From: Candidatus Latescibacterota bacterium
GTDB taxonomy: Bacteria; Latescibacterota; UBA2968
Direction of reading: 5' to 3'
DNA length: 64,000 nt
Assembly: GCA_965116885.1 (NCBI GenBank)
Contig: OZ220741.1
Span: 2,752,001 to 2,816,000, forward strand
The translations under genes and the position numbers were made by a program. The notes under the pieces are model-generated. The model had not been told where the DNA came from. It made no database searches and saw only the letters and a program-made list of their open reading frames with translations. This document shows, piece by piece, positions 1 through 64,000 of the stretch (position 1 is its first letter; each line of letters starts with the position of its first letter).

Positions 1-1
1 C

Positions 2-406
2 TTTCTGTGTACTCAGGAGGCGTTTAAGATTATGAAAGACCAGACGCCCCGGGGTGGGCGGATCATCAATAATGGATCGATATCGGCGCATGTTCCCCGT
101 CCAAATTCTGCGCCTTATACGGCGACCAAACACGCGGTGTCCGGTCTGACCAGATCTGCTTCGCTCGATGGGCGCAAATACGATATCGCCTGCGGGCAAA
201 TCGATATTGGCAATGCAGCGACCGATATGACCGAGCGCATGAAAGGGGGCGTTCCGCAAGCCAATGGATCTACTCTGGTAGAGCCTACGATGGATGTCAG
301 GGGCGTCGCACAAGCCGTGCTCAATATGGCGAGTCTTCCATTAGATGCAAATGTTCAGTTTATGACGATTATGGCGACTAAGATGCCTTATATTGGTCGC
401 GGATAA
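2..406 (+). CDS. SDR family oxidoreductase, 5'-truncated by window edge
   Basis: Frame is open from base 2 ([12 protein letters not shown]...); IINNGS and YTATK (YxxxK) SDR motifs. Confidence 0.9.
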
Positions 407-441
407 AAAAAAGACCGGACGTTTTGTCCGGTCTTTTTTTT
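405..441. terminator. Bidirectional intrinsic terminator
   Basis: AAAAAAAAGACCGGAC-gtttt-GTCCGGTCTTTTTTTT perfect inverted repeat between convergent genes. Confidence 0.9.
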
Positions 442-458
442 GTACTATGGGAGAGGGG

Positions 459-2945
459 TTACATCCCCAGCATGTATGAGACTTTTACGAGAACGGCCCG
501 GTTTCTTTCATTCCATTGTCGCAAGACATCCCGGTCATCCAGGTTATGGTCGTAAGTCACATCAAAGCCCTGGTCATAGACAAAGTAAATATCACTGCCG
601 GGGCGGAAACGGTAATTCAGCAATACGTTTACACTGGCCTGTTCGCGGTCATTATTCCACTGGGCGAATAGTTTGACATAAAAATCCGTGGAAAATGAAT
701 AGATCAAGCGGTTGCTCAAGACCTGAATATTGAAGTTGCCCTGGGGCAAGCGCAGCCAGTTGACTTCGTAATCTGTTTCAATCGAAAGTTTTCCCGAAGG
801 TCTGTAGCTGTTTTCGAGTGAAAGTTTATATCGCTTGCCCGTGTAATAGTTGCCGATTTCAATGTCGAACTCGGGGCGGACTTTCCGCGAGCGGCTCGGA
901 TAGGGACCGGTTCCGAATTTCGTAAAATTGTATGTGCCGTGTGGAATAATTATATCTGGTCGTTTTTTCGATGGCTTGAACGTGCGCTCGACCACGTCGT
1001 GCGTTCGCGCAAATTCTACCCGATACCAGTCTCCGGCGTTGAATCGCGTGTAAGTAGATACCCGCAAGTCCCAGAATTTGACTTTGTTTATTGGGTCACT
1101 GGGATCTGTAAAGAGCCTGAACCTCGGTCCTGTGGATATATAGCGAATGAGATCCGTGTTGGCGGGTATTCGCGCTCTGAATTGTGCTTCGTATCGCCGG
1201 AGTCTCTTCAATCCCGCGCGGCGGTTGACAAACCCGGCTTTGGGTAGAAAATGCTCTCCAATATCGACGTATTTTAGCGTACTGGAATAAATACCCCCCG
1301 AATAGGTGGCCTGTAAAAATCCCGCAGCCCCTGTCTGGGCGTCTTCAGCAGAATCCCAGGTTTGCGCGTAAAATCCCTGAAAATTGAGGGCATTGGATGG
1401 CGAGAAACTGAAATCAAGGCCGGCAGCGCGGTTGTATTGGTCCCAACCTGAGTCCGGAACAGGGGTTTGTTTGTTCACGACAATGGCACCGATATTTGAT
1501 CGCGCTATCACGTCGTGTTTCAGGCGTAACACCGAGAAATTGCTGCGCTGGACAAATGTATCATCGTGAAGCGTTTTGGAATCCGTCAACACATTCAATG
1601 CGCCAATGCTCGTCTTGCCAGCTTTGCCCGCCAGTTTGCTGCCCAATAGAATGGGTACGGGTTCCCCAGATTCCAGGCCGATTCGCCGGCTGTAAAATAA
1701 AATAGTAGGTGGTCGGCTGTCCCCGCCGCGTCTCGTGGCGGCTTCGCCAAAATCAAAGAGGTTGGATCCCTCCAGGAAGAATTCTCGCTTTTCGGGAAAG
1801 AATTGCGAGAATTGCGTCAGGTTTACTTCCTCTTGGTCCCCTTCAACCTGAGCAAAATCGGTATTATAAGACAGGTCCAGTATCATATTGGGCGTGAGGC
1901 CATACCGCACATCTACACCGGATTCAAAAGTACTTTGTGCAGATGGGTCCTCCGCACGCAAATCTTTTAGCGCGCCGGGCAAAATGTATGGCTTGATCTG
2001 AAATACGCGGCGGGTCTTTAAGGATTTTAGTCCCCTGAGTTCTGCGAGATCTGTTGTGCGATAGCGCTGTGTTGGAGATGTCGATCTTTGTCCGATCATC
2101 AGTGCTGTCGATTCGGTTTTGCGGGCAATAAATCGCGCGAGGTTAATACCCCATACCGCATCATCTTCTTCTTTAAAGCGCAGTTGATCGAATGGAATCG
2201 CCACCTCAACCGACCATCCTTTGTCGTGCCGGTGGCCTTTGGCTTCCCAGATACAATCCCAATCATCGTTGTAGGTGCGGCCTTCTCGCGATAGGATCAG
2301 ATCGCGTTTTGCACCCAGGGAGTTGACGAAGAAGAATGCGCCAGTTTGACGGTCGTTATAAGTGTCCAGAAGTATTTGCACATTGTCATCGCCCCATACT
2401 TCGGAATCGCGTCGCATGTTATTTGCCACGATTTTGTGTGGCTCAGAATCAAAACATTCAAATCCGAAGTAAATTTTTGCCCGGTCGTAAACAATACGGG
2501 CTGTTGTGCGTTCTGTGCTCGGCACCCAGTAGCCCGGGTCGCGCTGTACAAATCCCTCAATGGGTTTTGCATTCTGCCAGGCAGGGTCGTCCAAACGCCC
2601 GTCCATTTTGGGACCTTTATCCACGCGGGTGGCATAAACAGCGCGCGGTGCATCGTCAGAAGTCTGTGTGGTGACAACGCGAATGCGATCCGATACTTTT
2701 ACTGGTGAGCCGTTTTCTTCGACTACGCGCGCTACGAGTACGTCGTCGTCGAGTTTTTTGATGACCTGAAGCGTTGACCCATTGTCCATCTGCAATTGGC
2801 TTCCCAGGGTCGCCGCCCCGTTGAGTCCAGATACATAAGCGAGATCGCCCGTGATTTCTTTGACAATACCGGCTGTGTCATCACTATTAGCCGACGGCGC
2901 GCAAATCGCTATACAGATAAGCCCAAGCAAGCACGCTCTGATCAT
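459..2945 (-). CDS. Exported CBM9-like / DUF5916 domain protein (probable outer-membrane beta-barrel C-terminus)
   Basis: Signal peptide; PKMDGRLDDPAW, WSVEVAIPF, NTDFAQVE, FFPEKREFFLEG and LFYSRRIG motifs typical of DUF5916 proteins. Confidence 0.85.
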   Translation of the reverse strand: MIRACLLGLICIAICAPSANSDDTAGIVKEITGDLAYVSGLNGAATLGSQLQMDNGSTLQVIKKLDDDVLVARVVEENGSPVKVSDRIRVVTTQTSDDAPRAVYATRVDKGPKMDGRLDDPAWQNAKPIEGFVQRDPGYWVPSTERTTARIVYDRAKIYFGFECFDSEPHKIVANNMRRDSEVWGDDNVQILLDTYNDRQTGAFFFVNSLGAKRDLILSREGRTYNDDWDCIWEAKGHRHDKGWSVEVAIPFDQLRFKEEDDAVWGINLARFIARKTESTALMIGQRSTSPTQRYRTTDLAELRGLKSLKTRRVFQIKPYILPGALKDLRAEDPSAQSTFESGVDVRYGLTPNMILDLSYNTDFAQVEGDQEEVNLTQFSQFFPEKREFFLEGSNLFDFGEAATRRGGDSRPPTILFYSRRIGLESGEPVPILLGSKLAGKAGKTSIGALNVLTDSKTLHDDTFVQRSNFSVLRLKHDVIARSNIGAIVVNKQTPVPDSGWDQYNRAAGLDFSFSPSNALNFQGFYAQTWDSAEDAQTGAAGFLQATYSGGIYSSTLKYVDIGEHFLPKAGFVNRRAGLKRLRRYEAQFRARIPANTDLIRYISTGPRFRLFTDPSDPINKVKFWDLRVSTYTRFNAGDWYRVEFARTHDVVERTFKPSKKRPDIIIPHGTYNFTKFGTGPYPSRSRKVRPEFDIEIGNYYTGKRYKLSLENSYRPSGKLSIETDYEVNWLRLPQGNFNIQVLSNRLIYSFSTDFYVKLFAQWNNDREQASVNVLLNYRFRPGSDIYFVYDQGFDVTYDHNLDDRDVLRQWNERNRAVLVKVSYMLGM

Positions 2946-3028
2946 ATTTTTGCTCCTGGATAGTGTTGGGAGCCGGTGATCGGTGGTTATTATTCAATGC
3001 TTCGCTACGGAGATAGGAATAGAGGTAT

Positions 3029-3056
3029 GTAGGGGCGGTGCCCCTGTGCCCGCCCG
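3029..3056 (+). repeat. GTAG-type REP-like palindrome, copy 1
   Basis: GTAGGGGCGGTGCCCCTGTGCCCGCCCG; identical copy at 48896-48923. Confidence 0.85.
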
Positions 3057-3075
3057 TGCTGAGGCATCTGGCTCC

Positions 3076-3091
3076 AAGTAAGAACTTACTT
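3076..3091. promoter_or_regulatory. Candidate transcription-factor operator upstream of the DUF5916 gene
   Basis: Perfect inverted repeat AAGTAAG-AA-CTTACTT in an AT-rich promoter region. Confidence 0.45.
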
Positions 3092-3158
3092 ACTTATACA
3101 TAATGTAATAAAAAATAAAAATTCCGCATCTTTTTTTCCAGGGGAGCAGGTGGGGAGC

Positions 3159-4601
3159 TCAGTACATATTGTCTTTTGTGGTGATGGGACACCAGCGGGA
3201 GTTAAATAGGGTGTGGAATAATATATCTCGTGCAGCCGGTGTGCCGATTTGTTTCAGCAGATATGCGGCGTAAAAGCGGTTGTAGCGGTTTTCGTCTTCG
3301 AGCATTGTTCCCAGTGCTTCAACTGCAATGTCGCCCGATTCTCCGAATTTTGCGAGGGTGAGGGCTGCGTTGCGACGCACGCGATAGTCTTCATCGCCGA
3401 GTACCTGTGTCAGATCAGAGCGTAGATCTGGGGAAAAATTGCCGATTGCGCCCAGGGCTTCGATTGCATTGCGGCGCACCCACCAGTGATTGTCTTTTAT
3501 CGCGTTTCTCAAAGCGGGCGCAGCAGCAACCGCATTTGATCCGATATGTCCCAATATATTGGCAGCAACCGCTCGTATCCACCAGTGATCGTCTGATAAT
3601 GTTTTTGTCAGGGCGGGGACTGCGGGTTCTCCTATGAATGAGAGGGATAGAGCCGCGCATCCACTCGTGGGATTTGTTCCATGGGCATTGTCCGGTGTTT
3701 TTGCTTCTGTTTCTTCAATTGTCGCGAGTGTTTCTTTTCGCATGGCGGCGATGAGCTCAGGTACGGCTTCTGCGCCGAATTCAGCGAGTTTATACGCTGC
3801 GTCCAATCGGTCACATTCCGATCCGTTCTTTAAGATTGAAATCCAATTTTTTAGATTGCTCTCTGGTGTCTCGCGTTCTTTTTGTGCGTTTCCGCACATC
3901 CAGTTCCATACGTTTTTTGATATGGCTGGATGCTTGTCTTCAATGCCGGGAGACCATACGCGGCTCTGATGATTCCATGTGGGTTTTTGCGGTTCCCGTG
4001 TGCGCGCAAATTGGAATTTCAGCATGTACCGATTTTTATTGCTGATATTTTCGGTTGCGCGGTGCCAGGAATCGAAGTGGATTAGAGCTACGGTGCCCGC
4101 AGGTCCGCAAAATGCGCGGGTTTTTTCTTTTGTTTGTGCGGGATCTACATCGCTGATGGTTTTGTATATTTGCATGCCGGGCAATACGCCCGAAGGTCCC
4201 ATATCCTCAGTTGTGTCTTGTGGAAAATAAAAAGCGAGTAGCCAGTAGAATTTCGGGTGTCGCAAATTGTGATCATATACATAACAGTCTTTGTGCCATC
4301 GCTGTCCGTTTCGTCCCGGGGGATTCAGGTGACAATGTCGATGGGGGTTCAAAATGTATCCCGGTCCGAGCAAGCTGGTGAGTGCCCCTTTTACGTTGGG
4401 GTGTTCAAACACCTGCCCGATTTGCGGTATCCGGGGCAAGATGTTATTGCCGGGATTGCCTTCTTTTTCAAAGACTGTCTCAATTTGATCATAGATATTT
4501 GCGTGGAATGAGGGCGGATAATCCGCGTGGACTGTCAGGCATCCATCCACGATAAATCGCTGTACTTCACCATCATTCAACAACCGCATTGGATCGGCCA
4601 T
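3159..4601 (-). CDS. PhyH-family Fe(II)/2OG dioxygenase fused to C-terminal HEAT(PBS) repeats
   Basis: WHKD...WHRA facial triad; repeated DxxWWVRxxAxxALG helices; start moved to ATG 4601 behind GAGGAG RBS. Confidence 0.85.
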   Translation of the reverse strand: MADPMRLLNDGEVQRFIVDGCLTVHADYPPSFHANIYDQIETVFEKEGNPGNNILPRIPQIGQVFEHPNVKGALTSLLGPGYILNPHRHCHLNPPGRNGQRWHKDCYVYDHNLRHPKFYWLLAFYFPQDTTEDMGPSGVLPGMQIYKTISDVDPAQTKEKTRAFCGPAGTVALIHFDSWHRATENISNKNRYMLKFQFARTREPQKPTWNHQSRVWSPGIEDKHPAISKNVWNWMCGNAQKERETPESNLKNWISILKNGSECDRLDAAYKLAEFGAEAVPELIAAMRKETLATIEETEAKTPDNAHGTNPTSGCAALSLSFIGEPAVPALTKTLSDDHWWIRAVAANILGHIGSNAVAAAPALRNAIKDNHWWVRRNAIEALGAIGNFSPDLRSDLTQVLGDEDYRVRRNAALTLAKFGESGDIAVEALGTMLEDENRYNRFYAAYLLKQIGTPAARDILFHTLFNSRWCPITTKDNMY

Positions 4602-4612
4602 GGTGGGTCTCC

Positions 4613-5473
4613 TCAACTGAAAATTTCCACAAATTTCGCAACGCTCGTCCTGAATCCATCTTCAAATGTGCCGCCTTTGGGGCGATAGACGCTTTCGTAA
4701 GAGATTGCGCCCGCATATCCGTCGCGTTTGAGCGCGTTTGCAATGGGTTCCAGATATGGTCCCACGTCGCCTTCGCCCAGGGGATAGAATCCAACGGTCG
4801 CACGCGCTATATCGGCTTTTGCGTCTTTGATGTGGATATGGCCGATGTAATCGCGAATTTCATTGTAGGCATCGGGAAAGGGGATGTCTGTACAATACAT
4901 CGTATTGGGAATGTCCCACAGGAGTTTGAGGTGGGAGCTACCCAATTCGTCGATCAACTTTCGCGCCAGAAAGCCCGATGTGATCATGGCATTATTGCCC
5001 GTTTCAACGACGAGTGTCACACCTTCTTCTTCGGCTATTTGGATGGGTACGGCCATTAGTTTTACCAATTTGTCCCATGCACCAGCGGTGACAATCCAGT
5101 CTTCTGCGCCGTTGTATCCAAATAGTATCATTTCTTTTTTACAACTCATAATTCTGACGATATTTGTTCCGAGGGTTTTTGCAAGGGCAATGCACCGCCG
5201 CAATCCCGATACATGATCTTCAAATGCGGCATCTCCTATTTCGGTTTGCAATACGGGCAAGCCGCCAAAGTTGTGCCGCGAGATGCATGAGACTTCCATG
5301 TCGTGCTGATTGAGTAGTGTTTTTATGCGCGCCACTTGCCCGGCGTCGTGATCCCCTACTTCTCGATCCCATACAAACTGGAGTTCTGGATATCTCAGTC
5401 CGTATTCTGCCATGACATTCAACGCGTGTTCAAAATCCCTGCTGATTCCATCTGTAATTACACCGAGTTTCAC
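4613..5473 (-). CDS. Sugar phosphate isomerase/epimerase (xylose isomerase-like TIM barrel)
   Basis: LVVET, WDIPN, HIHIKD and ISYE metal-ligand pattern. Confidence 0.85.
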   Translation of the reverse strand: MKLGVITDGISRDFEHALNVMAEYGLRYPELQFVWDREVGDHDAGQVARIKTLLNQHDMEVSCISRHNFGGLPVLQTEIGDAAFEDHVSGLRRCIALAKTLGTNIVRIMSCKKEMILFGYNGAEDWIVTAGAWDKLVKLMAVPIQIAEEEGVTLVVETGNNAMITSGFLARKLIDELGSSHLKLLWDIPNTMYCTDIPFPDAYNEIRDYIGHIHIKDAKADIARATVGFYPLGEGDVGPYLEPIANALKRDGYAGAISYESVYRPKGGTFEDGFRTSVAKFVEIFS

Positions 5474-5484
5474 AAGTAAGCTCC

Positions 5485-5512
5485 TGACTTGTCACTTGTC
5501 ACTTGTCACTTC
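5485..5512. repeat. Heptamer tandem array (TCACTTG x4, imperfect)
   Basis: TGACTTG TCACTTG TCACTTG TCACTTC spanning a stop codon, next to the following gene's RBS. Confidence 0.7.
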
Positions 5513-6379
5513 AATATCCAGCATGTTTTCAAAAATTTTGATGATGGCCCAGTTCGCTTCTTCGGGGTTCACGCTGATGCCCGCTTGAAACCACTCCGCT
5601 GCTGATGAGAGTGTGAAGAGGGGCACGCCACATTCGCGCCCCAGTGTTTTTGCGATTCCGAGGTCTTTGTACATTGTGCCAATGCGGCTTTGGCCCGCAA
5701 AATTTCGTTCCATGATGTTTTGTGTTGTGTCCCGGAATAAGAAGCTGCCGACCACACTCGTGTTGATGACTTCGTAGAGGGTTTCGGGTTTTACGCCGGC
5801 TTTTACGCCCAGTGATAGGGTTTCGAAGATGCCCGCATAGGTGACGCCTGTCAAGACGGCCAGACACGCTTTCACGGTTTGTCCGGCTCCGATTTCTTCG
5901 CCGACGTGGTAGATATTTTCTCCGACTGCGTTGAGAACTTCTGTCGCGTCCTCAAAAACCTCTCGCCGTGCTGCTACCATCATTGTCAGTGTGCCAGCCG
6001 CTGCGCCGGGTGCGCCACCGCTTACCGGGGCGTCTATGACGCGAATATTTCTCTCTTTTAGGCATTGTGCGATTTCGATTAACTCTGAACGCAAGATGGT
6101 TGCTGTGCAGATGAATGTCGATCCCGGTTTCATGCTGTTCAACAGACCATTGTTTAAGATCGCTTTAATTTGGTCGCCGTTCATGACCATGACGAATACG
6201 AAGTCCGCACGTTCACCCACTTCGCCTACATTTTTGGCTGCATAAGCCCCTTGTGCGACATAAGGTTCCAATTGTTCGGGGCGCAAATCATATACGACAA
6301 GCTCATGGCCGTTCTTCAAGATGTTTGCAGCCATCCCGCTGCCCATATCTCCGACACCGATCAACCCAACACGCGCCAT
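5492..6379 (-). CDS. NAD(P)-dependent beta-hydroxyacid dehydrogenase (3-hydroxyisobutyrate DH family)
   Basis: GLIGVGDMG Rossmann motif, DAPVSGG, GAGQTVK; start at MARVG. Confidence 0.9.
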   Translation of the reverse strand: MARVGLIGVGDMGSGMAANILKNGHELVVYDLRPEQLEPYVAQGAYAAKNVGEVGERADFVFVMVMNGDQIKAILNNGLLNSMKPGSTFICTATILRSELIEIAQCLKERNIRVIDAPVSGGAPGAAAGTLTMMVAARREVFEDATEVLNAVGENIYHVGEEIGAGQTVKACLAVLTGVTYAGIFETLSLGVKAGVKPETLYEVINTSVVGSFLFRDTTQNIMERNFAGQSRIGTMYKDLGIAKTLGRECGVPLFTLSSAAEWFQAGISVNPEEANWAIIKIFENMLDIEVTSDK

Positions 6380-6468
6380 GTTTTTTCCTTTCGCATCTAA
6401 ATTTAGTTTGCTAATTAACAATAAACTACTAAACTCCATTGGTCAAACTTACACTACGGAGGCTTACA

Positions 6469-7347
6469 ATGGACAATATATATCTGAGATGGTGGGGGTG
6501 TGGTGCTTTCGACATTCTCTCGGGGGATGTCAATATCGCCATTGATCCGTATCTTTTCGGTGATAATCTAAATAGTGCCGAACCCATTTACGATTATATT
6601 TTTATTAGCCACGAACATTTTGACCACTGTCATCCCAAAACTCTGACGAAATTGTGCCGGGGGGATCGCTTCAAGAAACTCTTTGTCAATATCGGTTGTA
6701 TGACCCCAAACGAACCTGTTGACGAAAATTATGGCGATGCGGCTTTTTCTCGGGACCTGCCCATTAGCAAGCATATACCCGAGGAAAAAATCCAGGTACT
6801 CTTTCCCAAATATCGCACCGATGACGCGCGCACTTTTCCCGGTCCCTTTGCGTGTGACCTGGGTGCTGTGCAGGTAGAAGCTGTTGAAAGTGGTGAAAAT
6901 GCGCGGCCCGATTTACCTACCTGTGGTTATTTAATCACATATATAGAGAAAGATATTTCGTTCTATCACACCGGAGATCTTCACGCGACCTATCCCGCGC
7001 TCGGCAATCTGAAGGGCCGCGTGGATTATCTCATCCACATGAAAACAGGGCTGAAGAACTGGCCTGTTTTTTCAAGTCTTCTCGATCTCGTGCAGCCCCG
7101 ATTCTTGATTCCAACCCATTATCGAACAGATCGCAAAACCGATCCTATTCCCGAAGGACATTGGCCTCCCGATGTTACGGATGTAAATGCTTTTATCGAG
7201 AGTATCCGCGAGCACGCTGGCGACCGAACCCAAATTTTGCCTTTCACTGCGGGCATCCAGTACGAGATTGAATTGCCCAAGAAAAAAGTTGTGTGGGCGT
7301 GGGATTGGCACAATACATGGACTGTGCCCCCGTGGCGAGAGGGATAG
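6469..7347 (+). CDS. MBL-fold metallo-hydrolase (UlaG-like)
   Basis: SHEHFDH motif, YHTGD, PTHY; ATG 6469 behind GGAGG. Confidence 0.85.
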   Translation: MDNIYLRWWGCGAFDILSGDVNIAIDPYLFGDNLNSAEPIYDYIFISHEHFDHCHPKTLTKLCRGDRFKKLFVNIGCMTPNEPVDENYGDAAFSRDLPISKHIPEEKIQVLFPKYRTDDARTFPGPFACDLGAVQVEAVESGENARPDLPTCGYLITYIEKDISFYHTGDLHATYPALGNLKGRVDYLIHMKTGLKNWPVFSSLLDLVQPRFLIPTHYRTDRKTDPIPEGHWPPDVTDVNAFIESIREHAGDRTQILPFTAGIQYEIELPKKKVVWAWDWHNTWTVPPWREG

Positions 7348-7359
7348 ATCTCTGAAATT

Positions 7360-8124
7360 TTACACGCGATCTTTCAACTGATATGCAATCGCGTAAAATG
7401 CCATTGAGTTACCCGTGCGATTTGGCTCGCTGCGATGCCAGGTGTAATTTGTGAAGAAGAGGCCGTCGCCCGGTTTCATTTCGACCAGGACTTCATCGGA
7501 GTAATCGATCTGATTCAGGGGGATGCGGTGGCGCTTAAACGGTTCATGGGTTTCGTCGCCATTCACACGGGATTTTCTGAACATCGGCGGGTCGTCGTAA
7601 TAAGATTCGTGCGGTACGAGTTCCCAGCCGATATGGCTGCGCGGCATGACCGATAATGCGATGGCGTTCTTTCCGACTTCTTGCATCGGGATCCAGCAGT
7701 TGCAACCCAATTCGGGATCGATTTTCCAGTACCACGAGTCCTGGTGAAAATAACTGCATCCACCTTGCTCAGTGTCAATCCATCCGTGTTTAACCCCTAT
7801 CTGATCTGTGAAGAGTTCTACATCGCCGCCCAAAACTCCCGCCATTGCATTCGCCATGTTGCTGTGTTCTGCGACCGTGGTAAATACCTTTTCTTCCAGG
7901 CCCGGACGTTGAATGCCCTTGGGCACTGGTTCGCCTGAAGAGGCGCGATATATTTCGGGATTGAGAACTTGAAATCTGCCCTTTTTCCAATCTGGCGGAT
8001 GATCTACTATTTCCCGTACTCGCGCCCAGGCGTTTGCCATGAGTTCGGCGGGGATCAATCCCTCCACATGGCAGTATCCTTCTTCTCGATACTGTTGGAT
8101 ATGTTGTTCGGTGACGGTGCTCAT
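7360..8124 (-). CDS. Phytanoyl-CoA dioxygenase (PhyH) family protein
   Basis: YREEGY N-terminus, HQDSWY, WHRSEPN. Confidence 0.88.
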   Translation of the reverse strand: MSTVTEQHIQQYREEGYCHVEGLIPAELMANAWARVREIVDHPPDWKKGRFQVLNPEIYRASSGEPVPKGIQRPGLEEKVFTTVAEHSNMANAMAGVLGGDVELFTDQIGVKHGWIDTEQGGCSYFHQDSWYWKIDPELGCNCWIPMQEVGKNAIALSVMPRSHIGWELVPHESYYDDPPMFRKSRVNGDETHEPFKRHRIPLNQIDYSDEVLVEMKPGDGLFFTNYTWHRSEPNRTGNSMAFYAIAYQLKDRV

Positions 8125-8129
8125 TTTTT

Positions 8130-8924
8130 TTACTCGCTTATCCAGTGTCGGAACAGGGGTTTCGCGTTTTCTGGCAATTCCTCGTAAACCTGGCGGGGTA
8201 CTGGTTCCTGGTCGTTGTCGATCAAGCCGGTTTCATCCACCATCATTTTGCGTTCTTCAGATCCCGGCATCAATACGCGCGTGTTCAACCACCAGGGGGC
8301 GTAGCGAACGACAACGGATACCCGGTCCTCTTGCGATTGATTGGGGGCGGTTGCGTGCCATATCCGACTGTCCAGCACGAGGACACTTCCCGCTGGACCC
8401 GTTGCATTCATTTCGGTTGAATAAGGTTCGAGCGGATCTACATCTATATTTCCGGTTGGATTATTCGACCATCGGTGGCTGCCCGGCACGATCAATGTGC
8501 CGCCATTCTCATGGGTAAAAGGAGATAACATCCACAGGGTTGTGAGATGCATTACCGCATCTGGATAAGGTGCAAGCACATGTGAGGCGTTGATCTGATT
8601 AAACGGCCAGTCTGCATGCCATCTGCCCCGTGGATTGCCCGAGCGATTGATGGTCGCTGAGACATAAGACACTTTGACAAAGGAGCCAAAAAGTGCTTCG
8701 AGGATAGCCATCAGCCTTGCGTCTGCGAGATAGGGCGCGAGGGACTGGTCATAGCGTATAAATCCCGGCACGTGTCCGATGCCCTGTTCTGCGGCCTTCG
8801 CTCTGCCGTGTGTCCCGGTCGAATGCCATACGTGATCGCGTATTGCATCTACCTCATCTTCTGGGATTACGCCTTCTATTACGGTCCATCCGTCTCTGCG
8901 GATTCGGTTTAGATCGGTATTCAT
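8130..8924 (-). CDS. Phytanoyl-CoA dioxygenase (PhyH) family protein
   Basis: DGWTVIEGVI, WHAD, NGGTLIVPGSH, WHATAPN. Confidence 0.88.
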   Translation of the reverse strand: MNTDLNRIRRDGWTVIEGVIPEDEVDAIRDHVWHSTGTHGRAKAAEQGIGHVPGFIRYDQSLAPYLADARLMAILEALFGSFVKVSYVSATINRSGNPRGRWHADWPFNQINASHVLAPYPDAVMHLTTLWMLSPFTHENGGTLIVPGSHRWSNNPTGNIDVDPLEPYSTEMNATGPAGSVLVLDSRIWHATAPNQSQEDRVSVVVRYAPWWLNTRVLMPGSEERKMMVDETGLIDNDQEPVPRQVYEELPENAKPLFRHWISE

Positions 8925-8934
8925 TGCGTGTCCC

Positions 8935-10026
8935 TCAAACATCAAATATGATGATCTGCCGGGCGACTCCGCCCGCGATCAGGGCCTTGAACGCGTTGTC
9001 GATGTCATTCAGGGATATATTGTGTGAGATCATTTCGTCGAGTTTGAGATTGCCCATGAGATACATATCTACATACCGCGGCATATCTACGCGAAAGCGA
9101 TTGGATCCCATGCTTGATCCCTGAATTTTGCGCTCGCGCAAAAAGTTGTGTCCTGTAAGTTCAATTTTAACGCCCTGGGGAATCATGCCAATTATCGTGG
9201 CGGTGCCGCCTTCTTCGAGCATGTAAAAACACTGTTCCGCAGTCTGTTTCAATCCCACGGCTTCAAAAGAGTTGGCCACGCCTTTTCCGCCGGTCAGATC
9301 CATTATTTGCTCAACGGGATCGCCATCGTTGGCATTGACCAGGTCTGTTGCACCCAATTCTCGGGCCAGTTGCAGTTTGGAAGAGACGGTATCTACTGCA
9401 ATAATACGCCCTGCGCCACCTATTCGCGCACCCTGTACAGCACTCAGGCCAATGCCACCACATCCGACAACGGCAACTGTGCTGCCCGGTTCTACTTTGG
9501 CGGTATTGAGCGCGGCGCCAACACCGGTTGTTACGCCACATCCGATCAGGGCAGCTTTGTCCAGCGGCATGTCTTCGCGGACTTTGCATACTGCATTTTC
9601 GTGTACCAACAACTGTTCTGCATAAGAGGCGAGGTTTGCAAATTGGAAGAACGCTTGACCATCCTGGGACAGGCGCGGTTTATCTGTCTCTTTGCGCTGT
9701 GTCGATTCTCTGTCTTCACATAGATTTGGACGCCCGGTGGTGCAGTAGCGACAATGTCCGCAAAAGACCGATAGACAGGTGATTACATGGTCGCCGGGTT
9801 TTACATAGGTCACGTCTGGCCCGACTGCCTCTACAATACCCGCTGATTCGTGGCCGAGTACGGCAGGTAGCTCGCAGGTATAATGCCCTTGCTGATAATG
9901 AACATCGCTGTGACAGACCCCCGCGGCGGCGGTGCGAATTAAGACTTCGCGTCCGATTGGGTCGGCAATTGCGACGTCTTCTACACTTATCGGCTGATGT
10001 GCTTCGCGCAAAACAGCAGCTTTCAT
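8935..10026 (-). CDS. Zn-dependent alcohol dehydrogenase (class III-like MDR)
   Basis: CHSD, GHE, CxxCxxC...C, GCGGIG. Confidence 0.93.
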   Translation of the reverse strand: MKAAVLREAHQPISVEDVAIADPIGREVLIRTAAAGVCHSDVHYQQGHYTCELPAVLGHESAGIVEAVGPDVTYVKPGDHVITCLSVFCGHCRYCTTGRPNLCEDRESTQRKETDKPRLSQDGQAFFQFANLASYAEQLLVHENAVCKVREDMPLDKAALIGCGVTTGVGAALNTAKVEPGSTVAVVGCGGIGLSAVQGARIGGAGRIIAVDTVSSKLQLARELGATDLVNANDGDPVEQIMDLTGGKGVANSFEAVGLKQTAEQCFYMLEEGGTATIIGMIPQGVKIELTGHNFLRERKIQGSSMGSNRFRVDMPRYVDMYLMGNLKLDEMISHNISLNDIDNAFKALIAGGVARQIIIFDV

Positions 10027-10046
10027 GGTGGACCTCCTGTTGTTCT

Positions 10047-10130
10047 GACCCCTCCCCCGGCCCCTCCCCGAAACGGGGAGGGGAGACCTGATCCCCCCTT
10101 CCTCGTAGGAAGGGGGTTAGGGGGTAGGTC
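10047..10130. repeat. Composite G/C-rich palindromic element (two hairpins within an outer stem)
   Basis: CCCCTCCCC-gaaac-GGGGAGGGG and CCCCCTTCCT-cgt-AGGAAGGGGG, enclosed by GACC...GGTC. Confidence 0.75.
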
Positions 10131-10176
10131 CTGATAAATTTAAAACAGCTCCTATGGAAGCTATGTCATCTCCTGT

Positions 10177-11697
10177 TTATCGTCCTTCTTCTTCCCAGCG
10201 GCGAATTACAATTTTGGGATCGAAGTAGGTGTTGTTCGGATAAAAATCGGGCAGCGATGAGCGATCCCCCTGTATTGCACCTTCCAGATGCAATAGTGCG
10301 AGTGGTAGCGCGGTATCGATATTCGTTTCGCCTTCCCGACTATCTGAGACAATCAGGCCATTTACCTGATATTGCCGCAGCAATTGTTCTCCGAGAGAGG
10401 TGGCGGATTGCAGTAGCGCATTATCGCCTGTTGCCGAGTGGAGTTCTAATAAACCGAATAATGCACAGACGTCGTTTTGTCCTTTGTTTACCCACGCTTC
10501 ATCACTTGCAGGCGATCCACCAGTTCCAAAATCCACAGGCGCGTTTAAGTCACCCCAGCCCATCCCCTGGGCTAAGGAAAAAGCCATTTCTCGAAAACGA
10601 TCAATGCCGGTCAGATGGTATGCCCGCGCGTAAGATAAGAACATCAGTCCATTTGCAGGGACTTTTCTCAGTTTTGTGGGCGGACAATAGCCGATTCCTT
10701 CATTGCTATTTTCTGGATAGAGGCGGGTGCCGTCATTGATTGCGGGATAAAAGCTGTGGTCGTCGATATTATAACAGTGGGTTGCCAGGGCTTCTAAATC
10801 CGCGGTTACCACATCGAGAAATGCTTTGCCTTTTTCACTGCCCAGGATTTCCGCGGCGTTGAGAAAGGTGACGGCGGCTCGTCCGTATCGAACCTGGATC
10901 ACGCCGTTGGTGATAACTGTTACTTCGTTGATATCTGTCCGTTCGCTAAACGGCGGTTTGAACGACTCCCGGACCCGACAGGGGTCGCGGTGATTAAACT
11001 GATATCCCGCCAATCCCACCTCGGGGTGTCGAATTTGATCGTATCGGGAAAGTAGATGTTTTGCCCATCTCAAGGGCGTTTCATCGCCTGAGAGTGCGTG
11101 TAGCATTGCCCCGCTCAGGATTAAATCGCTTCCCGTGTTGACAAAGGAGAGCGCGGTATTTTCCACAATTGGCAATGGGCTTCCTTCAAATTCCACATCC
11201 CACTTTTCTTCCCACGCTTCGTAGATTCCGTGTCGGTTAAAGAGCAAGGTGGGCCAATCCCAGATATGCGCGTGCCAGACGGCTTTGATAAAGCGGCGCA
11301 TGCGTTCGGGATGAACTTTATAGAGGTACGCATAATGCGGATAGACGCACTTCATTTCGTGATTGCCCAGTACTGGCGCGTCTGTTAAGAGATCGTAACT
11401 GGTATGGCCGCCCCAGTAAAATAGGTCGGATTCCGGATCGTGAATTTTATCCAGCGCACAGCCAATCCATTCGTCTGCCCGTCTGTGGTATTTGTCGTTC
11501 CCTGTTAGTGTTCCCAATGCATCCAGCACCCGCAAAAAATTCTGCTGACACGCGAGATTGGACAGCATATTTCCCTCCCATATCAGCGGCTGTGCGGCTG
11601 ATAGGTCGAGTCCGTCTGCCAGTAACGCCCTATCTTTGTGTGTACAGCGCGCAAATACTTCCTGTACGTGTTTATCTACTGCATCGATAAATCCCAT
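10177..11697 (-). CDS. Polysaccharide lyase family 2 (pectate lyase PelW/PL2)-like protein, no signal peptide
   Basis: SNLACQQNFLR, YWGGH, HEMK, AHIWDW, NRHG and FVNTGSDLI match my recollection of PL2 conserved blocks. Confidence 0.75.
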   Translation of the reverse strand: MGFIDAVDKHVQEVFARCTHKDRALLADGLDLSAAQPLIWEGNMLSNLACQQNFLRVLDALGTLTGNDKYHRRADEWIGCALDKIHDPESDLFYWGGHTSYDLLTDAPVLGNHEMKCVYPHYAYLYKVHPERMRRFIKAVWHAHIWDWPTLLFNRHGIYEAWEEKWDVEFEGSPLPIVENTALSFVNTGSDLILSGAMLHALSGDETPLRWAKHLLSRYDQIRHPEVGLAGYQFNHRDPCRVRESFKPPFSERTDINEVTVITNGVIQVRYGRAAVTFLNAAEILGSEKGKAFLDVVTADLEALATHCYNIDDHSFYPAINDGTRLYPENSNEGIGYCPPTKLRKVPANGLMFLSYARAYHLTGIDRFREMAFSLAQGMGWGDLNAPVDFGTGGSPASDEAWVNKGQNDVCALFGLLELHSATGDNALLQSATSLGEQLLRQYQVNGLIVSDSREGETNIDTALPLALLHLEGAIQGDRSSLPDFYPNNTYFDPKIVIRRWEEEGR

Positions 11698-11852
11698 GAT
11701 TGTTCTCCTTGTCCCGGTTAAAACAATTATAGCTCCAATAGACGAAATATCAAAGTGCTCTCACATCCGCTCAACAATCGACTTGACATTGTTTATCACA
11801 GCAAGCATAAATACGTCTCACTTTTTATTTACCAACTACTTTTGGAGGTCAC

Positions 11853-12803
11853 ATGTTAAAAGCCGGATTTATCGGAGCTGGGGGACGCAGTCAGGGCGCG
11901 CATTATCCAAATGTTCATCGCCTGGAGCGTGATGTCGAGATGTGCGCGGTTTGCGAACTCGATGAGGAACGCCTGGATCAGGTTGCAAAAAAATACGAGT
12001 TTCCGCAAGTATATACAGATCACAAGAAGATGCTCGATGAAGCCGACCTCGATGTGATCTATTGCGTTATGAATGAAAAATGGATTTTGCAGACGGCTAT
12101 TGATTGTATGAATGCGGGCAAACACATTTTTATTGAAAAACCACCCGGCGCGAATCTCGAAGAGACCGAGCAATTGCTCGAAGCGGCTGTGTCCAATAAT
12201 GTGTTCGCTATGGTTGGGTTTCAGCGGCGTTATACAGCGGTTACGCGCGAGGCCATGCGCCTCGTGGCAGAAAAAGGTCCCGTTTCATCCATTGTTACGA
12301 CATTTAACAAACAGATGCTCGGTGGCGATGGCAAAGAATTTACTTCTACATTGTGGAATGATGTCTGCCATATTGTCGATCTCACGCGCTATATGGCCGG
12401 GAGTGAACCCGTGGAGGTGTCCGCCTATCAGGACAAATTTGGTGGGGAGAGCTATAATAATTACACGGCTCTCATACGCTTTGAGAATAATGCAACGGGT
12501 GTCATTTTGGGCAATCGCGCTTCTGGTGGGCGCGTGCTGCGCTCTGAATTGCACGGCGTGGGTATTGGGTGTTATATGAAGATTCCCCAGGAAATCGAGA
12601 TTCACGAAGACAATCAGGTGCGTACCCTGGGGGGATGGGAGATTGATGGTGGGGAGGAGGAAGATGTCGCCAGTTACGAGGGCGTTTTGACGATGCACCA
12701 GCATTTTGTCGATTGTATCAATAAAAACGAGGTGCCTCACAACGACCTGCGAGATGTTATCCATTCCATCCGTCTGGTGGATCAACTCGAAGCTAAGGAG
12801 TAA
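11853..12803 (+). CDS. Gfo/Idh/MocA family oxidoreductase
   Basis: GFIGAG, HIFIEKP, GFQRRY. Confidence 0.92.
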   Translation: MLKAGFIGAGGRSQGAHYPNVHRLERDVEMCAVCELDEERLDQVAKKYEFPQVYTDHKKMLDEADLDVIYCVMNEKWILQTAIDCMNAGKHIFIEKPPGANLEETEQLLEAAVSNNVFAMVGFQRRYTAVTREAMRLVAEKGPVSSIVTTFNKQMLGGDGKEFTSTLWNDVCHIVDLTRYMAGSEPVEVSAYQDKFGGESYNNYTALIRFENNATGVILGNRASGGRVLRSELHGVGIGCYMKIPQEIEIHEDNQVRTLGGWEIDGGEEEDVASYEGVLTMHQHFVDCINKNEVPHNDLRDVIHSIRLVDQLEAKE

Positions 12804-13786
12804 ATGTGCTCGGGTGAGTCAACGAGTTCGCCCGCAGCCTCTAATACTTCGATGCCCGCATCTTTTTTGTATGCGTTTTCGCTGATGTATCGCCGCCAGG
12901 CTTTTGCACCCGGTACACCGGTAAATAGCCCTATGAGATGTCGCGCTATATGGTGCAAGCGCGTACCGCGTTTGAGTTGGTGGGAAATGTATGGCAAATA
13001 CGCGTGCAAAATTTCATGCCGAGATGGTATTGGGCGTGTTTCGCCAAAAAATCGATGGTCGGCATCGGATAGAAAATAGGGGTTTGAGTAGGCTTCCCGC
13101 CCGATCATCACGCCATCGACATGCGCCAGATGTTCGGCGGCTTCGTCGAGCGATGTAATCCCCCCGTTGATCACGACGTTCAGATCTGGAAAGTCGCGTT
13201 TGATGCGATAGACTATGTCGTAAGACAATGGGGGAATTTCTCTGTTTTCTTTGGGACTCAGACCCTGAAGCCATGCTTTGCGGGCGTGAAACGCAAAGAT
13301 ACGGCATCCCGATTCGGCAACGGTCTGGACAAAATGCACCAGTTCTTCGTAAGAGTCGCGATTGTCAACGCCAATTCGCGTTTTCACGGTTACGGGAATA
13401 TTCACCGCGTCGCGCATTGCGCTTACACCATCGCGCACCCGTTCGGGGTCTTTCATCAAATACGCCCCAAAAAGTCCTGATTGCACGCGGTCGCTCGGGC
13501 ATCCCACATTTAGATTGATCTCATCATATCCCCAGTCTTCACCCACTCTGGCGCACAGTGCGAGGTCGGCGGGGTCGCTTCCGCCCAGTTGCAGTGCTAT
13601 GGGGTGTTCAATCGGATCAAATCCCAATAAACGCGTGCGGTCGCCGTGTATGATTGCGCCGGTGGCAACCATTTCGGTGTATAGCAAAACCCGTTTGGTG
13701 ATCAGGCGCAAAAAATACCGCTCGTGCCGATCTGTACAATCCATCATGGGCGCGATTGAAAATCGCCTGCTATGTCCAATAGCCAT
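12782..13786 (-). CDS. dusA: tRNA dihydrouridine(20/20a) synthase DusA
   Basis: APMM, QLGGSDP, NLNVGCPSDRVQSG, GLSPKENREIPPL; start uncertain (13786 or 13798). Confidence 0.93.
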   Translation of the reverse strand: MAIGHSRRFSIAPMMDCTDRHERYFLRLITKRVLLYTEMVATGAIIHGDRTRLLGFDPIEHPIALQLGGSDPADLALCARVGEDWGYDEINLNVGCPSDRVQSGLFGAYLMKDPERVRDGVSAMRDAVNIPVTVKTRIGVDNRDSYEELVHFVQTVAESGCRIFAFHARKAWLQGLSPKENREIPPLSYDIVYRIKRDFPDLNVVINGGITSLDEAAEHLAHVDGVMIGREAYSNPYFLSDADHRFFGETRPIPSRHEILHAYLPYISHQLKRGTRLHHIARHLIGLFTGVPGAKAWRRYISENAYKKDAGIEVLEAAGELVDSPEHIYSLASS

Positions 13787-13798
13787 ATAAAAACTCAA

Positions 13799-13838
13799 TA
13801 AAAAAACGAGTCGATCACATGGGCAACCGACTCGTTTT
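13799..13838 (-). terminator. Intrinsic terminator after the HPR gene
   Basis: Minus strand AAAACGAGTCG...CGACTCGTTTTTTT. Confidence 0.75.
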
Positions 13839-13857
13839 GGATTAATACCAGTGTTTG

Positions 13858-15003
13858 TTATGCATAAGCGGAAAGCCCGACTTCACTTGCATTGACAATA
13901 CTGGGGGCTGCCTGCGGCGGGTTGTCGCCGAGGAAGGGCAACACATCGTCCGGGTCTTGCCATGCGCCATATCCATTCAGAACACCAGCCACATTTGAGG
14001 CCGCCAAAGTGGCCATTCCCGAACGGGTCCAGATGGTCGCCGATGCAATATGTGGCACAATGACCACATTGGGCAACTCTTTAAGCCCGGGTTTCATCAG
14101 GGGTTCGTCTTCAAACACATCGAGGCCGACTTTGAAATCGGGATGGGTTTTGCAGTGTTCGACCAGGGCGACTTCGTCAATGACCGGGCCTCGGCTGGCG
14201 TTGATGAGAATCGCATTGTCCTTCATCAGTGAAAGACGCTCGGTATTCATCAAGTGGAAGGTGGTGTCATCCAATAGCGGGTGCAAGCTCACCACGTCTG
14301 CAACCCTCAATACGTCTTCGACCGAGTCCAAACGCCGGCAGGTTACGGGTTCATCGCCCTGAGCTTTTAAGAATTCGCCATAAGCAGCGATGTAATTTTC
14401 CATGTATTCATTGGGATATGGGTCAAAATAGACCACGTTCATCTTGAACCCTTCGGACATCATTTTGGCATACGCACAGCCGATGCGACCAGCGCCGATT
14501 ACGCCGACTGTTTTCCCGGTCATCAATTCACCCAGATAAAGCGTGGGCAACCAGCCGTGATATTTTTCGGCGCGCATAAAAGCATCGGCTTCGATTACCC
14601 GCCGCGCCGCTGAAAAGGTGAGGGAGATGGCCATTTCCGCGGTGGTTTCGGTCAATACGCCCGGGGTATTGCCCACTGGTATGCCGTATTTTGTCGCTAT
14701 GCCAACATCCACATTATTGTATCCCACAGCATAGTTGGAATACGCTTTGCCACCTGCATTCTTGAGGACGGTGAATAGTTCTTCTCCCCACTTTTCCGTC
14801 AACTGTCCGATTACGCCATCGCATTGATCGCCGATTTTGTCTGCGATCTCTTCGACACTCAAAATTTCCGTTGATGTGCCAATCTCTATGCGGCAGTCAG
14901 CGGCCGTGAGAATCTCAAGCCAACGGTCGCCAGGCAATTCTTTGGTTACGACTACGCGCTTGCTGCCCGATTCGTTGTGTGTTCTCCAGTCATTGGTGCT
15001 CAA
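13858..15003 (-). CDS. D-glycerate dehydrogenase / hydroxypyruvate reductase (plant HPR1-like)
   Basis: CDGVIGQLTE, AVGYNNVDV, GAGRIG, INASRG, DVFEDEP, PHIASA; TTG start with AGGAGG. Confidence 0.88.
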   Translation of the reverse strand: MSTNDWRTHNESGSKRVVVTKELPGDRWLEILTAADCRIEIGTSTEILSVEEIADKIGDQCDGVIGQLTEKWGEELFTVLKNAGGKAYSNYAVGYNNVDVGIATKYGIPVGNTPGVLTETTAEMAISLTFSAARRVIEADAFMRAEKYHGWLPTLYLGELMTGKTVGVIGAGRIGCAYAKMMSEGFKMNVVYFDPYPNEYMENYIAAYGEFLKAQGDEPVTCRRLDSVEDVLRVADVVSLHPLLDDTTFHLMNTERLSLMKDNAILINASRGPVIDEVALVEHCKTHPDFKVGLDVFEDEPLMKPGLKELPNVVIVPHIASATIWTRSGMATLAASNVAGVLNGYGAWQDPDDVLPFLGDNPPQAAPSIVNASEVGLSAYA

Positions 15004-15054
15004 AATACATCCTCCTTATAAGTATGCGTTCTGTTCAGAAAATTGCGAATGTGA

Positions 15055-15083
15055 AATATAACCAACCAGATCGTTTGTTTCAA
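15055..15083 (-). promoter_or_regulatory. Sigma70-type promoter for the HPR gene
   Basis: TTGAAA-17bp-TATATT on minus strand. Confidence 0.65.
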
Positions 15084-15120
15084 GAAAATCTCGTTTTGCG
15101 TTAGAGGCTGGCGGTTGGTA

Positions 15121-18100
15121 CTAAGCGTTTTCGACTATAGGCTCGATATCGAGAACCTCGCGGTCGAGTTTGGGGGGCGTTCCTTTGCCGTTGAGCCAGT
15201 AGTTCGCCATTTCTCTGGCAGCGGCCATTTTGGGCCAGATCACCTCGCGGTAGCCCCGCACATCGTCGGGGAGGCGCAGTGCTTTTACATAAGTATCATA
15301 TCGCTCTGTACTGTCAAAATCAAAATTATCTACGAGATCAATATACCAATCGCGATAGTTTTTTTCTTCGCGATGCCAGGCCGGTAACCTGCGTAAAAAA
15401 CGCGCGCGCTTCATGAGATTGAGCATCCAGTCGCGGGTTTGAATATCGAATTTGATGTCCAGTCCCAGGACGGTGAAATGCGGCCGGGTTAGATGTCTGT
15501 AAGAAATCCGGTCGCCGCGACTGGGATCGACATCATAACGCGTGCGATCGCGGCGGTACTTTTCTTCGCTCGTCAATAGATGAGCCACATAGATTTCGTC
15601 TTTATAGGCCATCACGCGGGCGAGAAAGCGCACGACAGCATCGGTTGCGCGATACTGATGTTGGGCATTATCGCGGTCGTAAATCCTTTTTACGCGGACG
15701 ATATAAGACTGTGCGTATTCGATGCCGCCCCATTGAATGAGATCGTAAACGCCGAGGGCGAATTGCAATTTTGTCGCGTCGGAAAGAGACCAGTCGGCGA
15801 CTGTCTCTGAGAGGACGCGATAGGCCTCGGCCAATTTGTCGCCCCGCGTTTTTGTCAAAATTTCCGCTTTGTCGTCAATGAGGCCCCTGTATGTGGTTAC
15901 GAGTTTGGGCTTGAAAAATGCATCGGGATCCAGCGCGGCTTTGCGCCCCATCTCAAATGCTTTGAGATTGGCTTCGAGTTCATTCGATTTGATATTTTGT
16001 TTCATCGCCCACTGGATATTTTCCAGCGTAAGGGGCAGTGCGCCCCGTTGAAATGCCGCGCCCAACAATATGCTATTGGCATAGATTTTATTGCCCAAAT
16101 ACCGTTCGGATATTTCGCCGAGGTCCATCCCAAAATACGTGTCGGGATTGGTATAACGCCGCAACAGATCCTCCAGATGATCCGTATCAAAATCGTCTCG
16201 TCCTATCATAGACAAAATGGTTTCGCGTTTGCCGGTTTCCACGACGGCTGTGGTGCGCTGAGGGCTGCCCACGCGGCCGGTTCCATTTGGATCTAACCCG
16301 CGCACGGCCTCCAGAATATCCAATCCCAACAGCAAGTCTGCATGCCCGTAGGGCGTCAATTGCGAAATTACCCGCTCGTCTTTGGTAAAACTGACGTGTG
16401 AATACACGCCGCCATTGCGGATAGCCAGTCCTTTTTTGTTGGTGAAGCGCACGGTGTATCCCTGCTTTGCGCCTGCAACGGCGATAATCGCAGAAATGGT
16501 ATTGATGCCCATGCCGCCTACGCCGGCCACATACGCGTACCACGCTGTATCAAAGTCGCGGGATTTGGGTTCGGGAATATCCGATAGATCAATCGACTCG
16601 GTTTGCACCTCGGGCGCGCGTGATCGGTGAATTGTCAGATGTTCAAAAGAGGGACACGTTTTATCGCCATTTGCAACTTCGACTTTTGTACACGCGCCAT
16701 CGGCAACGCACAAAGACAGATCGGTCGCGACCTTTGGACCGTGAAGCGATTCTTCTACGGTCAAGCCGCTACATCCGGTTGCTTGCGTGCATTCCAGACA
16801 ATATTCACAGACCTCTGGCGTGATGTTGATGTGGGTCTCTTCCGACAGAAATCCCTTTTCTCGAACGGTTTGGATCTGCTCTGCGCGCACGCGGCGGTGA
16901 TATGTGATGCCGCACTCTTTGTCGGCTATGACAATTTTGACGCCGTCTTCTATAAGTGCTTGTTCCAGGACATCGCGATACGCCTCCCGATTTTCTGGAT
17001 TCATGCGGGCGACCATCACCGGACCATTTGTGCCGCCCCCCAAACCGCTCACGACCTGTTCGATATCCTGGGCAAAGGTCGGACGTCCCATCAGGTCAAT
17101 ATCTACTCCTGGCGTGGGCTGATGCCCCGTCATTGCCGTGGTTTTATTGTCTAAGATGACATAGGTAATATCTTGCCCGTGTTTGATCGAATCGGAAATC
17201 GCCGCCATTCCACTGTGGAAAAATGTCGAATCGCCCATGAATACGAGTTGTTTGTTGTCGATAAAAGGATCGATACCGGCACCCGTGCCACCACCGAGCC
17301 CCATTCCAGACAAATTGTGCATCAGCCGGTTAAATGGCTCGTATTTCAATAGGGAATAACATCCGATATCTCCGTGAAAAATCAGATCCATCGAATCTGT
17401 GCCGTGCTTGCGCTGCATGTAATCGCCATCTTGAAAATCGTCAATCATCTTGTCCAGCACACTGGCTGAATCTCGGTGCGGGCAGCCCGGGCAAAACGAG
17501 GGTGTGCGAACCGATGCGTTCAGGTCATAAGTTTCTGTCTGAGCCATCAAGGCGACAATAGCATCAATGCGCTCGGTATCTACGGGTACTGTGGGATCGT
17601 CGAGCGATTTCAACACTGGAGCCAGCACACTGAGTGTGATGCTCGGATTCAGGCCACAACTGTCGGGAAAACCGCGTCCATAGGGAAAGCGTTTGCCCCA
17701 TATCCGGAACGCATTTGTTTCGCCGGCTTGATACAGGTTTTGCAAGGCAGTGGCAATTTGTTCTTCCAGAAAGCCGCGTTTTTCTTCTACCACATAAATT
17801 TCATCGACCATATTTGTAAATTCGCGCAAAATTTCCGAATCAATTGGATAGGTAATCCCGTATTTCAAAATGGGAATGCTGCCCCCCAACCCAACCATAT
17901 TGAGCGCGTGTTCCAAATAACAATAGGCCAAACTGCTGGTGACAAAGCCGATCCGCTTTTTGCCAGAGTCTGGCCGATATAAAATTCGATTCAACCCGTA
18001 TTCTTTTGCGAGGGTGAGCAGCCTGGGAAAACGCTGCTCGAGGACCTCCTTTTCTTTTATCACAGTATGTGGCGGAATGATCACCCGATCATCTGGAGAA

Positions 18101-18729
18101 ATCGTCTGTGGATCCAGGCGGCTGGGATGGTTAAATGTTTTTTCGGGAAACTGGTTTGCGTGTACTTCGACCGTGCCCCCGCCATCTGCCTGGTTGGATG
18201 TCACGAGGTAGGCGATATAAAGCCGGGTTTTTTCCGACAACTCAAAGGCGACTTTGATCCAGTCTTTCATTTCCTGAAAGGTGCTGGGTTCGAATATGGG
18301 CATGTACAAATGTTTGGCGATAAAGCGAGAATCCGCGGGTACTTGTGTGCCCTCAGACCACGTATCATCGCCGAATACGGCAACCGCAGCAGCGCCTTCA
18401 CCCGTTCCAGCCATATTGCCCAGTGCCAGCGCGTCTGAAGCGACATGCGCGCCCACGCTTTTCATGACCGCGATGGCGCGAATAGATTCCATCTGCGCCC
18501 CATTGAGACGCGCTGCTCCCAGGGCTTCGTTGTTGGCAATTTGCACCATCACGCCTTTTTCTATCAACAACTCGCGGATGCGCTCTGCTGCATCAAATAC
18601 TTCTGCCACGGGCGAGCCGGGATATCCCGTCATCAATCCCATGCCGCCTTCGAGGCTGCCCTTGACAATCAGTTCATTGCCCGTAAAAATACCCGGGCCT
18701 TTTTCCAGTGTAAATCGAGGATCCATCAA
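15121..18729 (-). CDS. Fused indolepyruvate:ferredoxin oxidoreductase family protein (alpha+beta, DUF6537 C-terminus)
   Basis: GYPGSP, FCPGCPHR, GDIGC, GDSTFFHSG...N TPP motif, ferredoxin cysteines, GVGGMG, MAYKDEIYVA. Confidence 0.9.
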   Translation of the reverse strand: MMDPRFTLEKGPGIFTGNELIVKGSLEGGMGLMTGYPGSPVAEVFDAAERIRELLIEKGVMVQIANNEALGAARLNGAQMESIRAIAVMKSVGAHVASDALALGNMAGTGEGAAAVAVFGDDTWSEGTQVPADSRFIAKHLYMPIFEPSTFQEMKDWIKVAFELSEKTRLYIAYLVTSNQADGGGTVEVHANQFPEKTFNHPSRLDPQTISPDDRVIIPPHTVIKEKEVLEQRFPRLLTLAKEYGLNRILYRPDSGKKRIGFVTSSLAYCYLEHALNMVGLGGSIPILKYGITYPIDSEILREFTNMVDEIYVVEEKRGFLEEQIATALQNLYQAGETNAFRIWGKRFPYGRGFPDSCGLNPSITLSVLAPVLKSLDDPTVPVDTERIDAIVALMAQTETYDLNASVRTPSFCPGCPHRDSASVLDKMIDDFQDGDYMQRKHGTDSMDLIFHGDIGCYSLLKYEPFNRLMHNLSGMGLGGGTGAGIDPFIDNKQLVFMGDSTFFHSGMAAISDSIKHGQDITYVILDNKTTAMTGHQPTPGVDIDLMGRPTFAQDIEQVVSGLGGGTNGPVMVARMNPENREAYRDVLEQALIEDGVKIVIADKECGITYHRRVRAEQIQTVREKGFLSEETHINITPEVCEYCLECTQATGCSGLTVEESLHGPKVATDLSLCVADGACTKVEVANGDKTCPSFEHLTIHRSRAPEVQTESIDLSDIPEPKSRDFDTAWYAYVAGVGGMGINTISAIIAVAGAKQGYTVRFTNKKGLAIRNGGVYSHVSFTKDERVISQLTPYGHADLLLGLDILEAVRGLDPNGTGRVGSPQRTTAVVETGKRETILSMIGRDDFDTDHLEDLLRRYTNPDTYFGMDLGEISERYLGNKIYANSILLGAAFQRGALPLTLENIQWAMKQNIKSNELEANLKAFEMGRKAALDPDAFFKPKLVTTYRGLIDDKAEILTKTRGDKLAEAYRVLSETVADWSLSDATKLQFALGVYDLIQWGGIEYAQSYIVRVKRIYDRDNAQHQYRATDAVVRFLARVMAYKDEIYVAHLLTSEEKYRRDRTRYDVDPSRGDRISYRHLTRPHFTVLGLDIKFDIQTRDWMLNLMKRARFLRRLPAWHREEKNYRDWYIDLVDNFDFDSTERYDTYVKALRLPDDVRGYREVIWPKMAAAREMANYWLNGKGTPPKLDREVLDIEPIVENA

Positions 18730-18735
18730 TATCCT

Positions 18736-20109
18736 TTAAAATGCTGTGCTTCGCCATTCGGGATTGTAGATTTCGCCCGACATGGTCGAATGTACCAATT
18801 CGTAAACGCCGGTTCCGCGACGATCAAAAAATTCAAAGAGATACCGTCCCGACTTTTCGTAAATCCAGATATCTATGGCTTTTCCCATAGCTACCGATGT
18901 GGTATAGTCGCGCTCACTGGGCGGACCGTATTTGATATAAACGCGTCCTTGATCCGTATCTGATCCCCGCTTGCCCGGCTGCGATGTAAATGTATCATCG
19001 GAGTATTTCATGCGACTCATATGGTCTTGAAGCCGTTCATTTAAGGGCGTGCCCGGAGTTGGATCCAATTTTTTCCAAAATGCGTGGAGAAATTTCATTT
19101 TCGACGCCTGTGTTGGCAAAGATTCGTACATAGAGAGATCTCTTTCAGACGCAATGTGATGAATGGTTTGAAAATATCGCAATTGCTCCTGTTGCGCTTC
19201 GGTCAATTGTGGGTTTTCATTTTCATCTGAAAGGAGGAAGATTTTGCGTTTGTGCCGCACGTGTTCGCGCGTGCCGCGGTCAAATAACTCGACTTGCAAA
19301 TCGTACGCGCCGCCAGATAGTCCTTCTGTTTCCAGGATTTCTGTTTTTACCACGCTTTCTCCTGGCTTGAGCAATCGCTTTGCAGGATACGATTTGACAA
19401 CGACATCGGCGGTGTCGAGCAAACTGTATCCCAAAACAAATGAATCATTGGATTTGTCGGGCATGACCTTGAAGTTGTAAACCTCAAAGTAGATCTGAAT
19501 CGGCTTACCCGTGCGGAAGAACCGCGTTGTATTGGGCACGACGCGCCATCCATTTTTGACAAAGCGCCCGGCAGCTTCGGCTTTTTTTAATTCTGAAGCG
19601 AATACCACATCGCTTACGACCAACTCTGTGCCCTCAAAACGGCGCACGCGCATATCCCCTTCACAGGTGCCTGAAATATCTCCGTAAATGTCTTCGGCTG
19701 TCAGCGTCATTTTATAGGGACCCGGCGCGATGTCAAGGGCGATGATATCGCGTACCAGTGCGCCATCCTGTTTCAATTCTCGGATATTTGCCACCGAAAC
19801 ATTTCGCGTCCACAATTCTTGTACTGTGGGATTTCCCGCGGAATCTTGCATAGAAAGCTCAAAGTCAATTTGGGATACGTATTTGCCGTCTTCGGGTACA
19901 AACTGCAATTGTCGCGCATCGATCAATGTATAGACTTCCAGACGCGTGAGGTCTTGGGGTCCCCGAAATGCGGCAGTTTCGGCAAAAACGCGCAACTCAC
20001 CCTTTGAGTGCAAAGGCAGATCCCGATATATTGGCGCATCTTCTTGCCCGTATGCAGTTGCCCAAAAACAGGTGGCAACCATTGCTACATACCATTTTAT
20101 GGAACGCAT
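18736..20109 (-). CDS. Exported GWxTD domain-containing protein
   Basis: Signal peptide; FWKKLDPTPGTPLNE and GSDTDQGRVYIKYGPP. Confidence 0.85.
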   Translation of the reverse strand: MRSIKWYVAMVATCFWATAYGQEDAPIYRDLPLHSKGELRVFAETAAFRGPQDLTRLEVYTLIDARQLQFVPEDGKYVSQIDFELSMQDSAGNPTVQELWTRNVSVANIRELKQDGALVRDIIALDIAPGPYKMTLTAEDIYGDISGTCEGDMRVRRFEGTELVVSDVVFASELKKAEAAGRFVKNGWRVVPNTTRFFRTGKPIQIYFEVYNFKVMPDKSNDSFVLGYSLLDTADVVVKSYPAKRLLKPGESVVKTEILETEGLSGGAYDLQVELFDRGTREHVRHKRKIFLLSDENENPQLTEAQQEQLRYFQTIHHIASERDLSMYESLPTQASKMKFLHAFWKKLDPTPGTPLNERLQDHMSRMKYSDDTFTSQPGKRGSDTDQGRVYIKYGPPSERDYTTSVAMGKAIDIWIYEKSGRYLFEFFDRRGTGVYELVHSTMSGEIYNPEWRSTAF

Positions 20110-20194
20110 AACGATCCTCCAGGTGTATATACAACAATTCCCCGGCTGGAATTTAAGACAGTATAAAGAGTTGAGTGAATGGAATCAAGGGTTA

Positions 20195-21079
20195 TCAAGT
20201 CACTTGATCGGCGGCATGGTAGGAACTGCGCACCAGTGGGCCAGATTCGACATGCCGAAAACCCAGCGTGAGCGCGAATTGTTTGAGATCCAGAAATTCA
20301 TCGGGATGGTAAAAGCGCGCCACAGGTACGTGTTGGGCAGATGGTTGCAGATATTGACCTATTGTGAGAATATCTGTTTTGCAATCTGCGATATCTCGTA
20401 TCGTCTGGCGCACTTCGGTCGGGGTTTCACCTGCGCCGACCATAATACCCGATTTTGTGGGCATGCCGCGCTCCATTGCTTTGGCCCGCTTCAAAAGTGC
20501 CAGCGACCTGTCGTATTTTGCCTGGGGACGCATGGTTTTATACAGGCGCGGTACGGTTTCGACATTGTGATTTAAAATATCTGGTGCTGCTTCTATGACC
20601 ACGCGCAATGCTTGCCAATTGCCTTGAAAATCCGGGATTAAGACTTCGACCTTTGTGTGTCTGCACAACCGCCGAATCGCACATATCGTTTCGGCAAAAA
20701 TGCGTGCGCCTCCGTCCGGGAGTTCATCGCGATTCACAGAGGTGACTACCGCATGCCGCAATCCCATCGTCTGCACGGCTTCGGCGACCCGTTTGGGTTC
20801 TTCGGTATCAAGGCTCTCTGGACGACCGGTTTTCACCGCGCAAAATCCACAACTCCGCGTACACACATCTCCCAAAATCATAAATGTCGCCGTGCCAGAG
20901 TTCCAGCATTCGCCGATATTGGGACAGCGCGCACTTTCGCATACTGTATGGAGATTTAACCCGCGCATTAAGTTTTTCAATGCGCGGTATCCCTCACTTC
21001 CTGGGGCTGGTACGCGAAACCATTCGGGCAGTCGCCTTCGGCGTACAGAAGGTGCTTTTATGTCCATCAAGCCATTCAT
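20195..21079 (-). CDS. lipA: Lipoyl synthase
   Basis: [27 protein letters not shown]. Confidence 0.97.
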
Positions 21080-22455
21080 TGCACCCTCCGCCCGGTCAGT
21101 GTGCGCAGGGTCGTTTGGGTAATTTCGACATCGGTTAGCGCATTGTCTGCGATGCCCTCTCGGGGAAATACGACCGTCTTGAAACCATCGGATTTTCCCA
21201 CGGCCAAACCCTCGCCTTTGCGGGCATCTCCTTGTACCAGGACCTCAAGAGTACGACCGATATAAGTCGCATTGATTTCTTCAGAAATGCGATTTTGTTG
21301 TGCAATAATGGTTTCGAGCCTTTGCACTTTTTCCTCTTCTGATACCGTATCGGGCATCTCGCGGAAGGCAACTGTGCCTTTTCGCGCGGAATACTTAAAC
21401 ATAAATGCAGAATCATAACGCACCTGCGCCATCAATGTCAACGTGGCCTCGAAGTCGGTTTGTGTTTCGCCGGAAAAGCCAGCGATAATATCCGTACTCA
21501 AACACAGATCTGGCATTGCGTTGCGCAAATCATCGACCAGAGCGAGATAGTCTTCGATTGTATAGCTGCGTTTCATCGCTTTTAGAACGCGGTTTGACCC
21601 GGACTGCACGGGCAAATGAATAAAGCGACAAATTTTTTTTTCACGCGCCATCGTTTCTATGAATTTTTCAGAGAAATCACTCGGATGAGGCGAGGTAAAG
21701 CGAATGCGGGAAATGCCGTCTATGCGCGCAATCATCGAAAGCAGATCGGCAAAATCGCAGGTGTCATCGCGATAAGAATTGACGGTTTGACCCAATAAGG
21801 TGACTTCTCGAAAACCCGCATCGGCGGCGGCACGAGCTTGTCTGACAATTTCGCGTGCTGGCACGCTACGCTCTCTGCCGCGCACATAGGGCACAATGCA
21901 GAACGTGCAAAACTTATCGCATCCGCGCATAATGGTGATCCAGGCATTGCTGCCCTCTTCGCGCAAGGGATCGATATCCATATAGTATTCGCCGCGATCC
22001 AAACGCACATCCAGAGCCGAATCGCCACGCGCTTCGGCAATGAGTTCAGGTAGTCGCCGATACGAATCTGGCCCCACGACGAGATCGACATAGGGCGCGT
22101 CGTTCATCAGGGATTCAGAAACATGCTTGGCCATGCACCCTGATACCCCCATAATCAGGTCTGGACGCAGATACTTCAGTCTGCGCAATTGTCCCAATCT
22201 ACCCCTTATTCGCTCTTCGGCGTGTTCGCGTATCGCGCAGGTATTCAGCACAATGACATCGGCATCTTCTGGACGACGGGCAGAGGTATAACCCGATTGC
22301 TTTAAAATGCCCAGCATCAGTTCCGTATCCGATACATTCATCTGGCAACCGTACGTCTCGATAAAAACCTTTTGCCCAGACATGGGCGCGACAGGTATAT
22401 CGGGCTCGGTTTGTACGGCGCGACCATTTAATTCGATATTGAGCAATGCGCTCAC
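21076..22455 (-). CDS. miaB: tRNA-2-methylthio-N6-dimethylallyladenosine synthase
   Basis: [34 protein letters not shown] domain. Confidence 0.96.
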
Positions 22456-23579
22456 GTTCGTTTCCTTTTTATTTTTTTTCTTGCCAAACGCATCTCTTCA
22501 ATTACTTCTGCATCGCGTTCACACATCAGTGCTTTGTCGAGTGCCCGTCTCGCCCGCGCACCTCCAATTTTGCCCAGTGCCCAGGCCGCGTGTTGTCGGA
22601 CGAGCGGCTCGTCATCTTTCAGGGCATCTGTTAGGGCGGGAACTTCAGACTTGCTTCCCACATTGCCCAGTGCTACGGCAACATTTCGCAATAATCCACG
22701 CCGTTTGGCGCGTTTGATCGGGCTGTTTTTGAATCGCTTTGAAAAAGTCTCTTGATCCATGTCCAGCAAGTCGGTCAGCGCGGGCGCATTCAAACCCTCG
22801 CGCGCCTGAAAAGCATTTTCAGAAGTCGGTTTTGCGTGTTTGAGATTCCAGGGACATACTTCCTGACAGATATCACATCCAAAGACCCAGTTGCCCACAT
22901 CCGATCTCAAATCCCGCGGGATAGCGCCTTTCAATTCAATAGTCAAATAGGAAATACACCGCCGCGAATCCACGACATAAGGTTCTGGAATAGCATCTGT
23001 TGGACACGCATCCAAGCACTGTGTACAGGTGCCGCAGTGATCGGGTTGCGGGCGATCGATTTCGAGATCGAGATTTAGAATAATCTCACCCAAAAAAAAA
23101 TAGGACCCGCGGCTTTTATCAATCAAGCAGGTGTGTTTACCAAACCAGCCCAGTCCGGCTCGGGCGGCGAAATCGCGCTCCAGTACAGGCCCGGTATCGA
23201 CATAGACCCGCCCCTCAGCAGAGGGCTCTATTTTTTGGATTTCGGCCAGTAATTCAAATAAGCGATCTTTCATGACGGTGTGATAATCATCGCCACGGGC
23301 ATAGCGCGCAATCTGCCCTTCGGGTGTACCACTGTTATCAGACCCATCGGAATGGGGCTGATAATTGAGACCCACGCACAGTACTGATTTTGCGTCTGGA
23401 AGGATTTGACGAATATCTGACCGCCGATCCAGATTGCGTGCCAAATACCCCATTTCGCCTGCGTAGCCCATCCCCAACCACTTTTGATAAAATGCCCAGT
23501 GTTGCGGGGGATCTGCGGATGCAATCCCTACGGGATTAAATCCCAAACGCTGCGCCGCGTCCTTAATCCGATGGGTCAT
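22452..23579 (-). CDS. queG: Epoxyqueuosine reductase with HEAT-repeat C-terminus
   Basis: YARGDDYH, VDTGPVLER, CGTCTQCLDACP, FGCDICQEVCPWN. Confidence 0.96.
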   Translation of the reverse strand: MTHRIKDAAQRLGFNPVGIASADPPQHWAFYQKWLGMGYAGEMGYLARNLDRRSDIRQILPDAKSVLCVGLNYQPHSDGSDNSGTPEGQIARYARGDDYHTVMKDRLFELLAEIQKIEPSAEGRVYVDTGPVLERDFAARAGLGWFGKHTCLIDKSRGSYFFLGEIILNLDLEIDRPQPDHCGTCTQCLDACPTDAIPEPYVVDSRRCISYLTIELKGAIPRDLRSDVGNWVFGCDICQEVCPWNLKHAKPTSENAFQAREGLNAPALTDLLDMDQETFSKRFKNSPIKRAKRRGLLRNVAVALGNVGSKSEVPALTDALKDDEPLVRQHAAWALGKIGGARARRALDKALMCERDAEVIEEMRLARKKIKRKRT

Positions 23580-23633
23580 GCAGGTACTCCAAAAATAGAG
23601 GGCAGGACACAACAATGCCCTGCCCCGCGATTC

Positions 23634-24008
23634 TCAGGTCTGCCGAGCCAGTTTGCCAAGTGCATTGTGAACTGCATCTACCGCCAGATCAGCGGCGTGT
23701 TTTCGCGTCGGGGGCAAGCCGTCAAGCGCGGTCTCGATATCGGCACGAGCGATTTTGCAAGCTTGAGGGGGCGTTTTGCCAATCACCCATTCCGTGAGCA
23801 CAGATCCCGAAGCAATGGTTGCTGCACATCCCTGCGCGCGGAAAAGAGCGCGGTCAATAATGCCGTCTTTGATGGCAAGATGCAGGGATAGGGTCGCACC
23901 CGAAGCTGGGTTTTCTGCAAATCCAATTGCATCGGGGGTGTCCAATGCGCCGACATTTCTGGGATGTTCAAAGTGATCCCGCACAACCCTGGAATAACCG
24001 TCAGACAT
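23634..24008 (-). CDS. IscU/NifU-N-like scaffold homolog with degenerate ligands
   Basis: YSRVVRDHFEHPRNVG, GCAATIASGS, GLPPTRKH; NPASGA replaces NPxCGD. Confidence 0.85.
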   Translation of the reverse strand: MSDGYSRVVRDHFEHPRNVGALDTPDAIGFAENPASGATLSLHLAIKDGIIDRALFRAQGCAATIASGSVLTEWVIGKTPPQACKIARADIETALDGLPPTRKHAADLAVDAVHNALGKLARQT

Positions 24009-24012
24009 GGGA

Positions 24013-25701
24013 TTACGCGCTGGCCTGTGAAGAAGCTCCCGAGCGGTAATTGCTATTGCGCCCGCGTCGCCCGTAGCGTCGTCCTCGACTGCGCGGGATG
24101 CGTTTGCCCGAGCGGCCCGCCCAATCTGTGGCAATTGTTTGTCTAATTACCGTGATCTGAACCTCGCCCGGATAGGTCATTTCCTCGCGAATGCGCTCGG
24201 CAATTGCAAAGGACAGATCTTTGGCCTGTTCGTCGTTCACGTGCCCGGCATTGACCAGCACGCGCACTTCGCGTCCAGCATTGATGGCATAAGCATCGCG
24301 CACACCATCGAAAGATTGCGCCACCTCCTCTAAATCGCGCACCCGTTTGATATACCCTTCGGCATCGTCGCGCCGAGCGCCGGGCCGCGATGAAGAAATC
24401 GCATCGGCTGCTTTGACCAAAAACGAAAGCGGGGTGATAGCTTCTGCCTCGCCATGGTGATAAAAAATGCCGTTGATAACTTCCTTGCCCTCGCCGTATT
24501 TGCCAGCCAGATGCGCACCAATATCGGTGTGTTTTCCTTCGAGTTCCTGGTCCACGGCTTTGCCGATATCGTGCAATAGCCCACATCGCCGCGCGAGTTT
24601 TTCATCCATGCCCAATTCTGCTGCCATTGCACCGGCCAGAAAAGCCACTTCTTTAGAATGTCCCAAAACGCTTTGCCCATAACTCGTGCGGTACTTGAGC
24701 TTCCCGACCAGTTTGACCAGTTCTGGATGCAATGATTCAATACCCAATTCGCGCACTGCCTGACGGCCTTCTTCGGCAATGAGTGAGTAGATCTTTTTTT
24801 CGCAGTTGGCAACAACCGATTCAACGCGGCTTGGATTGATGCGGCCGTCGCGCACCAATTGCTCCATAGACAGGCGTGCCACATCGCGCTTGACCGGATC
24901 AAAGCTGGATAAGACAACCGCCTCGGGTGTATCGTTTACAATGACTTTCACACCGGTGGCGGCTTCAAAAGCAATGATATTGCGTCCCTCTTTGCCGACG
25001 ATGCGCCCCTTGATATGATCATCGGGCAATGTGACAACCGATATGGATGACTGTACGGTTTGATCTGTGGAACAGCGTTCTATTGCCTGTGCCAGAATTT
25101 TCTTCGCATCGCGGTCGGCTCGTTCCCTGGCGTGATCGATAATTTCTCGGCCGATATTTGCGGCTGTCTGCTGCAGTGAATTTCGAATGTTTTCGAGTAG
25201 CATCTCGCGGGCGCGATCGGCATTCATGCCCGAAATGCGCTCCAATTGCGCCCGTTGCTGATCGAGAATATCGGTCAGTTCCAACTCTCGTTTCTCCAAA
25301 CGGACGGCTTTTTGATTTCCCTCTTGTTCCCGCCGGGTTAAAGTTTTTTCGCGTTGGCTTGCGACCTCAGCCTGTTTTGTGAGGCGGGCCTCTTGTTCGT
25401 GTAATTCATCGTTCCGGCGATCTAAAGCACGCTGTTTTCCATCAAACGACTTTTCAATTTCGGCCTTCTCTTCATACCAGCTATTTTTAATTTCTAAAAA
25501 AGCAGCCTTGCGATCCCGGTCTTCGTTTTTCGCGAGTTTGATTGCGCGTTTCTCTGCCTGTTGCTCAATATCTCGCATTTTTCGATCTCTAATGCGGGTG
25601 CCAACAAGCCACCCGATTCCAAACGTAATAAGGGCAATGGCAACTGCCAGATAGATGATAATGTTCGTTGCCATTGAAGCTCCCTGAAATAGCATGTCCA
25701 T
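24013..25701 (-). CDS. rny: Ribonuclease Y
   Basis: N-terminal TM helix, coiled coil, KGRIVGKEGRNI (KH), RTSYGQ, LLHDIGKA (HD), SRPGAR. Confidence 0.96.
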   Translation of the reverse strand: MDMLFQGASMATNIIIYLAVAIALITFGIGWLVGTRIRDRKMRDIEQQAEKRAIKLAKNEDRDRKAAFLEIKNSWYEEKAEIEKSFDGKQRALDRRNDELHEQEARLTKQAEVASQREKTLTRREQEGNQKAVRLEKRELELTDILDQQRAQLERISGMNADRAREMLLENIRNSLQQTAANIGREIIDHARERADRDAKKILAQAIERCSTDQTVQSSISVVTLPDDHIKGRIVGKEGRNIIAFEAATGVKVIVNDTPEAVVLSSFDPVKRDVARLSMEQLVRDGRINPSRVESVVANCEKKIYSLIAEEGRQAVRELGIESLHPELVKLVGKLKYRTSYGQSVLGHSKEVAFLAGAMAAELGMDEKLARRCGLLHDIGKAVDQELEGKHTDIGAHLAGKYGEGKEVINGIFYHHGEAEAITPLSFLVKAADAISSSRPGARRDDAEGYIKRVRDLEEVAQSFDGVRDAYAINAGREVRVLVNAGHVNDEQAKDLSFAIAERIREEMTYPGEVQITVIRQTIATDWAGRSGKRIPRSRGRRYGRRGRNSNYRSGASSQASA

Positions 25702-25921
25702 TGGAGCCTCCTGTCAAAATTCAAATCCGGTTTTATATCCATAACGCAGGTGCATTTGAAGATGTCTCCAAAAAGCTTTTGCACAAACTGCGCCGATGCG
25801 TTATACGCATCGCAAAGAAAAAAAAGTTTAAAAAAAATAGACGTCATGCGTTTTTATTCCTCAGAAGCTGGCTTAAAGCGATAAAGGGATTATGTAGTGT
25901 CCCAAATATTTTAAAGGACCC

Positions 25922-25954
25922 AAAAGGGAGGAATCGCGAGACGACCCCTCCCTT
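25922..25954 (-). terminator. Probable terminator after iscA
   Basis: Minus strand AAGGGAGG...CCTCCCTTTT. Confidence 0.55.
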
Positions 25955-25984
25955 CTGCACATTGGCATTTCTGCAAAGCGATGT

Positions 25985-26311
25985 TCAAACGCTGAACGAT
26001 TCTCCACATCCACACTGATTTGTGGCATTGGGATTGTTAAATCGAAATCCCGTCCCCATCAGGCCATCGTCGTAGTCCAATTCAGTGCCTGTCAAAAAGA
26101 GCGCACTTTTCATATCGACAAAAACTCGAATGCCAAAGGCTTCAATTACGCTGTCATCTGTGCGGGCTGTCTCATCGAAATCGAGCTGATATTGAAGGCC
26201 AGAACATCCGCCGCCGATCACTTTCAAGCGCAAACCATGATCTTCGGGACGTCCGTCTCGGTCCATGAGTTCTTTTATTTTGCCCGCTGCATTTTCTGTG
26301 ACGCAAACCAT
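25985..26311 (-). CDS. A-type Fe-S carrier (IscA/ErpA/HesB family)
   Basis: GGGCSGLQY, NPNATNQCGCGESF; ATG 26311 behind GGAGG. Confidence 0.95.
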   Translation of the reverse strand: MVCVTENAAGKIKELMDRDGRPEDHGLRLKVIGGGCSGLQYQLDFDETARTDDSVIEAFGIRVFVDMKSALFLTGTELDYDDGLMGTGFRFNNPNATNQCGCGESFSV

Positions 26312-26321
26312 AATGCCTCCA

Positions 26322-26801
26322 TTAGCCCAATGCTTGCAGACACGCTTTGATCGCATCAAAATCCGGCAACTCGGTTGGATCGTCGGACACAGAAGCAAAG
26401 CGCACCACACCGCTTTTATCTACGACAAAAGCCGAACGCTTTGCCACGCCCTTAAATCCAATCAAATCCTCGAATTGCGATCCATAAGCCGCGCTGACTT
26501 CTTTGTTGAAATCGCTGAGCAGGGGAACGGTAATCTCGTTTTCTTTTGCCCATGCTTCCTGGGCAAAGGGACTATCTACACTGATGCCCAAAACCTGTGC
26601 ATCGAGTGCGTCGTAATCGGCCAAACCACCGCTGACCGAGCACATTTCATCGGTACAGACGCCGGTATAAGCGAGTGGGAAAAACAAAATTACGACGTTT
26701 TTTTGATCTCTGTAATCGCTCAGAGAAATATCGTTCATATCGTCGCCAGATTTTGATTTCAGCGCAAAATCTGGTGCCTGGTCACCTACAGTAATACCCA
26801 T
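26322..26801 (-). CDS. Peroxiredoxin (AhpE/BCP-like)
   Basis: FFPLAYTGVCTDEMC, GISVDS. Confidence 0.92.
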   Translation of the reverse strand: MGITVGDQAPDFALKSKSGDDMNDISLSDYRDQKNVVILFFPLAYTGVCTDEMCSVSGGLADYDALDAQVLGISVDSPFAQEAWAKENEITVPLLSDFNKEVSAAYGSQFEDLIGFKGVAKRSAFVVDKSGVVRFASVSDDPTELPDFDAIKACLQALG

Positions 26802-26823
26802 TTCTCATATCCTTTGGAAAAAC

Positions 26824-27435
26824 TTATAGCGCAGCTTCGTAACGGCGGTTGACTTCGTCCCAGTTAATTGTATTGGTCCAGGCTTCAATATAATCGGGAC
26901 GCAAATTCTGATACTTGAGATAATAAGCGTGTTCCCATACATCGAGGCCGAGAATGGGCGTTCCGTCACCTGTCATGATCGGATTATCTTGATTGGCAGT
27001 GCTCAAAATATTGAGTTTGCCGTCTTTGACCACAAGCCAGGCCCACCCACTTCCAAAGCGCGTTGTTGCAGCGGTGACAAATTGTTCCTTTGCAGCTTCC
27101 ACACCGCCCAAATCGGACCCAATAGCGCTGGCGACTGCGCCTGTTGGCCCACCACCGCCATTGGGGGTCATGATCGTCCAGAACAAACTGTGGTTGGCAT
27201 GGCCTCCGCCATTGTTTTGAACAGCCGTGCGGATATCGTCTGGTACGCTGTCCAGGTTACTGATCAAGCTTTCGATAGACTGATTTGCCAAATCATCATG
27301 CCCTTCAAGTGCGGCATTGAGATTGGTCACATAGGCATTGTGGTGCTTGGAGTGGTGAATTTCCATCGTCCGCGCGTCAATGTGTGGCTCGAGTGCATCA
27401 TAAGCATAGGGCAAGTCGGGCAATTCATATGCCAT
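26824..27435 (-). CDS. sodA: Mn/Fe superoxide dismutase (probably Mn)
   Basis: [23 protein letters not shown]. Confidence 0.95.
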
Positions 27436-27506
27436 TTTGAAACTCCTTTTTTAGAGATGAATACTTTAGAAATGAATTGTGATACCATTTCCGAGTTTGA
27501 ACTCAA

Positions 27507-27535
27507 AATATAATGAACTCCCCTGAAGGCGTCAA
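27507..27535 (-). promoter_or_regulatory. Sigma70-type promoter for sodA-prx-iscA
   Basis: TTGACG-17bp-TATATT on minus strand. Confidence 0.7.
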
Positions 27536-27604
27536 GTCCTTATACAAGCCATTTATTTTATATAACATAAATACTTACAATAACTTGATATACACACAGG
27601 GAAA

Positions 27605-28459
27605 TCATTTGATGTGAACCAGTGCGTTGTCTATCAGGCGTGCATTGCCGAAACGCACAGCCACGGCCAGCAAAATGGAATCTTTTAGCTCGGCAACGGG
27701 CGTGAGGTCTTTTGCATCTACGGCTTCGATATAGTCGATTTCTGCACTGCGCTGTGGTTCAATGACATCGCGCATGGCTTCAATGACCCTTTGGGTACGC
27801 CTTTCGCCCTGATCAATCATTTTTTGCCCCACCATCAATGCGCGGTATAGCGCGGGGGCTTGCCCCCGTTCTTCAGCACTTAAATAAGCATTTCTCGAAC
27901 TCATCGCCAATCCGTCCGCTTCGCGCACTGTGGGGGCCATCTGTATCTCCACATCCAGGTTGAGATCGCGCACCAGGCGTTGAATGACTATTGTTTGTTG
28001 GGCATCTTTTTGTCCAAAGACAGCTACATGGGGTTTTACGGCTGCAAATAGTTTGGTGACGATTGTTGTCACACCTTCAAAATGCCCCGGACGACTTGCG
28101 CCACAAAGTCTTTCGGTCAACTTGGCCACGCGCACCGATGTCGCAAAATCTCCGGGATATATTTCTTTTTTCTCGGGCAGGTATGCGAGATGCACGCCGT
28201 GCTGGTTGAGCAATTTCAGGTCCCGATCTATGTCTTTTGGATAGGCTGCGAGATCTTCGGCGGGACCAAATTGCAGCGGGTTGACAAAAATGCTCACCAC
28301 AACCCGATCTGTCACTTTTAATGCCTGGCGCACGAGGCTGAGATGTCCTTCGTGCAGATATCCCATTGTGGGTACAAGCCCGATGCGCAGGCCCGCCTGT
28401 CGGATACGGTCTGCTGCACAGTGCATCTCGCGGACGGTTTTGATAATTTTTACGGGCAT
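27605..28459 (-). CDS. panC: Pantoate--beta-alanine ligase
   Basis: PTMGYLHEGH, FGQKDAQQ, GLAMSSRN, RLIDN. Confidence 0.97.
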   Translation of the reverse strand: MPVKIIKTVREMHCAADRIRQAGLRIGLVPTMGYLHEGHLSLVRQALKVTDRVVVSIFVNPLQFGPAEDLAAYPKDIDRDLKLLNQHGVHLAYLPEKKEIYPGDFATSVRVAKLTERLCGASRPGHFEGVTTIVTKLFAAVKPHVAVFGQKDAQQTIVIQRLVRDLNLDVEIQMAPTVREADGLAMSSRNAYLSAEERGQAPALYRALMVGQKMIDQGERRTQRVIEAMRDVIEPQRSAEIDYIEAVDAKDLTPVAELKDSILLAVAVRFGNARLIDNALVHIK

Positions 28460-29292
28460 TATTCGTCTATCCGCGCTCTAAATCGGCGCAGTTCAGCGCT
28501 CGTTATTTTGAAACGGTGTTTGTCTTCTGGAAATCGACGCGACTTGATATCTGCGACATAGTCTGCAAATGCCTGATGCATCTCCCCTTTGAGGTCAGTG
28601 TATGTTTTGACAAACCGATAATGGCTTTTGTAAACGCCCAGCATATCGTGTGCAACCAGCACCTGTCCATCACATACGCGTCCGGCACCAATTCCGATGG
28701 TTGGCATGGACATCCGTTTGGTCACGACTTCGGCAATGCGCTCGGGCACACATTCTAAAACTACGGCAAGGGCACCGGCAGAGGCCAGTGCATCGGCATC
28801 TTTTAAGACGTCGAGTGCTTCTTCGGCGCGGTCTCCAAACACGGGACGCTTACCCGTGCGCGTTTGGGGCGTGTAGCCCACATGCCCAACCACGGGAATG
28901 CCCTCGGCGACGAGTGCCTCGACCTGGGTCGTTATATTGCGCCCTCCTTCGAGTTTAACCACTTCGGTGCCAGCAGAAACCAATTGTCGCGCATTTTCTA
29001 ATGCTTGCTCTGGCGTTTCGTAAGCTCGATAGGGCAAATCTGCCATCAACAGGGCACTCACCACTCCGCGCCGCACCGCGCGCGTGTGGTGGAGCATATC
29101 ATCCATTGTCACCTGCTGAGGGCTTTTATACCCCAACACATTGACGCCAACCGAGTCTCCCACAAAGATGACATCGACACCCGCAGCATCCTGAAAAACA
29201 GCCGTTGGATGATCGTAACAGGTCAACATCGCAATGGGTTCGCCTCGTTGTTTCATCAGCGAGAGGGTTTCTGGTTGTATCCGCGATCCCAT
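28459..29292 (-). CDS. panB: 3-methyl-2-oxobutanoate hydroxymethyltransferase
   Basis: LTCYD, VGDS, VKLEGG, TIGIGAG, DGQVLV. Confidence 0.96.
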   Translation of the reverse strand: MGSRIQPETLSLMKQRGEPIAMLTCYDHPTAVFQDAAGVDVIFVGDSVGVNVLGYKSPQQVTMDDMLHHTRAVRRGVVSALLMADLPYRAYETPEQALENARQLVSAGTEVVKLEGGRNITTQVEALVAEGIPVVGHVGYTPQTRTGKRPVFGDRAEEALDVLKDADALASAGALAVVLECVPERIAEVVTKRMSMPTIGIGAGRVCDGQVLVAHDMLGVYKSHYRFVKTYTDLKGEMHQAFADYVADIKSRRFPEDKHRFKITSAELRRFRARIDE

Positions 29293-29295
29293 AAG

Positions 29296-29949
29296 TCAGG
29301 TCCGCCTTGTGTTGTCAGTTTCCATATGCGCTGGTCGATAATAACGGGTTCCAGATGGAGGCGATTTAATTTGTGCCAGTAAATCCTCCAGGTGTTCTGG
29401 GCGGTTTTCAAAATCGATCTCCGATACATTAACTGCGAGTAGCGGTGTTACCGAATAATGAAAGAAAAACTGGTTATAAGCTTCCAGTAACTTCGAGACG
29501 TATGCTTTTGTTATCTCTCTTTCATATCCGCGTTCATGGAGTCTTATACCCCGCATCAGATGATTGACTGTGGTTTGCAAATAAATCACCAGATCTGGAC
29601 GGGGAAGTTTTTCGCTCAATGTTTCGGACAGCCGTTCATAGAGGGCAAATTCCGTATCATTGAGTGTCACATTGGCGTAGATGCGATCTTTTTCAAAAAT
29701 AAAATTGCTGACCACAGCTTCTTCAAACAAATCCATCTGGTGTAGTTCTTGTTGTTGTCGATAGCGGCTCAGCATAAAAAAGACCTGGGTTTGAAAGCCA
29801 TATTGATCAGGGGCCTCGTAGAACAAAGGCAAAAAGGGATTTTCTTCGGGTTCTTCGAGCATCAGACGGGCATTTAGACGACGCCTCAAAAGGCGAGCCA
29901 AACGCCTTTTGCCCACACCTGTTACGCCTTCAATAGCTATATATCGCAA
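29296..29949 (-). CDS. Deoxynucleoside kinase family protein
   Basis: YIAIEG..GVGK, NPFL, PDLVIYLQ; usual folK-dNK-panB context. Confidence 0.9.
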   Translation of the reverse strand: MRYIAIEGVTGVGKRRLARLLRRRLNARLMLEEPEENPFLPLFYEAPDQYGFQTQVFFMLSRYRQQQELHQMDLFEEAVVSNFIFEKDRIYANVTLNDTEFALYERLSETLSEKLPRPDLVIYLQTTVNHLMRGIRLHERGYEREITKAYVSKLLEAYNQFFFHYSVTPLLAVNVSEIDFENRPEHLEDLLAQIKSPPSGTRYYRPAHMETDNTRRT

Positions 29950-29966
29950 CGCTAAATCCCCCGACC

Positions 29967-30470
29967 TTATTTTTTTCTTATCAAATTGAGACCTTCAATT
30001 TTTCGCACGGGCAAATCCATGCCCAGGGAGTCGGTCAAAAATTGAATCGATTGATCTAAAACGGGATGTTTGAGATCGGGTTTGAGGTCGCAAAGCGGTA
30101 TCAGGACGAATGCGCGCTCGTGCAAGTGTGGGTGTGGCACCTGCAAGCCCGGCTGGTTGATGACGTTGTCGCCGTAAAATAAAATATCGAGGTCCAGGGT
30201 GCGCGGTCCCCACCGCGTCTGGCGCACGCGACCAAATCCGCGCTCAATTGCCAGTAGGCAATTCAATAAACTTCGCGCGGAGAAACTGGTATGGATTTGC
30301 AGAACTGCGTTGAGAAAATACGGCTGGTCGGCCACTCCGATTGGGGCGGTTTCATAGACTGCAGAGGCAGCGACAACGGCGATTTCGGGTTTTGCATCTA
30401 TCATACCCGTCGCGTCCTGGAGCGTTTTTTCCCGATTTCCCAAATTCGCGCCAATGCCAATGTAGGTCAC
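29967..30470 (-). CDS. folK: 2-amino-4-hydroxy-6-hydroxymethyldihydropteridine diphosphokinase
   Basis: GANLG, WGPRTLDLDIL, PHPHLHERAFVL. Confidence 0.96.
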   Translation of the reverse strand: MTYIGIGANLGNREKTLQDATGMIDAKPEIAVVAASAVYETAPIGVADQPYFLNAVLQIHTSFSARSLLNCLLAIERGFGRVRQTRWGPRTLDLDILFYGDNVINQPGLQVPHPHLHERAFVLIPLCDLKPDLKHPVLDQSIQFLTDSLGMDLPVRKIEGLNLIRKK

Positions 30471-30826
30471 GTTTCGCGCCTCACTTCAACTTCAACGCCA
30501 TCGAAATTGACGGGAACCGGTGGATTGGGTTTGCGCACTCGCACGAGAAGTTTTGTCAGTCCCAATTCCGACTGCAAAACGTCAGCAATGCGGTCTGCCA
30601 GGGCTTCGACAAGGCCGAATCGCTCGCCTATCACCACTTGCTCGACTATTTTACAGACGCGCGGATAATCTACGGCCTGAGGTGTATTATTGCGTGCAAA
30701 TCCTCTGAAATCGCCATAGATTTCTACGTCAACTTCAAATTTTTGACCGAGTTTGGCCTCTTCTTCAAACAGGCCATGGTAGCCGTAAAAAGCCATATTT
30801 TTTATTCTCAGTACGTCTTTTGTCAT
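30467..30826 (-). CDS. folB: Dihydroneopterin aldolase
   Basis: FYGYHG, GQKFEVD, VDY, LVEALA, RKPNPP; start trimmed to MTKDV. Confidence 0.95.
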   Translation of the reverse strand: MTKDVLRIKNMAFYGYHGLFEEEAKLGQKFEVDVEIYGDFRGFARNNTPQAVDYPRVCKIVEQVVIGERFGLVEALADRIADVLQSELGLTKLLVRVRKPNPPVPVNFDGVEVEVRRET

Positions 30827-30852
30827 GGTGCTAATATTTACAATTCCATTTG

Positions 30853-31830
30853 TTAAGTCAAGGAGTTTGCTGTAAATGGCAAGTTGACTACTTCGGCCTC
30901 TGATCCGTCGTCCAAAATTACGCGTTGTCCTGCCTCGTGATAGCCCCGGCGGATGATGGCAAGGGCGATCACGCGATTGAGGCGGAGCGATTTTACGCAT
31001 GTGGTTACTCGTCCGACGATTTTATCGTTGACTGTGATATTGCCACAAACAGGCGTGTTGCCGATTAGGCCCGTTAGATAGCGGCGGGGGCGTCCTCGAA
31101 AGTGCATTTTGGCGATTACTTCTTGCCCAATGTAGCAGCCCTTGTCAAAATCGACTGCGTGATTTAAACCAGCTTCGAGGGGCACGACTGACTCATCGAT
31201 TTCAGTGCCATAACGGGGAATACCGGCTTCGACCCGCAATATTTCTTCTACTTGCCATTCGATTGGCGTTCCTCCCGCTGTAACGAGTGCCTGTTGCAAT
31301 GAGTCGTTTTGGGCAATGCGGAGATCTATGCCCGGTTCGCCCGTGTATGACCGCGCTGTGACCCAAATTGGGGTGCCGTCAAATTCGCGTACAACCGTGT
31401 GGTGTTCGGGGAGGTCAGCAGGTACGCGCCCAACAACCCGACCGACCAACTCATAGGCCGCGGGGCCCTGTACCCCAAAAATGGACCAGGCGTCGGATTC
31501 GTCCGATAGCGCGACATCATCGGCGATCAGATAGCGGTCCAGAGTTTCAATTAACTTTGTCGCAAGTCCCGGTTCTGTTTCCATATAGATACAATCTTGT
31601 AGGCGATGGACCCAAATATCTAATAGCGTTTGTCCTCTCGCCGATGTGACTGCGGCATAATTGCCTTCATTTTCGGCGAGGGATTCAACGGTATTGGTCA
31701 CCATGCCGTGCAAAAATCTCAGACAATCTGCGCCTTCTGCACGCACTTTGCCCCGCTTACTGCGGTTGAATACGCCCGCGTTTTCTCGAACGGCACGGTA
31801 CTGTGTTTCCATATCTAGATGTGATGACAT
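30853..31830 (-). CDS. Folate-binding YgfZ/GcvT-family protein
   Basis: KGCYIGQE signature. Confidence 0.92.
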   Translation of the reverse strand: MSSHLDMETQYRAVRENAGVFNRSKRGKVRAEGADCLRFLHGMVTNTVESLAENEGNYAAVTSARGQTLLDIWVHRLQDCIYMETEPGLATKLIETLDRYLIADDVALSDESDAWSIFGVQGPAAYELVGRVVGRVPADLPEHHTVVREFDGTPIWVTARSYTGEPGIDLRIAQNDSLQQALVTAGGTPIEWQVEEILRVEAGIPRYGTEIDESVVPLEAGLNHAVDFDKGCYIGQEVIAKMHFRGRPRRYLTGLIGNTPVCGNITVNDKIVGRVTTCVKSLRLNRVIALAIIRRGYHEAGQRVILDDGSEAEVVNLPFTANSLT

Positions 31831-31846
31831 ATACTCTATCCTCCTA

Positions 31847-31875
31847 TTGCCTAATCAGGGTAATATCTATATACT
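31847..31875 (+). promoter_or_regulatory. Sigma70-type promoter for qor, overlapping the divergent YgfZ-family promoter region
   Basis: TTGCCT-17bp-TATACT. Confidence 0.6.
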
Positions 31876-31929
31876 TTGAAAACGCCGTTTTTGTCAAAGG
31901 ATTCTTATTCTCATCAAAAGGAGATTCAG

Positions 31930-32898
31930 GTGAAAGCTATTCGCATATCGCAATACGGTGGTGCAGAAGTTTTGAGTTTTGAAGATATTGATGTAGCAGA
32001 TCCAGGCGAGGGACAGGTGCGAATTACCATAGAAGCCGCGGGTGTCAATTTTATCGACACCTATCACCGCACGGGCCTTTATCCTCTGAATTTGCCGTTG
32101 ACGCTGGGCCTGGAAGGTGCCGGTATTGTGAATGCGGTGGGTGCAGGGGTTTCGGATTTGACTGAGGGCGACCGCGTGGCCTGGAAAAGTGTGGAGGGTT
32201 CTTATGCGGAGCAAGTTGTCGCAGACGCAGCCGAGGTGGTCAAAATTCCCTCAGATGTCGCCACCAAAACCGCAGCTGCGGTGATGTTGCAAGGGCTGAC
32301 CGCGCATTATTTGGTCAATAGTACCTATCCGGTTCGAGAAGGCGACACCTGCCTTATCCACGCAGCGGCAGGGGGTGTTGGCCTTTTGCTCGTACAGATG
32401 GCAAAAATGCGCGGGGCACGGGTTATTGGCACTACATCTACCGAAGAAAAAGCGGCTCTGGCACGGGGTGCTGGTGCCGATGATATTGTTCTTTATACCG
32501 AACGGGATTTCGAGACCGAAGTTTTGAGTCTCACAGATGGTCAGGGCGTCGAGGTCGTTTACGATTCCGTTGCCAAAGCCACCTATGAGAAGAGCATCAA
32601 TTGTCTCAAACCGCGCGGTTATATGGTCTTTTTTGGCAATGCCAGCGGGCCGGTTCCGCCAATTGATCCCCTGCTTCTGTCGCAAAAAGGGTCTATTTAT
32701 CTCACGCGTCCGACGCTCAATAGCTACACGCAGACCCGCGAAGAATATCTCCAGCGTACCCGCGAGGTTATGGGCTGGATTCAAGACGGCGAACTGGATG
32801 TGCGTATTGGCGAAGAGCATCCTCTTGAAAATACGGCTGAAGCACATAACCGCCTCGAAGGTCGGCAGACTACGGGGAAAGTGCTGTTGATTCCGTAG
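31930..32898 (+). CDS. qor: NADPH:quinone oxidoreductase (zeta-crystallin)
   Basis: GVNFIDTY, HAAAGGVG, GNASG, TTGKVLL; GTG start behind AGGAG. Confidence 0.92.
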   Translation: MKAIRISQYGGAEVLSFEDIDVADPGEGQVRITIEAAGVNFIDTYHRTGLYPLNLPLTLGLEGAGIVNAVGAGVSDLTEGDRVAWKSVEGSYAEQVVADAAEVVKIPSDVATKTAAAVMLQGLTAHYLVNSTYPVREGDTCLIHAAAGGVGLLLVQMAKMRGARVIGTTSTEEKAALARGAGADDIVLYTERDFETEVLSLTDGQGVEVVYDSVAKATYEKSINCLKPRGYMVFFGNASGPVPPIDPLLLSQKGSIYLTRPTLNSYTQTREEYLQRTREVMGWIQDGELDVRIGEEHPLENTAEAHNRLEGRQTTGKVLLIP

Positions 32899-32902
32899 GC
32901 AC

Positions 32903-33385
32903 ATGCGTATCGAGAACCACACCACGCTGATATTGCTCGTGAGGGGTGATCCTATAACCCATGTTTTGCTCGGTTATAAAAAACGCGGATTTGGCGCGGG
33001 GAAATACACGGGTATTGGCGGGAAAATCGAGCCGGGCGAAACGGTGCGTGCAGCCGCTGTGCGCGAAATGCGTGAAGAAACAGGTGTTGAGATGTCGCCT
33101 CGGGACCTGGTAGATGCCGGGCATGTGGCGTTTTATTTTCCCGCCCGTCCCAAATGGAGTCTCACGACCCGCATTTTTATTGGGCGCAGGTGGAAAGGTG
33201 AGCCGACGGAAACAGGGGAGATACGCCCTGTGTGGTTTGAAATTGATCACCTGCCTTTTGATATGATGTGGGATGATGCTGCCTATTGGTATCCCTATGT
33301 GTTGGAGAATAAGTGCGTCAGGGCGACATTTACATTTTCTACTGACTGCAAAACCGTCGCGGCCAGCCAGATTGAGATGTGGTAG
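32903..33385 (+). CDS. NUDIX hydrolase, MTH1/8-oxo-dGTPase-like
   Basis: KKRGFGAG, GGKIEPGE..AAVREMREETG, MWDDA. Confidence 0.9.
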   Translation: MRIENHTTLILLVRGDPITHVLLGYKKRGFGAGKYTGIGGKIEPGETVRAAAVREMREETGVEMSPRDLVDAGHVAFYFPARPKWSLTTRIFIGRRWKGEPTETGEIRPVWFEIDHLPFDMMWDDAAYWYPYVLENKCVRATFTFSTDCKTVAASQIEMW

Positions 33386-33400
33386 CTGTGTGTTTTTTTC

Positions 33401-33430
33401 TTGACTCTTGTGGTAAAATCACTATATAGT
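33401..33430 (+). promoter_or_regulatory. Sigma70-type promoter for the sigma factor gene
   Basis: TTGACT-18bp-TATAGT. Confidence 0.55.
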
Positions 33431-33484
33431 CAGAACATTTAATAAATCAAACTTAATAACCCCTTTATTTTTTCTTTTAATGAG

Positions 33485-34345
33485 GTGATTGCTTTGCCTA
33501 CATCAGCCAAAGGTGTCCCCAAAGATGCACTGCACCACTACCTCGAAGATGTAGCTTCGTCTCAACCTCTGTCTTCCGCAGAGGAAGTTGAACTCGCTGT
33601 TCGCATTCGCGAGGGCGATCAGAAAGCGCGAGCAAAACTCATTGAAGCCAATCTGCGCTTTGTGATCACTGTGGCCTACGAATATCAAAATCAGGGCGTA
33701 CCGCTCGTGGATCTCATCAGCGCGGGAAACGTCGGTTTGATCACAGCGGCAGAGCGTTTTGACGAGACGAGAGGGTTTAAGTTTATCTCTTATGCTGTTT
33801 GGTGGATTCGCCAATCTATTTTACAAACTCTGGCGGAACACGCCAGGGTCGTGCGTCTTCCACTAAATCGCGTGGAATTGCTCAGACGTATATCTCGCTG
33901 TAAAAACAACCAGAAGCAAGAGCCTTCGACGCGCACTGCCGAAGAAGAAATTGCCGAAGAATTGGATATTCCGGTGGAGCAGGTTACGGATATTCTCACG
34001 AGTGGGCAGCGCACCTTGTCTCTCGATACGTCTCTTGGCGATGGGGAAAATAGCCTTCTTGAAATGATGCCCGATAACTCACAAGAGCCGCCTGATGCAA
34101 TGACGCTGCGAAATACCCTGAAAGATGAAATCTCAAGAGCTTTGAGCACCCTTGATGAACGCGAGCAAAAAGTTATCCGACTCTATTTTGGATTGGGCGG
34201 CGGCACGGAGATGACACTCGAAGAAATTGGCAAGCAATTTCGTCTGACGCGCGAACGAATTCGGCAAATTAAGGAAAAAGCACTTCGAAAGTTGCGCCAC
34301 CCCACGCGCGGGCGAAAGCTGATGCCCTATGCCGAAGATACGTGA
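33485..34345 (+). CDS. RNA polymerase sigma factor, RpoD/SigA family (short, no region 1.1)
   Basis: ANLRFV, FDETRGFKFISYAVWWIRQSI, TRERIRQIKEKALRKLR. Confidence 0.94.
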   Translation: MIALPTSAKGVPKDALHHYLEDVASSQPLSSAEEVELAVRIREGDQKARAKLIEANLRFVITVAYEYQNQGVPLVDLISAGNVGLITAAERFDETRGFKFISYAVWWIRQSILQTLAEHARVVRLPLNRVELLRRISRCKNNQKQEPSTRTAEEEIAEELDIPVEQVTDILTSGQRTLSLDTSLGDGENSLLEMMPDNSQEPPDAMTLRNTLKDEISRALSTLDEREQKVIRLYFGLGGGTEMTLEEIGKQFRLTRERIRQIKEKALRKLRHPTRGRKLMPYAEDT

Positions 34346-34357
34346 AAAAAACAAAAG

Positions 34358-34443
34358 CGAATAGACGAATAGACGAATCCCGCCCAACCCCCCAACTGCT
34401 ATAGTAGATTCGCTGATTCGTAGATTCGTAGATTCGCCTATTG
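34358..34443. repeat. Inverted pair of octamer tandem arrays between convergent genes
   Basis: CGAATAGA x2.6 followed by AGATTCG(C/T) x4 (imperfect); cores CGAAT and ATTCG are complementary. Confidence 0.75.
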
Positions 34444-34447
34444 TGAG

Positions 34448-35824
34448 CTATCCAGATTTAGCGGGGTTTGCATTTCGTTGCAATTTTTCCACCCATTCTC
34501 GAAACCGCTCACCGCGCTCTTCAAAATTGCCAAACTGGTCGTAACTCGCCGATGCTGGCGATAGCAATACCACATCGCCAGCTTGTGCAAGGCCTGTCGC
34601 GCACCCCATCGCTTCTTCCAAATTTTCTACGCGGTGAATATTGGTTTTTCCTTTTGCTGTTGCCGCAATTGCTTCCCCGGTTTCGCCCATCACAATCAGA
34701 TGTGCGACTTTTTCCGCTATCGCTATCCCCATAGTGTCAAATGCAATGCCTTTATCGTAGCCGCCTGCGATCAGCACGATTGGCCTGTCAAATGCCATGA
34801 GCGCTGTTCGCGTGCGATCGGGACTCGTGGCTATTGAATCGTTCACATAGAGCACGCCGTTCACTTCTGCCACCTGCTCCAATCTGTGCGGTACTCCCTG
34901 AAATGTCTGCAATACTTCGGCGATATTTTTTTCAGATACGCCGCTTATGACCGCTGCACCCGTGGCTGCCAACGCGTTGGCGAGGTTGTGCTGACCGCGC
35001 AAGGATACGGTATCTACAGAACAGACGGTTCGCGCTTCGCCTCCGATTGCGTGTTGTATTTTTCCCCCGCGGACAAATACATCTCCTTTGCCTTCAGCGG
35101 CAAATACCACCCGCTGTCCCGCGCCCGTCCAACGGGATACTTCGGCATCTTCTCCGTTGACAATCGTCCAGTCGTTTTTTGTTTGGTGCATGACGATTTG
35201 TTGCTTGGCTTTTCGGTACGCTTTTAGAGATCCGTGAATGTCGATGTGATTTGGCGCGAAATTGGTTATGACAGCTATGTGGGGGCTCCAGGGCAGATCT
35301 CCCAATCGGTCGAGTTGAAAGCTCGATAATTCCAATACGACGGGTACATCGGCTTGTAGCCTGTCCAACTCATCGAGTAGCGATCCCCCGATATTGCCAC
35401 CGATTCGCGTGCGTTTGTCCTTTCGCTTGAGCATTTCTCCTGTGAGCGAGGTTGTCGTCGTTTTGCCACTGCTGCCCGTTACACCGATTATGGGCGCGGG
35501 ACAGCGTTCGACAAATAGACAGATTTCCGATGTGATGGGCACGCCCACAGATTCTGCGATTTTCAAGTATCGCGATGACCGGGGCACCGCGGGGTTGGCG
35601 ACAATTAAATCTGCGTTCTGGAAATCCGTTTCTTCGTGCTGACCCAGCTTAAAGGCGATGGGTAATCCATTCAGGGCACTTACCGAAGCGCGCAGGTCTT
35701 TTTCAGGGCGCAAGTCCGTCACTGTCACCACCGCGCCTTCGCGTACCAGAAAACGCACTGCTCCCACGCCCCCGCCAAATAATCCCAATCCCATTACTGT
35801 GACGCGCTGGCCTTTTAAGTTCAC
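34448..35824 (-). CDS. murD: UDP-N-acetylmuramoyl-L-alanine--D-glutamate ligase
   Basis: GLGLFGGG, GVTGSSGKTTT, LELSSFQL, VNDSIAT, LLSPASASYDQF; GTG start 35824 behind GGAG. Confidence 0.95.
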   Translation of the reverse strand: MNLKGQRVTVMGLGLFGGGVGAVRFLVREGAVVTVTDLRPEKDLRASVSALNGLPIAFKLGQHEETDFQNADLIVANPAVPRSSRYLKIAESVGVPITSEICLFVERCPAPIIGVTGSSGKTTTTSLTGEMLKRKDKRTRIGGNIGGSLLDELDRLQADVPVVLELSSFQLDRLGDLPWSPHIAVITNFAPNHIDIHGSLKAYRKAKQQIVMHQTKNDWTIVNGEDAEVSRWTGAGQRVVFAAEGKGDVFVRGGKIQHAIGGEARTVCSVDTVSLRGQHNLANALAATGAAVISGVSEKNIAEVLQTFQGVPHRLEQVAEVNGVLYVNDSIATSPDRTRTALMAFDRPIVLIAGGYDKGIAFDTMGIAIAEKVAHLIVMGETGEAIAATAKGKTNIHRVENLEEAMGCATGLAQAGDVVLLSPASASYDQFGNFEERGERFREWVEKLQRNANPAKSG

Positions 35825-35844
35825 GGGAAATCTCCAGGTGAGGG

Positions 35845-36831
35845 CTATTCCTCTAACAATTGATCGATGAGATCGACCGGGGTGATGCCTTCGGCTTCGG
35901 CGTTGAAATTTGTGACGAGGCGATGGCGCAATACGGGTTTGGCGACAAAAGATACGTCGTCTATAGAGGGTGCAAAGCGTCCGCTGAGTACGGCGCGTGC
36001 TTTGGCACCCAGGATGAGGCATTGGGAGGCGCGCGGGCCGGCGCCCCATCTGAGCATGTTGCCGATGGATGTGTCTGCATTTTGAGGGCGGGTTTTGCGG
36101 ACGAGATCTACTGCGTGATCTACGATGTGATCGGCGACTGGGACTTTGCGGATGAGTTGCTGGAGGTTGCGAATTTGTTCGGCGTTGATTACGGGCTGCA
36201 CATCGTGGGTTTGGGCACCTGTGGTGGCTTTGACAATGGCGCGTTCTTCTTCCTGGGTGGGATAATCGATCCACAGGTTAAATATGAAGCGGTCGAGTTG
36301 GGCTTCGGGCAGGGGATAGGTGCCTTCCTGTTCGATGGGATTTTGGGTGGCTAAGACAAAGAAGGGTTCTTCGAGGCGAAAGGTTCCTCCCCCTGCGGTG
36401 ACTTCGTGTTCTTGCATGGCCTGCAATAAGGCGGCCTGGGTTTTGGGGGGGGTGCGGTTGATTTCGTCTGCCAGGATGATGTTGGCAAATAAGGGACCTT
36501 TGACAAAGCGAAATGCTTTGTGTCCGGTGGTTTGGTCTTCTTCGAGGAGTTCTGTGCCCGTGATATCTGAAGGCATGAGGTCGGGGGTAAATTGGATGCG
36601 GCTGAAAGACAAGTCGAGGGCACGCGCGAGGGTGCTGATGAGGAGTGTTTTGGCCAGGCCGGGCACGCCGACGAGCAAACAATGGCCCCCGCAGAGGAGG
36701 GCGATGAGTAGTTGATCGACGATTTCCCGCTGGCCAATAATGACTTTGCCAATTTCGGCGACGATCTGGTCATACGCGGTTTTTAATTGTTCAACGGCCT
36801 GGAGGTCTTCATGGGGTGATGCTTCGGACAT
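35845..36831 (-). CDS. MoxR family AAA+ ATPase
   Basis: GVPGLAKT, RIQFTPDLMPSD, ADEINRTPPKTQ, TQNPIEQEGTYPLPEAQLDRF. Confidence 0.96.
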   Translation of the reverse strand: MSEASPHEDLQAVEQLKTAYDQIVAEIGKVIIGQREIVDQLLIALLCGGHCLLVGVPGLAKTLLISTLARALDLSFSRIQFTPDLMPSDITGTELLEEDQTTGHKAFRFVKGPLFANIILADEINRTPPKTQAALLQAMQEHEVTAGGGTFRLEEPFFVLATQNPIEQEGTYPLPEAQLDRFIFNLWIDYPTQEEERAIVKATTGAQTHDVQPVINAEQIRNLQQLIRKVPVADHIVDHAVDLVRKTRPQNADTSIGNMLRWGAGPRASQCLILGAKARAVLSGRFAPSIDDVSFVAKPVLRHRLVTNFNAEAEGITPVDLIDQLLEE

Positions 36832-36843
36832 GTTGTTCCTTTC

Positions 36844-38169
36844 TTATGTTTTGCGTTTTTCTTTTTTTGCCGCCGGGAAGAGAATATTGTTGAGGATGAG
36901 GCGATAGCCAGGCGAATTTTTGTGTAGTGCGAGTTGTGTGGGCGGGTCGTTGACAAAGTGCTGATAGTCTTCCGGGTCGTGTCCCGCATAAAATGTGAAC
37001 GTGCCTTTGCCGATGTTGCCGTGGATGTATTTGACGTGGTCTGTGCCGGGTATGTCGCCCATGATGGTGACGGATTTTTTGATGCGGTTTTTGCGAAAGG
37101 CCGTGGTTTGGCCCAAAAAGCCGGGGACGATGGGCGTGTGGTTCTGCGTGAGCATGGTGGGTACGGGATCGTATTTTGCCGAGAACTCAAATAGTGAAAA
37201 GGCGTCGATATCGGCATTTTTGATCTGGCTCATTTCAATGGGCGACAGGTCGATGTCGGCGTGTTCGTATTCGAGAGGGTCCATGACGAGGTTGAAGTTT
37301 TCAAAGGCTACTGTGCGCGAGAAATCGAGTTTTTGACGCGCCTGTGGGTCTGCGGGATCGCCGTCGTAAACGCTATCGACGATGTCGATTCCGCGCGCGG
37401 CAAGGGCAATGTCAAAGGTATCGGTGGCCGAGCACATGGCAAAGAGAAAGCCGCCCTGTGCGACGTAGTTGTAAATGGCCTGTGCGACCGCGCCTTTGAG
37501 GTGGGAGACTTTGGCAAAGCCCAATTTGCCAGCGAGGGCTTTGAATCCGGCCTGTTGTTGCCGGTACCAGAGGGTGTGGCCGTGGCTGCGATAAAATTTG
37601 CCGTATTGTCCCGTGAAGTCTTCGTGGTGCAGGTGTAGCCAGTCGAAGTTTTCGAGTTTGCCCATGAGGACTTCTTCGTCCCACAAGGTGGTGTAGGGGA
37701 TTTCCGCATATGTGAGCGCCAGTGTGACGGCGTCGTCCCAGGGCTGTTTGTGCGGGGGGGTATAGACCGCGATGCGAGGTGCTTTTTCAAGGCGCATGCG
37801 GTTCATGTTGCCGGATTCAATATCGGCGTAGATGCGCGTGGCCTGCGCGGCTGAGATGGCCTGGAATGAGACGGCGCGTATTCGGGCTTCGCGCGCGATG
37901 GTTTCGTGGTTGTCGATGAGGAAGGATCCGCCGCGGTAGTTGAGCAACCATTCGACGGGATGGCCTTGCTGCAATGCCCAATACGCAATGCCGTAGGCTT
38001 TGAGATGATCTGTTTGCGATACGTCCATGGGGACGAGTATTTTGCCGACGTTCGCGCTTCCACCACCAATCGCCGCTGAGGAGATGGATGGTGTTGTTAG
38101 GATGAGGAGCAAGGCGAAGGTGAGAAGTGTGAAGCGTGTGTGTCTTGCATTTTGCCGTTGTAATATCAT
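36844..38169 (-). CDS. Conserved exported protein, probable class-I GATase-like fold (family commonly labelled 'asparagine synthetase B')
   Basis: Signal peptide; HLKAYG, WLLNYRGGSF, WLHLHHEDFTGQYGKF, FAMCSATD, GHDPED, SPGYRLILNN. Confidence 0.75.
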   Translation of the reverse strand: MILQRQNARHTRFTLLTFALLLILTTPSISSAAIGGGSANVGKILVPMDVSQTDHLKAYGIAYWALQQGHPVEWLLNYRGGSFLIDNHETIAREARIRAVSFQAISAAQATRIYADIESGNMNRMRLEKAPRIAVYTPPHKQPWDDAVTLALTYAEIPYTTLWDEEVLMGKLENFDWLHLHHEDFTGQYGKFYRSHGHTLWYRQQQAGFKALAGKLGFAKVSHLKGAVAQAIYNYVAQGGFLFAMCSATDTFDIALAARGIDIVDSVYDGDPADPQARQKLDFSRTVAFENFNLVMDPLEYEHADIDLSPIEMSQIKNADIDAFSLFEFSAKYDPVPTMLTQNHTPIVPGFLGQTTAFRKNRIKKSVTIMGDIPGTDHVKYIHGNIGKGTFTFYAGHDPEDYQHFVNDPPTQLALHKNSPGYRLILNNILFPAAKKEKRKT

Positions 38170-39998
38170 CCCGCTTCCTTTGTTTTTTCGAGGGTCTGAA
38201 TTTTTTGTCGGAGGCTTCGCAATCGCTCGCGGGCTATGTCGGCTTCGAGGCTTGTGGGATAGTTGACGAGCAGGGTTTCATAGATATTTTGCGCGTCGTA
38301 ATATTGGCCGAGGTATTTGTCGTAGATCGCGCCCTGTGCGATGTATGCGGCGGGGGAAAGCGGGCTTTCGGGTTGTGTGGCGATGAGTTTGCGATATGTT
38401 TGTATAGCTTGTGGATAGCGTTTTTGATCGGTGTAAATTTTTGCCTGATGGTCGAGCAGGCGATCCGCGAGAAAGGATTTCGGATGGGCGTGGTGGAGGG
38501 TTTCAAAAGCGTGCAATGCCCCGTTTTGATCTTTTTGTCGCAGTTTAAGGCAGGCACTGGCATACGCGCTGAGCAGGGTTGCGTCTGCGCGCTGGCCTTC
38601 TTGTAACAGCGCGGATAGGGCGATGGTGTCGTTGATGATGTCGCGGTTGACATCTGTTTTGAGCACGGCGTTGAGCAGGGTTTGTGCCCGGTCGATCTGG
38701 CCCGATAGAAAATGCAATTCGGCGAGGCGAAAGCGGGCTTCGGTAGCTTCGGAGGCGGTCGCTCTTTCGGCGATGATCTGGTGGTAGATGAGCCGCGTCT
38801 TATCTATGCTGTTTGCCTGTAGATGTCCTTCGGCGAGTGCAAATAGTGCCTTGTATCGCCAGGTGCTGCGCCGATGGGTCTGGATCAGGTTTTGAAATGC
38901 TTTTTGAGCACCTGCGGCGTCATTGTGGTGGTCGCGCAAGATGAGGCCCACGAGAAAACGGGCTTCGTCGGCCTCTGCGCGGTTGGGGTAATGGGTGATG
39001 AGGTCGCTGTAGTGGGTTTGTGCATCGGTGGGGCGGTTTGCAAGCTGATATGCTTTGCCCAGGCCCAATTGTGCGCGCGCCAGATGGTCGGGACGGTCTG
39101 CGCGGTCGCATATCGCTCGATAAGCAGCAATGGCGGTTGTGGGATTGTCATTGTCGAGGGAATAGTGTGCAATGCGGAAGAGATAATTCCAGTTGTTGTC
39201 TGTGGGCGCGCTGGGCGAGAGCAAAAGGTCGAGTGTTTGCGCGACAAATCCAGCGGGCAGGGCGTATTCGATGAGCAGGCTGAGATCGGTTTGATCTTTG
39301 GGCGATGAGAGCAGGTCAAAGACCTCGGCGTGCTGGTCGCCGTTTTGGGCCATATCGCGCAGGCGTGCTTCAACGTGTGCGCGATACTGTGGATTTTGTT
39401 GAGTCCAGATCAGGTATTCGCGCACAGCGTCGGGATAATGGGCGCGGCGTTCGGCGACTTCGGCGAGTTCGCGGGCAAAAAGCGTTGTTTTTTTGAGTGC
39501 GGTTCTCGCGCGGCGATAGGTCTGTTCGGCGCGTTTGTCGAGGTTGCGTTTGCGATAGCGGTCGGCAATGACGGCAAAGGGGTGCGTGGTGGTCGCCTTC
39601 TGGAGCAGGGGTTCCCAGAAGGCGGCTGCGGAATCTATTTGGCCCAGTTCAAAGAGGGCGAGGCCCAGCCGGAGCCGCGCGTTATTATCGTTTGGAACAG
39701 ACGATAGGCGTTGGCGCAACAGCGCGGCGACTTCGTCATGCCTGCCCGCCCGCGATAGTGCGGATTCGAGGCGCATGAGAAGGTCGGCGCGATGGGGATG
39801 CTGGATGTAAAGGCCGCGGTAGATGTAGATCGCGCTCGTGAAGTCCTTTTTGGCTTCGAGGGCTATTGCGCGCTGGAGCGCGGCGTTTATTTGCTCAGTA
39901 GATGCAGTGGCAATCCCCGCGGATAAGAGGAGGAGTGCGATACAACTACCTCGTAAAAACCAAATTCTATTTGTCCGTTGTCTTTTTCGCATCTTCAA
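38166..39998 (-). CDS. Exported tetratricopeptide repeat protein
   Basis: Signal-like N-terminus; many TPR helices with YP motifs; start uncertain. Confidence 0.85.
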   Translation of the reverse strand: MKMRKRQRTNRIWFLRGSCIALLLLSAGIATASTEQINAALQRAIALEAKKDFTSAIYIYRGLYIQHPHRADLLMRLESALSRAGRHDEVAALLRQRLSSVPNDNNARLRLGLALFELGQIDSAAAFWEPLLQKATTTHPFAVIADRYRKRNLDKRAEQTYRRARTALKKTTLFARELAEVAERRAHYPDAVREYLIWTQQNPQYRAHVEARLRDMAQNGDQHAEVFDLLSSPKDQTDLSLLIEYALPAGFVAQTLDLLLSPSAPTDNNWNYLFRIAHYSLDNDNPTTAIAAYRAICDRADRPDHLARAQLGLGKAYQLANRPTDAQTHYSDLITHYPNRAEADEARFLVGLILRDHHNDAAGAQKAFQNLIQTHRRSTWRYKALFALAEGHLQANSIDKTRLIYHQIIAERATASEATEARFRLAELHFLSGQIDRAQTLLNAVLKTDVNRDIINDTIALSALLQEGQRADATLLSAYASACLKLRQKDQNGALHAFETLHHAHPKSFLADRLLDHQAKIYTDQKRYPQAIQTYRKLIATQPESPLSPAAYIAQGAIYDKYLGQYYDAQNIYETLLVNYPTSLEADIARERLRSLRQKIQTLEKTKEAG

Positions 39999-42900
39999 TC
40001 AAGTTTTCAAAATACCGCCGGATGAGGGCCTGGTATTCGGGTGAATACCCTTCTTTGAGGGCGTCGCGCATCAGATGGCGCAAGGGGTTGTCGGCTACTC
40101 CTAAATCAGCGGGGAGCGTTCCCGGTCCGCGATAGGTCAGATTTACGCCTGTGCGCGCCTGTCGCTTTTTGCTCTTTCCGCGTGATCTCATGGCCTGTTG
40201 GGCATCGAGCATGCGGGAGAGGATTTGTCGCTGTCGCATGAGGGTTTGGGGGGCGACCCGGCGCTGGAGAAGTTCGCTCGCGGTTTCACGCATGTCGCTG
40301 GCAATTTTGCCCAGATCGCCGAGCATTTCGCGCTGTTGCCGCGCCAATTCGCCGCGCAGGGCATTGAGCGCGTCCCTTATGGCGCGCTGTTGGGCCGCGA
40401 GTTTTTGCCACGAGGGTTGGCCGCTTTGTCCCGGTTGCCCAAATAGGTTTTCGGTTTGGGCGTTGAGTTCTCCCTGTTGCTGTGCGAGTTGGGCCATTTT
40501 CGCCATCATTTCTTCAAAGCCCGTGCCCGATTCCGAAGCGGCGAGTTGCCCCAGTGCTTGTTGTACCATCATGGCTGTGCGGTTGATTTCTCCCATGGCT
40601 TCGCGGGCGAGTTGAGCCGCCTGGGTGGCATTGCCCGCGTTGAGTTGTTCGGCAGCGCCTTCCATTTTGTTCAGGGCCTGACCCAGGGTTGCCTGTGCGC
40701 GGGGGGGCATGAAGAAGGTTTTTTGCGAGGCGTCCATCAGGCGTTGTGCCATGCGCGATGCCCCGGTCATCGCACGTGCCTGGTCCAGGGCGAGGGGCGC
40801 GGTGTCATCGCGGCTTCCCGCCTCATTGGCGCGCTGTGCCGTGCGTTCCTGTGCCTGGGATAAAGTGAGAAGATCGTGCAATACGCGGTTGAGTTCTCTG
40901 GCGATTTCTTCTTTTTGTCGCTGGATAAACCGCTGTCGGGTCTGTGCGAGTCCCTGGCTCATGTTTTGTAAGTCCCGGGCGAGAGAATCGCTGCCTGAGC
41001 GCGCACTTTGTCGTTGCCCCTGGGCGAGGTTCTGGTGTACCTGATCCATGCGGGGGGTGAGTTGTTTGTTTTTTATTGTATTGGCGATTTGGTCGAGTTC
41101 GCCATCGGTGGGACTGTCCATTTTTTGTGCTGCCTGTTGAAGTTCTGCACGCAATTGTTCAGTGTCTCGGGCGATTCGCGTCTGGCGGCGGGCGAGTTCT
41201 TCGGCGGGTTCGCGTTCGATATTTTGCGTGATCTGATCCTGAGCATGGGCGAGTTCTTCGAGTTTTTGGTTGAGCGCGTCGAGGGTTTGTTGTTGTTGAA
41301 CGCGCTGGAGTAGGGCGAGGGTGCGGTCGAGGGTTTCGCGGAATTTTTCGCGCTCCATTTGAAATTGTTCAAGGGTTTCGCGCACCATGTTTGCATCGGC
41401 ATTTTTGATGGCTTCGTCCAGTTTTTTCATGACATCATCGAGTTCTGGCGTGCGGATTTGCGAGAGCAATGTTTGTAGTTCTTCGAGTTTTTGCAGGGTA
41501 TCGTCTTCGAGCAATCCGCTTTCTTGCAGGCGGTCGAGTGCGCGTTCGAGTTGTTCGGCTGTGGATTCAATTTTTTCGGCGAGTTGTTCTTGCGTTTGGC
41601 GCGCTTTTTCGAGTTCGCGTTTTTCCTGCCAATCGAGTTTGTCTTTGGAGAGCATATCGCGGGCGAGTTCTTTGAGGCGCGCGTCGAGTTCGCGCCCGCG
41701 TTGTTGCACGGTTTCGATCTCGTCGATGCTCTCGCGCTGTGTTTTGTCCGCTTCTCGATGGATCTCAAACAGGCTGGGCATGCGAATTGTAAAGGTGGCT
41801 GTTTCCCCATAAGAGGGCCTGGGGTTGTTGTCATAAGCGCGGATTCTGTAGGTGATTTGATCGCCCGGTAGTAAGTCGAGGTTGGACAGGTCCCAGTGAT
41901 AGGATGCCTCGATTTCGCGTCCGGATGTTGTGATAATTGGAAGGGTGTGGTCTGTGTCACCATCTTTCTGGTATCTGAGTTGCAGGCGCGATATGCCGTA
42001 GTCGTCAAAGGCTTCGGCAACGAGGGAGACGCGCATCGATTCAGTGAGGTCGATGTCTTGTCCCGGGCGCAACAGGCGCACATCGGGCGGTTGATCGGGT
42101 AGCGCGACGATGCGATATGCCACGGGGTCTTTGTTGGTGATCATCTGGTGGTCGCGCAAGTGTACGCGATAGCGTCCATCTTTTTTTATTGTCAGGGTCG
42201 TTTGTGCAAGTGATGAAGATACTGCGGCGGACAATTCGGTTGCGTCGCCAAATACGAGTGCAGCCGATTCGAGGGGTTTGTTGGTTTCAATCGTCAATGA
42301 GACTTCTGTGCCGGTTGGTACAATTATATCGCCGCCCTGTTGATCGATGCGGTCGGGCATGGCTGTGTGCGGCGGAAAACGATCGCGGTGCGAGATTCGC
42401 GTGACAATGGGGCGCGGGTGTACGGTTGCGGTGTAGGTGGGGGTTTGCGCGTCGTGGGCAGACAGGCGGTAGTCAAAAGATCGCGTGACATTGGGAAAGT
42501 GATGGGATGCGCCCGTTTGTTTGACGGGCAAGGGAAAGGAAGCCCATGTTTGTACGCCTTTCTCTCGGATATAGAGACGCGCAGTGCGTGGAACTATGCC
42601 TGCAAATTGTGCAGTGAGTGTAAGAGATTCTCCTCCGATGATTTCGACATTGCCCGGTTGCAAAATTATGTACGTGTCTGGCGGGCGGGTGTATGGGGTT
42701 TGTGGGTTTGCGAGGCGTTGGGCTGCGCCGGATAAAGCTGTGGGCCAGCCAGCGTAGAGTAATAGCGCGACGAGGGCGAGCACGACAACCGCCGTGGCAG
42801 CGCGAATAGGTGGCTTGCGATTGATGAGTGCTTCATAAGGGAGATGCTGTGTGGCGCGTTCTGCCTGGATGATTGCTGCATCGACGAGTGCCGTGGCGTG

Positions 42901-43257
42901 TTCTTCGCGGTCTCTTTGTCGCCACAATTGGAGCGCGTTGATCAAGTGTTGCTGGAGGCCGCCAAAGTGTTGTTCCACGCGCAGTGCGATCTGGTCGAGG
43001 CTGGGCGGTCTGATAAATGGCAGGACGCAGAAGCGGGCGAGCAGGTATAAGAGGCACAGGACGCACAAAACCTCTAAGACAATTTTGAGGATTGGGCGCA
43101 GGTAGAATATCGATTCGAGGATGACGAGGGCAATGCCCGCACTGAGGATAAATATCAGTGCGAGTCCCACGCCTGTTAGTGCCCGATTCGCCGCGAGGAG
43201 TGTGCGCAGTCTTGTGAGGCGGTGGGTGAGTTTTTGATGTGCGGAGTGTGAGGTCAT
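39967..43257 (-). CDS. DUF4175-like membrane-anchored long coiled-coil protein
   Basis: Three N-terminal TM segments, beta-rich domains (PDQPPDV, DDYGI), Q/E-rich coiled coil, C-terminal PEYQALIRRYF. Confidence 0.8.
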   Translation of the reverse strand: MTSHSAHQKLTHRLTRLRTLLAANRALTGVGLALIFILSAGIALVILESIFYLRPILKIVLEVLCVLCLLYLLARFCVLPFIRPPSLDQIALRVEQHFGGLQQHLINALQLWRQRDREEHATALVDAAIIQAERATQHLPYEALINRKPPIRAATAVVVLALVALLLYAGWPTALSGAAQRLANPQTPYTRPPDTYIILQPGNVEIIGGESLTLTAQFAGIVPRTARLYIREKGVQTWASFPLPVKQTGASHHFPNVTRSFDYRLSAHDAQTPTYTATVHPRPIVTRISHRDRFPPHTAMPDRIDQQGGDIIVPTGTEVSLTIETNKPLESAALVFGDATELSAAVSSSLAQTTLTIKKDGRYRVHLRDHQMITNKDPVAYRIVALPDQPPDVRLLRPGQDIDLTESMRVSLVAEAFDDYGISRLQLRYQKDGDTDHTLPIITTSGREIEASYHWDLSNLDLLPGDQITYRIRAYDNNPRPSYGETATFTIRMPSLFEIHREADKTQRESIDEIETVQQRGRELDARLKELARDMLSKDKLDWQEKRELEKARQTQEQLAEKIESTAEQLERALDRLQESGLLEDDTLQKLEELQTLLSQIRTPELDDVMKKLDEAIKNADANMVRETLEQFQMEREKFRETLDRTLALLQRVQQQQTLDALNQKLEELAHAQDQITQNIEREPAEELARRQTRIARDTEQLRAELQQAAQKMDSPTDGELDQIANTIKNKQLTPRMDQVHQNLAQGQRQSARSGSDSLARDLQNMSQGLAQTRQRFIQRQKEEIARELNRVLHDLLTLSQAQERTAQRANEAGSRDDTAPLALDQARAMTGASRMAQRLMDASQKTFFMPPRAQATLGQALNKMEGAAEQLNAGNATQAAQLAREAMGEINRTAMMVQQALGQLAASESGTGFEEMMAKMAQLAQQQGELNAQTENLFGQPGQSGQPSWQKLAAQQRAIRDALNALRGELARQQREMLGDLGKIASDMRETASELLQRRVAPQTLMRQRQILSRMLDAQQAMRSRGKSKKRQARTGVNLTYRGPGTLPADLGVADNPLRHLMRDALKEGYSPEYQALIRRYFENLIEDAKKTTDK

Positions 43258-43297
43258 GGGAATTGGGAATTGAGAATTAGGAATTGAGAATTAAGAA
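43258..43297 (-). repeat. Heptamer tandem array abutting the DUF4175 start codon
   Basis: Plus strand GGGAATT GGGAATT GAGAATT AGGAATT GAGAATT AAGAA. Confidence 0.8.
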
Positions 43298-43332
43298 GCA
43301 TCTTTTCCCTTACAATCAGCAGTTTTTAATTT

Positions 43333-43995
43333 TTAGTGCGTTAGTGCCCAGACAATGACGTTGGTGCCCATTTTGAGGGCTTCTTGTCTTTTTTCAGGCG
43401 GGTCGTTGTGTACGTCGGGATCATCCCATCCATCGGCGATGTCGCTGCTCGTGTTGTAAAAGACGATCAGGCGGTCTTCGTGAAATAGCCCCAGAGCCTG
43501 AGGTGGGTCGCCGTCGTGTTCGTGGATTTTTGGCAAGCCGTTTGGAAAGTGAAACGGCGTTTTGAAGAGGTCAAAAGACGGGGGCAATTGGACGAGTTTT
43601 TTGTCGGGGAATGCGCGTTTGAGTTCCCTGCGAAAGGATTCGTCCAGGCCGTAGTCGTCGTTGGCGAAGAGAAATCCGCCGCGTTCGAGATAGAGGCGCA
43701 AGCGCCGCAGTTCTTCTTCGGAGAATCGGATGTTGCCGTGTCCTGTGAGAAATAGAACGGGATAGGCAAAGAGGTGTTCGTCGGTGAGTGCAACCTGGGC
43801 TTCTTGCTCGGCGGTGCGAATGGGCGTGTGTTGTCTGATAAATGCGAGCAGGTTGGGGATTTCTGTTGGCCCATTGTACCAATCCCCGCCGCCGTCGTAT
43901 TTGAGACGCGCTATGGTGAATGCCGCGGGCGGCTCTTGCAATTGGGCCAGGCTGGGCGCTGTGATTATCAGGAGTAAGAGGTAGAAATGGCGCAT
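43333..43995 (-). CDS. DUF4159 domain-containing protein (exported)
   Basis: ARLKYDGGGDWY, LTGHG, GGFLFANDDYG, GLPKIHEHD, MGTN; start trimmed to MRHFY. Confidence 0.9.
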   Translation of the reverse strand: MRHFYLLLLIITAPSLAQLQEPPAAFTIARLKYDGGGDWYNGPTEIPNLLAFIRQHTPIRTAEQEAQVALTDEHLFAYPVLFLTGHGNIRFSEEELRRLRLYLERGGFLFANDDYGLDESFRRELKRAFPDKKLVQLPPSFDLFKTPFHFPNGLPKIHEHDGDPPQALGLFHEDRLIVFYNTSSDIADGWDDPDVHNDPPEKRQEALKMGTNVIVWALTH

Positions 43996-44033
43996 GGTTT
44001 TTATGACGCGAGAAGGCGGTTTTCGGTTCCGTT

Positions 44034-44056
44034 GTAGGGGCGGTGCCCCTCCGCCC
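44034..44056 (+). repeat. GTAG-type REP-like palindrome, copy 2 (internal deletion)
   Basis: GTAGGGGCGGTGCCCCTCCGCCC. Confidence 0.75.
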
Positions 44057-44068
44057 ATTGGAGGTCTC

Positions 44069-44410
44069 TTATGTCTCACTTTTCACTTTGTCAATTTGCA
44101 ATATGGAGGGCGCTGTGCCAAAGGTGTAAGTGCAGTCGAAGCTAACTTCTGATAAACACCGCGTGTCAATTGGAAATGCCGCGCATTGTTTGGGGCGGTT
44201 TTCGTAGATGCTACAGAGGGTATCTCCGGTGTCATTTTTGATGAGAAATGGACATTTGAACAGGAGTTCGCAGCAGTTGCCACATTGATTGCATTCACCC
44301 TGTCGGTTTTTTTCTTGTTGCGCGACATAGGCTTTGCGAAATCGCAGCAGTACAAAGCGTCGTACTTTGCCTATGGCTTGTTCGCACATTTTGCCAAGGG
44401 TTCTGGGCAT
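44069..44410 (-). CDS. YkgJ-like CxxCxxCC cysteine-cluster protein
   Basis: CNQCGNCC...CPFL...CSIYENRPKQCAAFP. Confidence 0.85.
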   Translation of the reverse strand: MPRTLGKMCEQAIGKVRRFVLLRFRKAYVAQQEKNRQGECNQCGNCCELLFKCPFLIKNDTGDTLCSIYENRPKQCAAFPIDTRCLSEVSFDCTYTFGTAPSILQIDKVKSET

Positions 44411-44425
44411 GAGAGAGTCCTGTTC

Positions 44426-45568
44426 TTATTTCATTTGTTCGATTTCACGCTCTGCGGCCTGTACGCTGTCTTTGGTGTCGTGAACGGCGATGGTGAGGTC
44501 GCAGTGCTGGGTTTCGCCGCCGTTGAGTGTGATGACGCGCCCGGCGTCGCGTTCAACACTTTTAGTGTTGGGATAGTTGGTGGCGGGTTCGAGGCCCACG
44601 ACGTATCCATCCCGGGTTGCTGCAGTGTTTTTCCAGAGGGTGAAGTACGGCATTTGTTTGAGTGCGTAGTGGAGCGAAGACCCTATGTTGCCTTCGGCGT
44701 TTTTGAGCAGGACAGATGTGTTGCCTTCGCTGTTGCCGGCGAGTTCGTAAAAATAAACTTGTTCGATATAACCCGGGGTGGGGCCGAGACATTGGTCGAA
44801 GGTGTTGACGCCTTCCTCTGCGCGTGGGTCGCGTGGGGAGACGGTTTTGTGCGGTGTTACGATGGACGCGCCTTCTTCGAGGAGGGGTGCGCCGTAGTTG
44901 CAGTGGTAGAGCAGTTCCATTTCAGCGGGTTTGTCGTTGAGGTTGGTGACTTGATCGGCTATGGTGAAGGTGTTGCTGCCGAGTTCTGTCGATATGGCTG
45001 TGGTGAGGCGCAGCGCGGGACCAAACATCATGGTTTCATCGACGATGCCCAATACGGTGATGCGATGGGGCGGTGTCAGGTCGATTTGTATTTCGACATG
45101 GCGCGCGGGTATGTTGGCGATTTTGCCGTGTAGGGGGACAAAGACTTCGGCTTCGTTGCCGTTGTTGTCGATTACGATGTCGTTGCCGGGGGCGCCATTG
45201 CTGTCGAGGCCACAGCGCACGATCCATTCGTTAAAGCCTTTGAGCCATCCCAGGCCGCCCCGGTCATTGAGTTCGATAAAGGCCGGGTTGACGAGGTCGC
45301 GCACGGGCGATTCCCAGCCGAGGGGTATGCCGCGATAAGTGCCTTTCCATATTCCCATGCCGCGCGTGGGAACGATGAATACGGAGAGTGCCCCGTTGTC
45401 GATTTCTATGAGGTCAACGCCGTCTTGTGTGCCGCCTTTGAGGGCGGTTTTTTGTACGCGCCAGGTATGTTTTGTACCGAGTGGTAGAGTGGATTCATCG
45501 ATGGTCCACGATTCTGTCCAGTGTGCGCGTTCGACATCGGTGAGAATGGAGCGATACATGCCTTCCAT
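44426..45568 (-). CDS. Aldose 1-epimerase-like DUF4432 protein
   Basis: PTRGMG, LGWESPV, PLHGKIAN, LYHCNYG, GYVVGLEP; start trimmed to MEGMY. Confidence 0.88.
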   Translation of the reverse strand: MEGMYRSILTDVERAHWTESWTIDESTLPLGTKHTWRVQKTALKGGTQDGVDLIEIDNGALSVFIVPTRGMGIWKGTYRGIPLGWESPVRDLVNPAFIELNDRGGLGWLKGFNEWIVRCGLDSNGAPGNDIVIDNNGNEAEVFVPLHGKIANIPARHVEIQIDLTPPHRITVLGIVDETMMFGPALRLTTAISTELGSNTFTIADQVTNLNDKPAEMELLYHCNYGAPLLEEGASIVTPHKTVSPRDPRAEEGVNTFDQCLGPTPGYIEQVYFYELAGNSEGNTSVLLKNAEGNIGSSLHYALKQMPYFTLWKNTAATRDGYVVGLEPATNYPNTKSVERDAGRVITLNGGETQHCDLTIAVHDTKDSVQAAEREIEQMK

Positions 45569-45584
45569 AGAAATTTCCTTCTGT

Positions 45585-45628
45585 GTAGGGGCGGTGCCCC
45601 CGTGCCCGCCCGTCGTAGGGACAGGTCT
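45585..45628 (+). repeat. GTAG-type REP-like palindrome, copy 3, plus a partial second REP
   Basis: GTAGGGGCGGTGCCCCCGTGCCCGCCCG followed by GTAGGGACAGGTCT. Confidence 0.8.
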
Positions 45629-45710
45629 ATTCTTTTGTGTATGATCTTCAGAATATACGGGAAAATGCACGAGGTGAAAAGCGCAACGTATGGGCGACGC
45701 GGCAGGATGG

Positions 45711-45739
45711 TTGTCAAAATGGGTATAAGAACGTATAAT
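45711..45739 (+). promoter_or_regulatory. Near-consensus sigma70 promoter for the Mur ligase-ldcA operon
   Basis: TTGTCA-17bp-TATAAT. Confidence 0.8.
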
Positions 45740-45784
45740 TTTCTAACGGATGTTACGTATCTTTTAGACGCTGGCGATTGTAAA

Positions 45785-47167
45785 ATGAAAAAGCAAACCT
45801 TCTTTTTTTGCGGTATTGGCGGCAGTGGCATGAGTGCTATTGCACAGGTGTTGCTGCATCAAGGCCATGCGGTGCGCGGGTCGGATCGCAGTTATGACCA
45901 GGGGCAGAATGCGGATTTGTACGCGCGGTTGCAGGCGCTTGGGGTGGTGTTGTTTCCGCAGGATGGGTCGGGTGTGGATGCAGATGTGGATGTGCTGGTG
46001 GTGTCGAGTGCGGTCGAGCCGACGATTTTAGATGTACAGGCGGGGCTGGATCGCGGTATTGCTATTCGCAAGCGGGCAGAGGTGTTGGCGGACTTGTTTC
46101 ATCGGGGAACGGGGATTGCCGTGGGTGGGACGAGTGGAAAATCAACGGTGACGGGAATGATTGGTCATATTTTGAACAGGACCGGGCGCGATCCCACGGT
46201 GATCAATGGGGGGATGATGCGCGATGCGGTGCAGCCTCCGCGATTGGGCAATGCATTGTGTGGCGATGCCGAGTTGGTCGTGATTGAAGCAGATGAGAGC
46301 GATGGTACGATTGCGCTGTACGAGCCGACGGTGTCGGTGTTGACGAATATTTCGCTGGATCACAAGCCGATGGCAGAGTTGGCGTCGCTTTTTGGGGCGT
46401 TTTGCGCGCAGGCAAGAGATGCGGTGGTGGTGAATCGTCTGTGCGAGCGGTCGATGGCTTTGACGCAGGGGATGAAGCGGCGGGTGACTTTTGGGGTGGA
46501 TTGCGAAGGGACAGATGTGCATGCTGCCGATGTCGCGTTGTTGCCCGATGGTGTGCGGTGTGTTGTCAATGGGTATTCTTGTCGGTTGCGCGTGCCTGGG
46601 CGGCACAATGTTGCCAATGCAGTGGCGGCTGTTGCCGCGTGTGGGGTGCTTGGGATAAGTGTACGGGATGGGACAGAAGCATTGGGCGGTTTTCGGGGGA
46701 TTGGCAGGCGGCTGGAGGTGGTGGGCAAGGCACAGGGGGTGACGGTGTTCGATGATTTTGCACATAATCCGGATAAAATTGCCGCGAGTTTGGCAACGTT
46801 AAAGGCGCAGCCCGGTCGCGTGTTGTCGGTTTTTCAGCCTCATGGGTTTGGGCCAACGCGGTTTTTGATGGATGGGCTGATTTCGGCATTTGTCAATGGG
46901 ATGGAAAGGGATGATCTGGTGATTATGTCGGAGATTTTTTATGCTGGCGGGACAGCGCAAAAGGATATTTCTTCGGGGGATTTGATCGCGCAGATTGCGC
47001 GTGCTGGGCGACGGGCTGAGTACATTGAGATGCGTGAGGATATTGTTATGCGTTTGGCGGAAGAGGCGCGGGATGGTGACCGCATTATCGTAATGGGTGC
47101 GCGAGATGATTCGCTGACGGATTTTGCAAGGGATATATTGTCTCAGATTGAGAGCAGGGTGCGATGA
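45785..47167 (+). CDS. MurC/Mpl-like Mur ligase
   Basis: GIGGSGMSA, GGTSGKST, EADESDG, DDFAHNP, FQPHG. Confidence 0.9.
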   Translation: MKKQTFFFCGIGGSGMSAIAQVLLHQGHAVRGSDRSYDQGQNADLYARLQALGVVLFPQDGSGVDADVDVLVVSSAVEPTILDVQAGLDRGIAIRKRAEVLADLFHRGTGIAVGGTSGKSTVTGMIGHILNRTGRDPTVINGGMMRDAVQPPRLGNALCGDAELVVIEADESDGTIALYEPTVSVLTNISLDHKPMAELASLFGAFCAQARDAVVVNRLCERSMALTQGMKRRVTFGVDCEGTDVHAADVALLPDGVRCVVNGYSCRLRVPGRHNVANAVAAVAACGVLGISVRDGTEALGGFRGIGRRLEVVGKAQGVTVFDDFAHNPDKIAASLATLKAQPGRVLSVFQPHGFGPTRFLMDGLISAFVNGMERDDLVIMSEIFYAGGTAQKDISSGDLIAQIARAGRRAEYIEMREDIVMRLAEEARDGDRIIVMGARDDSLTDFARDILSQIESRVR

Positions 47168-48060
47168 GTTTGCCTCCTGAATTGCAACCGGGCGATGCGG
47201 TGGGGGTGATTGCGCCATCCGGGTCTTTTGAGCGCGAGCGGTTGGCGCCCGGTCTGGCGTTTTTGCGCGCGAAGGGGTTTGGCGTGCGCGAGGGGATGTC
47301 GCTTTACGCGCGGGATCGGTATTTGGCGGGGACGGATCAGGCGCGTGCGGATGATGTGAATGCGATGTTTGCCGATGGGGATGTGAAGGGTATTTTTGTC
47401 GCGCGCGGCGGGTATGGGGCTGCCCGCATTTTGGCGTTTTTGGATTGGGCGTCTATTGCCCAAAATCCAAAGGTGCTGGTGGGGCTGAGCGATACGACGG
47501 CGTTGCAGTTGGCGATTTTTGCGCGAACGGGATTGGTGACGTTTTCGGGGTTTTTGCTGTGTTCGGATGCGACGGCAGAAGGTGTTGACCAGGAGACGGA
47601 TAAGGCATTATGGGCAGCGGTGTGTTCGCATCGGTTTGCGGGCATTGGTTTAACGCCTCTGCGTGGTGGGGAGGTGAGAGGACCACTCATTGGGGGGTGT
47701 TTGTCGCTGGTGGCGTCGCTGGTGGGTACGCGGTTTTTACCAGTACTGGATGGCGCAGTGTTGGTGCTGGAGGATGTGAATGAGCCGCCGTATCGCGTGG
47801 ATCGAATGCTGAATCAGTTGGCGATGGCCGGGGTGTTTGATCGGGTCGCGGGTGTGGTGTTTGGCGAGTTTGTGGATTGCGAACCCGAGCGGGAGGCAGA
47901 GGGCCGGGTCGAAGATGTGATCGATGATTTTGTTGCACGGGTGTCCTGTCCGGTTTTTTGTGGTTTGCCCTATGGACACGGCAAGGCGCGGCGGGTGCTG
48001 CCGATTGGTCTGGGCGTCAGGATTGCACGGGATGTGTTGGAATTTCAGGGGGCTGGTTAG
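47164..48060 (+). CDS. LD-carboxypeptidase (peptidase S66)
   Basis: RGGYG, GLSD, LEDVNE, GHG triad. Confidence 0.93.
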   Translation: MSLPPELQPGDAVGVIAPSGSFERERLAPGLAFLRAKGFGVREGMSLYARDRYLAGTDQARADDVNAMFADGDVKGIFVARGGYGAARILAFLDWASIAQNPKVLVGLSDTTALQLAIFARTGLVTFSGFLLCSDATAEGVDQETDKALWAAVCSHRFAGIGLTPLRGGEVRGPLIGGCLSLVASLVGTRFLPVLDGAVLVLEDVNEPPYRVDRMLNQLAMAGVFDRVAGVVFGEFVDCEPEREAEGRVEDVIDDFVARVSCPVFCGLPYGHGKARRVLPIGLGVRIARDVLEFQGAG

Positions 48061-48089
48061 AGCACTCCGCGGGAAAGGAATTTGCTTTG

Positions 48090-48884
48090 ATGCAAAGAAT
48101 ACCCTTGATATTTTTTATTTTCGTGACGCTGTCGTGCGCGGCGATAAATCAACTGAATTTGTTGACACCCGAGGAAGAGGTGGAACTCGGCAGGCAAGCC
48201 GCGCGAGAGGTGGAGCGGTCAATGCGACTATACAGGGATCCTGTGGTGCGTACCTATATAGATAGTCTGGGGCAGGCTCTGGTGCGGGCGTCGGCACTAT
48301 CGCAGTTTCGATATTATTTTAAGGTGGTCGATGCGCCCGAGGTGAATGCTTTTGCTCTGCCGGGGGGATTTGTATATGTGAATCTCGGGTTGATTCAAGC
48401 GGCTACGACCGAGTCGGAGTTGGTCGGGGTGATCGGGCACGAGATTGGGCACGTGGAGATGCATCACGGAGCTAAGAACATTTCGCGTCATTATGGTCTT
48501 GCTGTTGTGGTCGAGTTGATATCCGGGGATGAGGACACATCGCTGGGGCGAGAAATCGCCGGTCAATTGGCGGGATTTGGCGGGGGCGTGTACTTGTTGA
48601 AATACGGGCGAGCAGCAGAGCGCGAATCCGATAGGTTCGCAGTACATTGCCTGGTGAAGGCAGGTGTCGATCCCGAGGGCATAGCGCGTTTTTTTGAGAC
48701 GTTGTTGAAGTTGCAAAAAAGCGAGCCCAAAGGGGTCGAGAAGTGGTTTGCGACACATCCCCCAACGCAGTCGCGCGTCGATTTTGTGCGGTCTGAGATT
48801 GCCAAATTCCCGAATACTGCTGGTCTCAAAAAGACATCCGCGAGGTTCAAACAAATTCGCGCCCGCATCGGCGGAGGCAAATAA
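48090..48884 (+). CDS. M48 family metalloprotease, probable lipoprotein
   Basis: Lipobox-like TLSC, NAFALPGG, HEIGH, THP. Confidence 0.92.
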   Translation: MQRIPLIFFIFVTLSCAAINQLNLLTPEEEVELGRQAAREVERSMRLYRDPVVRTYIDSLGQALVRASALSQFRYYFKVVDAPEVNAFALPGGFVYVNLGLIQAATTESELVGVIGHEIGHVEMHHGAKNISRHYGLAVVVELISGDEDTSLGREIAGQLAGFGGGVYLLKYGRAAERESDRFAVHCLVKAGVDPEGIARFFETLLKLQKSEPKGVEKWFATHPPTQSRVDFVRSEIAKFPNTAGLKKTSARFKQIRARIGGGK

Positions 48885-48895
48885 ACGTATCCGAT

Positions 48896-48923
48896 GTAGG
48901 GGCGGTGCCCCTGTGCCCGCCCG
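48896..48923 (+). repeat. GTAG-type REP-like palindrome, copy 4
   Basis: Identical 28-mer to 3029-3056. Confidence 0.85.
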
Positions 48924-48944
48924 CGTCGTTAGTTGTCATCGCGA

Positions 48945-48972
48945 ACTTCACACTTCACACTTCCTACTTCCT
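48945..48972 (+). repeat. Heptamer tandem array abutting the AsmA-like start codon
   Basis: ACTTCAC ACTTCAC ACTTCCT ACTTCCT then ATG. Confidence 0.8.
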
Positions 48973-49986
48973 ATGATTCGTTTTCTCAAATGGTTTTTCC
49001 CGATTAGCCTGGCGGTTCTGATTGTTTTAGTCGCCAGCGCGTACTGGTATGTGACACCGCAGCGGTTAAAGACGATTGTACAACCGCGTCTGTCGTCGGC
49101 TTTGGGCCGGGAGGTGATGTTCAACCGTATAGAGTGGGGGTTGTCTGATGGCGTGGTGTTTTCGGGTTTAAAAGTGGAAGGTCGGGCTGGTGCAGGTCCC
49201 TTTTTGGTTGCGGAGCGGGCACAGGTGTATATGTCTCGGTGGAAGTTGTTGTCGGTTTTGGGCGCGCTGGTGCTGGAAGGTGAGATGCCTAGAATGGGTG
49301 AGCAGAGCGATGCCGAAGGTGAGCCAATTCTATCCATAGATCGCGTTCAGTTTCAGGATGGTACGTTGCGGGTGAGACGCATTGAGATTGTTTTTGATCA
49401 TTTAGAGACGGCTTTGCAGGTCGAGAATAGGCGTGTAAATCTGGACTCTATTCAGGGGCAGGTGTGCGAGGGCACGCTCGAGGGATCTCTGGTGTGGGAT
49501 AATGGCGCGTGGGATGGGTCCATGTCACTCGTGAATGCCCAGGCAGAACGGGTGGTGCGTTCGATTGGTTGGGATATTCCGCTTTACGGCGGGGTTGATA
49601 TAACGGCTCAGGTTTCGGGTGCAGACGTGAGCGGTACCGCACAAATGGCCGAGGGGCGTATTGTGAAGTGGGCTTTTTTGCAGCGGTTGTTGCGCCCGAT
49701 GGCACAATGGGGTTTGATAAATGCCGATGAGGTCCCGCTTAAAGATGTGACGGTGGTTTTTCAGGTGCAGAGCGATGAGGTGATTCTGGATGGGACAAAG
49801 TTCACTGCTTCAGATATAGTTTGTGCGTTGAATGGTAGGAGTACCAGGAAGGGTCATTTGGATTATGTGCTGGATGTGGAGATGCCCATTCAATTTGCCG
49901 GGTTTCGCCTGGGGAGAGCCATTCCTATACGGGTAAAAATTACCGGTCCGGCAAACGCGCCAGAGGTGGCGGTAGAGATTAAATAG
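48973..49986 (+). CDS. Short AsmA-like protein
   Basis: N-terminal TM anchor, SALGREV, beta-rich body, C-terminal IPIRVKITGPANAPEV. Confidence 0.7.
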   Translation: MIRFLKWFFPISLAVLIVLVASAYWYVTPQRLKTIVQPRLSSALGREVMFNRIEWGLSDGVVFSGLKVEGRAGAGPFLVAERAQVYMSRWKLLSVLGALVLEGEMPRMGEQSDAEGEPILSIDRVQFQDGTLRVRRIEIVFDHLETALQVENRRVNLDSIQGQVCEGTLEGSLVWDNGAWDGSMSLVNAQAERVVRSIGWDIPLYGGVDITAQVSGADVSGTAQMAEGRIVKWAFLQRLLRPMAQWGLINADEVPLKDVTVVFQVQSDEVILDGTKFTASDIVCALNGRSTRKGHLDYVLDVEMPIQFAGFRLGRAIPIRVKITGPANAPEVAVEIK

Positions 49987-49989
49987 TTT

Positions 49990-50106
49990 TTAAGCCAGCA
50001 GAAGGATAATGATTATGCCGAGCACTATCAATCCGCCAAAAAAAACGATGCAAAAACCTCTGATAAATCCGCCCACGAAGCCATCTTTTTTGTCATTGTT
50101 GTTCAT
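49990..50106 (-). CDS. Small membrane protein, 38 aa (below the ORF-track cutoff)
   Basis: MNNNDKKDGFVGGFIRGFCIVFFGGLIVLGIIIILLLA*, preceded by AAGGGAG RBS. Confidence 0.6.
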   Translation of the reverse strand: MNNNDKKDGFVGGFIRGFCIVFFGGLIVLGIIIILLLA

Positions 50107-50145
50107 GTTACTCCCTTCAGTTTAGAGGACGGATTCGCGCGGTTT

Positions 50146-51531
50146 TTAACTCGGCTGGAACCGAAACGCAAATAGATCCGCGTCCTTGAGGGTGAAGCGT
50201 AACCGTACCGGCTGACCTGCCAGCAGACGCATATTTCCCTTACTCTCCCAACGGACTGTACCGTCGATGGCATCACCAAATATCTCAGGGCACTCGTCCA
50301 GTGTGAAGCCCGGCTGCGGATGCCCTTCCGTATCCTGAATCTCAACGCGCACAAATCCCACCGCTGATGTCGAAAAGTTCAATCTCAGACTGTCGCCTGT
50401 GAAAATTAACGGACGGGTGACGAACTCGCCGCCAGCGTAGCCTGCCCGGACCGACACGAACCCGTCGGTTCGGAGCGAGAATCGACGAATATGGACAGTC
50501 GGCAGGCGCCAGTTTTCCATACCGTACAGCGAGAGTTCATCGGGTGATGTTTGCAGGATGCCCCGCTCCATGTACATCCCGCGTTCATGCCAGTTGCCCT
50601 CATCGAGCCCGGGACGGACAAAAGCCTCCCTGAAACTGCGATCAAAGTGGAGGCCATCGCGGCTGGACATAAACACGATGTCATTCACGCCTGAACCGTA
50701 TTTCCAGCCCGGAATTGGCTCGCGTTCTGGCACGAAGCGTGCCGGAAACATCAGATACACGCCCGGCGCCCGCTCGTAAGGCACGCAAGCATTGGTATAG
50801 AGATGCTCGAAGGGCGTCTCGCCGGTGTCAATCAGCTCGAGCGGTGTCCAATGGCGAAAGTCTTTGGAGGTCGTGCGGCGAATCCAGCGCACCCCGTTTA
50901 TGAAGTCGCCTTTACCTGCCACGCCGCGCGTGTACGCGACATATTCCTCCCGCTCCGCGTCCCAAAAGGCGATGTTGTGTGAATCAAAGGGTTGATCGGT
51001 CAGGATTGGCGCATCCTGCATCAGTCGCCAGCGAAGACCGTCAGGCGAGACCAACGCGAGTACATCGCCAGTGCGTACAATGGCTTTGTACCGTTCTTCG
51101 TCCAGCGCGTCGGGGTTGCCATCGCGAAATGGCGACATGTTATTACCTGGTCCCGCCCATACGAGGTTATTCTCTTTCGAATCTTGAAACGCAATCAGTC
51201 CGAGTCGTGGCTTCTCCCAGTGAACACCGTCGGTACTTTCAGCGTAGGCGATAAGCGGGTGACGCGTACCGCGAATCGGCATCTCCGGGTCGCAGCGATA
51301 CCACGCGCGGAACCGGTCGCCGTCGCAGAACGTGACCATATAGGAAACACCGCCCCTTTCCCACGGATGTTCAGGGGAAATTACAACCTCGCGACGCACA
51401 GGTTCATGCAAGTGCTGCGTGACACCCTGCGCTTCAGCAATCCAGAAATTGTCCGCGAACAGCTGGCGGTCTGTGCCGATGTGGATAGGTGGACGGTTGT
51501 TATCTTGTCGTTCCATTTTGGTCTCTTTCAT
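50146..51531 (-). CDS. Hypothetical five-bladed beta-propeller glycosidase-like protein
   Basis: Asp-box-like repeats (ESTDGVHW, SPDGLRW, SKDFRHW, SRDGLHF), FDSHN, LRTDGFVS. Confidence 0.75.
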   Translation of the reverse strand: MKETKMERQDNNRPPIHIGTDRQLFADNFWIAEAQGVTQHLHEPVRREVVISPEHPWERGGVSYMVTFCDGDRFRAWYRCDPEMPIRGTRHPLIAYAESTDGVHWEKPRLGLIAFQDSKENNLVWAGPGNNMSPFRDGNPDALDEERYKAIVRTGDVLALVSPDGLRWRLMQDAPILTDQPFDSHNIAFWDAEREEYVAYTRGVAGKGDFINGVRWIRRTTSKDFRHWTPLELIDTGETPFEHLYTNACVPYERAPGVYLMFPARFVPEREPIPGWKYGSGVNDIVFMSSRDGLHFDRSFREAFVRPGLDEGNWHERGMYMERGILQTSPDELSLYGMENWRLPTVHIRRFSLRTDGFVSVRAGYAGGEFVTRPLIFTGDSLRLNFSTSAVGFVRVEIQDTEGHPQPGFTLDECPEIFGDAIDGTVRWESKGNMRLLAGQPVRLRFTLKDADLFAFRFQPS

Positions 51532-51542
51532 CTACAAAAGAA

Positions 51543-52505
51543 TTAAAAAAGTGAGAGTTGGACGGGGTCTTGTTCTGGAGTGGGTTGTCTGGCAGGTCTG
51601 TCATCGGGATAGCACACGGCTTTGAAGGGGCAGGTGGTACACAGGTGGGTATTTGTCGTCATGGGGAAAGTGTCTTGCGAAGCGGTGTTTTGCTCGGGAT
51701 CGTCGAGTAGCGCGCGCATTTTCTGGACGCTTTCGGTGACAAAGATACGGGTCTGGTCGAGGTCGTCGGGAGAGAGGTGCAGGGTGCGCTCGGTGTTGGT
51801 TTGCAGGTAGATGTCCTGGAGCTGCAGGTCGGATAATGCGACGTCCCACTGCGAGGTGGCGTACAGGGCGTACACAGCGAGTTGGTGGCGGTCGGCCTGG
51901 CGTTCGCGTCCGGTTTTCCAGTCGAAGATATAGACAGACTTATCGCGGCGAATTGCCACGTCGAGCACGACCCAGATTTTGGTATTGGCAAGGGTAAAAT
52001 CTGTGAGGTCCTCAATGGAGAGATAGTCTTCGGGACGGGCAGATTGCAGGGTGGTGTAGGCATCAGAGGCGAAAAAAGTATTGAGACTGGTCGAAATGTG
52101 ATTGGCCGACGTGTTCTGATCGGTTTCTGTAAAGGGTTCGTTGTAATAGTGTTCAAACAGATTGGTGTATTGAGAGGCCGAATAGCGCCAGAGATGTTCT
52201 GCGGATTCTTGCAGGCGTTGGCGGAATAAATTTTGCGCGTAGGTCTCGACGGCAAAGGGGAGAATATCGCGCTCCAATTTCAGTGCGTTGAGCGCGTTGC
52301 TGATGGCGTCGTGAACCACGGTACCGACGAGTTGCGGTACTGTGGTTATTTTTTTCAGGCGATAGAGCAACTGGGCCTGCGCGTCTGCGTTTTTGTCCCA
52401 GCCACCCCAGCTGCCGTAGTAGTTGAAGTAGTATTGTCGCTTGCACGATTCAAACATGCGATGACGCGATGGCGACCAGGAGAACTCGTTTTGGAAATTG
52501 GACAT
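51543..52505 (-). CDS. PD-(D/E)XK nuclease family protein (AddB/Cas4-like Fe-S staple)
   Basis: WSPS...CKRQY, GTVVH, D...FDWKTG, QLAVYA, CTTCPFKAVC; start 52505 or 52511. Confidence 0.88.
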   Translation of the reverse strand: MSNFQNEFSWSPSRHRMFESCKRQYYFNYYGSWGGWDKNADAQAQLLYRLKKITTVPQLVGTVVHDAISNALNALKLERDILPFAVETYAQNLFRQRLQESAEHLWRYSASQYTNLFEHYYNEPFTETDQNTSANHISTSLNTFFASDAYTTLQSARPEDYLSIEDLTDFTLANTKIWVVLDVAIRRDKSVYIFDWKTGRERQADRHQLAVYALYATSQWDVALSDLQLQDIYLQTNTERTLHLSPDDLDQTRIFVTESVQKMRALLDDPEQNTASQDTFPMTTNTHLCTTCPFKAVCYPDDRPARQPTPEQDPVQLSLF

Positions 52506-52507
52506 GT

Positions 52508-53782
52508 TCAATAAAGTGCGTTTAAGACGTCAAAATACGTGGGAAATGTTTTGTTGACACAGTCGGGGTCGTTTATGACAATGCCGGGGATTTTCAGTCC
52601 GATCAGCGACAGGCTCATCGCCATGCGGTGATCGTCGTACGTGTCGAGTGCGGCGGGTTGGATGTGGTCTGCGGGATAGACTGTGAGGCCATCGGCGCGG
52701 GTATCAACGCGCACGCCGAGTTTGTTCAGTTCTGTTTTGAGTGCGGCGATGCGATCGGTTTCATGGAGGCGGAGGACGGCTACGTTGTGTACGCTGATTG
52801 GAGCAGACGCAAACGGAGCCAGAGCGCACAGGGTTGGCACGATGTCGGGCGTGGCGTTCATGTCGATGTCGAGACCCGACAGACGCCCTGTTCCGCGCAC
52901 TTCAATGCCTTCGGGGTCTTTGTTTACATCACAGCCCATTTTGGACAGGATATCGACAAAGCCGATGTCGCCTTGAATGGATTGCGCCGTTAAATTGGGT
53001 ACGCGCACGCGACCGCGGGTGAGTGCGGCTGCGGCAAAGAAATAAGAGGCGTTGGACGCATCGGGTTCGATCTGATATGTGCGGGAATGATAGCGCTGGC
53101 CAGCGCGTATGGTGAAAGAGCGGTAGTTATTATTGGTGACTTCAATGCCGAAGTCGCGCATGACGGCAATGGTGAGGTCGATATACGGTTTGGATACGAG
53201 GTCGCCTTTGACGTGGATTTCGACATCACTTTGGGCGTAGGATGCCACCTGAAGCAGTGCCGTGAAATACTGGCTGCTTTTGCTGCCGTTCATGGTGGTG
53301 CGGCCACCTTTGAGGCCAGAGGCGACGATGAGCGCGGGGGGGCATAGCCCGTCCTTGCCTTCACAGCGCGCGGTTACGCCGAGGGGGGTGAGGCCGTCGA
53401 GGAGGTCCTGGATGGGGCGCTCGCGCATCCGTTCGACGCCGTCTATGGTATAGGTTCCAGCACCCAGGCCGAGATATGCCGCGAGAAAGCGCGCCGAGGT
53501 GCCCGAGTTGCCAATGTGAAGTTCTGCCTGATCAGCGGGGATGTGCCCGCCTGTGCCATAGACGCGAAATGCGTTATCTGACTCATCTACGCGAATGCCC
53601 AGATCGCGCAGGGCATTTGCCATATATCGCGTGTCATCGCTCATGAGTGCGTTGTTGAGGTGGCTGATACCGTCTGCGAGGGCGGCAATTAGCAGAACGC
53701 GGTTGGTGATGCTTTTAGAACCCGGAATCGCGACATTTGCATCGATTGGGGTTGTCATGGGTTGGATTTTAAGAGTTTTCAT
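52508..53782 (-). CDS. aroA: 3-phosphoshikimate 1-carboxyvinyltransferase
   Basis: PGSKSITNR, GNSGTSARF, SSQYFTALL, RLHETDRI, DDHRMAM. Confidence 0.97.
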   Translation of the reverse strand: MKTLKIQPMTTPIDANVAIPGSKSITNRVLLIAALADGISHLNNALMSDDTRYMANALRDLGIRVDESDNAFRVYGTGGHIPADQAELHIGNSGTSARFLAAYLGLGAGTYTIDGVERMRERPIQDLLDGLTPLGVTARCEGKDGLCPPALIVASGLKGGRTTMNGSKSSQYFTALLQVASYAQSDVEIHVKGDLVSKPYIDLTIAVMRDFGIEVTNNNYRSFTIRAGQRYHSRTYQIEPDASNASYFFAAAALTRGRVRVPNLTAQSIQGDIGFVDILSKMGCDVNKDPEGIEVRGTGRLSGLDIDMNATPDIVPTLCALAPFASAPISVHNVAVLRLHETDRIAALKTELNKLGVRVDTRADGLTVYPADHIQPAALDTYDDHRMAMSLSLIGLKIPGIVINDPDCVNKTFPTYFDVLNALY

Positions 53783-53950
53783 AGGTAGGAAATTGACGTA
53801 CTCCCAAATCTAAAGCATTGGGATTGTAGAATCTTGTTGCTTCAGCAGGGATTGTGGGATCAACAGTAGTTGCTTGCTTCCCCGAAGTTCGGCAAGTCTT
53901 ACGCTACCTCCGCCATAGGTGGACGCCCCCACCTGTGAATGTTTATCGCC
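53773..53950 (-). ncRNA. Predicted TnpB omega/reRNA scaffold plus flank-derived guide (5' boundary approximate)
   Basis: Overlaps the tnpB 3' end; stems such as AGGTGG...CCACCT; ends in RE hairpin + TCAA; guide would be TTTCCTACCTATGAAAACTC. Confidence 0.7.
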
Positions 53951-55005
53951 GCGTTGAGGTCTCTATCCATCTCAAGGCCACAGGCGCAACAATGGAATGT
54001 TCTCTCTCGCAATTCGAGATTCTCTTTCACTGTATCACAAGCCGAGCAGGTCTTTGACGTGGGTAGCCATTTGTCGATTTGTTTGACAACTTTGCCCGTC
54101 TTTTTTGCCACATACTTGAGAATGTTCAAAAAGTCTGAGAAGCCCAAATCGCTAATCTTTCTGCCCCACAACGCTTTCAAGGCGTCGATATTCAGCGTTT
54201 CAAAATACATGACGTCATATTCTTTACAGAGTTGATAGGCAAGTTGCCAGTGATAGTCTCTGCGCTGATTAGCAACGCGCCTATACGCTCTGGCAAGACT
54301 TACTCTGGCTCTATGACGGTTATGGCTCCCTTTCTTCTTGCGAGAAAGATTGCGATTAGCCTTTTTGACTTTCCTCGAATTACGATTGAAGAACAATGGC
54401 GATTGTGTGCGTGTGGTATCTGAGGCTGTTAGGTATGTTTTCAAGCCGAAGTCAAAGCCTGCGGTTTTACCGTTCTTGATCATGAATGACTTGATACCCT
54501 CAGCCTTTGCAACAACACATAGCCACAAATCGTCTACACGGTCACGTTTGATTGTGACCGTTTTGATACGCTCTACATCGAACTTTCTGCTCTTATGGTA
54601 TCTGAATATACGCTTGCCAATACGCACCTTGTTACGCTCAAGGAATTTGTATCCTGCTTGCTTGAGCGTATAGGACTGATACCGAAAGCGAGACCTGAAA
54701 GTAGGTGGACGCTTATTATCTCTGGCAAAGAATTTCTGATAGCCAAAGTCTATACGCTCAACCACATTTTGCAATGCCTGGCTCGGCAACAAACGCCAAT
54801 GTGCAAAGCGTGTTGTTCTTTTCAGCTTTGCCAAATGGTTAATCATTGTGAACTTACTCGGATATTTGCCAAAACGCCGATAGTATCGCTTGTGCAAAGC
54901 AATGAAATGATTATACACCTCAGCAAAAGAATCTATATCCCTATGGATATACATATTGCGATCACAGAGACTATACATTTTGTATTTATACGTTAAGTAT
55001 TCCAT
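53899..55005 (-). CDS. tnpB: RNA-guided endonuclease TnpB
   Basis: SQALQ, RuvC residues GFDFG / FETL / DRDLNAAINI intact, CSAC...CCAC zinc finger. Confidence 0.95.
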   Translation of the reverse strand: MEYLTYKYKMYSLCDRNMYIHRDIDSFAEVYNHFIALHKRYYRRFGKYPSKFTMINHLAKLKRTTRFAHWRLLPSQALQNVVERIDFGYQKFFARDNKRPPTFRSRFRYQSYTLKQAGYKFLERNKVRIGKRIFRYHKSRKFDVERIKTVTIKRDRVDDLWLCVVAKAEGIKSFMIKNGKTAGFDFGLKTYLTASDTTRTQSPLFFNRNSRKVKKANRNLSRKKKGSHNRHRARVSLARAYRRVANQRRDYHWQLAYQLCKEYDVMYFETLNIDALKALWGRKISDLGFSDFLNILKYVAKKTGKVVKQIDKWLPTSKTCSACDTVKENLELRERTFHCCACGLEMDRDLNAAINIHRWGRPPMAEVA

Positions 55006-55011
55006 AATGTA

Positions 55012-55040
55012 AATATACACAAAAACAGTAATTTATGCAA
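55012..55040 (-). promoter_or_regulatory. tnpB promoter (probably leaderless transcript)
   Basis: TTGCAT-17bp-TATATT, then 6 nt to ATG 55005; no SD. Confidence 0.65.
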
Positions 55041-55500
55041 GTTTTATGTAGTCAGTGAACAGATGATTTAGGTCGATGAAGTGCTGGCGCACTTGTACAC
55101 CGCTCCACCGCCCACATTGCCTTGAGCAATGTGCCACCATGCTAAGCATGTTCCGTGATGATTTTACACGGAAGCACCGCACCATAAATTCGGAAGCCCT
55201 TGCAAAACAACGCTCGCTAACTCGCGTCTGCTTCCCAACGCTAAAGCTGTTGGGTCTTACGGGCTGTAAGATAAATTAAAAATTAAAAATGAACAAGGCA
55301 CAATAGTTTCCCCGCAGGTGTTTTTTCGATGTCCTGTTTTAATGGCGTTACACCCTGCCATTCTGTCGCTTGATTTTTCCCGATACTGGTTTTAGATTAG
55401 AAAGCAGATTGTGATATTCTCTCCTGATTCTTTTTCCTCTCTCCAATTTCTTTTTTTCGAGATGCCCTCCCCCAACATCTCCATTTATGGGAGCGTGTTG

Positions 55501-58500
55501 ATGAAATCTTCTGACTTTGTCCATTTGCATAGCCACACGATGTATAGCCTGCTCGATGGCGCGTCCAGAATAGAAGATATTGCCCAGGTAGCCGCCGAAT
55601 GGGGCATGCCTGCGGTTGCGATGACCGATCACGGCAATCTTTTCGGTGCTATTGATTTTTATCGGGCGATGAAAGATGTGGGCGTCAATCCGATTATCGG
55701 GTGCGAAGTGTATTGTGCGCTTGGAAGCCGATTTGACAAAAAATCTATGCCGGGTCTTCAGGGCAGTTCAAACCATCTGGTTTTGCTGGTCAAAAATTAT
55801 ACGGGATATAAAAATCTGATCAAGCTGGTGTCTTCGGGGTATCTCGAGGGCTATTATTATAACCCGCGCATAGACAAAGACTTGCTGCGCCAGCATTCGG
55901 AAGGGCTGATTTGCCTGTCGGCGTGCATCGGGGGCGAGATACCCTATTTGATTGAACGCGAGGGATACAAGACGGCGCAAAAGGCCGTGGAGACGTATCT
56001 CGATATTTTCGGCGATGATTATTATCTGGAGATTCAGCGGCACGGCATTGACAAAGAAAAAAAGATCAATCCAGGATTGGTCAAGTTGCACGAGGAGATG
56101 GGTGTGCCCCTGGTGGCGACCAATGATTCGCATTTTACGCGCGCCGAGGACCACGAAGCGCATGCGGCTCTGGTCGCTATTCAGACGGGTAAGACATTGG
56201 ACGATCCCAAGCGCATGTGTTATCCCGAAGGCGTGTATTTTAAGTCGGCAGAGGAGATGTACGAGCTGTTTCGGGATATGCCACACGTTCTGGAACCCAC
56301 GCTTGAGATTGCCGAAAAATGCAATCTGGAGATTTCATTTGATGAGTCTCACGCGCCTGATTTCCCTTTGCCAGAGAGGTATGATTCGGCCAGTGATTAT
56401 CTGAAAGATCTGGCGCGCAAGGGCATGGAAACGCGTTGCAAGCAGGTGACCTCTGAGCATGAGGAGCGCCTGAAGTTTGAGTTGGGTGTGATCGATCAGA
56501 CGGGATATCCGGGCTATTTTTTGATTTTGCACGATCTGGTGCAATTTTCCAATGCATCTGGCATCCGCGCAGGCGCGCGCGGGTCTGCTGTGAGCAGTCT
56601 GGTGGCTTACGCACTGGGCATAACGGCTGTGGATCCCATCGAATACGGGCTGGTATTTGAGCGGTTTTTGAATCCCGAGCGGATTTCGCCGCCCGATATT
56701 GATTACGATATTGCCGACCGCGACCGCGAGCAGGTCATCGATTACGTGGTGCAAAAATACGGACGCGACAATGTGTGTCAGGTCATTACGTTTGGCACTA
56801 TGGGCGCGAAGGGCGTGATCCGCGATGTGGGGCGGGTGTTAGACCGGCCATTTGCAGATGTCGATAGAATTTCAAAATTGGTACCCGCAGAATTGAAGAT
56901 GACGCTCGATAAAGCTCTCGACCAGGTGCCCGAGTTACGTCAAATTGCCGAAGATGGGGACATGGGGGAAAAGATGATCGGCATAGGAAAGCAACTCGAA
57001 GGTCTGGCGCGCCATGCGTCGATTCACGCGGCTGCTGTGGTGATTACGCCCGAGCCTGTGACCGAGTTTATGCCCGTCTATAAGGCGCCCAAAGGCGGGG
57101 AGGTGATGACGCAGTACAATATGCACCACGTGGAAGATCTGGGCTTTTTGAAGATGGATTTTTTGGGGCTTCGCAATCTGACGGTGATTGACGATGCCGT
57201 GAAGATGGTGAAGGAAAATTACGGCGTGGATGTGGATGTGGATAACTTGCCTCTGGACGATGAGGAGACCTATCGCCTGTTTGGCCGGGGCGATACGACC
57301 GGGGTGTTCCAGTTTGAAAGCGCGGGGATGAGGGGCTATTTGCAACAACTGAAGCCGGATACGATTGGCGATATTATTGCGATGAATGCGCTTTATCGCC
57401 CGGGACCGATGCAGTATATTCCCAATTACATCGACCGCAAGCACGGACGGGAAGAAGTGATATATAACGACGAGAAGATGCGCCCGGCTCTGGAGGAGAC
57501 GTACGGCATCATTACTTACCAGGAGCAGGTGCAGCGCCTGTGTCGTGACCTGGCTGGATTTACACTTGCCAAAGCCGATGGTATCCGCAAAGCCATGGGA
57601 AAAAAGTTGGCCGATGTGATGGAAAAGTATCGGCTTGAATTTTTAGAGAGTACCATGGCCAATGGCGTTGAAAAAACGGTCGCAGAACAGATATGGCGAG
57701 ATATCGAGGTTTTCTCGGGCTATGGGTTCAACAAGGCGCACAGTGCGGGCTATTCGATGGTGGCTTACCAGTGCGCGTATCTCAAGGCGCATTATCCGGC
57801 TGAATTTATGGCGGCGAATCTCAACAGTGAAATTGGCAATATAGAGCGTCTGGTCGTTCTGGTCGAAGAATGCCGACGGATGGGTCTGGACGTATTGCCT
57901 CCAGATGTAAATGCAGGGCAGGTCGATTTTATGGCTGCCAAAAATGAGATTCGAATGGGTATGGCTGCTATTCGCAATGTGGGACGCAGCGCGGTTCAAG
58001 CGATTGTAGCAGCGCGTGACGCAGATGGGCCTTTTGAGTCGCTATTTGATTTTTGCGATCGCGTGGATTCTCAGGCTGTGAACAGGCGGTGTATCGAAAG
58101 TCTGATTAAAGCCGGTGCTTATGATTGCGTGCCGGGGCATCGCGCGCAGTTGCTCGAAGCCTTAGACCGCGCACTGGAGATGGCGCAATCTGTACAGATG
58201 GATCGCGCGCGTGGGCAAATTTCCATGTTTGAAATGGTCGAGATGCAAACGCAGGCGGTGAACGACCAATCGTTACCCGAGGTTGAGGAATGGACTGAGC
58301 GCGAACGCCTCGCTAATGAAAAAGATATGCTGGGCTTTTATCTTTCGGGACATCCGCTGGAACGCTACAGAACCGATTTGTCGGAGATGGGTATGCGGTC
58401 GGTAAATGATCTGACGGGATTGCCCGATGGTGCAGAGGTGCAGATTGGGGGCGTTTTAACTGAAGTTAAACCGCATACGACACGCGATGGTCGGCCCATG

Positions 58501-59007
58501 GCTTTTGGCACGCTGGAAGATTTGAGTGGCACGGTTGACTTGGTGGTGTTTTCCGATACTTTTGAAAAATTGCGCGAGCAACTGCTGGCCGATGAAATGG
58601 TGGTTTTACAAGGTCGGTTTTCCGCACGCAATGGCCGGTCTTCGGTGCAGGTTGAGAATGTGATGCCTATTGAGCAGGCGCGCGAGCAACTGGCCGATAC
58701 CGTCAATGTGATGTTGTCGGGTGATTTAATACGGATGGAGCCACTCAAATCACTGCATACTCTGTGTCTGAAACATCCGGGCAACTGTCAGTTGCGATTA
58801 CATCTGAAATTGGAGCGCGACCATTCCACCATCATCCTGTCCCGTCAGGTTCAGGTGTTGCCTTCCGATGTCTTGTTGCGAGAAATTGCCGAACTCACGG
58901 GTGGCAGAGCCAATGCGTGGGTATCAACCGAGGCGGGGCGCGCTCGACGCGCGGCGAGACGCCAATCCGATGAAATGGTCTTAGAAGGGGGACTTGTAAC
59001 GGCGTGA
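55501..59007 (+). CDS. dnaE: DNA polymerase III alpha subunit
   Basis: FVHLHSHT.YSLLDG, PPDIDYD, KMDFLGL, GFNKAH, OB fold; no intein seen. Confidence 0.97.
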   Translation: MKSSDFVHLHSHTMYSLLDGASRIEDIAQVAAEWGMPAVAMTDHGNLFGAIDFYRAMKDVGVNPIIGCEVYCALGSRFDKKSMPGLQGSSNHLVLLVKNYTGYKNLIKLVSSGYLEGYYYNPRIDKDLLRQHSEGLICLSACIGGEIPYLIEREGYKTAQKAVETYLDIFGDDYYLEIQRHGIDKEKKINPGLVKLHEEMGVPLVATNDSHFTRAEDHEAHAALVAIQTGKTLDDPKRMCYPEGVYFKSAEEMYELFRDMPHVLEPTLEIAEKCNLEISFDESHAPDFPLPERYDSASDYLKDLARKGMETRCKQVTSEHEERLKFELGVIDQTGYPGYFLILHDLVQFSNASGIRAGARGSAVSSLVAYALGITAVDPIEYGLVFERFLNPERISPPDIDYDIADRDREQVIDYVVQKYGRDNVCQVITFGTMGAKGVIRDVGRVLDRPFADVDRISKLVPAELKMTLDKALDQVPELRQIAEDGDMGEKMIGIGKQLEGLARHASIHAAAVVITPEPVTEFMPVYKAPKGGEVMTQYNMHHVEDLGFLKMDFLGLRNLTVIDDAVKMVKENYGVDVDVDNLPLDDEETYRLFGRGDTTGVFQFESAGMRGYLQQLKPDTIGDIIAMNALYRPGPMQYIPNYIDRKHGREEVIYNDEKMRPALEETYGIITYQEQVQRLCRDLAGFTLAKADGIRKAMGKKLADVMEKYRLEFLESTMANGVEKTVAEQIWRDIEVFSGYGFNKAHSAGYSMVAYQCAYLKAHYPAEFMAANLNSEIGNIERLVVLVEECRRMGLDVLPPDVNAGQVDFMAAKNEIRMGMAAIRNVGRSAVQAIVAARDADGPFESLFDFCDRVDSQAVNRRCIESLIKAGAYDCVPGHRAQLLEALDRALEMAQSVQMDRARGQISMFEMVEMQTQAVNDQSLPEVEEWTERERLANEKDMLGFYLSGHPLERYRTDLSEMGMRSVNDLTGLPDGAEVQIGGVLTEVKPHTTRDGRPMAFGTLEDLSGTVDLVVFSDTFEKLREQLLADEMVVLQGRFSARNGRSSVQVENVMPIEQAREQLADTVNVMLSGDLIRMEPLKSLHTLCLKHPGNCQLRLHLKLERDHSTIILSRQVQVLPSDVLLREIAELTGGRANAWVSTEAGRARRAARRQSDEMVLEGGLVTA

Positions 59008-59032
59008 TGGGAGGTGGAAAAAATAAAAAAAT

Positions 59033-59066
59033 AAAAGGCGAGGGGCCATTCGGCTCCTCGCCTTTT
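59033..59066. terminator. Bidirectional intrinsic terminator
   Basis: AAAAGGCGAGG...CCTCGCCTTTT between convergent dnaE and rodA. Confidence 0.85.
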
Positions 59067-59083
59067 ACATCTCAATCACACCC

Positions 59084-60304
59084 TTAATAATCCTCATACC
59101 TGTTGGCATAAATGTTGAGTAACAGACCAACGAGAATCATATTTGTGATGAGAGTGGAGCCTCCGTAGCTCAGGAAAGGCAATGGGAGGCCCGTGACGGG
59201 CATGATGCCAATGGTCATGCCGATGTTGACAAAAATGTGGAAGAGGAGAATGGTCGCCAGCCCGATAGCAGTCAAGCTGGAGAAGCGGTTTTTGGTCTGG
59301 ACGGCAATGGACAAGGCACGCCATAAGATGAATATAAACAATGCCAAAATAAAAAAGGCACCGAGAAATCCGAATTCTTCGCATATAACGGAAAAAATAA
59401 AGTCGGTGTGTTGTTCGGGTAAAAAGGCGAGTTTGGTTTGTGTGCCTTCTAAAAATCCCTTGCCTGTGAGGCCGCCAGACCCTATGGCGATTTTGGACTG
59501 AATGACCTGATAACCCGCGCCGAGTTTGTCCATATCGGGGTCGAGAAAGGTGAGGATACGGCGTTTTTGGTAGTCGTGGAGTTTGTTTTCCCACACATAG
59601 GGTGCGGCGATGGCAACCGTGAGATTGACCAATAGCAAGATGCTTGCGGTGAATAAACGGGGGCGTTCATAGAAAAGGAGGCCGATGAGGATTATTACTA
59701 TTGCGGCCAGCATCCAGGGGTGAAAAGCACATATCAGGGTGAGGGCAGGGGAAACTAAAAAAAATAAATGCGTGAGTCTGACGCCTGCCCAGAATAACAT
59801 GGGCAGGATGAGAACGCTAAAAACCAGGGCGGTGCCCAGATCGGGTTGCTTAAAAACGAGTAAGATGGGTACGAGAACGAACAATAGAGGCGGGATAAAG
59901 GCACGTGCGCGGGTCAGGTCGCGGTTGGGATAGGCCAAAAAGCGCGCGAGTACCAGGACGGTCGTTATCTTGGCGAATTCAGAAGGTTGTATGTGAATGG
60001 AACCAATGTTGAACCAGCGCCGGTCACCCAATTCGAGCACGAGTATCAAAAGTGTAACTGTCAGGCCATAGAGGACATACGCAAAGGCGTAAAAAAGTTT
60101 GAGGGGAATGACCATGGTGATGGCCATGGCAATAAACCCGAGTAAGGCCCAGATAATTTGCTTTTCATAAATATTGCCAGCCAGTCCCAAATCCCAATTG
60201 TAGCTGGCACTGTATATGGTGGTAATGCCCACACCAATGCCCAGGCATATTGCTGAGAGAAGGCCGATGTCGAGGTCGCGTCGAACAAATAGAGAAAGAT
60301 TCAC
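59084..60304 (-). CDS. rodA: Rod shape-determining SEDS glycosyltransferase
   Basis: IQPSEFAK, QPDLGT, LPEQHTDFIF, LPFLSYGGS; follows mrdA. Confidence 0.95.
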   Translation of the reverse strand: MNLSLFVRRDLDIGLLSAICLGIGVGITTIYSASYNWDLGLAGNIYEKQIIWALLGFIAMAITMVIPLKLFYAFAYVLYGLTVTLLILVLELGDRRWFNIGSIHIQPSEFAKITTVLVLARFLAYPNRDLTRARAFIPPLLFVLVPILLVFKQPDLGTALVFSVLILPMLFWAGVRLTHLFFLVSPALTLICAFHPWMLAAIVIILIGLLFYERPRLFTASILLLVNLTVAIAAPYVWENKLHDYQKRRILTFLDPDMDKLGAGYQVIQSKIAIGSGGLTGKGFLEGTQTKLAFLPEQHTDFIFSVICEEFGFLGAFFILALFIFILWRALSIAVQTKNRFSSLTAIGLATILLFHIFVNIGMTIGIMPVTGLPLPFLSYGGSTLITNMILVGLLLNIYANRYEDY

Positions 60305-60326
60305 AACTACCTCGAAAAGTGGGAGG

Positions 60327-62207
60327 TTACTGGTTGGTGACTACAAAGAATTCGCTGGTGCGTTTTTGCTTTGGCACAGCTTGTTCAAAATAGGCTTCAA
60401 GCGTTTTTTGTGCAATAGGTGCGGCAACACTGCCGCCCGAACCGCCGTTTTCAACAATTACGGCAATGGCAATGCGCGGGTTTTCTGCCGGTGCATAAGC
60501 GACAAACCAGGCGTGGTCTTCACCATGAGGATTTTGTGCGGTGCCCGTTTTTCCCGCAACGACAATGTCGGGTAAACGGGCGCGATGACCAGTGCCGCCA
60601 GGGCTGTTGACCACATCGACCATCATGCTTCGCACTGTTTCAATGACTTCTTGCGAGATGGGTAGAGATGTGGTTTTCCCCTTTGTACCTTTGATTACCT
60701 GCGGAGTGGGTAACTGACCGGTTGCCAGTGCACTGGTATAGCGCACCACCTGAAGGGGAGTTGCCAGGAGTTCCCCTTGCCCAATGGTCAGGTTGAGCAT
60801 ATTGCCACCAGCCAAGAAGCCGTGCCTTTGTTTGTAATAGGCGCGGTTGGGCAGCAGACCGCGTGCTTCACCATCGCCTCCCGAAGCGATGTCGATATTT
60901 GTCAATTCACCAAATTCGAACATAGCGGCATACCGATGCCATTCGTCAATACCTACTTTGAGGCCGAGTTGATAAAAGAATACATCACAAGATTTGACAA
61001 GTGCTTGCCGCATGTTGATTGTTCCACAGCCTCTTTTGTTGTGACATCTAAATCGGCGATCACCGAAAACCATGCCCCCTGTGCAAGGACGCAAGCGATA
61101 TTCATCGGCTTTGAGTATGCCCCTGTCCAAAGCGGCAACAGATGTGATCATTTTGAATACCGAAGCGGGCGGGTATTCGCCCTTAAGGCTGCGATTGAGC
61201 AAGGGTTTGGATGGATCTGTTTGCAAGTGCTGCCACGCTTTGGGGTCTCGAATAGATCGCGGATGAAATCCGGGTTTACTGACTATGGCGATGATTTCGC
61301 CAGACTGCGGATGCATCGCTACGAGGCTGCCGCGCATGCTGTCTGCAAAGGCGTGCTCGGCGGCATGTTGCACGCGCCAGTCGATCGTGAGCGACAGATC
61401 TTCGCCGGGAATAGGAGGATCTGTTTTTTCGGGGAAACTACCCACTTCTCGGCCCCTGGCATTTACTTCGATGTATTTGACGCCCTTATGGCCCCGCATC
61501 CGGTCTTCAAACATGCGCTCAATACCTCGTTTTCCAATGCGGTCGTCGTAGCGATAGCCTTCTGCTTTCAGACGAGAATATTGCGATGCGTTGATCAGCC
61601 CGAGATAGCCCAGAGTATGAGGTGCTAATGGAAAGGATTGACTGACGTTGTGTTGCTCGTGTGAAAATTCTGTGGATATCTCCGGGGGCGTGTCAAAGAT
61701 GGGATAGCCCCTGCGGGGTTCAATTTGGATTTCGACACCGGGGAAATCATAGCGATTTTCTTCGATAATGGAAACGGCTTCAAAATCAACATCGCGTTTG
61801 AGGTTGATCGGATCGTAAAAATATCGGTTAGGCGATTGCAATTTTTCTGTTATGGTTTCACAGGGCAGATCCACAATTTGCCCGAGGCGTTCGAGAAGTC
61901 CATTGCATTTGCCCTCTTCAATATTTGCCAAAAAGCGAGGGGGAATGACTGAGATGTTATAAGACGGTCTGTTATCGACCAAAATGATACCATTGCGATC
62001 GCGAATCAGGCCGCGATTGGCCTGGATGATGACGGGCTGCATGGTATTTTTTTCGGATTTAATGCGATACTGTTCCCATTCGGCAATCTGCAACATATAG
62101 AGGCGGACACCCAATATGCCAAAGAGGAATGCGACGACGCCAATAAGAATGCGTGCGCGATGCTCTCGAATGCCGTTATGTGTGAAGTTATTCTGCATGG
62201 GATTCAA
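60327..62207 (-). CDS. mrdA: Penicillin-binding protein 2
   Basis: RGLIRDRNG, SVFK (SxxK), SCD, KTGTAQ; mreD-mrdA-rodA order. Confidence 0.95.
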   Translation of the reverse strand: MNPMQNNFTHNGIREHRARILIGVVAFLFGILGVRLYMLQIAEWEQYRIKSEKNTMQPVIIQANRGLIRDRNGIILVDNRPSYNISVIPPRFLANIEEGKCNGLLERLGQIVDLPCETITEKLQSPNRYFYDPINLKRDVDFEAVSIIEENRYDFPGVEIQIEPRRGYPIFDTPPEISTEFSHEQHNVSQSFPLAPHTLGYLGLINASQYSRLKAEGYRYDDRIGKRGIERMFEDRMRGHKGVKYIEVNARGREVGSFPEKTDPPIPGEDLSLTIDWRVQHAAEHAFADSMRGSLVAMHPQSGEIIAIVSKPGFHPRSIRDPKAWQHLQTDPSKPLLNRSLKGEYPPASVFKMITSVAALDRGILKADEYRLRPCTGGMVFGDRRFRCHNKRGCGTINMRQALVKSCDVFFYQLGLKVGIDEWHRYAAMFEFGELTNIDIASGGDGEARGLLPNRAYYKQRHGFLAGGNMLNLTIGQGELLATPLQVVRYTSALATGQLPTPQVIKGTKGKTTSLPISQEVIETVRSMMVDVVNSPGGTGHRARLPDIVVAGKTGTAQNPHGEDHAWFVAYAPAENPRIAIAVIVENGGSGGSVAAPIAQKTLEAYFEQAVPKQKRTSEFFVVTNQ

Positions 62208-62667
62208 TATTGAAAAGTGAGAGATGGGTAAGGATAGACGACAATGCCGTGCCCAACGCGGCTGTGTAAAGGCCTGTGCCCAATCCGACGCTCAAAATTT
62301 TGAGTGGTTGCAAAATAAAAATAAAAAAAATAATATCATGTAAAAGTGTTGCTAAAAATAAAATAGCAGCCTGTGCTCGTAGAGCTTCTGCGGCGATACT
62401 CACACGGCTATAACCTGCAAAAAAACCAATCAGGCTGTTGGCAAGGGCATTGGTGCCCAAACGCGAGCCGGGATCGTATATGTCGATGAGCAATCCCGAT
62501 ATAAAACCCAGTGCTGTCGCTTCAATTTGTCCCCGGGTAAAGGCAATGAAAACCAGTATGATAATGACGATATCCGGTGCGATACCGTAAATTGCGAAGA
62601 TATCGATCCAGGATGCCTGGAGAAGCAGTGCCAAACAAATGAACAAAATATTGCGGGCGATAATCAT
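62188..62667 (-). CDS. mreD: Rod shape-determining protein MreD
   Basis: Hydrophobic, PD motif, GFISGLLID; immediately upstream of mrdA. Confidence 0.85.
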   Translation of the reverse strand: MIIARNILFICLALLLQASWIDIFAIYGIAPDIVIIILVFIAFTRGQIEATALGFISGLLIDIYDPGSRLGTNALANSLIGFFAGYSRVSIAAEALRAQAAILFLATLLHDIIFFIFILQPLKILSVGLGTGLYTAALGTALSSILTHLSLFNIESHAE

Positions 62668-62676
62668 ATTGATTGG

Positions 62677-62705
62677 GAAGGGGCGGGTTTAAAACCCACC
62701 CGTAC
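62677..62705. repeat. Second-type REP-like palindrome
   Basis: GAAGGGGCGGGTTTAAAACCCACCCGTAC hairpin with GTA(G/C)-like ends. Confidence 0.65.
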
Positions 62706-62740
62706 GGTCAATTCTCCACCAGGGCGGACTGACAGTTTCA

Positions 62741-64000
62741 TCAATCCGCAATTTCTCTAACGCGAATGCGGGTGCCGGGCCGCAGACGCGATGGACTTCG
62801 AATGTTATTCCAGGATTGTAGGGCTGCAACACTGGTATCAAAGGCACGCGCAATGCCCCACAGGGTATCCCCCGTGCGAACTGTATAAAAGATGGGAGAT
62901 TCCGATGTTCCATCTTTGGGTACCCACAATGTGAGGCGATCGCCCGGGTGAATGGGACGATTGGTATTCAGATTGTTCCACGCACGCAGGTGTGAAACCG
63001 TGATACCTTTTCGTTTGGCTATGTCCCATAAGGTATCGCCTGTACGCACCGTGACATTGATCTGGCGATAGTGTTTGGGGTCGGGCTTGTGGCTAATACT
63101 TTTTGTTTGTATTGCTGGGCGTGCCTGTGTTGCGGCAGCCAAGCGTTGGGCGTGGGGATACATTGGAATGCTGAGTTTCTGACCAATTTGCAGGCGACGG
63201 GGGTTGGTGATGCCATTGGCCGCTTGCAGATCGGATGCCGACACTCCCACGCGGGATGCGATACCCGATAAGGTGTCCCCGCGTTTGACCACATAGTCGA
63301 TAAGTTGGATTTTTTTATGTGCTGGTATTTGTGCGTAATTGGCTCTGAATTTCGCACCTGCGCCCTTTGGTACGCGCAAATTATAGGCGTTTCGCCGCAT
63401 GGCGGGCGGTGTATATGGACGGCGCAATTCGGGGTTGAGTTGTTTGAGCCAGGTGTAGGTCGTGCCCGCACATTCCGCTGCCAAATGCAGGTTCACAGGT
63501 TCTGTTAAAACGACTTTGTCATAAGACAGGGGAGGTTGATAGACAACATCTTTAAAGCCAAAAAAAGCGGGATCTTTGGCAATGACGACAGCTGCCATAA
63601 ACTTGGGTACGTGATTGCGGGTTTCTCTGGGCAGTACGTCGATTTCCCAAAAGTCACGGGTTCTGGATCTTGCAATAGCGCGATCCATCCGGCCCTGTCC
63701 GCAGTTGTAGGCTGCGACAACCAGATGCCAATCTTTAAAGTGCTCGTATAGGTGATTGAGATGTCGCGCAGCAGCATGTGTGGATTTTTCGGGATCCATG
63801 CGATCGTCAATATAGGTGTTGCGCCGCAGGCCATAGAGCAAGCCAGTGCGGTACATAAATTGCCACATGCCCAGGGCGTATGCACGCGAGAGCGCACGGG
63901 GATTAAATCCACTTTCGATCAAGGCTTTGTACGCGAGATCCGAAGGCAGGCCCTGTTCGCGGAAAATTGTCTGGATCATAGGCAAATAGGCGGTGGAGCG
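62741..64000 (-). CDS. MltD-like lytic transglycosylase with three LysM domains, 5'-truncated by window edge
   Basis: LIESG, GMWQFM, AAYNCG, ETRNHVPK, three VxxGDTL LysM repeats. Confidence 0.92.
   Translation of the reverse strand, partial: RSTAYLPMIQTIFREQGLPSDLAYKALIESGFNPRALSRAYALGMWQFMYRTGLLYGLRRNTYIDDRMDPEKSTHAAARHLNHLYEHFKDWHLVVAAYNCGQGRMDRAIARSRTRDFWEIDVLPRETRNHVPKFMAAVVIAKDPAFFGFKDVVYQPPLSYDKVVLTEPVNLHLAAECAGTTYTWLKQLNPELRRPYTPPAMRRNAYNLRVPKGAGAKFRANYAQIPAHKKIQLIDYVVKRGDTLSGIASRVGVSASDLQAANGITNPRRLQIGQKLSIPMYPHAQRLAAATQARPAIQTKSISHKPDPKHYRQINVTVRTGDTLWDIAKRKGITVSHLRAWNNLNTNRPIHPGDRLTLWVPKDGTSESPIFYTVRTGDTLWGIARAFDTSVAALQSWNNIRSPSRLRPGTRIRVREIAD

Follow-up and report, generated by a model that had tools for sequence, protein, structure and literature searches.

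A tnpB-only, putatively non-autonomous IS200/IS605-type element 10 nt upstream of aroA

In the window, a stretch of 64,000 nt from the genome of a Candidatus Latescibacterota bacterium, aroA, an essential amino-acid synthesis gene, is preceded at very short distance by a tnpB-bearing element. How this element came to be placed there, and whether aroA has become tied to it, are the questions raised by the locus. The locus is very probably explained by a non-autonomous IS200/IS605 insertion, made up of tnpB and a predicted omega-RNA, and lying between aroA and dnaE, on the 3' side of TTTAT; the mechanism is one that we infer. The features involved, all on the minus strand, are the following.

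55271..55275, minus strand: target and transposon-adjacent motif (TAM) TTTAT, abutting the left end on its 5' side; seen in the empty site of the sister genome G017
55006..55270, minus strand: left end, 265 nt (DNA fold and left-end alignment; boundary set by the empty site)
53899..55005, minus strand: tnpB coding sequence, 368 aa plus stop (Pfam, NCBIfam, alignment to ISDra2 TnpB structures)
53793..53961, minus strand: predicted scaffold of the omega-RNA, ~169 nt (30-copy alignment A1, RNAalifold, pair counts)
53773..53792, minus strand: 20-nt predicted guide TTTCCTACCTATGAAAACTC, immediately past the right end
52508..53782, minus strand: aroA (EPSP synthase), 424 aa, intact (Pfam PF00275, E 4.5e-119)

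Anatomy of the element and its empty site

The tnpB-only IS200/IS605-type element is 1478 nt long (53793-55270). Along the minus strand, TTTAT (55275-55271) is followed by the first base of the element (55270), the tnpB ATG (55005) and stop codon (53899), the last base of the element (53793; ...GGGAGTACGTCAA), the 10 nt TTTCCTACCT, and the aroA ATG (53782). A complete TnpB element 10 nt ahead of the aroA start had been described in the initial annotation, and every coordinate agrees with the sequence.

The element is missing at aroA in all the 20 other genomes of the genus (18 + 2 examined), 15 of which carry TTTAT exactly 10 nt ahead of the aroA ATG. In the closest sister genome, G017 (the same as L025), whose aroA orthologue is 97% identical, the 24-mer TTTTAATTTATTTTCCTACCTATG, the junction predicted for the uninterrupted locus, is found letter for letter at aroA. 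The two flanks joined together give exactly this site, with no base extra or missing, and therefore no target duplication accompanied the insertion; insertion 3' of a short motif and a scarless empty site are features of the IS200/IS605 family. TTTAT, which had been noticed beside the left end, adjoins TTTCCTACCT in G017, and the empty allele anticipated as TTTAT plus guide was thus recovered by the search of related genomes. Reads from mixed communities agree with the genome comparison, and add little to it. A joint of 53792 to 55271, which skips 1478 nt, fits the exact empty site in run X16, with 27 letters on the shorter side, and the variant empty joints seen in runs X1 and X16 correspond to the TTTATTTTTAGACCT allele carried by the genomes L030 and L032.

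Imperfect subterminal hairpins are found at both ends, as in IS200/IS605 elements, which have these in place of terminal inverted repeats. The left end holds two adjacent hairpins (55271-55255 and 55254-55234), the second being the CCCAAC...GTTGGG hairpin present family-wide; folded as single-stranded DNA, they reach -10.7 kcal/mol (z -4.3, 0/200 shuffles as good). The right-end hairpin (53823-53802) is weak when judged only by its energy (-4.0 kcal/mol, z -1.1, 29/200 shuffles as good). Of 24 distinct right-end tails from related copies, 22 have it in the same position, with changed stem sequences. The two hairpins already reported for this element are hence upheld on different grounds, the left by DNA folding, the right by recurrence among related copies. 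They look alike (CCCAAC..GCTTTAGC..GTTGGG at the left, CCCAAT GCTTTAG ATTTGGG at the right). Targeted DNA folds were used in place of a generic inverted-repeat finder, which returned 11 pairs, the subterminal hairpins not among them, as their stems are too short for it. A conserved internal module is also present within the left end, and TTGCAT-17-TATATT (55040-55012), in the same region, looks promoter-like, though a consensus promoter scan did not flag it.

At the opposite end, the element closes in TCAA (53796-53793). GTCAA closes all nine copies in the genome, and their sequences part at the very next base, so that the right end originally placed at 53793 holds, as does the expectation that other copies, once aligned, would have the same ends. 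Copies were taken from BLAST searches, since a genome-wide fuzzy search with the 13-nt right-end tip, allowing 2 mismatches, gave 112 hits that were nearly all noise. For the copies not next to aroA, boundaries were placed by analogy, and not by empty sites. From the shared copy ends and the exact G017 junction, TTTAT as TAM and the right flank as guide, as first proposed, are supported at the level of sequence.

TnpB and the predicted omega-RNA

The tnpB product matches Pfam PF01385 and PF07282, both over their cut-offs, and NCBIfam NF040570 (220.4 bits, cut-off 100), while it remains below the cut-off of the narrower NF038281 (226 bits, cut-off 425). It aligns over residues 9-358 to the ISDra2 TnpB structures 8bf8, 8ex9, 8exa and 8h1j (E 1e-35). 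D185, E269 and D349 align to ISDra2 D191, E278 and D361, the RuvC catalytic residues, and C320, C323, C339 and C342 to C331, C334, C351 and C354, the zinc-finger cysteines, the CxxC..CxxC pattern being kept. Both an intact RuvC D-E-D triad and a compact protein of about 368 aa had been read from the translation; the alignment bears out the former, and the protein, 368 aa long and over the NCBIfam TnpB cut-off, the latter. The protein is a member of the TnpB (OMEGA) family, with predicted nuclease function. TldR, a nuclease-dead TnpB-like regulator, was considered and ruled out, the catalytic residues being intact and both transposon ends present.

Structure is conserved over the last ~170 nt of the element in 30 copies (alignment A1, RNAalifold), in a region which takes in the final ~60 nt of tnpB and extends to the right end. 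Compensatory changes are found in 10 of the 36 consensus pairs, and 98.4% of cells are paired, against 36-46% in slid controls, a support made up of covariation among related copies, which share ancestry. The covariation score is reached by 0/500 shuffles, and the signal is located in scaffold helices 3 to 8. The region fits an omega-RNA scaffold, as predicted from the alignment. Folded alone, the scaffold of the copy next to aroA is not better than shuffles (z -0.94), and an Rfam scan of 52500-56500 gave no match at E up to 1.

The predicted guide starts with the 10-nt aroA leader, takes in the ATG and stops 7 nt beyond it; its first 16 nt occur once in the genome. Use of the sequence flanking the right end as TnpB guide is well established (Meers et al., bioRxiv 10.1101/2023.03.14.532601).

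Mobility of the element and the position of aroA

When 21 distinct insertion sites of the family are compared, TTAT emerges as the constant portion of the target. Fourteen sites read NTTAT (TTTAT 9, CTTAT 3, GTTAT 1, ATTAT 1), and one sub-lineage targets TTAC. The tetranucleotide ahead of the left-end hairpin varies with the target, being AAGA or AAAA in 12 of the 14 NTTAT sites (AAGC in the other two), and AAAG or AAGG in all four NTTAC sites. Next to aroA, AAGA (55258-55255) stands 5' of the CCCAAC...GTTGGG hairpin, and is read as the putative left-end DNA guide; a target motif matched by the tetranucleotide 5' of the left-end hairpin is a further IS200/IS605 feature found here. The association of NTTAT with a final A, and of NTTAC with a final G, fits recognition of the TAM through pairing with a left-end DNA guide, as presented in the same preprint (Meers et al., bioRxiv 10.1101/2023.03.14.532601). 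The family provides, within one genus, a natural set of targets, TTAT and TTAC, that change together with the left-end tetranucleotide.

On the preferred reading, the element would have entered as single-stranded DNA immediately 3' of TTTAT, duplicating no target bases and coming to lie 10 nt ahead of the aroA start, co-oriented with aroA; DNA-DNA pairing by the left-end AAGA would direct it to TTAT targets. The omega-RNA would arise from the 3' part of the tnpB transcript, with the flanking TTTCCTACCTATGAAA(ACTC) as guide. Excision by TnpA would leave the scarless donor joint, TTTAT plus guide, which the TnpB-omega-RNA complex would cut; the break would fall within the first aroA codons, and its repair from an element-bearing sister copy would result in retention of the insertion.

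The transposase would come from elsewhere. No Y1 (HUH) TnpA reading frame, otherwise an IS200/IS605 feature, lies between 53793 and 55270, and because of the lack of an internal tnpA the element is predicted to be a non-autonomous, tnpB-only derivative, dependent on TnpA in trans. The sole PF01797 match in the genome (G000:C1:5284124-5284477, 127.8 bits) is located directly upstream of the tnpB of copy c8, which is related and has similar ends. In c8, the only element with a tnpA, the right-end hairpin is weakened (GAG for GGG), and the left flank is different (TGACC).

That the only tnpA belongs to an element with a weakened right-end hairpin fits a second reading, which we regard as unlikely: the anatomy is right, but the copy is an inert relic, not excisable, with TnpB and omega-RNA unexpressed or inactive, and is fixed in the aroA leader. 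The copy is not a fresh one, because its nearest sampled relatives are only 94-95% identical. Ahead of the right-end hairpin it has, as c5, CAAT, while most copies have GAAT. HpyTnpB of IS608 was inactive in assays described by Meers et al. (bioRxiv 10.1101/2023.03.14.532601), and an intact sequence is for this reason no guarantee of activity. Against inertness, the nine copies in the genome all have open frames (368 or 375 aa) with catalytic and zinc-finger residues, the tnpB ATG start is kept in 9/9, and the RNA helices have been maintained across copies by compensatory changes. Moreover, the family was found in 17 of 21 genomes of the genus, with many site differences, and has therefore been mobile within the genus. 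Orientation bias relative to replication is reported for the IS200/IS605 family; by GC skew, which puts the origin at about 1.27 Mb and the terminus at about 4.29 Mb, four of the nine copies lie on the leading and five on the lagging strand, and no bias was seen.

Contigs from three metatranscriptome RNA libraries were examined. No contig bridges the right end into aroA, as would suit an inert copy, in data where contigs show no ends, strand or level. A 107-nt contig of run X1 covers 53716-53822 with no differences, and has 30 letters on the element side, one under the bridging criterion. The higher summed contig depth at 53786-54028 in run X17 was discarded as a signal, since the conserved right end gathers contigs from many copies of the family.

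Of its native upstream DNA, aroA, which is full-length and single-copy in the genome, keeps 10 nt, the rest being cut off by the element; transcription of aroA is therefore likely to run through the element or to start inside it. The ATG occupies the same aligned position in 18/18 orthologues examined in the genus. No minus-strand terminator-like site was found between tnpB and aroA, and the consensus scan gave no minus-strand promoter for either the right end or the native DNA upstream of aroA. It might be proposed that aroA is a passenger of transposon RNA, its sole transcripts being tnpB/omega-RNA read-through whose guide segment holds the aroA leader and AUG, with TnpB binding and 3' trimming of the guide in competition with translation, and excision lethal unless repaired. 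We consider this very improbable; if true, a transposon nuclease and host metabolism would be coupled post-transcriptionally, and lethal unrepaired excision would lock the element in place. Least probable of all is co-option, in which aroA would be made solely as a 3' extension of tnpB/omega-RNA, and TnpB binding or trimming of the guide segment would control EPSP synthase output, a step beyond the initial suggestion that omega-RNA 3' trimming could cut aroA read-through mRNA. The 10 nt between right end and ATG, the lack of a minus-strand terminator-like site in the element, the intact single-copy aroA and a guide spanning leader, AUG and next 7 nt all suit it, but the copy is unremarkable. 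In 5/9 genome copies an ORF of 80 aa or more, in the same orientation, begins at most 120 nt past the right end, a figure not clearly above the expectation for intergenic AT-rich sites and thus discarded as a preference for sites ahead of co-oriented genes. Moreover, the arrangement is not conserved, the insertion being found in 0/20 other genomes of the genus, and a full-text literature search for an omega-RNA coupled to a downstream gene yielded nothing relevant. The insertion 10 nt ahead of the start of an essential gene is, on the preferred reading, a curiosity; the biology is otherwise as predicted by the published TnpB model.

Comparison with known systems

The element is small, mobile by type and complete, of an ordinary kind, and carries a predicted RNA-guided nuclease gene. 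IS608 of Helicobacter pylori, the mechanistic model of the IS200/IS605 family, reportedly has subterminal hairpins at both ends, inserts 3' of a tetranucleotide without duplication, reads its target by the tetranucleotide 5' of the left-end hairpin, closes in TCAA at the right end, and has GAAT ahead of the right-end hairpin. Hairpins, TCAA end, insertion 3' of a short motif, lack of duplication and a target-matching tetranucleotide 5' of the left-end hairpin are shared by the element, and GAAT by most copies here. The TTAC/AAAG sub-lineage of the genus has the same target-guide pair as IS608; in contrast, the copy next to aroA has TTAT(T) with AAGA, and no tnpA.

ISDra2 TnpB of Deinococcus radiodurans is the best natural match among solved structures, the RuvC D-E-D and CxxC..CxxC residues aligning, and is longer (408 aa vs. 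368 aa). The ISDra2 TAM is TTGAT, and its omega-RNA overlaps the tnpB 3' end and the right end, as predicted for the present element. ISDra2 carries its own tnpA, unlike the present element.

TTTAT as a TnpB TAM is already published. In bioRxiv 10.1101/2023.03.14.532601, TTTAT is shown experimentally as TAM of TnpB2 from ISGst2 of Geobacillus stearothermophilus; the TAM coincides with the TnpA target motif, TnpB2 cuts the scarless donor joint and promotes retention, and ISGst2-related elements are mobilised by one TnpA. ISGst2 is thus an IS200/IS605 element with the same motif in a different host, likened here by description and not by sequence. The 5'-TTTAT-3' motif flanks also the left end of solo-tnpB elements in Sulfolobus islandicus, whose right ends are conserved, and diverge at the 3' tips, according to the SisTnpB1 paper (PMC10640517). 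These archaeal elements, again likened by description, are tnpB-only as the one analyzed. To such systems the locus adds one more fully specified natural TnpB system, composed of a 368-aa protein, 40 aa shorter than ISDra2 TnpB, a predicted scaffold, a TAM, a guide and the target allele of a sister species, ready for a direct cleavage assay.

Insertion site and ends of the element

The initial annotation placed a complete TnpB element 10 nt before the aroA start, and its coordinates, ends and 368-aa ORF are confirmed. Judged from its sequence, this is a non-autonomous IS200/IS605 element with TnpB, a predicted omega-RNA and a transposon-adjacent motif (TAM) of the TTTAT type, a kind already well known. 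The locus is made up as follows:

55275-55271, minus strand: TTTAT, directly 5' of the element left end
55270-53793, minus strand: element, 1478 nt, between TTTAT and the 10-nt aroA leader
55005 (ATG) to 53899 (end), minus strand: tnpB, 368 aa, the single long ORF of the element; ATG conserved
between the element right end and the aroA ATG, minus strand: 10-base spacer TTTCCTACCT
52508-53782, minus strand: aroA, EPSP synthase, 424 aa (PF00275, E 4.5e-119)

The divergent dnaE gene lies on the far side of the element from aroA. The first 4 nt of a gene of the PD-(D/E)XK nuclease family (51543-52511, minus strand; PF12705, E 3.2e-19) overlap the aroA end.

The source genome, a single contig of 5.56 Mb, was searched by BLAST with the element and its 100-nt flanks, revealing nine copies with a tnpB body and several solo end fragments. 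The right end reads ...GAGTA[CT]GTCAA in all nine, sequences diverging at the very next base; on the left side, agreement among copies of the same left-end type begins at TTAT. The aroA locus was compared in 20 other genomes of the genus (18, then the remaining two). The element is found at aroA in none of them, and TTTAT lies exactly 10 nt before the aroA ATG in 15. In the closest genome, G017, whose aroA protein is 97% identical, the empty site reads ...CATTTTTAATTTTTAATTTAT-TTTCCTACCT-ATGAAAACTC, and the insertion point is therefore exactly between TTTAT and TTTCC, with no base duplicated or lost. Insertion of this type is a signature of IS200/IS605 transposition. The empty junction predicted from the window alone is matched letter for letter in G017, a decisive test which, with the common right end, bears out the proposed ends and supports the interpretation of TAM, guide and empty allele.

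Metagenome sequencing runs with sponge, coral and marine labels contain parts of the window. A 107-nt contig from run X1 spans the filled junction (53716-53822) without differences, 30 letters falling on the element side; run X16 has a joint skipping exactly 53793-55270, with 27 letters on the shorter side. Both runs contain a variant empty allele also seen at two loci of genus genomes (L030, L032). The contig evidence, weak on its own, agrees with the genome comparison.

TnpB protein and predicted omega-RNA

By its domains and alignments, the 368-aa protein is TnpB. Pfam recognizes an OrfB_IS605 and a Cas12f1-like TNB domain, and the score is 220 bits with the NCBIfam RNA-guided TnpB model (cut-off 100) and 226 bits with the narrower IS200_TnpB model, under its cut-off of 425. 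The best natural match among solved structures is ISDra2 TnpB (8bf8, 8ex9, 8exa, 8h1j; E 1e-35, residues 9-358). Residues D185, E269 and D349 align to ISDra2 D191, E278 and D361, which form the RuvC triad, in keeping with the intact D-E-D triad and length of about 368 aa originally reported; four cysteines align to the CxxC..CxxC zinc finger. All nine genome copies have open frames of 368 or 375 aa, starting with M-x-Y-[LI]-T and featuring the catalytic-position and zinc-finger residues; their proteins are 75-95% identical to the aroA-adjacent TnpB.

The element family was found in 17 of 21 genus genomes, and an alignment was built from the 3'-terminal 200 nt of 30 distinct copies. RNAalifold yields a fold of 8 helices with 36 pairs that extends from about 53961 (within the tnpB 3' end) to 53795; pairing holds in 98.4% of cells, and compensatory changes, 76 cells in all, affect 10 of the pairs. 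The covariation score was reached by none of 500 column shuffles, a figure which is not a probability, the copies being related. Pairing falls to 36-46% when partners are slid by 1-3 columns, and both sides of helices 4 to 6 changed repeatedly (UA/CG/GC/AU). Folded on its own, the scaffold of the aroA-adjacent copy does not outperform shuffles (z -0.94), and Rfam gave no match to the scaffold region. The conserved 3'-end structure is as expected of a predicted omega-RNA scaffold.

The left-end stretch 55006-55150 (minus strand) features a conserved module of about 75 nt upstream of tnpB. Its hairpin, CACATTGC-TCAAG-GCAATGTG (55113-55133), keeps pairing in copies c5 and c6 despite different stem sequences, and is followed by 40 near-invariant nt, 27 of which are missing in one relative (L047). 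Segments of this module are also found by themselves at other places in the genome. TTGCAT-17 nt-TATATT (55012-55040, minus strand) is shared by all 12 left ends aligned, stops 6 nt short of the tnpB ATG, and was not flagged by the consensus promoter scan; were it the promoter, the tnpB mRNA would have no leader or almost none.

Guide, mobility and aroA expression

Following the model of Meers et al. (bioRxiv 10.1101/2023.03.14.532601), the tnpB transcript would provide, from its 3' part, an omega-RNA with the flank TTTCCTACCTATGAAA(ACTC) as guide. Excision by TnpA would recreate the donor joint, TTTAT plus guide, which would be cut within the opening codons of aroA, the break being repaired from a sister chromosome that retains the element. 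The guide 16-mer TTTCCTACCTATGAAA occurs once in the genome, adjoining the right end, with GTCAA in the TAM place, so that the guide does not target the resident site. The G017 allele has a 20/20 guide match plus the TAM, and several other species are one base off the guide at the aroA locus.

The aroA-adjacent element has no transposase gene, and the only Y1 transposase match in the genome (PF01797, 127.8 bits) is directly upstream of tnpB in copy c8, so that TnpA would be needed in trans from c8. The c8 ends resemble those of the aroA-adjacent copy. Three points call for caution on mobility: c8 has a weakened hairpin at its own right end, with GAG in place of GGG; the bases before the right-end hairpin are CAAT in the aroA-adjacent copy, GAAT in most copies; and identity to this element reaches no more than 94-95% in its closest sampled relatives.

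Copy c8 (G000:C1:5284124-5285710, outside the window) is the genome's sole element encoding a Y1 transposase, and the stop of this gene overlaps the start of tnpB. Copy c9 shares with c8 the 60 nt before tnpB and lacks tnpA, and so appears to be a deletion derivative. Both have TGACC, not TTAT, as left flank, and CAAG before the hairpin. Copy c2 (G000:C1:383894-385361) and L046 of genome G003 represent one insertion site found in two species, and their left flanks are identical; in G003, five additional bases (TTTAC) separate the right end from CATGCCAACG, the flank common to both. The c3 insertion is likewise common to two species (L048 in G017).

The aroA gene is intact and single-copy, but just 10 nt of its native upstream DNA remain. 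Since the minus strand of the element has no terminator-like site and the consensus scan flagged no promoter in its right end, read-through from the element would be the simplest source of aroA mRNA. Trimming of the omega-RNA might then sever such transcripts, as the initial annotation suggested. Among community contigs, the sole RNA data, none bridges the right end into aroA. In five of nine genome copies a co-oriented ORF starts no more than 120 nt from the right end, and copy c9 is immediately followed by AGGAG, with an ATG 11 nt downstream of the copy; the aroA-adjacent copy does not stand out among them.

Target choice

Left flanks were compared at 21 distinct insertion sites: 11 belong to the source genome, two of them solo left ends, and a further 10 to relatives, orthologous sites being counted once. 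NTTAT is found at 14 sites (TTTAT 9, CTTAT 3, GTTAT 1, ATTAT 1), the conserved GCCCGTAA following 6-8 nt later; NTTAC is found at four, and neither at three (c6, c8 and c9). From these counts, the core target of the family is TTAT, with T preferred before it; the aroA-adjacent copy is at TTTAT. The four bases before the left-end hairpin end in A (AAGA/AAAA) at 12 of 14 NTTAT sites, and in G (AAAG/AAGG) at all four NTTAC sites. This co-variation fits the rule, described by Meers et al. (bioRxiv 10.1101/2023.03.14.532601), that the TAM is recognised via pairing with a left-end DNA guide. The same source reports TTTAT as the demonstrated TAM of ISGst2 TnpB2, and TTTAT adjoins solo tnpB elements of Sulfolobus islandicus, according to PMC10640517. 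A sub-lineage inserted after TTAC, with AAAG before the left-end hairpin (L054, L055, L068 and copy c5, i.e. L062), exists beside the TTAT/AAGA lineage in the same genus. IS608, a precedent for the details of target-guide pairing, has the same TTAC/AAAG pair as this sub-lineage.
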